Shown: one piece after another, positions 1 through 60,311 of the stretch | How positions within the stretch are numbered: position 1 is the stretch's first letter | Layout: every line of letters starts with the position of its first letter | Assembly: GCF_001194135.2 (NCBI RefSeq) | Contig: NC_068991.1 | Location: 4,153,724 to 4,214,034, forward strand | Direction: 5' to 3' | Source of the DNA: Octopus bimaculoides | Taxonomy: Eukaryota | Length of the DNA: 60,311 nt | Notes under the pieces: model-generated | What the model saw: only the letters and a program-made list of their open reading frames with translations | Databases searched by the model: none | What the model was told of the DNA's origin: nothing | Made by a program: the position numbers and the translations under genes

Positions 1-374
1 TATGGAAACGTAAAAGTTGTAATAATACAATTTAGTTAGGAGCGATAGTAAAATAAAACTGATATATGTGCAAAAAAAAAAAGAGAAAGAAAAATAAACG
101 TTTAATTTTGTTACTTCGAGTTTGTCCGTCCGTTTTTCTAATATGTTGCGTTACGGTATTTATATAAACTATTTGTGCGGCGGATTCTATTAGGTTACAA
201 TTTTCGTCCATTCTTCTTCATCAGCATCCTGGGCTTTTTGTGTTCTTATTTCCTCTATCTTTTTACTCGTCAACTTGTCTTTCCCTCCTTCTTTTTACCA
301 TTTTGCCATCATCACCAGGATCGTCATCATCCTCCAACTGGACATCGTCGTTGTCGTCATCGTCAACATATAGG

Positions 375-456
375 CGCAGGAGTAGGTGTGTGGTAAGTAG
401 GTTGCTTACCAACAACATGAATGGATATGGTAGACGGAAACTGAAAGAAGCCTGTC

Positions 457-516
<60 letters not shown>

Positions 517-720
517 CTGTGTCTGTGTTTTTACCTCGACCATCGCTTCACAACCGATGTTAGTCTGTTTACGTCCCTGTAACTTAGCGGTTCGGCATAA
601 GCACCGATAGAATAAGTACAAGGCTTACAAAGGATAAGTCCAGGGGTCGATTTCTTCGCCCCAAAAAAAGAGGTGCTCCAGCATGGCCACAGTCAAATGA
701 CTGAAACAAGTAAAAAATAG
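375..720 (+). mobile_element. tRNA-derived SINE (family A: head, internal (TA)n(TG)n microsatellite, 3' body); internally deleted copy
   Basis: It begins with the same GGCGCAGGAG...GTGTGGTAAGT head as the copy at 2798. The body GGTAGACGGAAACTGAAAGAAG and the 3' CAGTCAAATGACTGAAACAAGTAAAA recur at about 21.7 kb and 27.2 kb (reverse). Boundaries are approximate. Confidence 0.75.
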
Positions 721-923
721 ATCATGTATATGTGTATATATATACACACACACATATATGCATGGTTTCTGTGTGTTTGTGTGTGCGTACTTCTATCTGT
801 ATGCGTCCGTAGATCTGTACATAAATACAGCGATAGACAGACAGAGAAAAGACGCAAAATGTATTCACGATAAAATTGGCGAATAGAACGTTATCTATTA
901 TTAGTATTATTATTTGTTCTTGC

Positions 924-934
924 AATATGGCGGC
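924..934 (+). promoter_or_regulatory. YY1-like motif AATATGGCGGC in a CpG-rich segment
   Basis: It matches the AAnATGGCGGC consensus. Function is not shown. Confidence 0.3.
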
Positions 935-2797
935 GCGCCGAAGAGAAAGCGCATCGTCATATAAGGAGCGTCTTTCAAATGAACACCGTGAAAATTTGAT
1001 TATGGACGAACGATATAATTAATGTTTGCTCTCTCTAATATCTACCAATCACTCCCACGTTTCGCCACACACAAATAATCATTCGTTTCCTTGTATATTC
1101 ATTTTATTTTTTGCGGTTAAGCTTCACTCTGTTATTTTCTCAGACTCACCCACCCGTCCACTCATACGCTCTCTTTCTCTCTCCCACACACACACAAATA
1201 CACACATTCTCAGCTTGAGTCAATCTATTTATCCTCTCCATTTCTCTTTCTTACCACTATATTTTAAACTCTTACTCTTGTCTGCGCACATTCTCTCGCC
1301 ACGTTGCCCTCTTTATATTCCTTGCACCGTTCACTAAAATGGACGCCGTATTCCAATCTGTATAAACTTTTATTTGGTTTTATAGTCCCCTTTAGTTCAC
1401 CCCCACCACCACGGTCGCTTTTTTCATCTTCTGTTATTCCTTATTCCTCCCTTATCTTTCTCTCATATATATACGTGTGCATGGTTGTATTTGTGTTTGT
1501 GCCCCATAACATCGGCTGAATACTGGTATTCGTTTGTTGACGTTCCCGTCTTAACATACTGGTACCGCAAAATATAGGATAAGTACCAAACGCGAAAAGT
1601 AAATTCCGGGGTTTATTTGTTCGACTAAACCCTTGAAAATATTGCCACAGCTTGGTCGTGGCCCATCCAGTAATAGATAATAGAATGTCTTTATTAGTTC
1701 TCGCTTACTTGTGTTGGCGCTGTAGTTTTTTGTTTCAACCTGGTGCTTCCTTAATAGGTATATTGGTTCCATCTGCTGAGATTGCGTGTATGTCGTGCTG
1801 CTGGTCTGCAAAGGTAGATGAAGGGCTTGGTTTGTTTTTGTTTGCAGCAGAATCCTTTTTACAAAAACACTTCAGACTGGAAACATATTTATGAACACCA
1901 TCCCATCTACTTAGTGTTCGATGTAGCTGCGTTCATATTCTATTATGTTGTGCGAGGGAATATATACAATAGAAGGATAGATATACACATACATAGATAG
2001 ACAGATAGATAGATAGATATATAAATAGATTGATAGATAGATAGATAGATAGACAGATATATAGATAGAAAGAGAGTGAGAGAGAGCGAAAGACGGAAGT
2101 AGGAATACAGATAAATAACTATACGAATGATAAACATAAATGCGTTTATCTATAGGTATATGAATATGTGTATGCATATGTATGTATGTATGTATGCATG
2201 AATATATGTATATATATATTTATATATATATATATATATGTACACANNNNNNNNNNNNNNNNNNNNNNNNNNNNNNNNNNNNNNNNNNNNNNNNNNNNNN
2301 NNNNNNNNNNNNNNNNNNNNNNNNNNNNNNNNNNNNNNNNNNNNNNNNNNNNNNNNNNNNNNNNNNNNNNNNNNNNNNNNNNNNNNNNNNNNNNNNNNNN
2401 NNNNNNNNNNNNNNNNNNNNNNNNNNNNNNNNNNNNNNNNNNNNNNNNNNNNNNNNNNNNNNNNNNNNNNNNNNNNTATGTATGTATGTATGCATGAATA
2501 TATGTATATAAACTATATGTACACAAAGTTAAATATAGAGCATCATGAACGTTTTATAAACGAAGGCAATAGATAAAGTACAGAATGGTCTATACTCTTC
2601 GAATCTGCAGCTTCTGGAGTGGCAAATCTGAGACAAAAGCAGTTGGATAAAGAAAAGAAAATATTGTTCATGAAATTGTAGTGCTACACAAAACGCAAAC
2701 ATCTCTGTATATGTACACATGTATACATATGTATACATATTTATATGTGTGTGTATATGTGTATATGAGCGTGCAAAGTATGTATATTTGTATATAT

Positions 2798-2920
2798 GGC
2801 GCAGGAGAGTGTGTGTGGTAAGTCGCTTGCTTACCAACCACATGGTTCCAGGTTCAGTCCCACTATGTGGCACCTTGCGCAAGTGACTCCTACTATAGCC
2901 TCAGGCCGACCGAAGCTTTA
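2798..2920 (+). mobile_element. SINE family A tRNA-like head (Pol III A/B boxes)
   Basis: An A-box-like TGTGTGGTAAG and a B-box-like GGTTCAGTCCC lie at tRNA-like spacing. The same head recurs at about 6653, 21233, 30750 and 34061. Confidence 0.75.
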
Positions 2921-2921
2921 T

Positions 2922-3150
2922 TTCTTTATTGCCCACAAGGGGCTAAAACATAGAAGGGACAAACAAAGACAGACAAAGGGATTAAGTCGATTACATCGAT
3001 CCTCAGTGCGTAACTGGTACTTAATTTATCGACCCCGAAAGGATAAAATCAAAGTCGACCTCGGTGGAATTTGAACTCAGAACGTAACGGCAAACTAAAC
3101 ACCGCGAAGCGTTTCATCTGGCGTGCTAACGCTTCTGCCAGCTCGTCGCC
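2922..3150 (-). mobile_element. tRNA-derived SINE (family B)
   Basis: It contains AACTGGTACTTAATTTATCGACCCCGAAAGGAT...GGAATTTGAACTCAGAACG, which is the reverse of a B-box GAGTTCAAATTCC. Near-identical copies occur at about 4205, 38291, 38517, 43130 and 45410. Confidence 0.8.
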
Positions 3151-4204
3151 CAAATTACAAATAATGCAATAAAAACATGCAACAACAACAAATAAGAAAG
3201 AACATCGGTGATATATCTGTCATACGTGAATCAATATGCATTTTTCCAAACCCTCGTCCCACGTCTTTGCAATATTCGAAGTCTATCGACCGTCATTTCC
3301 TTATATGAATTTCAAGCGCTCTAAAATATTATAAGTTCTTTGAAAAGTTCTCGAGCAACTAAGTTTTGACTGTAGTCATTTCACCTCAGTTGAATTTGTC
3401 TAAGAGTGCAAATGAAACAGAGCTCTGTTTAAATTCGTGACCTAAAATATATATTTAGGTGAAAGAAACAGTTATGTTCTTAAAACTAATGTAAAAAAAG
3501 TCATATTTGATATTATCATTATCCATTAAATTTGAAAACCATTTTCACATATATGAAAAAAATAAAGACTATATTTTGAATGCGTATAATATTTTCCTGT
3601 CTACACATATAAATATAATTTAATAACAATAATTTCTTTCAAAACTAATCAAAAACAAAAATTAAAATTACATTTAAATGAGGCAGAATTGTTGTATGAA
3701 TAAGATAAAGACTGCAACCGAAGGAACATGATTCGGCGCCTGCTTATCATTGTGTTATTATCTAATTTCTGCAGGGCGGCGATCTGGCAGAATGTTTAGA
3801 GCGACGGATAAAAAAACCGGAATATCTTCTCATCGATTTTCTTGTTGTATTATCTCTATTCATCTGAAGGCGGTGAACTGACAGAATTGTTAGAAAAACG
3901 GACAAAAATGCTTAGCGGTTCTTTTTTATTTTGAGTTCAAATTCAGCTGAGGTCAGCTTTTTGTTTTCATCCTTTTGGAGTCAATAAATTACAGGTCCAT
4001 AACGAAGCCGATCTAGTTGACATACCCCTCCACTCAAAATTGGTAGAATGTGCTAACGTTATAAAGAATCATTTAATATAACAAGATACTATAGTGCATT
4101 GCAGTTTATTTGTTAAGAGTATTGAGGTTTTTCTCTTATTCTAATCTAAAGTGGAACGGCCGCGCTCAAATTCATCTTAACACACTAAAGATGGAGCGTT
4201 TCAA

Positions 4205-4345
4205 AGGACTCCATTACGCAACTGGTACTTAATTTATCGACTCCGAAAGGATGAAAGGCAAAGTCGACCTAGCCGGAATTTGAACTCAGAACGTAAAGAC
4301 AGACGAAATAACACTAAGCATTTTCCCCGGCGTGTTTACGTTTCT
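4205..4345 (-). mobile_element. SINE family B copy (partial)
   Basis: Direct sequence similarity to 2922-3150. Confidence 0.75.
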
Positions 4346-5788
4346 GATAGTAAAATAGTATCTTATCAAAACTGTCAAAAAAGCTTCAAAAACTGTTACC
4401 AAAAGATTCACGCGACCGTTCATTCATCAGACGGTTGTGAAAGTACAGTATTTTCACAATTGCCTGACGAGCAGTCACAGAGAACTCAGATTTTTCAGCT
4501 TTAATAAAATAGCATATGTATATATATGCGCGCAGTCAATTACAAACATGCATATATGTATAAAGATATATTCATATAGATATCACAGCTATAGAACGAA
4601 AAATAATACATATCGTAAGCTAGTAAAATGAGCGAGAGAACGAGATATCAAAGTTAGAGAGGGAAAAGAGAGTGACAGACCAGTTTAATCATGCCTTAAG
4701 ATAAAACTGCACTATAATGAAGAGGTGAAATACATTGGTTCCTATGTCCGTAAATGACCTTTACCTATGAAGCTAACTATGTCTTTTCCTTCGGCATGGA
4801 AATTAACTGCAGAAATGTATTCTTAGTTTCTTAAAATAGCTCCCATACACTTTCAGACTTACAAACAATTGTCATTAACAAATGCCGCTGGGGTTAGAGG
4901 CTTTTGTTTTCCTGTGTCGTATTTAGGGGGAATTTACGATAAATTACAAATATATTGTTTATCGCATCTTACAATATTGGTCATTAACAATCTTGCACAA
5001 ACACATGCATACATACATGCACACAGACAGACACACACACACAAACACACTTCTCTGACATACAGCAATCTATTTTCAAAAGCATGAGACAAATACATAC
5101 AATATGACCAAGAAAGAAAGGCTGAAGTTGGTTGAATGGATGAGTTTCAAACATTTTCACAAGACTGTAAAAGTATTTTTGCCTGTGGTTGCATCTTATA
5201 ACTCTCTAAGAGTTTATCTGCACATATTAAAATACTTAGGGTTTCCTTGGAACAGTGATTGCAAGACCTTAAAGACATATTACATGGATATGCATTTTTT
5301 ATTGCCATCCATGTGATGTATTGCACTCTGTTTTCCTTAAGAGACAAGTAAACAGTTGATGAATACTGAAATGGTCGGTCTTCACTACTTTATCGCTTTA
5401 TTATCTGTAAATGCTTCATTTTATTCTTCAGTCTGTTTTGAACTTTCTTCCTTATAATCTGACCATTGAGACAGAATGGTAATTTATAGCCAACCTGTTG
5501 CCAATTTTTCCTCCTGATGAAGGAAATCAGTCTCAAAGCAATCTTTCTATGCAACCATCTACTGGTTGCATATCCATGACTTTTTTGCACATTCCATCTG
5601 CTAATTATTAACATTCCAACTATTACATAATTCTGAGCTCCCAGAAACAGCTGCTGAGTTAAAAAATTATGCATTCTACCCTTAGTTTTGTGTAGTTTTT
5701 ATACTGTGTGTAAAAGTAAATTTATTTATCAATATATATAAATATCTAAATGCTTGTGCAGACGTATTTATCTTTTGAATATATTTTT

Positions 5789-5840
<52 letters not shown>

Positions 5841-6652
5841 TACATACACATATAGAGATACAGACACATACATACACACACGCATGCATATATAGACACA
5901 CACACACATAAACATGTATACACATATATACATTTCAAATCTAGATGTTTAGAAATTTTAGTTCATTTGCTTCAATGAAAGGGAAAGAAAGTAATTAGTA
6001 AATTTGTCTTTTTAATGTTTCACACAATCAGCATGAACTAAAATATGGGAAAAAAATTCCATAACCAGAAATAAGTATTACAAGAAACATAGTGTGTGTA
6101 TCTGTATGTATGCATGCACGTGTGTGTTTAAAAGCTTTCCAAAAATAGGTAAATAGGTACTGAATGCAATAAATCAATAACCATTCAAGTGAACAGTTGA
6201 ACAGCAAGAATATAATTAACATTATATAATGGGAAGTAAAAAACAAGACAAAAACAAACAAAAACCAATTCTCTCTGGGTGTATGTACTTGGCAATGTTC
6301 ATTGTCATCAATACAATGACCTGAACCGATAGCAATCATTAAGAATTGTACTACCAATTCACAACTACTCACTGAAACAAGTTTACCTTTTCACACAAAC
6401 AGTAATTAAAGATGGTCTGTTTGTTTTATGTTTGTTAATTTTTGTTGTTGTTGTTGTTTTAAGTTAGCTCAGGCCTCAAGGTCAGTAATGTCACATTGAA
6501 GCAAACACCATCAATATTCTGATACATTCATATGTTTTTGACTAGACTCAAATTTTCTTAAGGATTAAGTTATTAATGAGTAATAGCAAACTGTTTGGGG
6601 ATAGCTTTCAACATTTTTTTTTTTTTTTTGCTTTTTCCTAACAATTTCAGGT

Positions 6653-7040
6653 GCAGGTATGGCTTTACAGTTATTAAGTCTGCTTCCCAATCACATGATT
6701 TTGAGTTCAGTCCCATTGTGTGGCACTTTGGGCAAGTGTCTTCTACTTTAGTTCTAGACTAACCAAAGCCTTGCACATGGGTTTGGTTTCAAACAGAAAC
6801 TAAAAGAAGACTGTCATGTGTATGTGTGTCCTTGTTTTGACATTGTGTCTCTCTAAGTGTATGTTCTTCATTTTCAAACTTCCATGAAAACATGCTCAAC
6901 CAAGGTGAAGCATTATCGTACTTAGAAACAAGTGAGAATTGGTAACATGAAAAAGTGAATGCTAAAATGGTGTTTCTAATTTAGGCACACAACCAGCATT
7001 TTAGAGGGATGGAGTTAGCTAATTATATTGATCCCCCAAA
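6653..7040 (+). mobile_element. SINE family A copy, CpG-decayed
   Basis: The head GAGTTCAGTCCCATTGTGTGGCACTTTGGGCAAGTGTCTTCTAC and the body GAAACTAAAAGAAG match the other family A copies. CpGs are converted to TpG/CpA. Confidence 0.7.
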
Positions 7041-8010
7041 GAGAAGTTATATTTTCTTTTTCATTTCCAGACCATACAGGGAATTCTGACCAGCAGCCAT
7101 AAAATCTACTATCTAATTCCAGCTACTTATTGAAATATATATGAATGAAGAAACAACCTACTGCTGGAACTAATAGAAGACATTATCATTAACTATCTAT
7201 AAACAGAGAATATTTTACTAAACTTACATTGGGATCTACATAAGCCTAATAATTTCAAGATACATATCTGGAGAAAGAAAAGTGCTAAACTACCAAAAAA
7301 TGGATTCTGAAACAATCAGACAGAATTCAACAAAATTAATGATTGACAGACTATACAATATTACCCCCAGACCATACCAGAATATAACTATGTCAAACAT
7401 ACAAGTCCTCCCTAATACCAACATCACCACAATGCAACTGAATAACAACTTTTTCACTGCCCTATGTCTGTTCAACTGAAGATAACCAAACAACAATGCA
7501 AACATTGATTACACATGATTCCCATACACTTTAGCATTGAATGAAGAAAGGAAAAAAGTGTGAGGGGGAGGAGTGAGAGAAAACCTCGAAGTGAATCATT
7601 CAAGGAATTTAAGACAGTTTAACGAGTTAACACACAGATGAGAGTAGGCAGTTTTATTGTTGACAGTGATGAGTTGATGAAGTAATTGTCAACGGTTGTT
7701 AGATTACAACCACTCAAAATACCTAATAGACTAATTCAGAAAATAGAGAGGCAGAGGTCAAGTACATGGGTATTTCTGCAGAGCCATTTTAGAGCACAGA
7801 AAAATGATGAAAACTTTAGCTATTTGAGTAGTGTAGTGTCAAGGTCAATAAGAAAGGTCAAAAGTTAATAGCTTTATAACTTGAAATGTTAGCAGAATCA
7901 AGACTCTCCTATGCAAACAATGTAAAATATTTTGAAAATAAGTGAAAATAATTAGAATACAATCTGCTAACAAAAGAACACAAACATATATGTTACACAT
8001 TTTTATAAAT

Positions 8011-8225
8011 TAACCCACTTAAGGCTGCCCATTGATTCTATGAGATATACTGTCTGTTTTGAAGTAATCTAAATTAAAATCTTCCATCAAAATTATATGT
8101 TAATTTATGTTCCAAAAACCAGTTTGATAATGACGTAGTTACTTAACTAAATTTTTCATTATTTAAAAAATTAGTTGGAACAAAGGCAGTGTATTTCAAC
8201 AGAAATATGGTTACAAAAAGGTTAA
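8011..8225. mobile_element. piggyBac-type TTAA MITE, degenerate copy of the family at 29947-30167
   Basis: It starts at TTAACCC and ends GAAATATGGTTACAAAAAGGTTAA. Internal similarity (ATTAAAATCTTCCA, CTAAATT) to 29947-30167 and 16222-16431. Confidence 0.6.
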
Positions 8226-9047
8226 ACTTATTTTTACCATGGCCTAATTTAATTAGCACATCCTTTCAGAATTAAAAGATGGGTAGGACATGTATTAATT
8301 AGCTTGATTGGTATAATTTAAAATAGAGTTTAGCTAGGCTGATATATGATAACTATTAATAACAGTGGTTGAGGAGATAATGACAATGATGGCAGTTGTA
8401 GTAGAAATGATGATATGCAAATGAGGAAAGTGGTGGGAGACAAAGCAAAAAACAGAAAGTAGAGAAAGACTTAAATTGGATATCGTTTACAAACATTTTC
8501 TTCTTTCTCATAATAAATAAACATTTAGTGATTTGCTATCAATAGTTTTGTGATTTCTACTCAGAAAATGTTGAGGAGTTCTTTAATGATAAATTGTATA
8601 AGTGAGACTTAGAATTTTTTTTTTTTTTTTTAATTGTAATAAACTTACTAATGACAACTTTCCTTTCTCTTTTGATCTTTAAAAGATCAATAAAATGTGG
8701 GTCAGAGCAAGATCTTTCAACACATTCTGCAATCTGACAGAAAGCCCATAGATGGATGGAGCCTATTGGTAAACAGTCTTACCAGATTTGTGTGCCAAAT
8801 ATGATTACATGCTTTGCTGATGTTAAGTAGGAACAACACTATTAGAAAATTACTATTTTTAAATCTCACAACGAGAGATATTCAGCAACAGTACTTTGGA
8901 ATAAAGATTGTTTGCCAACATAACATGGCAGTCCTGGTTTGGGACGAATGTTGCTGTAATTTAGCCCCAGATCACTGACTAGTTGTCACTTTGAAAACTA
9001 TATTTCAAACAGGAATTTGGCAGCGCCACCTCTAACCAAACAATTAT

Positions 9048-9092
9048 TATGTGCTGATGAAGAGAAATAACCCAGAAATCGCAATACACAGG
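9048..9092 (+). ncRNA. Type I hammerhead ribozyme motif, copy 1
   Basis: TATGTG-CTGATGA-AGAGAAATAACCCA-GAAA-TCGCAA-TA-CACAGG gives core CUGAUGA/GAAA, stem I TGTG/CACA extended by AAACAAT/ATTGTTT, and an AUA cleavage triplet. Confidence 0.65.
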
Positions 9093-9399
9093 TATTGTTT
9101 TGAGCTGAGTGGGGGTGCTAGATTCACTTGTTCGAAAATATAAGAACACAGATCGTGTCATATAGCCAGCTGGAGACAATGTCTCCTGGGGCTAAATTAC
9201 AGCAACATTCGTCCTCAGCTAGGACTGCCATGTTATATTGGCAAACAATCTTTACTCCAAAGTACTGTTGCTGAATATCTCTCATTGTGAGATCTAAAAA
9301 TAGTAATCTTCTAATTTATAGATCAGTGACTAGTTGTCACTTTGAAAACATATATTTTGAACAAGAATTTGGCAGCACCACCTCTAGCCAAACAATTAT

Positions 9400-9444
9400 T
9401 CTGTGCTGATGAAGGGAAATAATCCAGAAATCGTGATACACAGA
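9400..9444 (+). ncRNA. Type I hammerhead ribozyme motif, copy 2
   Basis: TCTGTG-CTGATGA-AGGGAAATAATCCA-GAAA-TCGTGA-TA-CACAGA gives a perfect 6-bp stem I (TCTGTG/CACAGA), a short stem II, and a near-palindromic stem III ATCGTGAT. Confidence 0.7.
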
Positions 9445-10303
9445 TATTCTTTGAGTTGAGTAGGGGTGCTAGATTCCCTTGTTTGAAAATATAAGAACAC
9501 AGATCATGTCGTATAGCCAGCTGGAGATGATGTCTCCTGGGGCTAAATCACAGCAACATTTGTCCTAAACCAGGACTGCCATGTTATATTGGCAAACAAT
9601 CTTTACTCGAAGAACACTATTTCCACCAAATTTCTTGAGGATAATGGCCCACAGGAGAGTAGGTCATCAGTAAATCTGAACTTACAAAGGTTGTTCTGGT
9701 GGTCATTAAGAAGGAAGAAGGGCTTGAGGAGAAAATCACTAATGAGTGTATCACTGTTAAGACTTAAGGTGCTCTTGTCCCCAAATATTGGAATAGGTCC
9801 CTATAAAGAGAAATACTGAAGAGCTTGAGGAGGACAAAGGCTAACTTTAAGGTGCATTGTCTGAGGTGAATGGATGGATAGTCAGAACTAATGACATTGG
9901 TGATTTAAAGCAACGGTCAACGACCTAGGTGCTAGCACTCGCCGATGAGCAATCAACTGGCCACAGTGAGGGGTTTGGCCCTTTGGAGGCAATGGATGGG
10001 CATTGAGCCTCAGAGCAGTTGATAAGCATTTGACTTGATACCCATAACTTTCAAATAATGGTAGAACTAGCCATGAGCACATCAAGACTAATTCACCATT
10101 TCACTAAAAATGATAATTATGAGTAAGTTGGCATAGAGCAGTAATGTCAGCCAAAGAAATCAATTGTGTTAGCAGTATGAAAAATAACAGGTTTACTGAT
10201 GAAGAGTGAAGCATTTTTACTTCTCTTCAATGTGCCCACTTGAACTAAAGTTGTAACAGAAACAACTATGATAAGAGAAATGAAAGACAAATATGTATTC
10301 TCG

Positions 10304-10529
10304 GGCGTGGCCGTTGCCAGTACCACCTGACTGGCCTTTGTGCGGGTGACACGTAAAAGCACCCACTACACTGAGTGGTTGGCGTTAGGAAGGGCATCCA
10401 GCTGTAGAAACTCTGCCAAATCAGATTGTAGCCTGGTGTTGCCATCCGGTTTCACCAGTCCTCAGTCAAATCGTCCAGCCCATGCTAGCATGGAAAGCAG
10501 ACGTTAAACGATGATGATGATAATGATGA
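10304..10529 (+). mobile_element. Young retroposon 3' end (family C; SINE or RTE-LINE tail) ending in (GAT)n
   Basis: CACGTAAAAGCACCCACTACAC...GGAAGGGCATCCAGCTGTAGAAACTCTGCCAAATC...GACGTTAAACGATGATGATG is nearly identical to 46341-46521 and to the reverse complement of 34226-34560. Confidence 0.8.
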
Positions 10530-10639
10530 CATCAGTTTTACATCATTGTGAATACACCTAGAATTGAATATTGTTTTTTTATAATAATTTTCCCATAAGT
10601 TTCAAAAAGAAATGTTATCTCTCAGTTATTCTCCATTGG

Positions 10640-11815
10640 GTAATACTCAGGATTGTGTAACCATTTAAGCAAAATTCAGTGACAAAAAAGTTAACCTGGT
10701 TGAATATTTCAGGATTTCTAAGAAAAATTTGAAGGAACAAAAAAAAAGGTAGAAGAAACAATTACAATTAATTTTGCTGATATTGACCACTGCTTTTAAC
10801 AGTCTAATAATATTATGCAATATACCACCAATCATACAATATATGACTGCCACAGTTAACCAACTGTATACTATTTGGGAATTATCTGTGATAGCTGTGG
10901 TGGGTGAGTGAGATTTTGTCAGCTGTGGGGTATAAAAATGGAGACAATGTACTGGAAACATTCCTTTAAGTGCCAAAACCATCAAAAGTCACATAGTTGA
11001 AATGGCAGATGACATAAAAGGTCAGTTCAGTGAAAAGTTTGGTGAACAGAATTTTCCATACAGCTAACTGAATCTACTGCTGGTGGTAGTGTTGATTTAC
11101 TAATGGCATGTTTAAGATATTTGGATAATGATGCATTTCAAATGGAAATACTTTTTACCAAAAAATAGAGATAAATACAAAGGCTGACTATGTTTAACCC
11201 TTAACATTCAGATTACTCTGTCAAATGTAATGCTTCTTTATTCACATTGTTTTGAATTAATCATGCATTACCTCATAGCTTTGAGATTTTGATGATGTAA
11301 TAATTTATTTTTAGAATAACATTGTAGGGTAGGTGTGAGTGGCCAGACTTGACCAGTTTGAACATACAGCAGGTAGAATATTTGGGCTGGATATGACCGG
11401 TTTAAATGCTAAAGGGTTAAATGTCCTAAATTTTTGACAGGAAGCAATATTCTCAGTGATAACATTATTATGCAACCAGTGATCTTATGATTGTCAATAT
11501 CAGAGTTTAAAAAGTTCCAAATGCCATTGAGATACATTTGTAATTCATCAAGAACATTTTATCACAAAACAACAGTCCAGACCTGTACCAAACATTTTAC
11601 TTTGCAATGAAGATAAGATTAAAAGTTAAGCAAAATCTTTTAGAATATTCCAACAACTGTGAGCTGAAAATGTGGAAGAATTACACAAGTCATTCCTTCA
11701 AACAAGAATACAATGGCTTTTCAAGAGCAATTGCATGTGCCACCTTGTGAAATTATTTGATTGTGTGCTAAAATTTCTTCAAAGCGAGCACTTAGAATTG
11801 ATGGCAAAAAGTAAC
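10640..11815 (+). pseudogene. Decayed hAT (Buster/Charlie-type) transposase remnant, interrupted by a MITE
   Basis: Hand translation across frameshifts gives VSEILSAVGYKNGDNVLET-IPLSAKTIKSHIVEMADDIK...FSIQL-ESTA...LRYLD, then KVPNAIEIH-VIHQEH (HCxxH motif), RIFQQL*AENVEE and IQWLFKSNCMCHLVKLFDCVLKFLQ (RWLSKG-like). The motifs are in the hAT order. Confidence 0.75.
11198..11416. mobile_element. piggyBac-type MITE with TTAA TSD
   Basis: TTAA at 11194-11197 and at 11417-11420. The termini CCCTTAACATT / AATGCTAAAGGG are an imperfect inverted repeat. Confidence 0.8.
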
Positions 11816-11973
11816 ACTCTCAACATGGTAAGGAATCCCCACCATCATCGAAAATTAATGGCAATCTGCAGCTTCAGGGACAGAATGTGACCCTTATTGA
11901 ATATATTGAACACAGCATTAGACCTTGTGATGACCCAGAACCAAAAATCAATGCATCAACAGTGTCAAAACCA

Positions 11974-12795
<822 letters not shown>

Positions 12796-13545
12796 GCTTC
12801 AAATACACAGAGAAAAATATAGATAAAAAGTGAACTGATATAAGTAAAATGAAAGGGGCAGATGGAACATTTTCCTCACATTAACAATTAACAACTGGGA
12901 AAATGTTTAGGCAATCCATAAATATACTCAATAGTTACAGATCAATAAAAGCTGAAGTAAATCTGCTGATATTTTTTACACGCACACACATTTCTGAATT
13001 ATTGGACTCTTGTTGCTTCAATGAATGAGGGTTCAGCAGGACACAGCTGTACATAGTTCTTTTCAATGTTCTGCCATGTCATCTCAAGACAAAATTCAGA
13101 CCTATCCAGGATTTTGCAAGCATTGCAACAGTGGCCTCAGTGATTTGGGAGCATATTGAACCCAGCACTAACTATGTGGATCATTTTTCTGCCACTCTGT
13201 GTTGATTTTGGCTGCCTCAAAGTCAGAGCTTCTCCACTGAATTATAATCAACAGAAAGAAGAGAGAGTTCTGACCTTAACAGAACAGAAGTGAAAAGCTC
13301 CAAGGAGATATCTTTGCTTACATGACTTCATATTTATAGAAGGAAAATGAGATTTTATTAACCACTTTTTTTTCCAAAGTCTCAGTAATATAACTCAAGT
13401 GAAATAGTTAGTAAGCAAAATCAAATTGGTTTGCAGATTCATCTGGGAAATATCACTCCAATATTACTATATATTTGCAATCATAAATCTAAATAAATAT
13501 TGAATGATATGCTCATTAGTTTTAGTTTGTTGCAAGCAACATTGT

Positions 13546-13585
<40 letters not shown>

Positions 13586-14042
13586 NNNNNNNNNNNNNNN
13601 NNNNNNNNNNNNNNNNNNNNNNNNNNNNNNNNNNNNNNNNNNNNNNNNNNNNNNNNNNNNNNNNNNNNNNNNNNNNNNNNNNNNNNNNNNNNNNNNNNNN
13701 NNNNNNNNNNNNNNNNNNNNNNNNNNNNNNNNNNNNNNNNNNNNNNNNNNNNNNNNNNNNNNNNNNNNNNNNNNNNNNNNNNNNNNNNNNNNNNNNNNNN
13801 NNNNNNNNNNNNNNNNNNNNNNNNNNNNNNNNNNNNNNNNNNNNNNNNNNNNCTCTATTTACATAATATTAAGGTCATTTTCTTTCTTTTGTTGTCTTAC
13901 TTTTTCTATCAATATATATTGATAGAAAATATATATATTGATAGAAATTATATATCTTTTATAAATGTATTTTGCCTAAAAGGTTTTTATATGCTGGCCA
14001 CTGATAAAATTCATTAATTTTAAATCATTTTATCCTCACATT

Positions 14043-14079
<37 letters not shown>

Positions 14080-15067
14080 GTATGTACACACCTGCACCAA
14101 GCTAATAATGTTTCAGAAAGCACAGTTCTTGAATAAATACAGTATATAAATTGATACCAATTTCTGGAAACTACAACACACACTTAAAAATATAGATATA
14201 TACAGTATGCTTATGCAGCAGAAAACAAACTTATCACATGCTTAAAAACAGCAAACCAGAGAAAAACATTTAGCAGTAGCTGTTGCAGGTGGTCAATGAC
14301 CTTCTGAATTTTAACTTCCCATCTTGTTTACCTTATATAAATACGTGGGGGATAACCTTGATTAGCATAGTAATATACACCACAATACATGACAAGACTA
14401 ACTGAGAACAACTGTGGCGTTAAGAGGAGGAGGTTATTAACTTGTAGATGATAAATTAGAAGTCACGAAAGGATGTGAACATTATGACAGTAAAACAGAG
14501 TGAGACTGGAGAATGAATGAAGAAAAAGTACAAACAATCATAAGATGACTATAAAAGATGAGGGTGAAGCTGAATCACCTTCAGGTACACAAACAGGAAA
14601 AGAAAGGAGATATTTTGGTAGCCATATTTTTTCAAAGACTTTAGCAAGATAATTTTTAAAAAATCAGACTAAAATCAAGCTAAAAGATTCATCTGGGAAA
14701 TATCAGCCTCCAGTATTACTATGCAGTTCTCCTATACAGTTACAATTGTAAAGGAAAAAAATAGTGTAAGAATTGAAATCAAGCTTATATATCATTTTAT
14801 GTCTACTTTCTTACTGGCATGGGTTAGATGAGTTAACACAGTCCAGGTCAGTTATTTGGAGTTACTGCCATCCTAGACATGGTTAAGAGGATCATGTCTT
14901 GCACAGATGGCTTGCTTTGACATGTTTTCTATAGCCTTATACCCTTTCCAACACCATCTGTTTTGTAAAATGTACCCAGGTAGATTAAATTACAGCACCA
15001 GCACTCGTGAGGTTGCTTTAAATTCTGCAAATTGATTACACATACATATATACCATATTGTGCATAT

Positions 15068-15153
<86 letters not shown>

Positions 15154-16221
15154 GTTCAAATTTCCAGAAAACAAAAGAAGAAGGTGAGTGAACATGAAGC
15201 AGGTGTATTAGTTTAACACTCAGGATGAATGGAAAGTATTTGATGTTTCAAGCCTAAAGTTTCACTGCCAATAGCTCATCAGACAATCAACAATTATCGA
15301 TGACTGGTCAGACAGTCTGACTGGTCATCAATGTCTAGCCACCCAAAATTTCAGACAAAAAACTGATTACAGATTCTATTTTGAAAACACTGCATAGCAT
15401 GCCATACATGTGGAGAAATGATATTTTTTTTTATCTGATGGTGTCTTAAAAAAAAAAAGTACAGTTCCATACATTGGAATATACTTCTACATACCAATGT
15501 ACATGTACACAACTTTGTAGAATCTGCCAAAACACATAAGTGCCAAGTGAGCTTGCAGAACAATTATTGAAAGCATGTTTTTTTAGATAATTTATGATGG
15601 TCTTCCTGGAAAGCCCTCATACAACCTACTAATCAACAAACTATTGATAGATTTGATTGCAACCACAAAAATTGTAAATGTCATGAATCTATTTTATATT
15701 GTCCATATACATAAAACATTCTCCTACTGACTTACCATACACTTACAAGAAACAATTGTTGTTATATTATTTCTTGTTGTAAGAAATATCCAACAAAACA
15801 AAACTAGATAGGAAAACATTAGTGGAAAAGATATTTATATTTTTCAGAATTTCTCAACAAAAATTACAATGAATGTGAGAAGCAATTCTCAACACAACAC
15901 AAGGTTAAAATAATCAGACCAAATATATACTAGTCAGAAAACAAAAATAAACACTCAACTCATAATGAATAAATATAACAGTCAAAAATTCCAATTCATG
16001 TAGTAATATCTACATCAGGGGTCAGCAAACTTTCTATATGACTGACTCCATCATAGAAATGTTGATAAATATAATAAAAAATTTCTCGATTTAAAAACAA
16101 TAGTCCCTTCATTCTTTTGCTTTTGTGTCATTACTTTTAATATGAAATATTTAGAAAAATTTAATGAAAATACTGAACAAAGTAGATAAAGAGCAATAAA
16201 AATTCAGTCAATTATATTGAC

Positions 16222-16431
16222 TGAACCCACCTCAGGCTGACCCAAGTTATATGACATAAACTTTTAAAGTGGTCTAAATTATAATTTTCCATAAAAATTT
16301 TATGCTAATTTGTTCCAGACCCCAGCTTAATTAGAAAGTTATTTTCACTAAATTCTTCATTATTTTAAAAATTGAAACAAAGGCAGCAGATATAGTAACA
16401 AAGGCGGCAGATATAGTAACAAAAGGGTTAA
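16222..16431. mobile_element. Degenerate TTAA MITE with an internal ~21-bp tandem duplication
   Basis: It ends GATATAGTAACAAAAGGGTTAA. AACAAAGGC(A/G)GCAGATATAGT is duplicated. Similar to 29947-30167. Confidence 0.6.
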
Positions 16432-16837
16432 ATGTGAAGTATGTGTTTGGTGAATACTAGTTATAAATACCAAATATTTGGCAGGAAATTAGTGAGTTTT
16501 AACTGTAAATGACCATGCTCTTCCAGACTCAGCCTATAATTTTGCACTCAATGTTTAAAATTACTTCTGGTGTTTATCAACTGCTTATATAACCACATAG
16601 ACCCTCAGGGGTTAACACTAATCTCTAAGCCAACCTTGGTCTACATCAATCACATTGGTCCTGATTACTATATAGAGGCAGCAATACATGCCAACATCAC
16701 TTCATCTAGGATAATTTGATTGTGAAAATTTAGACATGGTAATGATAGGATTTAGAAACTTCACTGTTTCAAATAAAATGCAAGGAACTCATACAAAAAT
16801 GAGTTGATAAATGACTTGATAAAAAGATGAACTAGAG

Positions 16838-17611
16838 TGCAACCTTTTTCTATTGGCCATAAAAATAAAAAGTGCATACTATGCCATAGGAAATGTGGAG
16901 AATTCTGGAAATACCCCACTTTCAAAAATGAATTGACTCAGTTCCCAGGTTTCAAGTGCACATGCACAGAACCAAGTATATTCAATACAGATCTTACATA
17001 TACAATACATATCTTAAAGCAACGCTACATTTGTGTAGATATGATTACTGAAATCCCAATGATGAGTACATTGAAGATAGTTTCACAGAAAATGTATGCC
17101 AACTGTTGAATAGTCTTCATACAATTTAAATGCTTGGATCTTTCCTAAGCAAGACACCTTGGAAGACACAACTACTTGGGACATAAACAGAAAGAGGCCT
17201 TGGGTTCAGTTTCAGCATGCCAGAGCACCTCAAATAGCATAACAAGTCACGCTGAAACACAGCTGCACATAACTGCATCATACCAAAGTGATGACCCAAG
17301 ACTCAAGTCAGTCCTCTGCAAGTATCAAACCAGGATCAACTATCTTATTTCACTACCATTAACCCTCGTTAACTACCATTAACCTATCTTATTATACTAC
17401 CATTAACCCTCAATGTGCATACTAATGAGCAGATGCAACACACTAATCATAGGCAAATCAGTTCTTGCAACCTTTTTCTATTGGCCATAAAAATAAAAAG
17501 TGCATACTATGCCATAGGAAATGTGGAGAATTCTGGAAATACCCCACTTTCAAAAATGAGTTGACTCAATTCCCAGGTCTCAAGTGCACATGCACAGAAC
17601 CAAGTATATTC
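16838..17611. repeat. 146-bp direct repeat pair (16838-16983 and 17466-17611)
   Basis: The two copies differ at only three positions by eye and start 628 bp apart. Confidence 0.9.
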
Positions 17612-18191
17612 GGTTCCTGAGCAGTAACAGTTAATCTAATAACATAATTATCATGTTAACTGATACACCTAAAGGTTGCCAAACAACAACCTTTTAAACA
17701 ATAAAACTGTGTACAACTCATAGTTGACCAATCTCTTACACTTTATAATAACATTCACAAACCATAACAACAACAGCAACAAATTCCAACGTAGAAAGTT
17801 ATACAAAAGTTGAATGATGTTCTAGACATTTTCATCACTATGTCTATAATCTGAAAAGGTCAGTACCTGAGAATCTATAACATGTCTACTCTTGGAATTC
17901 AGAAACTGTTATAAAACAGCATATTCTATGACAGTTGAGTAAACATCTGTGTTGTGTATTTTACAGACTAAACAAATATAAGACAAACAGAGAAACATAT
18001 ATCTTAATTATTTAGTATTATCTGATAATAAATTCTTGTGTATTCTTCAGAAGAAGGCCATAAATATCTCATTTCATATTAAAATATTAGTTAGTACAGA
18101 CAGGAATATATCTTCTATATTCATTGAAAGCTGGTTAACTGTCTTTCAAGATACATAAAAATCAATATTGCTGACACATTGCAATGCCTTT

Positions 18192-18222
<31 letters not shown>

Positions 18223-21200
18223 TCTTTTGCTGCTACTTTTATTTCTTCATTTCCTTTTCAAAAATTCTCAACCATCATAAATTCTTACATTCTGTGAACA
18301 ATTTATTGGACTAATTTATACAAACCTATGTTAAAGACAGTATATAAACAGAGGAAATTAGAGACAGAGAAATAAGAATAAAGGAAAGAAAAATAGAAGG
18401 AAAAATATAAGAATGAAAAAAAAAACATGGGAAGGAAAAGGAAGAAGGAAAATATAGGAAGGAAAAGAAAGAAAATATAGGAAGGAAAAGGAAGAAAGAA
18501 AAACATAGGAAGGGAAAGGGAAGGAGAAGAAGGTAAAGCAAGAACTGTGCCAATGTTCAGGTTTTCAAAAGTCAAATTGGTGAATGTGCTATAAAGAGAT
18601 ATTGATTAGCTAGTTTGCTAATTCCATTATCAACACCCTGACACAGTGAAAGTAATAATCATATTCTGGTATCTGAGAATATCCTACAAATATTTCTTTC
18701 CAAGTAATGCAAATTACTCTAGCTTAGCACAGCTGTGATTGACAATTTTATCCATGCAGCCTGAAGGCTATTCTTCACACCAAATCTTTGGAGCTTACAC
18801 CAGCAAGTTGGCCTACAAAAACAGGTCTTGCATGTAACAAATTTATGGCAGGTAGACTTGTATGATAGCTATTAATGTGACATTTTTTCCAAGCCAAAAA
18901 GAACAAAAAAAAAAAAAGAAAGAAAGAAACAATGAGTGGCTATTTGTTTATAACCTGCTCAAAGCAAGATTTTAAATAAATATAAATTTGTCGTAAGGAA
19001 GTATCTGATTAGATATATGATACTTCAGTTTCCTTTTTTTGCAGATGATAATATAAATAAAATAAATAAAACATGTTTGCATCATTTATTTTATGACAAG
19101 AATGATTTGCTGTAAAGGCAATAATTAGAAAATAAATTAACACAAGAAAATATAAATTACACCTGGGAAATACATAAGGAACAGATCTAGGAGATAGACA
19201 GAGAGAGAAAAAAAGAAAAAAGCATGATGACTCAATTTTAAATATTTAACTAAAACAGACAACAAAACTAATTTAATTGATTGTGACAACAGCTTTTTAA
19301 TATTTAAATTCGTTTACCATATGGACATGTGAAATGTTTCATTACTACTTAACGATCTAATAATATACAAAAATGAAAACAAAATAGGATACAGAACTTT
19401 ATTTTTTTTTTTTTTTTTTTTTTTTTTGCTATAATGGCAATTTAGAATTATTATTATTATTTAATAAAGGTGCTGTCGTAAAAAATGACAGGCAACAAGC
19501 CGATAGCAAATGTAAACAGGAGAGAGGCATCATCTTAATGGCTTCCACACTACTCCAAGAGGAGGAATAGTGAAAAGAAAAAAAGAAAACAGTTGGTGTA
19601 TGAGAGAGAGAGAGAGAAAATAGTGAAACAAAATAATTGAAAGGTCCACAGAGGAAAGCATCTGATTCACTTCTTTTTCTAAATAGTAGAGTGAGAGGAA
19701 ACAGTAGCAACTACAACAAGCAGAAGAAAAACAATCTCCATTGCATGCTAAGAGAATATATCCTGGCAATATTTACTACAGCTGTATGCCATCGCCAAGT
19801 TCTATAAGCTTTGGCAGAGCTGCAAGGGTAGGAGAGAAAGAGAAAAACAAGAGAGATGGGGAAAGAAAGAAAGAGAAAAAAATAATAAAGGTATCACTAA
19901 CTTGTTATGGTTGAAAGGAAGAACAAAGAAAAAAAAACCTCTTTACAAATTCATGGAGATGGAATTTTTCAGAGGTATAAGATATATACAAATGTAAAAA
20001 AAAAAAATGTGCATGTGTGTGTGTGTGTGTGTGCATACATATACACGTATGCATATATGTATACATATGTGTGTATATGTATGTGTGTTTATTTTTTTTT
20101 TAACAAGAATAGTATTGACAATGATTTCAAAGTTCTGGCCAGCTAAGCTGGCCAAACCTTCAAAGTTACTATCAATATTATTGTTAAAGAATAATGAATT
20201 TGTACTCCACAAAAAGTATGGAGTAATCCTTCAATTTAATGTTAAATTGTTTTTATTGTAACTTAACATAAAAACAAGAATTAATATATGCATATGTGTG
20301 TTAATGTTTATATATGTAAATACATGTGTATGTGTGTGTGTGTAGTTGTTCTAAGTATTTTTAATGAAAAAATACAACTTTCAAAAATACTGTATATTCA
20401 AATGGAATAAATTTTATTCGTGTTAATTAATTCAACAGGTTTTGAAAAAGCAATTTGTTATACACCAGATAATTTCAACAGCTTTTATTAACCAAAAATC
20501 AAAATATATTCAAACAAAATCTCAAGCAATTATCTATAAACCTTTATAATCATGAATTAATTAAAATAATTTATATTTTGTGTTTGTAGCTGCTCCAGTC
20601 ATCATTTTCACATCCTCCTTTCCCTGCTCATGAGGGTCAAACAGAATTTGTTGAGGCAGATTTTCTACAGCTGGATGCCCTTCCTGTCACCACCCTTTGC
20701 CTGTTTCCAAGTAAGGTAATAACCCTTTATGACCAAATATGTTTCCAAGGATGATTAGAAATGAAGGACATGCATGCCTAACAGTGACAGTCATTTACAA
20801 CTTTTATACAATGTTAAACCAGGAAGACAGTAACCCACACACACATGTATGTATGAATTTATGTATGCAACTGGTTCCATTCAGTTTCTATCTACAAATC
20901 CACTTACAAGGCTTTGACTGGTGAAGGGCTACTGGAGGAGACATTGGTCCAAGGTATCACACCACAGAACAGAACTCAGAACCATGTTGTTGGGAAGCAA
21001 ACATCAGAACCACACAGCCATGCATGCACCAAGGTTGAAACTCTTTCCCATAATTGTGCCTTAACCTTGACACAAGTTCACCAAGTGACCAATACCATTG
21101 CTCCACCACAAAAACCCGCCAAACCTCCAAATTGTTCGCTCGCAGATACGTTGCAAACTATGCAGCTGTAGCACAGGTGAAAAATATTATTTAGAAAGTT

Positions 21201-21232
21201 AGCCAATATATTACAATGCATAGGTAAGGACA

Positions 21233-21840
21233 TGGCCATGTGGTTAAGAGGTTCAGGTTGTGGTTTCAGGTTCAGTCACACTGCATGGCACCTTGGGCAA
21301 GTGTTTTCTGCTTTAGCCCTGGACCTATCAATGCCTTGTGTGTGAGTGTATTTGAGAGCCAGAAACTGAAAGAAGTTCATCACATGTGTGTTTATGCACA
21401 TGTGTGGCCTTGTCTTGACATCATGTGGTAGTTGTAAATGAATGTCATTCATTTTCAACATTCTATGAAAATATATCCGGGGATGGGGAAATACTACCTT
21501 GTTTGGAAACTGGTGAGGGTTGGCAACAGGAAGGACATCCAGCCATAGAAAATCTGCTTCAATAAACTCCATTTGAGCCATGCTTTCATGGAAAAGTGGA
21601 TGTTAAAAAAGTTGTGTGTGTGTGTGTGTGTGTTTATGCTATGTTTGTCCACCACTAGAGCTTGACAACTGGTGTTGGCTTGTTTATGTCCCCATTGCTT
21701 AGCGGCTCAGCAAAAGAGACTGATGGAATATGAACCAAACTTAAAAAGGAAATAAGTGCTGGGGTCAATTTGTTCAACTAAACCCTTCAAAGCAGTGCCT
21801 CAGCATAGTTGCAGTCCAATGACTGAAACAAGTAAAAGAT
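21233..21840 (+). mobile_element. SINE family A composite copy
   Basis: Head GGCCATGTGGTTAAGAGGTTCAGGTT...GGCACCTTGGGCAAGTG, then body and 3' AATGACTGAAACAAGTAAAAGATAAAAGA. Boundaries are approximate. Confidence 0.7.
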
Positions 21841-22221
21841 AAAAGATATGTAGTCCTCCTGAGAAATCCTTTCTTTTTTAACATGCATTACATCACAGTT
21901 GATGGGTTTAAATATCACCTTCCTTTTTTTTTTTCTTTTTGTTATAATGGTGCCAAAGCTTATCTCATCTGACTGGAAAGTTTAATAGTATAAATCAACA
22001 GAAACTTAAAAGTGCATCTAGTGTTTGTTTGAATTCTCTTTTTAGCAAATCAGCTATGTAAGCAGGTTAATTGTGATATTCCATATAACAAAGTATATCC
22101 AATTTAACTGGTAAAAGCATTTACCCAGAATGCTCTGCAAACATACTTGATGGTCACCTTATTCAGAGATTTTAATATTCCTAATATTATCATCATCATC
22201 ATCGTTATTAAGTAAACACCT

Positions 22222-23392
22222 ATTTTTCAATTATGTTGTAGGTTACATAAGTAGGATTTAATGCCAACATAAATACATTCACACAAGCACACAATTTTAT
22301 ACATATAAAATTATACATAAAATAGGTGCAGGCATGGCTGTGGCAAAGGAAGTGGCAAAGGAACATATTTGGCATATTTTGCTCTATGAGTTTAATAAAG
22401 GCAACAATGCAATGGAAAGTGAAAGGCAGCATATGGAGATCGGACAATAAGCATAAGCTAGTGTCAACGGTGGCTCCAGAAATTCCAAGCCAGAAACTAT
22501 AGCCTAGAAGATGAGCCTTATCCTAGACAATCTGTAGAACTCAATGAGGATATCCTACAAACCCTGGTGGAACGAAATCCCATTGTAACTGTTCAGGAAC
22601 TAGCAGAGAAGCCTGGATTTTGTCATTCATCTATTCATCAACACCTGTGTGCCACTGGAAAAGTCAGCAAATTGGGTTCCTCACAAATTTTCCAAGTCTA
22701 ATCGCATGCAGAGAGTGAATGTGTGCTCTTCTTTGCGGTCATGTCTCATGAATAAACCCTTTTTTGGACCAAATAGTAACTGGTGATGAGAAATAGGCTC
22801 TCTATAAAAATGTCAAACACCAAAGACTGGGTAGGGAAAGGAGAAACACCAGCATCCGAGGCTAAAGGCCTTCACCCACATAAGGGGTTATCTGTTTGGT
22901 GGGATATGAAAGGTTTAGTCCACTTTGAACTTTTAAACCCAAACCAAATGATAACAAAGGAGGTCTAATGCAAGCAGCTTAAGTCAGCGCTAGGAAAAAA
23001 ATGACCATCTTTGGTTTCAAGACAAATGGTTTTCTTCCATCAGGATAATGCTCTGCCACATACAGCAAGGATTACATTCCAATGGCTGGAGCAGTTTGAA
23101 TGGAAAGCAATGCCCCACCCACCATATTCGCCAGACATTGCCCCATCTGATTATCATGTATTCCATAGTCTTCAAAATATTTGGATGGAAAAAATATGAA
23201 TTCTGTAGACAAGGTCAGAACAGTACAGGAGGAATATTTTTCGTCACAGAGAAGTGAATTTTGGAAGAGGGGCCTTGCAAGTCTACCAGATAGATGGAAG
23301 AGCATTGTAGATTAAAAAAGAACTTTGTTTATCTTAATTTTGAAAAATAAAAGAAGTATAAAAAAAGATGCATTATTTGTGGGATGACCCAA
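22222..23392 (+). mobile_element. Mariner (DD34D) transposon, decayed, left TIR missing
   Basis: Motifs WVPH (TGGGTTCCTCAC), TGDEK, FFHQDNALPH and PHPPYSPDIAPSDYHVFHSLQN are present with multiple stops and frameshifts. The right end CATTATTTGTGGGATGACCCAA is followed by TA. Confidence 0.9.
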
Positions 23393-23405
23393 TACATACA
23401 TATAT

Positions 23406-23650
23406 GAAGGCGCATGGCCCAGTGATTAGGCTGTTGCACACACAATTGCTAGATCGAGAGTTCAATTCCCAGACCACACAACACATGTTCTTGAGCAAAG
23501 CACTTCATTTCATGTCGCTCCAGTCCCTCTTTCAATCATAGGAAGATATTGGCCTTCTCACTTAGCCAGAGGGGTGGCGTCATTCAAAGGCTAAAATTAT
23601 GCAAAGCACATTGTGGCCAGCGATGTGTAACAACATCTGATAGTTTGGTC
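23406..23650 (+). mobile_element. tRNA-derived SINE (family D)
   Basis: Head GAAGGCGCATGGCCCAGTGATTAGG...GAGTTCAATTCCC. A related reverse copy lies at about 29830-30380. Confidence 0.6.
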
Positions 23651-24169
23651 AGTTATGTGAGGAGATTACATATATGTATAAATACATACACACACACACA
23701 TATGTACATACACACACACAATTTCTGTCTACCAAATCTACTCACAAGGCTTTTGTTGGAGTGGGACTTGACCAAGGTGCCACATGAGAAAACACTTGAC
23801 CAAAGTGCTGAACTCAAAACGGTGTGCTTACAAAGCAAGCTTCTTAACTACACAGCCAAAAAAACATGCACATAAATAGCAAAAACCAATAAATGGAGAG
23901 AAATCCAACTGGGAATAGACATTCCCTGGTTAATGTCAATTTCTAACTTTTGACTGTGTCTATATGTGTGTGGGTGTGTTTGCACACTGACTTACAAGGT
24001 TAGGAATTAAATCAAGCCTCTGCACATTAAGCAGATGTTTATTAAATTCCCACTTGGCTTGTCATTTTTTTTTTTTTTTCCTATTCTCGTTTATTTTCAC
24101 CTTATATATATATACACACACACATGCTGTCCTCCACATTATGTGATGCTATATCTTCAAGTAATATGT

Positions 24170-24610
24170 CTCTAAACCTCTGTCCATTCACAGGATCCTT
24201 AAGCTTCCACACCCTTCTTTTCTATACTGGCCGTCTTTTGGGCAGCCATTTAGCCTGGATCCTGAAGTTGCTAACTACTAACCTATGTTGTGGGGTGCAT
24301 TCTTCACCTGGGGAAGTTTTGGCATTTGTAAGTAGCTATCTTTCCTGTTTCCTGGCGAGAACATAGTAAATCTGACTAGTATGTCCACCAGACTGGTAGG
24401 TGAACAGGTGACTGGCAGGTTTCCTGAAGTTAGTATTACAGATCATAAGATCATTTGCATCACAGAACTCCAGCAGCCTGGTCTCCACCTCATTATAGGA
24501 ACCAAATCTGTAGCCACCATGAAAGCTCCCTGGATGTTGTCCAACATGTCCATTGAAGTCACCAGCCACAAAGAGAAGATCCCTGTCATTTGTCGACAAG
24601 GTAGTCTACA
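24170..24610 (-). pseudogene. RTE-type LINE apurinic endonuclease fragment
   Basis: The ORF at 24336-24599 reads LLFVAGDFNGHVG...RLLEFCDANDLMICNTNFRKPASHLFTYQSGGHTSQIYY. It continues after a stop as SPGEECTPQHRLVVSNFRIQAKW...RRVWKLKDP. Confidence 0.9.
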
Positions 24611-25324
24611 GACAATAATAACATAAAAATGTTCCCCCACCCACCCTCACTGGCACAAGGCCACAAATTTGAATGGGAGAAGATTATACTAAAAATTAAC
24701 TGAATACTCTAAGATATAAATGATCAGAATTTTACAACCTTCAAAGAACAAAAATTGATTTCGATGGGATTTTATCCCAATACATAGACAAAACAAGATT
24801 AAACAAGGACATTTTAGTCCAACATTCTAATGATTTCACTGATCCCACCATCTTCAATGAGATGAGAATAACAATATACTCTGAGATCTTGCAATACTAC
24901 AGGTATACCACTGATTTTATGGCATCTTTAGTTCCAAAGCCTTGATGGATTAACTATTTTGCTAGTTAGGACCATCTGTGATCATGTAACACTTCATCAC
25001 CAATCTCTCACCTACTAATTATATACTTCCATGTGTCATAAATATCACACAGCTTATGTACTGAAATACTACAGTCCAATTTTTTTTCAACAGTTCTACT
25101 TTATCTTGAATCAATAAGGATTGGTGTTTATATTTGACTTTGACACTACTGGTTCTCTTACCTGCATTAGCCATAGTTAAGAGTAACTTAAAGCGAAATA
25201 AGCATAAGAGCACACAAAATTTTGGCATTGCCACAAACAAGTGCAGTATAAATTATGCAAGTAAAAATAGGCCACACACAATGCTACCTGTGGTCATGCA
25301 ATGAACTAGACTGAAGGTCACAGG

Positions 25325-25375
<51 letters not shown>

Positions 25376-27189
25376 CGCGCGCGCGTGTGTGTGTGTATGC
25401 GCGTGTCTGTCTGTCTGTCTTACTCCTTGTTTTGGCATTGTGTGATAATTGTAAATGAGTATCATTGTCATACAAGCAATGTCATTCATTTCCAATCTTC
25501 CATAAAAACATGTCTGGCTATGGGGAAATACTACTTTGCTTGTAAACAGGTCAGGGTTGGTGACACGAAGGGCGTCTCACTGTAGAAAAGCTGCTTTAAG
25601 AAACTTGCACTTTCTTCCGCTCATTCTTGTTCGTGACACAGTGAGATTCTTCATTTCAGCTTTAAAGTCACTTCCCTCGATACTACAATCCCTTATTTGA
25701 GGGGTCTTGTCTTACAAGCTACTTGGTAATTTCACTGGTGCCGATGCCACATAAAAAGCCCCTGGTACATTCTGTAAAATGGTTGGCATTAGGAAGAACA
25801 TCCAGCCATTGAAACCATGCCAAAACAGATGTTAGAGCTTGGCACAGTCTTCTAGCTCATCAGCTCCTACCAAACTGTCCAACTATGCCAGTATGGAAAA
25901 AAAAATAGCAAACATTAACTAATGATCATGATAATGATGAGCTTCCTGGAATGAAGAGATATACACTATCACATGCATACATACACATACTTAAAATAGA
26001 AGCACACTCATAACCTTATGTACACACACGTGTCAATGAAATAAACACTCTTACCCATATGTATGCAAACATACACCAACATATATTCAAGCATCAATTC
26101 ACATACATAGTCACAAATCCATCTAACAGTCATGACTTTGTTTTTACTTAATGACCAGCTTAAATTCTGAGATGCGTATTTTATTTAAATATATCTCAAA
26201 AATGCATACATTATGAATACATAAAGAAGTAGAAATATGACCAAATTGCATATAAACATACAAGTATGTATATACACACACATTAATATAAAGAGATGGG
26301 GAAAAGAGAGAAATGTGCATACAGACATATAAACATCTGCATATATATATATATATATATATATATACATTTCTATACACACACATATACATGTATGTAT
26401 ATACATGTGTGTATATATACATACATGAATATCGTTATATACATAAACATGCACACAAATATAAGCACATACATACATGTGCACACACACACACACACAT
26501 GTGCATACATCAATGATTATATACACAGCCATTAAAAAAAATGCATATATACATATACACACAAACACATATACATGGCTGTTAAAATATGTTATTCCAT
26601 TAATATATGCCACACAACATTTCACAACTCATCAGTAACTTATGTTATTTCATCTGTTAGGTACAGAATCCTGAAATCTAACCTCACCACATCTCATATC
26701 ACTTTTTTTTTTTTCTCACTTCTTCCAGTATGACTTCCTCCTATCAGTACCCACCACTTTTTCATAAAACATCCCCCACCCTTACATTCCTCAGCCAAAC
26801 CCCCATATTACCCAGTCACCCTTATTTCAATTATGCTCTTGTTTTTCATACAAGTTAATCTAACACACCCAATGCACCTTTACTCATTTTGCTTCAATCC
26901 CCATAGATTTTACATTCAATCTCTAGTCCTGATTGAATAAACTTATGATCAAGGAATGACCATCTTGTATGTAGAACTGAGTAGTGTATATATATACATG
27001 CATATACATAAACATACATACATACATATGTGTATATACACATCATGAGGATTTTAATATATCTATCCACACATGTACGTATATACACGCACATGAGCAT
27101 ATATATACATGTATACACTGATGATTATATATATCTACCTATCATATATATATATATATATATATATANNNNNNNNNNNNNNNNTATAT

Positions 27190-27545
27190 CTTATCTTTTA
27201 CTTGTTTCAGTCATTAGACTGTAGCCTTGTTGGGATACCAACTTGAAGAATTTAGGCAAACAAATTGACCCTAGTACTTTTTTTGAAGCCTTGTGTTTAT
27301 TCTATTAGATTCTTTTGTCAAATAACTAAGCTACAGGGACATAAACAAACAAACACCAATTGTCAAGTGGTGGTAGTGATGGTAGTACTGGGCAAACACA
27401 GACACAAAGACATGAATTATATATATGACAGACTTTCAGTTTCAGTCTAGCAAATCCACACTTGCTCAAGGAGTCACACTGTGGGACTGAACCCAGAGCC
27501 ATGTGGTTGAGAAGCAAACTGATTACCACAGAGCTATGCCTACAC
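27190..27545 (-). mobile_element. SINE family A copy
   Basis: Reverse complement of the family A 3' end (TCTTTTACTTGTTTCAGTCATT) and head (GTGGGACTGAACCC). Confidence 0.7.
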
Positions 27546-28167
27546 AGAAATATACATTCACACGCATACAAGTATGTCTAAGACTATATACACTTTCTTA
27601 TGTTAGAATGGTATTTGAAGGATATTTGGCTGCTATTTATAACAGACCCTATGACATTGTAGGAGCACACTCATAGCCCATGTTGTTGTTATTGTTTAAC
27701 CCCCAGTCAATCCTGATCATGTAGATTTAGAATAAAAGGCATTCAATCCATGACCATCCTGATTTTTTTTTCCAGCTAACCAGGCATGGTCTTGTGATCA
27801 AGACAGCTGTTTTGCAACTACATGGTTTCAGGTTTAATGCAACACCTTGGCAATGTCTTCTACTATACACCCTGGGGCCAAACAATGACATGTAAGTGAA
27901 TACTGTAGACAGAAACTGCATAAAACCTCTCATGAATGTATATGCATGCATTCATATCTACATGTATATGGCTCTCAACATCTGAGAACTTTTGGTTTAT
28001 TTACATCCTCATAACCTAGCAGTTTGGCAAAAATAAACTAATGTAATATGTAGCAGACTTTAAAAAAATAAGTACTGGAAGCTCGATTTGACTCAATCCG
28101 TCAAGGTGGCGCCCTAGCAGAGCAGGACTTCAATGGGTTAAATTAGTAAAAAGACTACAAGAATATA

Positions 28168-29401
28168 TCAGGTCATTAAGAATGAAATGTCCGATTTCTA
28201 ATACACCAAATTTGACAATTGTTAACTCTAATGTTTTATCCTGACAATTCTTTGTTTTACAATCACTTTTCGAAATGCAATTTCATGGTGTCTGATTTGT
28301 GAGTTTTCTCTTGTAAATCAATTTTTGTGAACCCATGGATAGATAAAAAATTGTGTTGTTTATGAATGAGACCTGTCATGGAACCAATGCATCTCAGACA
28401 ACTTGAAACATCAATGAAGTGTTTGGTGAAGATGTGGCGAATAAGCGCACTGTACATCAGTAGTTTGAGAATTTCCGGTCTGGTGACTTTACTTGTGAAA
28501 ATCAGTCCCACGGAAGACCTGAAATCAAGATGGATAATGATGTGCTGGAAACTGTAGTAAAAGCGGGTACATCTCAAACTATGCGTGAGTTAGCAGCAAG
28601 GCTTGAGGTTTCAATTCCAACTGTATTGGACCATCTGAAACAAATCGGCAAGGTAAAGAAGCTGGACAAGTGGGTATCACATGATCTGAACATGCATCAA
28701 ATGACATGTTGTCGTCAAACTTGCTGTTCTTTACTGTCATGGCATAAAAGCAAACCATTTTTGCATTGTATTGTTACACATGATGAAAAATGGATTCTTT
28801 TTAACAATAGCAAGTGTTCTGCATGGTAGTTGGATAGAGACAATCCAAAAAAGAATATTCACCAAAAAAAGCTAATGGTGTCTCTTTGGTGGTCCAGTGC
28901 TGATGCTATCTACTACAGCTTCAACCTGGTAAGTCAGTTACAGCAGATGTATACATCAATCAAGTAGATGAAATGATGAGTGAACTTGCAATTAAACAAC
29001 CGAGATTGGTCAATAGAGACAGGCCAATTTTCTTGCAAGTCAGTGCTCGACCACATGTTGCACAAAGAAAGCTACTCAAGTTATAGGAACTGAACTTCGA
29101 AGTACTCTGTCATTCATCATATTCACCAGACCTTGCACCAATTGACCATCATGCTTTCCAGACAACTTTTTGCAACAAAAAAACTTCAAATCTGAAGAAG
29201 ACACAAGAACAGCCTTTCGTGATTTCATCACCTCTTGCTCTCCAGAATTTTTTGCTGCTGGCGTAAATAAGCTACCAATAAAATGGCAAAACTGTGTTGA
29301 TAATTTAGGTGCATACTTTGGTTAACTGCATTGCTTTTTGTTGTGATAAAGTAAAATAAACTTTCAGTTCAAAATTGGACATTTCATTCTTAATGACCTG
29401 A
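28168..29401 (+). mobile_element. Near full-length defective mariner transposon
   Basis: Perfect 25-bp TIR TCAGGTCATTAAGAATGAAATGTCC / GGACATTTCATTCTTAATGACCTGA with TA on both sides. Motifs KKLDKWVSH, VTHDEKW and YSPDLAP are present, with stops and frameshifts. Confidence 0.95.
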
Positions 29402-29829
29402 TATATATGTTTACATTATTGAATTTATGTTTATTTTTAAAGAAGACACTAGAGCAGAATTTGAGGAAGAACTGACTAGTATGTCTGGCAAGTTATATAG
29501 CTGCATAAAGGCTCTCTTGTTAATTCACCTATGTTTATATTTCACAACTATGCCACATCACAATTCTTACCTAAATTAATTTAAGCTAGTTCAATAACAC
29601 AACTAAATTAGTGATGGGAATGAAAGTAGCAGGAATGCAGTTTCTATTAGCACAAAACAAATGGAAGCAGTTTAAAGCACTGTTCTCTTTCCTACAGTAC
29701 TAATGGACATAAAAGCTGACAGACAGAGAATCTGCTGTAAATAAAGAGTAATGTACACACTTAGACATAAGAGCAAGTCTCAATATAGCTATATCTAAAA
29801 AGAGGTAAGATAGAAATTGCATAACTAAG

Positions 29830-30380
29830 AACTGGCACTCTGTCAGTTACACCAACAAGGGTTCAGTTGATCCAATCAACAGAACAGCCTGCTCATGAAA
29901 TTGATATGCAAGTGGCTGAGCACTCCGCAGACACACATATGCTTAACCCTTTTGATACCAACCCGGCCGAAACCGCCTCTGGCTCTGTAGTACAAATGTC
30001 TTGTTTTCATAAGTTTTGAATTAAAATCTTCCACCAAATCTGAGTCACAATTTATGTTTCTAACACTACTTGAATGATAACTAAGTTATTTTACTAAATT
30101 CTTTGTTATATTCAAAGTAATTGAAAGAAACACAGAGCATCTCAAAAGAAATATGGTAACAAAAGGGTTAATGTAGTTCTCAGAGAGAATCAGTACGACA
30201 AAGAATGTGACAAGGCTGGCCCTTTGAAATACAGGTATAACTCATTTTTGTCAGCTGAATGGACTGGAGCAACATGAAATAAAGCATCTTGCTCAAGAAC
30301 ATAACACATTACCGGGAGTTAAGCTTGCGACCTTACGCTTGTGAGCTGAATACCCTAATCACTAAGCCACATGCCTCCAT
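29830..30380 (-). mobile_element. SINE family D copy split by a MITE
   Basis: The sequence on both sides of the TTAA MITE is a continuous reverse SINE ending ...GAATACCCTAATCACTAAGCCACATGCCTCC, which is the reverse of the head at 23406. Confidence 0.6.
29947..30167. mobile_element. piggyBac-type MITE with TTAA TSD
   Basis: TTAA at 29943-29946 and at 30168-30171. TIR CCCTTTTGATACCA / TGGTAACAAAAGGG matches at 13 of 14 positions. Confidence 0.9.
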
Positions 30381-30749
30381 AACTATTTATATAGTGATTT
30401 AATGGATAAAATAAAACAATGACCAAAGGGTTTTGGGGGAATCACTAAGTAGATTTACACTGAATATTCATTTATTGGTGTTAAAAAATTTAAAATGTTC
30501 CAAGCATAGATAACTCTTAGATGACATCCTCACAAGAAAACAATAATGAAGTTAGTGTAATTTTGTGTATGGTAAGGTGTATGCTTTGCTGAAGAGGTCT
30601 AGTAAGGCAAAAACATGACACAAGTTTACCATATTTACTGAAAACATTGGTCCAATGGCAGACATGTTAGTTTTACTTCACTACACTTTTTAATGCTTCT
30701 TTAGGCTTTTTCTGTGGAACTGTTAATACTGCTCCTTTTTCATATAGAT

Positions 30750-31420
30750 GGTGTGGCTGTGAAGTTAGGAAGTCTCACCACATGGCACCTTGCATAAGTG
30801 TCTTCTACTACAGTCTTAGGCCAACTAAAGTCTTATAAGTGGATTTGCTAGACAGAAACTGAAAGCAGCCTATCGTGTATATGTATATCATCAACAACAT
30901 TTAACACCCGCTTTCAATTCTGGCATGGGTTGGATGGCTTGACAGCACTCAGCAAGCTGTAAGGCCACATCAAGCTCTGATGTCAGTTTTAGTATGGTTT
31001 CTATGGTTGGATGCCCTTCCTAATGCCAACCACTTTACAGAGTCTACTGGGTGCTTTTTGTGACACCAGTAAACAACTTGGAAGGCAAGGAAAGAACAGG
31101 AAGAAGGGAAAAGGGAGACAAGAAAAGAACAAAAAAGAAAAAGCCTCATTGACGAATGTGGTGGGGCAATATTTAAGTGCAATGATTCCAAACCAAGTGT
31201 AAGTGTATGTATGTGTTCTATCGATATCATGTGACTGTTGTAAATGAATGTCATTCATTTCCAATATTCTGCAAAAACATGTCTGGCTATAAGGAGAAGC
31301 ATTACTTTGCTTGGAAACAGGTAAGGATTGGTGATAGGTTGGAGATCCAGTCATTGGAAATCTGTCTCAATAAACTCCAGCCAACCCATGCAAGCATGGA
31401 AAAGTGGACATTATGATGAT
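30750..31420 (+). mobile_element. SINE family A with an embedded reverse family C-like segment
   Basis: The head and GACAGAAACTGAAAGCAG body are interrupted at about 30890 by CATCAACAACATTTAACACCCGC...GGATGCCCTTCCTAATGCCAACC. Confidence 0.6.
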
Positions 31421-32553
31421 GATAATGATGGTCTTGATGAAATGAAGAGAAAAAATCTTGCAATCTGATGATGCAGGAAGTAGGGATATTTTTACACACT
31501 TGAGCAAAGTAATTTACGTCTTCATTGACCTAGAGTAAAAGTAGGTCCCCAATCTAACTAATATAAAAGAGGGACATCCAATAGGAAAACATCTGCTACA
31601 AGGATACAAATACACTAACATGTAATGTGTAAAAAACCCCATGTAAATCATGCTGACATGGAAGAATATAAAATGATAAAATATAAAATAGTAATAGCAG
31701 GCTTTCCACACCACAACGAAAGACAGAGAGCATAAGCAATGTTATGGTAGGTAATTAACAAATCTATTCATGGGCGCCTAAATGAGAAGGAATACCTCTG
31801 AAGTTAAAACAAACAATTATTAGCATAAGTTTCTACAAAAATGATGAAACACAAACATTTTAAAATTACATGTACAATGTCACAACTGTAAGCAGCATAT
31901 GGTGAGAAACACAACCATAATATTTATAAACTACAGCCAGTGATTTGAATTAACCATGTTAGGTTTATGTAAACCACATAAAACATTGGAGCCAACAAAA
32001 GAGCATTTAAATGGTCAACCGACTTACTAGAAATAGTAAGCAAATTTCTCTTAACCCTTTTAATAGGAATCTGTCTGAGAGTTACTCCTATGTCTTCTGT
32101 CTGTTGGCTCAGTTTGAAGAATCTTTCTTGCAATCCTTTCCTACAACGTTCTAGCTACATAGGTGTTAATTTAGATCATTTTAAAACAAGGAAGTTTGCT
32201 CATACAAAAAGAAAAATAAATAAAATAATGAAAATGGATGGTCAAAGCTGAAATCTCTTTTAACCCTAGGTCTGCACAAATAGGAATGACCTGAGGCTAA
32301 TTAATGAACCAGACATCATGGGAAGTTTACTTCCCACCCACAGGATTTGGGATCCAGTCTTACTACATGACACTTTGGACAAGTGTGTGCCACTATAACC
32401 CTGGGGTCATAGTGGATTTGGTAAATAAATATCATATGGATTTAAGTTTAGTACTACTGTGAAGCACCTTAGGCAAGTGTCTTCTATTAGAGCTCTGGAT
32501 TGACGAAAGTTTTGCGAATGGATTTGGTAGATGGAAACTGAAAAAAGCTCATT

Positions 32554-33050
32554 GTGAGTGAGTGAGAGTGTGACCGTGTGTGAGTGCATGCAAGTGAGTG
32601 AGTGTGACTGTGTGTGAGTGCATGCAAGTGAGTGAGTGAGTGAGTGTGTGCGAGTGAATGTGCACATGTGTGAGTGAGTGTGTGTGAGAGTGAGTGTGTG
32701 TGAGAGTGTATGTGTGAGTGTGTGTGTGAGAGAGAGTGTGTGTGTGTGAGTGTGTGTGTGAGAGTGAGTGTGTGTGTGTGAGGATGTGTGAGAGTGAGTG
32801 TGTGTGTGTGAGAGTATGTGTGTGTGTGTGTGAGAGTATGTGTGTGTGAGAGTGAGTGTGTGTGTGAGAGTGAGAGTGAGTGTGTGAGTGAGTGCGAGCG
32901 TGTGTGTAAGTGGCACAAGTGTGTGTGTAAGCGGCATGAGTGTGTGTGTAAGTGGCACGAGCGTGTGTGTAAGTGGCGCTAGCGTGTAAGTGGTGTGAGC
33001 ATATGTGCAAGTGGTGCAAGCACGTGTGTAAGTGGCATGAGCATGTGTGT
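32554..33050. repeat. Compound (TG)/(TGAG) microsatellite grading into a ~20-bp GTGTGTAAGTGGCATGAGC minisatellite
   Basis: Seen directly. It lies inside a family A SINE and explains the THTHT ORFs. Confidence 0.9.
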
Positions 33051-34225
33051 CACAGTCATACAAGCAGTGTCATTCATTTCCAATGTTCTGCAATAACATG
33101 TCTAGCCACAGGGAAAATACAATAAAGCAAAAAACAAAAAAAGAGAACAGAAGAGATAAAAGAGAAAAATGAAAAGCCAACCAAAGAAATTATGAATATA
33201 TCGGCAACACCAGACCATTAGAATTAAGTATCGCTATTATAATTTAATAGAAACATGAACAAGCCTATAACAGCATTGCTAATGTAGCAAGAAATTGTCT
33301 AAGAGAACCAATACAAATATCATGGAAATGGTTTTAATCATGAATATAGAGAATAAAATGGAACAGTGTTGTGATGAAAGAAAGAAATTGGTAACAGAAG
33401 ACATAATACTATAGAAGAATTAAATGGTTAATCATCATCAACATTGTTTTTTTAACATCCACTTTTTCCATACTTGAATACATTAGATAGAATTCATTGA
33501 GATAGATTTTCTACAGCCTGATGTCCTACTTGCAACCAACTCTCAACTGTTTCCAAACAAGGTAATATTTTCCCATGGTTAGATAAGTTTCTCTTGAAGA
33601 CTGGAAACAAATGACACAGCTTGTATGATGATAGCTTTTGTTTAAAACTATCCTGCAATGTCAAGACAAGGTGACATGTACGCACACGCATATGCACACA
33701 CACACACACAGGGCTTTTCTCAGTTTTTGTTTAGCAAATCTGGGGCTATAATAGAAGACATTTGCCCAAGGTGCCATTCAGTAGAACTGAACCCAAAACT
33801 ATGAAGTTGGGGAGCCATGCCTGCACCTGGTTAATTGTAATAAAAAAAAGCCAATTGTTTTTTTTCAGAAAAATATAGTCTTGTGAAACTTTATTTTTTG
33901 AATAGGGTTGGTTAAACAAATTAAGTTGGAATTAAGTTGATATAAGACAATATGCCTTTTTCTTTTTAGCAATTTAATAAACAAAAATGTTAATTTTCAT
34001 ATAATCAATTGGTTGAACAAAATTGGTAATTGAGACAACTTTACAACAGCAGATAGACATAGGGCTTTGCTGTGTGGTTAAGAAGTTTCTTTTGCAGCCA
34101 CATGGTCTTCAGTTCAGTCCCACTGTGCAGGACTTTGAGCAACTACATGTCTTCTACTACAGCACTAGGGCTGACCAATGTCTTGTGAATGGAATTGGTA
34201 GCCAGAAACTCTGTGGAAGTCCAGT

Positions 34226-34560
34226 ATCATCATCATCATTTAACGTCCACTTTCCATGCTAGCATGGGTTGGACGATTTGACTGAGGACTGGTGAAACCA
34301 GATGGCTACACCAGGCTCCAATCTGATTTGGCAGAGTTTCTACAGCTGGATGCCCTTCCTAACGCTAACCACTCCGAGAGTGTAGTGGGTGCTTTTACGT
34401 GCCACCGGCACAAAGGCCAGTCAGGCGGTATAGCAACGGCCACTCTCAAAACGGTGTATTTTACATGCCACCCGCACAAGAGCCAGTCCAGGGGCACTGG
34501 CAACGATCTCGCTCGAAAGTCCTTACACATGCCACGGGCACAAGTGCCAGAAAGGCAACG
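34226..34560 (-). mobile_element. Young retroposon family C copy
   Basis: Reverse complement of 10304-10529, longer at its 5' end. The (ATC)n tail is at 34226 and CpGs are retained. Confidence 0.85.
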
Positions 34561-35834
34561 CTAAAATATTTTGAGTATTGTAGAAGTACAACCAATTTAT
34601 TGTACATAAATTTTAATAAAATCTTATATGGACCCCCAAAGGTCATTTGGACCCCTAAGGGTTATATGGACTCCTAGTTATATGGACTCCAGTGCTCTAG
34701 GGCTTTAGTTATCTGAGCAAAATAGTGATATGACAGTTACATTCCTTCTGAACATTATGACTGATTACATTGTGCCTTCAAAAACCAGTGGAATTATAAT
34801 TACTTTGAAAACAGCTAAGTATTGACAACAGGAAGGGCATCTGGTCAAGTTTTTTCTGCTACTGCTTTGTGTGAATCAATGCCTTGCAAGTGAAATCAGC
34901 ATGGAAACATGTTGCAAGCGTGAGTGTGTATATGTGTCTGCATGAAAGTTGCTTCTTGCATGAGAATGTCAGAGCAAATAAATAATGTTGTCATGTTTAC
35001 GATCCTGGTGAAGGTTAAACCTCATAGCTCTCCACTCTTAAAGTAGCAGAATAAAAAATAAAAAACATCCCTAACAGGTAAGAATTGGCAATACAAGAAG
35101 CATCTGGCTGTTAAAATACTACTTCATACAAGCGCCTATATGCACCTACCTAACCTATACCAGCACAGAAATATACAAAACAAAGCAACTAAAATACACA
35201 CAGAGACACACACACACACATATATATATATATCAAATAACATGAAGTTGCTAGACAAAAATCAGTAAACATTTTTCATCTATATTATATTACATAAGGG
35301 ATATCCCAGCTGCTTACCAGTCAAAACAAGGTCAGTATTTTGTTTACAATACACATATCAATAAATATTGTTTATATAATTACATATAATGAAATCGTTA
35401 CTATTCATCTAAATATATATCTTTATTGCAGTGTTACCAAATACTAAGATTATACATACATACACACACACAAACAAACAGACAATTATTCTTATCCATT
35501 TGATAGGTCATTTTCTTTCTGCTATTGATTTTAATTTTAGAAAAGAAGGAATCAATTTTCAATCTAGGCCTTAGCATGAATGATTCAAATCTATACAATG
35601 TATTGTATGTTATTTCTTTCTCCATCCTCATCATTTCTAGACCTGTTTCAATATGGGTACAATCTCAGTAATAAAGTATATTTATAATATTAGTGAATTT
35701 AAGTCACGGTTACACTGTTCAAAGTTATGTGTAAACCATGATCAGACAGGTAAAAATGAATGAAACAGAGCAGAGAAATAAGCTTGGTCATCATTCAGTG
35801 AAGTTTTTTTTTTTTCCTCCAAAGAAAAACACAT

Positions 35835-36135
35835 TTTATTGATTTCAGTCATTGGACTGCAGTCATGTTAGAGTACACAGACTTCAAGCATTTTAGTCAA
35901 TCACACAATCTGACATACAATTTAATGATATCCGTTTATCGAACTGCGAATATACAAAACATCATCCACACAACCACACATTCACGGGCTTCTGTACAGT
36001 TTCCATCTACCAATTTCGACGAGGTATTGATCAATTTATAGCTATAGTAGAAAACACTTGCCTAAGATGCCACACAATAGGGTTGAACCCGGAACCACGT
36101 GGTTGCGAAGTAAACTTTTTAACCACATAGCCATA
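35835..36135 (-). mobile_element. SINE family A copy
   Basis: GATTTCAGTCATTGGACTGC at the 3' end and GGGTTGAACCCGGAACCACGTGGTTG as the reverse head. Confidence 0.65.
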
Positions 36136-36261
36136 CACCCTTTCTCTGGGTATGCTTGTGTTCATGTGAATGTAGATGCGTATGTACTTGCGTAAAAACC
36201 ATCCACATACATAATTGTAGATTTTCTAGCAAGTTTTTTAAAGTTTTATGGATCTTCATCA

Positions 36262-37790
36262 TCTATATATATAAAAATGAGAATGTCTGTCTGTCTGTCT
36301 GTCTGTCTGTGTGAATCCCTAAAACTCGAGAACTACGCAACCAATTTCATTCAAATTTTACACATGCCTTACTTAGGGTTCCAGTTGGGTTTTAGTCAAA
36401 AAAAATTATTAACTTCTTGCAGAGTTCGAGCACACGGCAACATAATATCTCCTCCATTATTTAAGTATTACGTATCAAAAGTGAAACAAAAACACTCATG
36501 TCAAATACTTTCACTTTAAAAATGAAACTATTCCACTAACTGAAACAATCACATTTCAATACTGTAGTGACAGATACTTTCACAGAGAGAGAAAGAGAGA
36601 GATGAATATGTATACATATACATGTATATGNNNNNNNNNNNNNNNNNNNNNNNNNNNNNNNNNNNNNNNNNNNNNNNNNNNNNNNNNNNNNNNNNNNNNN
36701 NNNNNNNNNNNNNNNNNNNNNNNNNNNNNNNNNNNNNNNNNNNNNNNNNNNNNNNNNNNNNNNNNNNNNNNNNNNNNNNNNNNNNNNNNNNNNNNNNNNN
36801 NNNNNNNNNNNNNNNNNNNNNNNNNNNNNNNNNNNNNNNNNNNNNNNNNNNNNNNNNNNNNNNNNNNNNNNNNNNNNNNNNNNNNNNNNNNNNNNNNNNN
36901 NNNNNNNNNNNNNNNNNNNNNNNNNNNNNNNNNNNNNNNNNNNNNNNNNNNNNNNNNNNNNNNNNNNNNNNNNNNNNNNNNNNNNNNNNNNNNNNNNNNN
37001 NNNNNNNNNNNNNNNNNNNNNNNNNNNNNNNNNNNNNNNNNNNNNNNNNNNNNNNNNNNNNNNNNNNNNNNNNNNNNNNNNNNNNNNNNNNNNNNNNNNN
37101 NNNNNNNNNNNNNNNNNNNNNNNNNNNNNNNNNNNNNNNNNNNNNNNNNNNNNNNNNNNNNNNNNNNNNNNNNNNNNNNNNNNNNNNNNNNNNNNNNNNN
37201 NNNNNNNNNNNNNNNNNNNNNNNNNNNNNNNNNNNNNNNNNNNNNNNNNNNNNNNNNNNNNNNNNNNNNNNNNNNNNNNNNNNNNNNNNNNNNNNNNNNN
37301 NNNNNNNNNNNNNNNNNNNNNNNNNNNNNNNNNNNNNNNNNNNNNNNNNNNNNNNNNNNNNNNNNNNNNNNNNNNNNNNNNNNNNNNNNNNNNNNNNNNN
37401 NNNNNNNNNNNNNNNNNNNNNNNNNNNNNNNNNNNNNNNNNGGTCTTCTCTTGGAAGAGCCCTGCTTCTCACATGGACAACTGTATGTTGGCTGCTCAAG
37501 AGTGGGCAGCAACAAAAAACCTATTTGTATATGCTCCACAAGGGAAAACAAAGAACATAGTTTACAATGAGGTGTTATAATCACAACAGCAAGAAAGTAT
37601 GTACATGATCACCTTCTTTTACGAAACTTCATTGACTTTCATATATTTATATTGATATACATATATATACGCGTGTTTGGGTGCGTGTGTTTATATACAT
37701 CTCTATATATAAAGATGATGCGTAGTCGAGACGGCGTTTTTAGATTTCATTATTCTCTTTAACCCGGGCAACGCCGGGTATTTCTGCTAG
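36262..37790 (+). mobile_element. Helitron (probably non-autonomous), spanning an 811-N gap
   Basis: 5' A|TCTATATATATAAAAATGAGAATGTCTGTCTG. 3' GC-rich hairpin CCCGGGCAACGCCGGG (37763-37778) followed by CTAG|T (37787-37791). A helicase remnant lies inside. Confidence 0.85.
37442..37580 (+). pseudogene. Helitron RepHel PIF1-like helicase C-terminus, one frameshift
   Basis: GLLLEEPCFSHGQLYVGCSRVG contains the SF1 helicase FSHGQLYVAxSRV motif. Removing one A restores NKNLFVYAPQGKTKNIVYNEVL*. Confidence 0.9.
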
Positions 37791-38290
37791 TATTAACTAT
37801 AAAACCTTACGATTTTGCTAAATTTGTAGCGTTTTAAATGTTCTAAACTGATTCTGAAGATTTCGTCTCCCTAATTAAATTGATTATACATTGCCATTGG
37901 TTAAGCCAGGCTCCGACTGACGTCAAATTTTTCACGGCTAGCAGATGTAAAGAGTTGAGCGTGGGCAGTGGCAAAGCAAGGTTTCTCAGCGCCACTCTTC
38001 CTATCTTAATTATCAGGAATCATAGGCGAGGGAGAAAACTTGGCACCCCTTAACACCTGCACTAGAGGACGACTGTCCGCCCTCTCTCCGTCTTGCTGTC
38101 TCAGGATTTGTCTTTAGTATGGGAATAGCCTACATAAATGTTCATACAGAGCATGCCTATAATTTGCAGTCTTAGTTGCACCATAACAATAATGTCCGAA
38201 AACTCTGAATGCTTAAACAGAAAATAGAAATGTGAAAATATAACGGAGGTCGAGTTTGTACTCGTACAGTTTGTTATTATTATCATTATT

Positions 38291-38720
38291 AAGGGGACGA
38301 GCTGACAGAGTCGCTAGCACGCCGGCCAAAATGCTTAGCGGTATTTCGTCCGTCTTTACGTTCCGAGTTCAAATTCCACTGAGATCGACTTTGCCTTTCA
38401 TCCATTCGAGGTCGATAAAAAATAGTACCAGTTGAGCAATGGGGTCAATGCAATCGACTTATCTCCTTCCCCTTGTACCAAAATTTGAAACCCCTTATTA
38501 TTATTATTATTATTTAAAGGGGCAGACTGGCAGAATCAGAGCGTCGAAGAAAATGCATCGCGGCTCTTTACATTACTGGTTCAAATATTGCCACAGTCGA
38601 CTTCGCCTTTCATCCTTTCGGAGGGTCGATGAAATAAATACCAGTTGAACACCGGAGTCGATGTAATCGACTTAGCACCTCCTCGCAAAAATTCCAGGCT
38701 TCGTGCCTGGAAAGGCTCCT
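38291..38720 (+). mobile_element. Two tandem SINE family B copies separated by a (TTA)n tail
   Basis: The heads AAGGGGACGAGCTGACAGAGTCG (38291) and AAGGGGCAGACTGGCAGAATC (about 38517) are each followed by the family B body. Confidence 0.75.
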
Positions 38721-40720
38721 TTTTTTTTAAAGAAAAAACCTTGCTGTATAATTTTAAATATTATGCGGACAGCTTATTAAAACATACTGAATTACCAAAA
38801 TACATACAAGTCACCAAAATAAGACTAAAAGATTAATCCAATAAAAGTGACACAGCTATGAATTTCATTCAGTACAGAGGAACTCGTTCTATGCACCTTA
38901 CAATTCGTCCCTGACATCAAAAAAGGATGTTCTCTAGCCCCCTGATGTAAATCTATTAAGCTTACGGTGAAAAACAAATCAAAATTAAACATGAAAGACA
39001 CACAATGAAAAGGAACCCAACAGTTCATCCAGGCACCTTTAATTAAGAAAACATTTCCCACACAACGAAGAGAAACTTAAATTACGTGAAAAGAAGCATT
39101 AACATCCTGTTAAAGGCACAACATATTTGACAGCCTCCAAATGAATAACAAAACCGCAAAAATAAAACTGTTTACTGCTAGATAAAGACGTAAATACGCA
39201 GGCTACACAATATTAAGCTCAAGATCGATGCCAGCTCGGTGTATTGTTTAAAATATTAGCTGTAGCCACCCACTCACTCAATTCATATAAAAATGACAAA
39301 CAGGACCTAAGCCAAACCATATATATTTCGTGGGTGCAACGTTACCCAGAAGGAAATGGAGCAGGAAAAATTAACTCAAACTCGAGCAGTGATCATTACT
39401 ATGTGCAATAACGGAAATATTATTTCTCCGGAATAATAAAACGCTATTGTTTCTCTGGACATGTATTACAGCACATTACTAATATAAGCTTAGTTTTTTT
39501 TTAATGGACAATGCACAAAAATAAGGAACGATTATAACCACATACGATTCTTTTATTCTCTTCCTCTCATAAGTACTTAACCAGGAAAAAAAAAAAGCAC
39601 CTTGTACTTGTGGGGGTGTTAGCAAAAAAGGAATACAAATGTAACGAAGGATCCGAGCGAACTTTCTGGAAAGTGTATCATCAACATCACCAAGCGGGCA
39701 GATTTCGCAGGCTGGTTCCCTGACTCATCCCCTACTTACATGTGGATGTGTGCACGGAAGCATATGCACATATAATTAAGATATATATATATATGGCATG
39801 TTTATTATTAACTAAACATTACAAAATGATCGATCGACAAGATTAACGTGCAGGCCGAGTTATTAACGGAAATGATCGCAATAAAATAAGAGAAAATTAC
39901 TGAGATGATAAAAAAAAAAAAAGCATCCCCCGTTTCCTTTCCGAAAAAGGTGTTACTCTTATTCCAACTCCTGTTTTTTATTCACTTCGACGACACTGGA
40001 CAGACAATTAATTGCAATGACGAGGAAAACATTTGAATTAATTATTAAAAATACCCAACGTAGAAAGAAGAAAAAAACAGGCTGTGCGTTTTCATTTTGC
40101 TTGTGTTTAATTATATGATGATAAATGTCAAAGAAGAACTGCAGACGAAATTTTAACAATGAATCTGAAATGACTGTCAGATGTCGTTAGTTTCTTGTTG
40201 AAGAGATGCGATTCCTAAGAGAAAAGCGATGGAAATAATTAACGTTACCATATTGAATCATTATTATTATTATTAATATCAATGTCTGCGTCTAATATAT
40301 ATCGTTAAAGCTGGTGATTCACTTCGTCATAACTCCGAGTTTCTCGCTGTTGCCAGTTCCAATCTGGTTAAACGTCGGTACAAGAGCGAGAAACTTGGAG
40401 TAGCAGCATAGTAAACCGTAAGATTCGAATGAACAAACTATCAGATTTGAGTGCTCTGACTCCCGTCTGTACAACGTGCGTACGAGTGCCGATTTATTCC
40501 TGGGTTTAGATACGCAATAGCGTGCATGCATTAATGTAAACAAGCGATACACACGAAAATATACAGTTGTCAGTTCATTCAGGCTGAATAAGAGCAAGAA
40601 ACTTGAAGTAACAACATAATGAACCATTAGCTTCAACCGAACAAACTACTATCCTTGAGCATTCTACCTCCTGTTTGAACAGTGTATGTGTGTGTGTATA
40701 TATAAATATCTATCTATATA

Positions 40721-40773
<53 letters not shown>

Positions 40774-43129
40774 GGGGGGCGCTGACTGAATATATTACTG
40801 TAAGCATGTACATATGTACACACACAATAATATGAAGCATACATGTAAACAACCATCTGCACGAGAATATCTGGTTATTATTCTAATTAATCAAGGCGCA
40901 TTTGTTTTCCGAAAATAAGAGAACAACCAGTACAGGCGATACATTCGGTGTTGGAAGTGGCAAACATATACAACCATAATATATTATCTTGCACTATTAA
41001 AAACCAATATTCGCGTATGAAATATCAATAGCTATGTCCAAGTTAATATGCACGAGAACAATTTACATAATTCGTTTAAAAAAAAAATTAACATGTTAAA
41101 AGAGGTTTTAATAAAGAAAACAAACCTGTGCAGGGTAAAGTTTTCTCGAGTCACAGTATAAAAATCATTTAAAGTCTAAACATAGATGTTTAGGAGAAGC
41201 AGGCGCGTAGATGTGTTTGAATACTACTAAGTTAGAGATATTATATCAGAGTAATATACACATTAGGAAGATGTGTCGGGAGGAGGGGGTGTACGTATAC
41301 ATATGTGTGTGTGTGTGTGTGTGTGCCAATCACCCCCGCCACCTCGGAGTATAAGGATGTGCGTGAGTGTATGTAAATATGCAAAGACAAAGAGAGGAGG
41401 AGAGGAGAAGCACACAACACTGGCAAGAGTGAGCCCTGCACGCACCAACAACAATGTAATAAGGTTATATAGTATTAACTGTTACGTTAAAGCACGCTCA
41501 AAATTTATGAATGTGTGAGCGTGTAAACACCACATGCATGCTATAAAGTGTGTCTGTGTGAGCGGTTGAAGGAAAAAATAGAAGTGGGGCGAGGGAAATA
41601 AACGGAAGATAAGAGTGAGGGATGGATGATCATCCGAATAGATTTTGTGACTTTCAAAATCAGCGACCGATGATCGATAGACATATATCAATAGATGAAA
41701 ATAATAAGTTTTGTGAAAGCGTAACCTTCATATTAGAGTGCAACTGAGGAGGGGGCGGGATGAAATATGGTAAAATAGATAAAGATAATACGGTGAATGA
41801 GCAGAGATGGGGTTGAGAGATAGTACAAAATGAAGCAAATGCGAGTGACAATTATAATAAGTGCGAAAGAGGCATGCGAGAATCTGTTAAAGGTAGGGGT
41901 AAAATTGTAGAAGACAGTGACTAGACATGTAATGAAGAGAAAGGGGAAAGAGATAATAGTAAAATAAATAATCTGAGAAAAATTACCCAAGAATGAAGGG
42001 GTAATAGAATGAGAAGGGGGGGGGAGTCATAGATGGGGTGTTAGACGGCTAAAACAGTCGAAGGGAAAAGAAAGATTGAGGAGGGGAAGACAGAGAGAGA
42101 GATACAGATATTGGAAGAGAGATGCAAAGAATTCGAGCTAGAAGGAAAGAAAAATGAAGTCAGAATGAAGGATGACAGAACTAGAAGTTGCTATGGAAAG
42201 TACTGGTGATGAACTCTCTGAGAGAGTGAGAATGCTTGAGAGACAAAAAAAATGGAAAACACTAGGGAGAAGCTTAGAGATAGGGGCCAAAGGAAAATTA
42301 AATATATGAAAATAGTCAGAAAAAAAAAAGAGAAGAGAGAAAGATGTTAGAGATGGAGTTAATTAGAGAGAGTTTAAGGCACTGAAAGAATCGGAGAAAT
42401 AGGGAAAATTAAGTTAGGAAAGAAGAGAAAACAGATAAATGAAAAGTGTGAAGAAGATCGATCAAGTGAAATGAGAAGGGGTGAAGGACAAAAACAAGCG
42501 AGAAGGATGAGACAAGACAAAAGAATGGAGAAAATGGACTATCAGGCGAATCGGTTGAAGAGAATTGGTCCAAGAATACTGAGGACAGACAGCAATATTA
42601 AAATGAGTTTGATAGCAAACATGGAAAAAAATAAGTAAGGAACGCGTTTCAATAATACTCATTACCAAGTTTATCATTAATTTTACTAAAGCAACAGTGT
42701 TTTTTTTTTTGTTTTTTTTTGTTAATTTTTAAAATTCATCTTGAAAGGTCTTATCTATATTTGTAGAAGTGTAAAGAGAAATGGTGATGTTTATGCCTCT
42801 ACCAAACCCATATGTAACTACCTGGAATCGAAACGGTTTTGTTGAGTCAACGTCCTGCACTGACAATTGCAATGATTGAGGAAACGGAACAGTTTTACAA
42901 GAGTGACATTTGGTCAGTTGAACCAAAAATTTCCCTAAGTATTTTAGTAGTCAAAGACTCCAAAAACATGAACGAAAGTGATCCGTTTATACATTAGTAA
43001 ACTTAGCATACGGACCATGGATTATGTTTTCACGTCAACCCGTCCTAATTATTTCTTTTTATGTAACTAACACAAAACTGACGACATTATATTCGCCAGG
43101 GAGTGGGTTAAAAACAACTTTACTGACTA

Positions 43130-43540
43130 CAGAATAAGTGTTTTGAAATTTGGGCACAAAGTCGCCAATTTCGGAGAAGGGGTTAAGTTGACTACATCAA
43201 CACCAGTATTCAACTGGTACTTATTTTATCGACCTTAAAAGACAAAAGACAAAGAATCGAGGTCGGCGGAATTTGAACTCAGAACGTAAAGACGGACGAA
43301 ATGCCACTAAGAAATGCCCGACATGGTAACGATTCGGTAAATTTTCAGATTAACATCCGGACGATCTTCACTAGGGTGTTAGGGTTAAGGTTTTAGGGTT
43401 ACGGTTACGGATGGAATTCCCTTACCCAAACCCTAAAACCCTAACCCTGACCCTAAAACCCTAACTGTAACACCCTAGTGAAAATCGTGCAGGTGTTAAT
43501 CTGAAAATTTACCAACGATTCTGCCAGTTTGTCGCCTTAA
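43130..43540 (-). mobile_element. SINE family B copy interrupted by a MITE
   Basis: The family B body resumes AACGATTCTGCCAGTTTGTCGCC after the insertion. Confidence 0.8.
43336..43513. mobile_element. 178-bp foldback MITE with 8-bp TSD, GGTAA termini (Merlin-like) and telomere-like internal repeats
   Basis: TSD AACGATTC at 43328-43335 and 43514-43521. ~46-bp TIR GGTAAATTTTCAGATTAACA...CACTAGGGTGTTA. The left arm is TTAGGG-like and the right arm is CCCTAA-like. Confidence 0.85.
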
Positions 43541-44238
43541 ACTACAGACCTCGATTAAATAAAAGGCTAACTCAACTACAACGGGATTTGAACTCAGGCT
43601 GTAGAGATAACCCTGACGCTCTAACAGTTGGTTGTCTTTACATTAACGAAGCACAAGTAGCATTCAAGCCACCAAACCATCTCATACAACACTGATCTTC
43701 TGCTGAGTTGAAAGAACCCAACAAGAATTTACTGTAGAAGAAATGTTTGCTCAAAGTTAACATAAATGACAGAAAATAAAGTCGCTATGAAACATACATG
43801 TCTTTAAATGGTGATAGAAGACTACATAAATATCTTATACGTCAACTCTGCATGCAGTCGGATTGCCCTCGTTTTATCTCATTGGGTTTCGCTTTATAGA
43901 TGTTCTAAATAGGTGTTTATAGACTTCAAGAACTGATGCTAATAAAACTGACACGAAGTCATGAGTGATTTACTATTTTAGGTCAATAATCGGAAGTGTA
44001 GAAGTTGATTTTCAATGAGAAGATTCTATCTAAACACATACAAGTACCACGGTTTATTCACTCTGAAACACACACACACACACACACACATACACGCACA
44101 CAAACATACGCGCGCGCGCGCACAGATATACATACATAGAGAGAGAGAGACAGAAAACATCGTACACAAATATAAATACACATATTGGCATGCATAACGC
44201 ATATAACACGTGCACGCACGCATAGATATGGGCGTATC

Positions 44239-44415
44239 AGGACAATTACCCCCCACCCCGACGACAACTACCCCTTAGGATAATTACTCCCCTTGGTTAA
44301 TTACCTCCTCTCCAATATATTAAGAAGCTTTATATCATCATGTTGTCGTCGGGGAGTTATTGTGCTGGGAGAGGGGGGGGGGTTATTGTCCATGGGGAGT
44401 AAATGTCCTAGACTC
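44239..44415. mobile_element. Possible small DNA-transposon MITE
   Basis: GGACAATTACCCCCC is inverted against GGGGGGTTATTGTCC, and CCCCGACGACAAC against GTTGTCGTCGGGG. No clear TSD. Confidence 0.45.
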
Positions 44416-44717
44416 AGATATGGGAATCCTCTTGATACTATGCACCTTGTACATAGTTAGGATGGGACCAAAAAGACCCTTTAGTTTTAAGACATGACAA
44501 CTCCTCCAGCACTTGTGTCACCTAAAATGCACCAAGTAAACTCTATAAAGAGATTCGTGTTAGGAAGTATATCCAATAGTAAAAAAAAAAAACCCTGAGA
44601 CGTCTGGGCAAGAAATGGTCCACCAACCCATCAAGAAGAATTCCAACTCCACCTAAGAACTGATTAAGATCTTGGTGAACACCGTCCAGTCCATGCCAGC
44701 ATTGAAAACATAAAATA

Positions 44718-44763
<46 letters not shown>

Positions 44764-44777
44764 ATACACATACATAA

Positions 44778-44822
<45 letters not shown>

Positions 44823-45409
44823 CATGAATACATATATATAAATACATATACATATAAACATATCATCATCATCATCATCATTTTAATGTCCGTTGTCCAT
44901 GTCAGCATGGCTTGAATGGTTTGACTGGGCTGGCACACTGGAAGACTGCACCAGACCCCAGTCTGATTTGGCATGGTTTTCTACAGCTGGATGCCCTTCC
45001 TAACACCAACCACTTCAAGAGTGTAATGGGTGCTTTTATGTACCACTGGCACAGGTGCCATTTGTGGTGTCCATACACATATTTGAGTGTGCATATATGT
45101 ATGTATCACTACCATCATCATTTTACACCTGTTTTCCAAGCTGATGAGGATTGGATGAGTTATCAAGATTAGGGACAGCACACATTTGGGGGAGTTGCTT
45201 ACCTGGGAGACATCATCTCAAACGTTTAGCTTGGTTTCTGTGGCAGAATGTCTTTCCAACTACTATACATAATGCATTGGGAATATTTTTCTAGACACTA
45301 GTACCAGAGAGGTAGCTATGTCCTCAAATAAAGGAACATCGCAAGCCCATAACTCTGCTCGCTCACCAGCCTCTTCACAGAATAAGAAGCATGTGGGATA
45401 GGGGTATAA

Positions 45410-45625
45410 ATGATAATGGTTTTGTTTCTAAGTTTGGCATGAGGCCAACAATTTCCGGGAAGGCGATAATTACATTGACCCCAGTGCTCAACTGGCACTC
45501 ATTTTATCGACTCCAAAAGGATGAAAGGTAAAGTTGACCTCAGAAGAATTTGAACTCAGAGCATAGCAACAGATGAAATGTCAGTAAGCATTTTATTTGC
45601 AGTGCTAACAAATCTGCCAGCTTGA
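45410..45625 (-). mobile_element. SINE family B copy, CpG-decayed
   Basis: ATTTTATCGACTCCAAAAGGATGAAAGGTAAAGTTGACCTCAGAAGAATTTGAACTCAG. Confidence 0.75.
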
Positions 45626-46340
45626 CACTTTAAAGGCACAAATGATAATAATGAGAAGGATGTGTGATAAGAGGCAGAATAATAGGAATATTCAGACAGC
45701 CATCCCATCCATCCATTTTCTCCAGCCACTATTCCTGGAAGGATAGAGTCCTTAGGCACCTTTCCCATAGGGTCCTATTGGAAACAGCTGCTATTGCACT
45801 TTCTGATATATGTTTATTCAAGACAACACAATGTGACTAAGATGGCAGGTAGGAACAGAGGCCTTGTTTGGGTAGGGCACATATATAGGCATGCTGGCAG
45901 TCAGCTTGACATTGGAGAAACAACAAGCAGTGCAGGAGTGGAGAGAAAATGTAGAGTGAACCAGATACAAGTGGTTCTATGTAGTGATCTACATAGTCTA
46001 CTAGCTGGACAGTCAAATGATGAATGATGACAGGTGAAAGGCAGGAGGACAGCACAAAGGAGTGTGGGAGAACAGGATCAGAACAGGATGCAGTAGAAGG
46101 AAACAATGTAAAGAGGAAGGCCAGGTAAGACATAGGCAAGAAGTGGAGAAGGCTGATCTCTAGAAACTTATCCCACAGGGAACATAGGTGGCAAGATGTT
46201 TTGAAGAAGACCTAACTAACCCATGCATACTTGGATAAATGGAAGTAAAAATTATAATAATACACAAACACACATATATGTACATGTGTATAAATATACA
46301 GATGAAGCAGTGAAGGCTTTTATGAATTACTGTCTAATAT

Positions 46341-46521
46341 GGCACGTAAAAGCACCCACTACACTCTCGGAGTGGTTGGCGTTAGGAAGGGCATCCAGCT
46401 GTAGAAACTCTGCCAAATCCGATTGGATCCTGGTGTAGCCATCTGGTTCACCAGTCCTCAGTCAAATCGTCCAACCCATGCTAGCATGGAAAGCAGACGT
46501 TAAACGATGATGATGATGATT
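46341..46521 (+). mobile_element. Young retroposon family C 3' end with (GAT)n tail
   Basis: Near-identical to the 3' part of 10304-10529. Confidence 0.85.
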
Positions 46522-46639
46522 GCAGTTAGGCAGGGATGGATGGATCAGTGATAGAGAGATGATGCATGGTGAAGAAAGGTTGAAGGGAAAATTGGGCAAG
46601 GGGCCTAGTTTTGCACATAAACACACACACACACATATG

Positions 46640-49230
46640 TATTGTGCTTCCAGAACCTCAGTTTTGCTGTGATGGGTGTGTTTTCTCAATCACGTACATC
46701 ACCAGTCACACTTCCTTTATCATCTTCATGAGGTTCAAAGTCTTCTTGATCAGCTTTAACTACTTCGTCCCATGTGTTCCTGGGTGTCTCTCTTCCAGAA
46801 GCTCCATCCACATTAAGTCACTGGCACTTCTTTATACATGTCTTCATCCATACAAGTTATATCAGGTCATTTAGAAGGAAATGTCTGATATTCTTATGCA
46901 CCAAGTTTGACAGTCAATTAACTCCAATGTTTTATCCTGACAATTCTTTGTTTTACGACGTTGAAGATTTACATCATCACTTTTTGAAATGCAATTCATG
47001 GTGTCTGATTATATTGTGCTTTCTCCTGTAAATCAATTTTTGTGAACCCATGGATAGATAAAAAAATTTATGTTGTTTATGAATACAAGTTCCATCATGG
47101 AACCAATACCTCCCAGGCAGCTCGAAACATCAATGAGGTGTTTGGTGAAGATGTGGCGAATGAGCGCACTGTACTTCAAGGGTTTGAGAAGTTCCAGTCA
47201 GGTGACTTTACTCGTGAAAATCAGCCCTAAAACCAAGGTGGATAATGATGAGCTGGAAATCGTAGTGGAAGCGGATATATCTTAAACTACGTGTGAGTTA
47301 GCAGCAAGGTTTGAGGTTTCAATTCCAACTGTATTGGACCATCTGAAACAAATCAGGGTACCACATGAACTGAATGAGCATCAAATGACACATCATCTTG
47401 AAACTTGTTGTTCTTTACTGTCACGACATAAAAGCAAACCAGTTTTGCATTGTATTGTTACGCATGATGAAAAATGGATTCTTTTCAACAATAGCAAGCA
47501 TTCTGCATGGTAGTTGGATAGAGACGAAGTGCCAAAACACAATCCAACGAAGAATATTCACCAAAAAAAAAGCTAATGGTGTCTCTTTGGTGGTCCAGCA
47601 CTGGTGTCATCCACTAAAGCTTCATGAGACATGGTAAGTCAATTATATGTATACATCAACCAAGTGGATGAAATGATGAGTGAACTTGCAATTAAACAAC
47701 CGAGATTGGTCAACAGGGACAGGCCAATTTTCTTGCAAGACAATGCTCAACCACATGTTGCACAAAGAAAGCTACTCAAGTTACAGGAACTGAACTTTGA
47801 AGTACTCTGTTATCCACTATATTCACCAGATCTTGCACCAAATGACAATCAGGTTTTCCCGGTATTAGACAACTTTTTGCAAGGAAAAAAACCTCAAATC
47901 TGAAGATGCAAAAACAGCTTTCGTGATTTCATCACCTCTTGCTCTCCAGAATTTTTTGCTGCCAGCATAAATAAGCTACCGATAAAATGGCAAAATTTGA
48001 TTAACTGCATTGCTTTTTGTTGATATAAAGTAAAATAAACTTTCAGTTCAAAATCAGTCATTTCATTCTTAATGACCTGATATCAGTGCAGTCTTCTCTC
48101 ATGCACACTACAGGATTCTTCTTACACCCAATATTTTTCAACATGTTTGTACTTGTCATTCATATCCCTTTACATTGCACATTCAATGGAGCTTCATATC
48201 TTTCTAGAATTCACATGCCCTTGACATTCAAGGTTCACGTCTCTACCATGTAGCATTGCTGTTCATAAACAAGCATCAAATAATCTGTCTTTCACTGGGA
48301 GAGAAGTCTTGTTAGCCACAGAGGTAAAAGCTGTGCTTTCCCCAGCCTGTTCTTATTCTAATAACTATACTTCCAGAACATCCTCCTCCACTGCTAATTA
48401 GCTCACCTAGATAACAGAAACCACTGCCTCTATTTCCTATGCACTTTTAGAGTTTATTGCTCTTGCACATCTACCACATGTCTACTTTCTCTGTTAACCT
48501 ATCTGTGATATCACTGCAACTCTGTGTGTCCAGTTTGCATTGTGTACACCATATGGAATTTCTACCAACTCCTTTTCTACATATCAAACAAAGCCATTTC
48601 TCTGATGGAGGCAGAGTTCTATCTGTTTTCCTACTCGCTAAAACTTCAGTTTTTGCAAAGTTAACTTTGAAGTCCTTTGATTTCACAAACTTTGAATTTC
48701 TTTTATAATTATACTACAGAGTCAGCTGTAAGAACAAGGTCATCAACATAAGGGAGTTCCCATGGGTAACCAGTCTTATGACCTGGAAGACTATAATGGC
48801 TAGAAAGGGACTGAGAACTGAGCCCTGATGAACTCCTCCTACACACTGAATTCAGAGTTATACCCATTAACTCTCACCATACTGACAGCACCTCTGTACA
48901 TACTTTGTATGGTTTACACAAGCCATTCATCTACTTCTAGCTTCCTCAGTGACCATCAAAACATAGAAGGGGCCCTGATAAAGGCTTTCTTCTAGCCGAC
49001 GAATGCTGAGTGCAGCAGTTTCATTCTAGCTTAATACTTTTACTGCAGTTATGTCACAAAGAAGATGGCACTTGTAGCATTTTTCTCAAGCACAAAAATC
49101 ACACTACATCACATTTAGTCTAATTCCGTTCTTAATCAACTGAGCTATAACTCTTTCCATAACTTTCATGACCTAGTCCAGTAATTTGATTGCAATTTCC
49201 TCCATCTCCTTTACCCTTGTGAAAGATGAG
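46640..49230 (-). pseudogene. RTE-type LINE reverse transcriptase/3' region, decayed and split by a mariner (segments ~46640-46859 and ~48083-49230)
   Basis: Reverse translation gives KGKGD...IKLLD*VMKVMERVIAQLI and KVNFAKTEVL...WLCLICRKGVGRNSIWCTQCK. Both mariner flanks align collinearly with the plus-strand copy at about 51130-51349. Confidence 0.85.
46862..48080 (+). mobile_element. Near full-length defective mariner, same family as 28168-29401
   Basis: TA|TCAGGTCATT... and ...ATTTCATTCTTAATGACCTGA|TA. Motifs HDEKW, FLQDNAQPH and YSPDLAPND are present. Confidence 0.95.
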
Positions 49231-49419
49231 TGCAGCTCAACAAAGAAAGAACTGGAGAGTCTTGGTACACCAAACCCTGGACACAAGGAGGACACTTGGC
49301 TGAATGAATATAGGCATATATATTATTATTATTATCGTTACTTAAAACAGTCTGATTCAGTTCCATGCTATTTCAAGCTTCACAGGCCCCTAATGGGAGT
49401 CCAACTTCTTCAGGCATAT

Positions 49420-49488
<69 letters not shown>

Positions 49489-49770
49489 ATGATCATCGTT
49501 GTCGTCATCATTTAATTATGCTGGCATAGGTTAGATGGTTTGATGAGCTAGAGGACAGCCTCAAGCACCAATATTTTCATCGACACTGTCCTGCAGCTGA
49601 TGCTCTTCCTAACACCAACCACTTGACACAATATGCTGGGTACAGACATGATTTGTGGCATCAGTACTGATGATGAAGGTTACCTCATAACTTGAAAGCT
49701 AAGACCCTTTATCTGATGGAGAACAGAAAAAAGAGAGTGAGTGATGACCATAAGAGGAGGAGTGAAGGAG

Positions 49771-49836
49771 AGTAAGAGAGGGGGGATGTATGGCAAGTAG
49801 TAAGAGAGGGGGGGATGTATGGCAAGTAGTAAGAGA
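49771..49836. repeat. 28-bp tandem duplication AGTAAGAGAGGGGGGGATGTATGGCAAGT
   Basis: About 2.3 copies, seen directly. Confidence 0.85.
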
Positions 49837-50316
49837 GAGAAAAGAGATTAGTGACAGGGTTGAAAAAAGAGAACTTAGTACAAAAGGTGATACAGTGCGT
49901 TGTGTAAGTTGGGTGGGTGGGGAGAAAGGCTATCCAAGACTATACATCTTAAGTGGTACAGAGGAAGGACAGTTAGAGGATACAAAGAAGGACAGGAACA
50001 AACAAGTACAGGACATTCAGAGCTTTCTATCATCAGTAGAGTTCCAGATCATCCCTGCAGTTTCAGCAAGTTGCACTCAAGACTGATCCAATCTAGACGG
50101 TCCCAAGAAAATCTAAGCTAAGAGCACTAGATTCTTTGGAAGAAAACAAGCAAATGTATACGAAAACAAGGACAGAAAAAAAAAACAGAGAAATAGTACA
50201 CAATTACAAATACAAAAAACAAGATATTAACAACAAGTGTCTTTCAACTAATGACAAATTAAATGAAGCTGGTATGTGTGGAGTGAAGCCTTATGGCAGG
50301 AACTCTGGGGAGAGGT

Positions 50317-51349
50317 AGGGGTCCACCAAGGTCCAGTCCTCAGCCCCCTCCTATTTATCATAGTCCTCCAGGCAATAACACAGGAATTCAAGACAGGATG
50401 ACCCTGGGAGCTCCTCTATGCTGATGACATTGCCTTAATTGCTTAGTCACTATCAGAACTAGAGAAGTTTCAGGTGTGGAAGCAAGGACTAGAACCGAAG
50501 GGCTTTAGAGTCAACCTAGCTAAAACCAAAGTCCTAATAAGTAGGATGGTAGACAAAACACAAACCCCTTCAGGTAGATGGCCTTGCTCGATCTGTAGAA
50601 AAGGCGTAGGTAGAAACTCCATAAGATGTATCCAGTGTAAGCTATGGNNNNNNNNNNNNNNNNNNNNNNNNNNNNNNNNNNNNNNNNNNNNNNNNNNNNN
50701 NNNNNNNNNNNNNNNNNNNNNNNNNNNNNNNNNNNNNNNNNNNNNNNNNNNNNNNNNNNNNNNNNNNNNNNNNNNNNNNNNNNNNNNNNNNNNNNNNNNN
50801 NNNNNNNNNNNNNNNNNNNNNNNNNNNNNNNNNNNNNNNNNNNNNNNNNNNNNNNNNNNNNNNNNNNNNNNNNNNNNNNNNNNNNNNNNNNNNNNNNNNN
50901 NNNNNNNNNNNNGCAAAGTTCAGAGAACTCTTACCTCTACTGGTGACAAAGGGCCTCTCACTCAGAGTAAAAGGCAGACTGTATGACGCATGTGTACGAA
51001 CAGCCATGCTACATGGCAGTGAAACATGGGCCGTGACTGCTGAGGACATGCATAAGCTCGCAAGAAACGAAGCCAGTATGCTCCGATGGATGTGTCATGT
51101 CAGTGTGCATACTTGACAGAGTGTAAGTATCCTGAGAGAAAAGTTTGACCTAAGAAGCATCAGTTGTGGCGTGCAAGAGAGACGACTGCACTGGTATGGA
51201 CATGTGGCAAGAATGGATGAGGATAGCTGTGTGAAAAAGTGCCACACCCTAGCAGTTGAGTGAACCTGTGGAAGAGGTAGACCCAGGAAGACCTGGGATG
51301 GGGTGGTGAAGCACGACCTTAGAACTTTAAGCCTCACCAAGGCAATGAC
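50317..51349 (+). pseudogene. 5'-truncated RTE-type LINE reverse transcriptase
   Basis: GVHQGPVLSPLLFIIVLQAITQEFKTG*PWELLYADDIAL contains the YADD motif. Downstream are KGFRVNLAKTKV, CSICRKGVGRNSIRC, ACVRTAMLHGSETWAV and GRGRPRKTW. Confidence 0.95.
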
Positions 51350-51623
51350 CGGGTATACTGACATATACATACTATATATATTGACATACATACTATATAT
51401 ATATATATATATATATTGACATATACATACTATATNNNNNNNNNNNNNNNNNNNNNNNNNNNNNNNNNNNNNNNNNNNNNNNNNNNNNNNNNNNNNNNNN
51501 NNNNNNNNNNNNNNNNNNNNNNNNNNNNNNNNNNNTATATATAATTCTGTGTGTGCGTGTTCCTGTGTGTGCGTATTAATATATTGATATATTTGGGGAC
51601 GGTCATTTTGCCAATAAACACAT

Positions 51624-51696
51624 GCACTATTTATTTGATCTTCACCAAACGCACTATTTATTTGATCTTCACCAAACGCACTATTTATTTGATCTT
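51624..51696. repeat. 27-bp tandem repeat GCACTATTTATTTGATCTTCACCAAAC, about 2.7 copies
   Basis: Seen directly. Confidence 0.9.
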
Positions 51697-52760
51697 GACT
51701 TTAGTTTTATTATTATTGTTAGCCAATTTTTCAGAGGCTCTTTTCAACACGTTCTATAAACTTTTGAATGGCTATCTGTCGTGTCTCTTTTTCTGTGCTG
51801 ACAAAACCAGAGAGCTGAGGAATACAGAAATAAAACAATAAGGAATACGAAGAGTAGAAGCAACAGAACAGTGACGTTCAATTCCAGTAATCTTTCGGTA
51901 AAATGAACTCTATGAACGTTAAATAAACCTAAGATCTCAATCAATCAGAAAAAAGATGAAACCAACTAAAAAAATAATCAATTAGTAAGAAAGAAGAACT
52001 TTCATATTACTACAATATTAACACGTTAAGGCATAAACAAAATAGATTTAATTGTATTATTTGCCAATACAATTTCCAAGGATTTTCACGTCCATTTATT
52101 TATAATTTGTGTGGGTATTTTGTGATATATTTTGCCAATTGAAATATTTAAAGATATTTTCACGTATTGGAAATAATCGGTGAGTGATTTATCTACATTC
52201 AATATCTGTGAGAAATCTAAGTCTGCGAATATGAATATTTCTTTTATATTTCATTTCAGTTATTTCTTCCTCCTTATTGAAATCCCCGTCCGCCATATAC
52301 ACAATATACAGACATTTATATAACTATGTTATCTTTATAAATATGTAAATATATATACATATATATGTGTGTGTGTGTATGCATGTATATATATATANNN
52401 NNNNNNNNNNNNNNNNNNNNNNNNNNNNNNNNNNNNNNNNNNNNNNNNNNNNNNNNNNNNNNNNNNNNNNNNNNNNNNNNNNNNNNNNNNNNNNNNNNNN
52501 NNNNNNNNNNNNNNNNNNNNNNNNNNNNNNNNNNNNNNNNNNNNNNNNNNNNNNNNNNNNNNNNNNNNNNNNNNNNNNNNNNNNNNNNNNNNNNNNNNNN
52601 NNNNNNNNNNNNNNNNNTATATATATATATATATATGCTATATATATGCGTGTATATGAATATATACGACGCCCAGTGTCTTCCCAAGAACATCGTCCTA
52701 CTTTTCCTCCACTAATCCTGTATAGAACACTAAAGTGTCCTTTCCACCTATCCCAGCGTC

Positions 52761-52769
52761 CGATTGGCT
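52761..52769 (-). promoter_or_regulatory. NF-Y-type CCAAT box (AGCCAATCG) in unique CpG-rich sequence
   Basis: Exact consensus match. Function is not shown. Confidence 0.25.
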
Positions 52770-53520
52770 GAGGGCTGTGAGCGTTTCAAGACGTTCTATT
52801 TTCCAAATGCTTTCTCTCGGTCTCTGTTTGACCCAGGTCTACAACACCATAAAGGAGGCTAGCTGCGGAAACACGAAGTCTAGCGAATAACGACGACCCC
52901 TGTTCTCCGTTAAGGGAGAGCTGGAGATGTCTTAGCCTTGGTGTATCTTTGCTGATGATCAGCCGCATCGTGCCCAGTCCAGCACGCAACGGGTGTTGAC
53001 AGCAGTGAGAGTGTCTAATCTAAACAAAATGACAGCAGTTAAAGACACTCTACCTGCATTCAAGCAAAACATAATTTCTCGTTAGAACTTTTTCTGTGAG
53101 TTTTTTCTGGAAGGCATTGCAGTATGAAGCATCGTTAATTACGATGTCTAATGTAGTCTACGTCGGTGAATATAAGTGGAGTGTTGCTATTGTATTGGAT
53201 TAGGAAATATTTAAACAAAAAATAACATCACGAATCTTTTGCTTTCGTTAAACCTTAAAAAATGGCGATACACCTCCAGAATAAATATATACATATAGAC
53301 ACGCACACATACACGAGCGTATATACATTTATGTCTGTAGCTATATATTATATACGTGAAAGGGCGTACTTACACACATACGTGTGCGCAAACACACAAA
53401 CACACAGACACACACACACACATATGTACAAATTTGTAGCAATAGCAATAAATGTGCCAAGGCCACTTTCCAGAATGGAAAATTAGAGACCTTACATTCA
53501 GTGGTGTTAGATCTCGATAC

Positions 53521-60311: not shown

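What the first reader, a model, noticed from the sequence alone, without database searches (positions are those of the whole stretch)
8969..9612. Tandem ~351-bp unit with two type-I hammerhead ribozyme motifs: candidate cephalopod retrozyme / circular-RNA replicon
Seen in sequence: CTGATGA at 9054 and 9406 (period 352), each followed by a short GGG-AAATAA-CCC-type stem II, GAAA, a minimal stem III and an AUA triplet, and closed by stem I (TCTGTG/CACAGA in copy 2, with a bulged AAACAAT/ATTGTTT extension in copy 1). Stem III reads ATCGCAAT and ATCGTGAT, each one CpG-decay step from the perfect palindrome ATCGCGAT. Established knowledge: minimal type-I hammerheads with palindromic stem III work as dimers, and they occur in Penelope-like pseudo-LTRs and in non-autonomous metazoan retrozymes that give monomer-length linear and circular RNAs. 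Inference: read-through transcription would excise a ~350-nt non-coding monomer that could circularise and be mobilised by a Penelope RT. I do not know whether this family is described. An extra A flanks each side of stem II, so activity is not assured.
Basis: partly seen in the sequence, partly recalled or inferred. Interest (0 to 1): 0.85.

Follow-up and report, generated by a model that had tools for sequence, protein, structure and literature searches.

The report
Decayed hammerhead retrozyme insertion
This is most likely an old, mutated insertion of a small non-coding mobile element (a "retrozyme") that carries a self-cutting hammerhead RNA motif in each repeat; the kind is already known in animals, and the way this copy is inserted points to Penelope-like retrotransposon enzymes.

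Summary
Two hammerhead core motifs (CTGATGA…GAAA…TA) lie 352 nt apart at 9054-9086 and 9406-9438, inside 1.83 direct repeats (8969-9611, about 90% identical).

The motif has the usual metazoan type I layout: helix I of 6 bp, helix II of 3 bp plus an A·A, and helix III of 2 bp with a 4-nt loop that was once palindromic. A motif like this is expected by chance about 0.005 times per window.

- An inverted, 5'-truncated partial unit (8841-8970) abuts the array.
- A 9-bp target-site duplication (AACACTATT) flanks the whole 0.77-kb composite.
- The hammerhead caps a 42-50-bp hairpin, and the 352-nt monomer folds far better than shuffles (z = -6).

Tandem plus inverted truncated copy plus offset 3' ends is the insertion signature of Penelope-like elements.

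Against the reading: no Rfam hammerhead model matches, and neither copy has an intact helix II. The units have decayed neutrally, largely at CpG sites. I could retrieve no other family member, so covariation is untested. Cephalopod origin is unverified.

Verdict: a probable non-LTR retrozyme relic, a new member of a known kind, probably inactive at this locus.

The parts
8835..8843 (.). Left copy of the putative target-site duplication AACACTATT. Its last 3 nt overlap the end of the repeat homology (microhomology).
   Evidence: it is the only shared 9-mer between the two boundary zones, and it lies exactly where homology ends. The chance that two random 45-nt genomic zones share a 9-mer is about 0.01.
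8841..8970 (-). Inverted, 5'-truncated partial unit. It is the reverse complement of 9186-9315 and lacks the hammerhead. Its 3' end faces outward (left) and its truncated 5' end abuts the direct array.
   Evidence: (I1: 130 nt, 93% complementary; I2: 92% to 9537-9611).
8969..9320 (+). Direct unit 1 (352 bp).
9320..9611 (+). Direct unit 2, truncated at unit position 292. This is the 3' end of the direct array.
   Evidence: 90.1% identical to unit 1 over 293 nt.
9613..9621 (.). Right copy of the putative target-site duplication AACACTATT.
9048..9092 (+). Hammerhead motif, copy 1. Helix I 5' strand 9048-9053; CUGAUGA 9054-9060; A-GAG-AAAUAA-CCC-A 9061-9074; GAA 9075-9077; helix III AUCGCAAU 9078-9085; A17 9086; helix I 3' strand 9087-9092. 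Damaged: A.C mismatch in helix II and A.G mismatch in helix I.
   Evidence: It fails the descriptor.
9400..9444 (+). Hammerhead motif, copy 2. Helix I UCUGUG/CACAGA (6 bp); CUGAUGA 9406-9412; A-GGG-AAAUAA-UCC-A; GAA; helix III AUCGUGAU 9430-9437; A17 9438; C1.1 9439.
   Evidence: Helix I and a 3-bp helix II variant (G-C, G-C, A-U, shifted one register from the GGG/UCC reading) appear in the unconstrained MFE fold.
8999..9142 (+). Long imperfect hairpin of copy 1 (arms 8999-9053 and 9087-9142, 42 pairs). Its tip is the hammerhead core with helices II and III, so it is an extended helix I.
9341..9503 (+). The same long hairpin in copy 2 (arms 9341-9405 and 9439-9503, 50 pairs).
   Evidence: (z = -3.5).
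9087..9438 (+). Predicted 352-nt monomer between the two cleavage sites. 38% G+C, no ORF longer than 74 codons. Circular MFE is -103.9 kcal/mol.
   Evidence: (z = -6.0 against 200 shuffles; 1.3% of random 352-nt windows fold as well).

Best explanation
The 0.77-kb block at about 8844-9611 is one old insertion of a non-autonomous, non-coding retroelement of the metazoan non-LTR retrozyme kind. Its unit is 352 bp and carries one type I hammerhead ribozyme.

Inferred life cycle of the family, from published retrozyme work and not shown here:
- A multimeric transcript folds so that each hammerhead caps a long helix I.
- Because helix III is only 2 bp with a palindromic tetraloop, hammerheads of neighbouring units pair through an 8-bp AUCGCGAU duplex and cut after A17.
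[quoted passage not shown] A host RNA ligase can circularise them.
- The reverse transcriptase and GIY-YIG endonuclease of an autonomous Penelope-like element copy the RNA into nicked DNA.

What this locus shows is the outcome of such an event:
- Both DNA strands were used as primers, giving two cDNAs with their 3' ends outward. One is 1.83 direct units; the other is an inverted, 5'-truncated 130-nt piece.
- The two 3' ends sit about 55 nt apart on the unit.
- The whole block is flanked by a 9-bp target-site duplication.

Since insertion the three pieces have drifted about 9-10% apart, largely by CpG decay. Helix II and, in copy 1, helix I are damaged, so this locus is probably a relic rather than a working source of circular RNA.
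For: Shown by tools:
- All conserved core positions are present in both copies, in type I order.
- It is the only descriptor hit in 60 kb on both strands. The chance expectation is 0.005-0.08 per window.
- The palindromic helix III and the 7-bp helix I extension were not part of the descriptor, so they add to the case.
- The hammerhead sits at the tip of a 42-50-bp hairpin.
- The monomer's circular fold has z = -6.0 and 65% of bases paired.
- The unit is 352 bp and 38% G+C. It has no long ORF, and its spurious ORFs have no protein homologue.
- Tandem units plus an inverted 5'-truncated copy.
- A 9-bp direct repeat lies exactly at the homology ends.
- The three pieces are about equally distant from each other (91, 91 and 90%). 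23 of 28 differences are transitions and 11 of 28 lie at former CpG sites. This fits one insertion followed by neutral decay.

From papers:
- Canonical metazoan type I hammerheads have helix I of 6 bp, helix II of 4 bp, and helix III of 1-2 bp with a 2-4-nt palindromic loop. They act as dimers in tandem repeats. [quoted passage not shown]
- Non-LTR retrozymes are 170-400 nt, low in G+C and highly self-paired, with target-site duplications longer than 4 bp. Axolotl HHR_Amex2 has a U.U mismatch at the base of helix II and still cleaves, better as a dimer (PMC7229834).
- PLE insertions are partial tandems with an adjacent inverted 5'-truncated copy and an optional 30-40-bp tail (PMC8557442).
- A PLE protein nicks and extends both strands and starts reverse transcription at two nearby sites (PMC11167929).
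- Retrozymes are phylogenetically related to PLE pseudo-LTRs (bioRxiv 10.64898/2026.07.22.740005).
Against: - No Rfam hammerhead family matches. This holds at gathering score, at E <= 10 on 1.5 kb, and on 81-nt and 76-nt slices.
- The G10.1-C11.1 pair, called highly conserved in PMC4209133, is replaced by A.A. Read the other way, there is an uncommon extra A between 11.1 and G12.
- Neither copy has three clean helix II pairs.
- Nearest-neighbour energies do not favour the isolated hammerhead fold: +2.4 kcal/mol for copy 1 and -2.6 for copy 2, against MFEs of -2.2 and -10.6.
- The two hammerheads descend from one insertion, so they count as a single observation.
- There is no other family copy in the window or in any searchable collection. 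Copy number, consensus and covariation are therefore unknown.
- No reverse transcriptase or GIY-YIG remnant was found in the ten window ORFs I scanned.
- The offset between the two 3' ends is about 55 nt, longer than the published 30-40-bp tail.
- The target-site duplication is only 9 bp, with a background probability of about 1% per pair of zones.
Confidence: 0.7

Rival explanations
1. It is a fragment of an autonomous Penelope-like element, namely rearranged pseudo-LTR or UTR sequence. On this reading it is not a separate short non-autonomous retrozyme family, and the hammerhead is that element's pLTR ribozyme.
For: - PLE pseudo-LTRs carry type I hammerheads, and PLE insertions show tandem plus inverted truncated copies (PMC4209133, PMC8557442).
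- Retrozyme consensus sequences are homologous to PLE termini (bioRxiv 10.64898/2026.07.22.740005).
- The extra nucleotide after A9 is a PLE hammerhead trait (PMC4209133).
Against: - The repeat period is 352 bp with no ORF between the two hammerheads, so the copied template itself had a short period.
- Helix III of 2 bp plus a tetraloop, helix I of 6 bp and helix II of 4 positions is the 'canonical' retrozyme-type layout. It is not the min-HHR typical of metazoan PLEs, which have helix II of 6-8 bp and no helix III (PMC4209133).
- No RT or endonuclease remnant was found in the ten window ORFs scanned.
Confidence: 0.12
2. The hammerhead-like motif is a chance match inside an unrelated repeat. 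Candidates are a foldback or MITE-like element with 130-bp inverted arms, or a local duplication and inversion. No ribozyme was ever involved.
For: - No Rfam hammerhead hit.
- A.A at positions 10.1/11.1.
- Only one independent occurrence.
- The B'-A-B layout at 8841-9315 looks like long terminal inverted repeats.
- The loosest descriptor is expected 0.08 times per window, so a scan of many windows would turn up some chance motifs.
Against: - The observed-like motif is expected only 0.005 times per window.
- It also has features that were not in the descriptor. These are a formerly perfect 8-nt palindrome at helix III, a 7-bp helix I extension, placement exactly at the tip of a 42-50-bp hairpin, and a unit size, G+C content and self-pairing typical of retrozymes.
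- The 9-bp duplication flanks the whole composite 8844-9611, not the B'-A-B part. That does not fit a MITE.
Confidence: 0.1
3. The locus is still functional. Read-through transcripts are cut at both hammerheads and yield a 352-nt linear and circular RNA today.
For: - Both copies keep every core nucleotide.
- Copy 2 keeps a 6-bp helix I and a 3-bp helix II.
- The two helix III sequences can still pair with each other in 7 of 8 positions (sequence).
- Axolotl HHR_Amex2 works with a mismatch at the base of helix II (PMC7229834).
Against: - Copy 1 has mismatches in helices I and II, and its hammerhead fold is unfavourable at +2.4 kcal/mol.
- The roughly 10% divergence has a neutral, CpG-decay pattern and shows no sparing of the helices.
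- No promoter or expression evidence is available.
Confidence: 0.08

Closest known systems
Metazoan non-LTR retrozymes (coral Acropora millepora, mussel Mytilus galloprovincialis, axolotl; Cervera & de la Pena 2020, PMC7229834)
   Same: - Short ORF-less tandem units (170-400 nt; here 352).
- Low G+C (here 38%).
- One type I hammerhead per unit.
- A highly self-paired monomer RNA.
- A target-site duplication longer than 4 bp.
- A weak helix III that implies action as a dimer. In axolotl HHR_Amex2 there is also a mismatch at the base of helix II.
   Different: - Only 1.83 units are present, with an inverted partial unit attached.
- The base of helix II is A.A.
- No evidence here of copy number, expression or circles.
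- There is no detectable sequence similarity that I could test.
Schistosoma Sm-alpha and newt satellite 2 repeats (classical ~330-bp repeats with canonical type I hammerheads)
   Same: - Unit size.
- Type I topology.
- Helix I of about 6 bp followed by an internal loop.
- A helix III that is short, as published for the newt and other amphibian repeats (PMC7229834); for Schistosoma the short helix III is from memory.
- From memory and not tested: an A-rich loop 2 (AAAUAA here) and a UAY bulge on the 5' strand of helix I resemble the Schistosoma tertiary-contact motifs.
   Different: Members of that group are, from memory, covered by Rfam Hammerhead_1 (RF00163); I did not run one as a positive control here. 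This sequence is not matched by any Rfam hammerhead model. It also lacks the G10.1-C11.1 pair.
Penelope-like elements and their pseudo-LTR hammerheads (PMC4209133, PMC8557442, PMC11167929)
   Same: - Insertion architecture: a partial tandem, an adjacent inverted 5'-truncated copy, offset 3' ends ('tail') and a variable target-site duplication.
- An extra nucleotide between A9 and helix II.
- A palindromic 15.2-16.2 pair and loop 3.
   Different: - No RT or GIY-YIG ORF.
- The unit is 352 bp rather than about 3 kb.
- Helix II is short (3-4 positions) and helix III is present, unlike most metazoan min-HHRs.
- The offset is about 55 nt rather than 30-40 bp.
Plant LTR retrozymes and hammerhead viroid-like circular RNAs
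   Same: A self-cleaving hammerhead delimits a non-coding, highly structured RNA that can circularise.
   Different: Those carry type III hammerheads, LTRs with PBS/PPT, 4-bp target-site duplications, G+C above 55% and units of 600-1000 nt (PMC7229834, PMC7761336).

Membership tests
Hammerhead ribozyme, type I | Conserved core: C3 U4 G5 A6 N7 G8 A9, G12 A13 A14, A15.1-U16.1, and H17 that is not G. | tested here: met
   Both copies carry CUGAUGA, GAA, A15.1...U16.1 and A17.
Hammerhead ribozyme, type I | Three helices around the core, with helices II and III closed by loops and helix I open. | tested here: met
   Copy 2 has helix I of 6 bp, helix II of 3 bp and helix III of 2 bp with a 4-nt loop. 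Copy 1 has one mismatch each in helices I and II.
Hammerhead ribozyme, type I | G10.1-C11.1 pair at the base of helix II, with no insertion between 11.1 and G12. | tested here: not met
   The sequence reads A-GGG...CCC-A. This is either A.A at 10.1/11.1 or one extra A on each side. Two precedents exist: U.U in axolotl HHR_Amex2 (PMC7229834), and an extra nucleotide after A9 in PLE hammerheads (PMC4209133).
Hammerhead ribozyme, type I | Match to an Rfam hammerhead covariance model (RF00163 and relatives). | tested here: not met
   No hit at gathering score or at E <= 10 on 1.5 kb, 81 nt and 76 nt.
Hammerhead ribozyme, type I | Compensatory changes in helices I-III across family members. | not testable with these tools
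   Only two copies exist and both come from one insertion. No other copy was found in the window or in the collections.
Hammerhead ribozyme, type I | Self-cleavage 3' of H17. | not testable with these tools
   This needs in vitro transcription of monomer and dimer constructs.
Metazoan non-LTR retrozyme | Type I hammerhead in each unit of a short tandem repeat (about 150-450 bp, from dimers upward). | tested here: met
   There are 1.83 units of 352 bp, each with the motif.
Metazoan non-LTR retrozyme | No protein-coding capacity, no LTR/PBS/PPT, and G+C below 45-50%. | tested here: met
   The longest stop-to-stop frame is 74 codons. Its translations have no homologue. G+C is 38%.
Metazoan non-LTR retrozyme | Monomer RNA predicted to be stable and highly self-paired. 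| tested here: met
   Circular MFE is -103.9 kcal/mol against -73.5 +/- 5.1 for shuffles, z = -6.0, with 65% of bases paired.
Metazoan non-LTR retrozyme | Target-site duplication longer than 4 bp, when present. | tested here: met
   AACACTATT occurs at 8835-8843 and 9613-9621.
Metazoan non-LTR retrozyme | Multi-copy dispersed family in the genome, co-occurring with autonomous PLEs. | not testable with these tools
   The source genome is not searchable. There is one locus in 60 kb and no RT or GIY-YIG in the scanned ORFs.
Metazoan non-LTR retrozyme | Expression as linear and circular monomer RNAs. | not testable with these tools
   This needs RNA data.
Penelope-like-element type insertion | A partial tandem with an inverted 5'-truncated copy adjacent to its upstream end (PMC8557442). 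| tested here: met
   The inverted unit part 8841-8970 abuts the direct array that starts at 8969.
Penelope-like-element type insertion | An optional 30-40-bp 'tail', meaning two alternative 3' ends or RT start sites (PMC8557442, PMC11167929). | tested here: inconclusive
   The two outward 3' ends map to unit positions 292 and about 344-347. The offset is 53-56 nt, longer than published. This is a single locus only.
Penelope-like-element type insertion | An ORF encoding RT and GIY-YIG endonuclease. | tested here: not met
   There is none in the element. If PLE-mobilised, it is therefore non-autonomous.

The most novel reading that the evidence does not exclude
The unit represents an undescribed and possibly still active retrozyme family of a cephalopod or other mollusc. 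Two things would make it new:
- Its hammerhead departs from the consensus, with A.A in place of G10.1-C11.1, and is an obligate dimer that Rfam models miss.
- Its insertion, with twin-strand priming, offset RT start sites and a target-site duplication, gives direct structural evidence that Penelope-like RT/endonuclease mobilises retrozyme RNA. Until now that link has been inferred from co-occurrence and sequence relatedness.
Probability: 0.25. Interest if true: 0.5.

Novelty: new member of a known kind. Interest (0 to 1): 0.3.

Why it matters
Retrozymes are the main source of hammerhead ribozymes and of ribozyme-derived circular RNAs in animals. The enzyme that mobilises them is still inferred rather than shown.

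A retrozyme insertion with the full Penelope-type footprint would be a small but concrete piece of evidence for that link. The footprint here is a tandem, an inverted 5'-truncated copy, offset 3' ends and a target-site duplication.

The case also shows that Rfam-based annotation can miss retrozyme hammerheads that have a mismatch at the base of helix II. Counts such as the 235 hammerhead_1 hits in the giant squid genome (PMC6962438) may therefore be underestimates.

As a single decayed copy, the locus itself is ordinary genomic debris.

Tried and rejected
- Rfam cmscan, on the whole window at gathering score and on three sub-regions at E <= 10. No hammerhead was reported. The only hits were C/D-box snoRNA, miRNA, lncRNA and CRISPR-repeat noise at 8-19 bits. 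The snoRNA hits come from the UGAUGA and CUGA strings, and I rejected them.
- Fishing for family copies through spurious ORFs. I searched a 384-aa concatenate of seven frames of the unit against the 5.8-billion protein set and got no hit.
- Exact-pattern scans. Two scans of metagenome contigs, one of prokaryotic genomes and one of viral contigs all gave zero.
- Other copies in the window: none. No other hammerhead-like site among the 42 CTGANGA sites.
- Organism identification:
  - The window's mariner ORF is not on record.
  - Its best protein relatives are only 63% identical.
  - The contigs that carry them are named only by accession: ERZ25067582, and SRR11869384 and related runs.
  - Those contigs are 71-77% identical in DNA and do not contain the unit.
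  - 'Cephalopod' therefore stays unverified.
- Nearest-neighbour folding of the isolated 49-nt domains and of domain dimers. It does not recover the active fold. This is expected for hammerheads and was not used as evidence either way.
- MITE or foldback reading of the 130-bp inverted arms. Rejected because the flanking duplication encloses the whole composite.
- Assembly artefact. Rejected because the three pieces differ by 9-10% and the region has no N.
- One literature search on cephalopod hammerheads was uninformative.
- I did not build a full-length consensus or ancestral unit. Ancestral states were inferred only for a few ribozyme positions.
Full report
**1. Observation**

- CTGATGA is at 9054-9060 and 9406-9412.
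- GAAA is at 9075-9078 and 9427-9430.
- U16.1-A17 is at 9085-9086 and 9437-9438, followed by CACAG.
- The predicted cleavage sites are therefore 9086|9087 and 9438|9439, and the monomer between them is 352 nt.

The two motifs lie in direct repeats, 8969-9320 and 9320-9611. These are 90.1% identical over 293 nt, E = 5e-111. TRF does not list the repeat, because there are only 1.83 units.

The parts, copy by copy:

| Part | Copy 1 | Copy 2 |
|---|---|---|
| Helix I | UAUGUG/CACAGG (A.G mismatch at 2.5/1.5, G.U at 2.6/1.6) | UCUGUG/CACAGA (6 bp) |
| Helix II | A-GAG-AAAUAA-CCC-A | A-GGG-AAAUAA-UCC-A |
| Helix III | AUCGCAAU | AUCGUGAU |

So the GGG/CCC helix II of the finding exists only as an inferred ancestor. 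The extra A on each side of helix II is real.

**2. Is it more than chance?**

I wrote a loose type I descriptor with these requirements:
- CUGANGA;
- helix II of at least 2-3 bp, with an optional flanking mismatch;
- GAAA;
- A15.1...U16.1-H17, with helix III either minimal or at least 3 bp;
- helix I of at least 4-6 bp.

It hits only 9406-9438 in the whole window on both strands. Copy 1 fails because of its A.C mismatch in helix II.

In 1500 dinucleotide-preserving shuffles, the expected number per window is 0.005 for observed-like stringency, 0.011 for intermediate and 0.08 for the loosest.

Three features outside the descriptor strengthen the case.
- Helix III in the two copies is CA versus TG at one dinucleotide. 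This is one of three such sites in the unit, so both copies probably decayed from CG, giving a perfect 8-nt palindrome AUCGCGAU.
- Copy 1 keeps a 7-bp continuation of helix I (AAACAAU/AUUGUUU) after a small internal loop.
- The core with helices II and III sits exactly at the tip of a long imperfect hairpin. Copy 1 has 42 enclosing pairs (8999-9053 with 9087-9142) and copy 2 has 50 (9341-9405 with 9439-9503).

In copy 2, helix I and a 3-bp helix II variant (G-C, G-C, A-U, one register off the GGG/UCC reading) appear in the unconstrained MFE structure.

**3.

- An inverted partial unit, 8841-8970, is the reverse complement of 9186-9315 (93%) and of 9537-9611 (92%). It abuts the 5' end of the direct array. 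It lacks the hammerhead and is 5'-truncated, with its 3' end facing outward.
- The 9-mer AACACTATT occurs at 8835-8843 and 9613-9621, exactly where homology to the unit stops on each side. Two random 45-nt zones of this window share a 9-mer with probability about 0.01. I read it as a target-site duplication that encloses the whole composite, so the inverted piece and the 1.83 direct units arrived in one event.
- The three pieces are about equally diverged from each other: 91, 91 and 90% in the 78 shared columns. 23 of 28 differences between units are transitions, and 11 of 28 lie at present or former CpG sites. The window as a whole has a CpG observed/expected ratio of 0.46. This is neutral decay after a single insertion. 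It also rules out an assembly duplication.
- The two outward 3' ends map to different unit positions, 292 for the direct array and about 344-347 for the inverted piece. The offset is 53-56 nt.

**4. The RNA**

The 352-nt monomer (9087-9438) is 38% G+C.

As a circle it folds at -103.9 kcal/mol, against -73.5 +/- 5.1 for 200 shuffles. That gives z = -6.0, with 65% of bases paired. Only 1.3% of random 352-nt pieces of the window fold as well.

It has no reading frame longer than 74 codons. A concatenate of its seven longest frames has no homologue in the 5.8-billion protein set. The minus strand carries no hammerhead.

**5. Comparison with what is known**

Cervera and de la Pena describe the canonical metazoan type I hammerhead (PMC4209133).
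- Helix I is 6 bp and helix II is 4 bp.
- Helix III is 1-2 bp, capped by a 2-4-nt palindromic loop, too weak for a monomer but active as a dimer in tandem repeats.
- They also report a conserved extra nucleotide between A9 and 10.1 in PLE hammerheads, and palindromic 15.2-16.2 and loop 3.

The motif here fits this layout: 6 bp; 4 positions, of which 3 pair; and 2 bp plus a CGCG loop.

Their 2020 paper defines metazoan non-LTR retrozymes (PMC7229834).
- They are ORF-less tandem units of about 170-400 nt with one type I hammerhead each.
- They have low G+C, target-site duplications longer than 4 bp, and highly self-paired circular RNAs.
- The axolotl HHR_Amex2 has a 2-bp helix III and a U.U mismatch at the base of helix II. 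It still cleaves, and much better as a dimer.

That is a direct precedent for the A.A here.

Craig et al. describe PLE insertions as partial tandems with an inverted 5'-truncated copy adjacent to the upstream end and an optional 30-40-bp tail at one end (PMC8557442). The 2024 in vitro study of an Anolis PLE shows that the protein nicks and extends both DNA strands. It also starts reverse transcription at two nearby internal sites, and the interval between those sites is the tail (PMC11167929).

The layout at 8844-9611 is what such a reaction would leave if the template were a multimeric or circular 352-nt RNA.

A 2026 preprint links retrozymes to PLE pseudo-LTRs by co-occurrence and phylogeny. 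It does not use insertion architecture (bioRxiv 10.64898/2026.07.22.740005).

**6. Evidence against, and limits**

- No Rfam hammerhead model reports a hit. This holds at gathering score on the window, at E <= 10 on 1.5 kb and on 81-nt and 76-nt slices. At that size, hits of 8-9 bits are listed, so the hammerhead models score below that or are filtered out.
- G10.1-C11.1, called highly conserved in PMC4209133, is absent.
- Isolated-domain energies do not favour the hammerhead fold. Such models ignore the core's tertiary contacts, so I give this little weight.
- The two motifs are one independent observation.
- I could not obtain any other family member. There is none in the window, in metagenome contigs, or in prokaryotic genomes and viral contigs. 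Consensus, copy number and covariation remain untested.
- No RT or GIY-YIG remnant turned up in the ten window ORFs scanned.
- The resemblance of loop 2 (AAAUAA) and the UAU internal loop to the Schistosoma tertiary-contact motifs is from memory only and was not tested.

**7. Organism**

The window looks like a draft animal genome. It is 34% G+C and CpG-depleted, with N gaps, many microsatellites, two mariner copies and a possible retrotransposon (RT-like) ORF fragment that Pfam did not confirm.

I could not confirm 'cephalopod'.
- The mariner ORF is not on record.
- Its nearest relatives are 63% identical in protein and 71-77% in DNA.
- The contigs that carry them are named only by accession.

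For context, the giant squid genome paper reports 235 Rfam hammerhead_1 hits (PMC6962438). My literature searches found no description of cephalopod retrozymes.

**8. Verdict**

The best reading (confidence about 0.7) is a relic insertion of a non-LTR retrozyme made by Penelope-type machinery. It is a new member of a known kind.

The rivals are:
- a rearranged PLE terminus rather than a separate short family (0.12);
- a chance motif in an unrelated repeat (0.10);
- a locus that is still active (0.08).

Interest is modest. The kind is well described in animals, including a mollusc, and this copy is decayed. Two points are worth carrying forward: the PLE-type footprint on a retrozyme insertion, and the fact that Rfam models miss this hammerhead variant.

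Noticed in passing
window 8841-9315: The inverted partial unit and unit 1 form a 130-bp, 93% complementary inverted repeat separated by 215 nt. A read-through transcript would fold into a long dsRNA hairpin with the hammerhead region in its loop. That could be a substrate for RNA editing or small-RNA pathways.
   Followed up: partly
window 8969 / 8841-8845 (unit positions): The 5' end of the direct array is monomer position 234, counted from the cleavage site. It lies only 5-8 nt after the position where the inverted piece ends (226-229). All three pieces could therefore derive from one RNA of almost exactly two unit lengths with ends near 233/234, or from fixed family termini. The chance of such adjacency is roughly 5%. 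Unexplained.
   Followed up: partly
window 28166-29400 and 46860-48080: Two copies of a mariner-type DNA transposon. An N-terminal transposase remnant lies at 28464-28826; its relatives carry Pfam HTH_48. The copies are 71-77% identical in DNA to contigs from ENA ERZ25067582 and from Logan SRR11869384 and related runs.
   Followed up: partly
window 10465(-), 34282(+), 46461(-): A dispersed repeat family shares 'TGGACGATTTGACTGAGGACTGGTGAAACC...GATTTGGCAGAGTTTCT' at three sites. A possibly related 'LQLDALPN(T/A)NH' frame lies at 34286-34561 and 44858-45169; the 34286-34561 copy overlaps the 34282 site, but I did not align the two families. Probably a SINE-like element. It contributes to the excess of CTGANGA sites: 42 observed against 26.6 expected.
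   Followed up: no
window 21279-21602, 25256-25576, 31004-31366 (all -): Another repeat family, seen as similar frames: '...FPHPRIYFHRMLKMNDIHLQLPHD...', '...RILEMNDIHLQQSHDI...' and '...GRLEMNDIACMT...'. Not identified.
   Followed up: no
window 50474-50647 (+), next to an N gap: An ORF fragment, 'GFRVNLAKTKVL...CSICRKGVGRNSIRCIQCKLW', looks from memory like the C-terminal end of a non-LTR retrotransposon reverse transcriptase followed by a Cys-rich finger. Pfam gave no hit on the 58-aa piece.
   Followed up: partly
window 11977-12791; 43375-43465: An 815-bp (GAGA)n microsatellite, and a short interstitial stretch of telomere-like repeats: GGTTTTAGGGTTAA at 43375-43406 and, 13 nt further on, the opposite-strand form CCCTAACCCAAACCCTAAAA at 43419-43465.
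   Followed up: no
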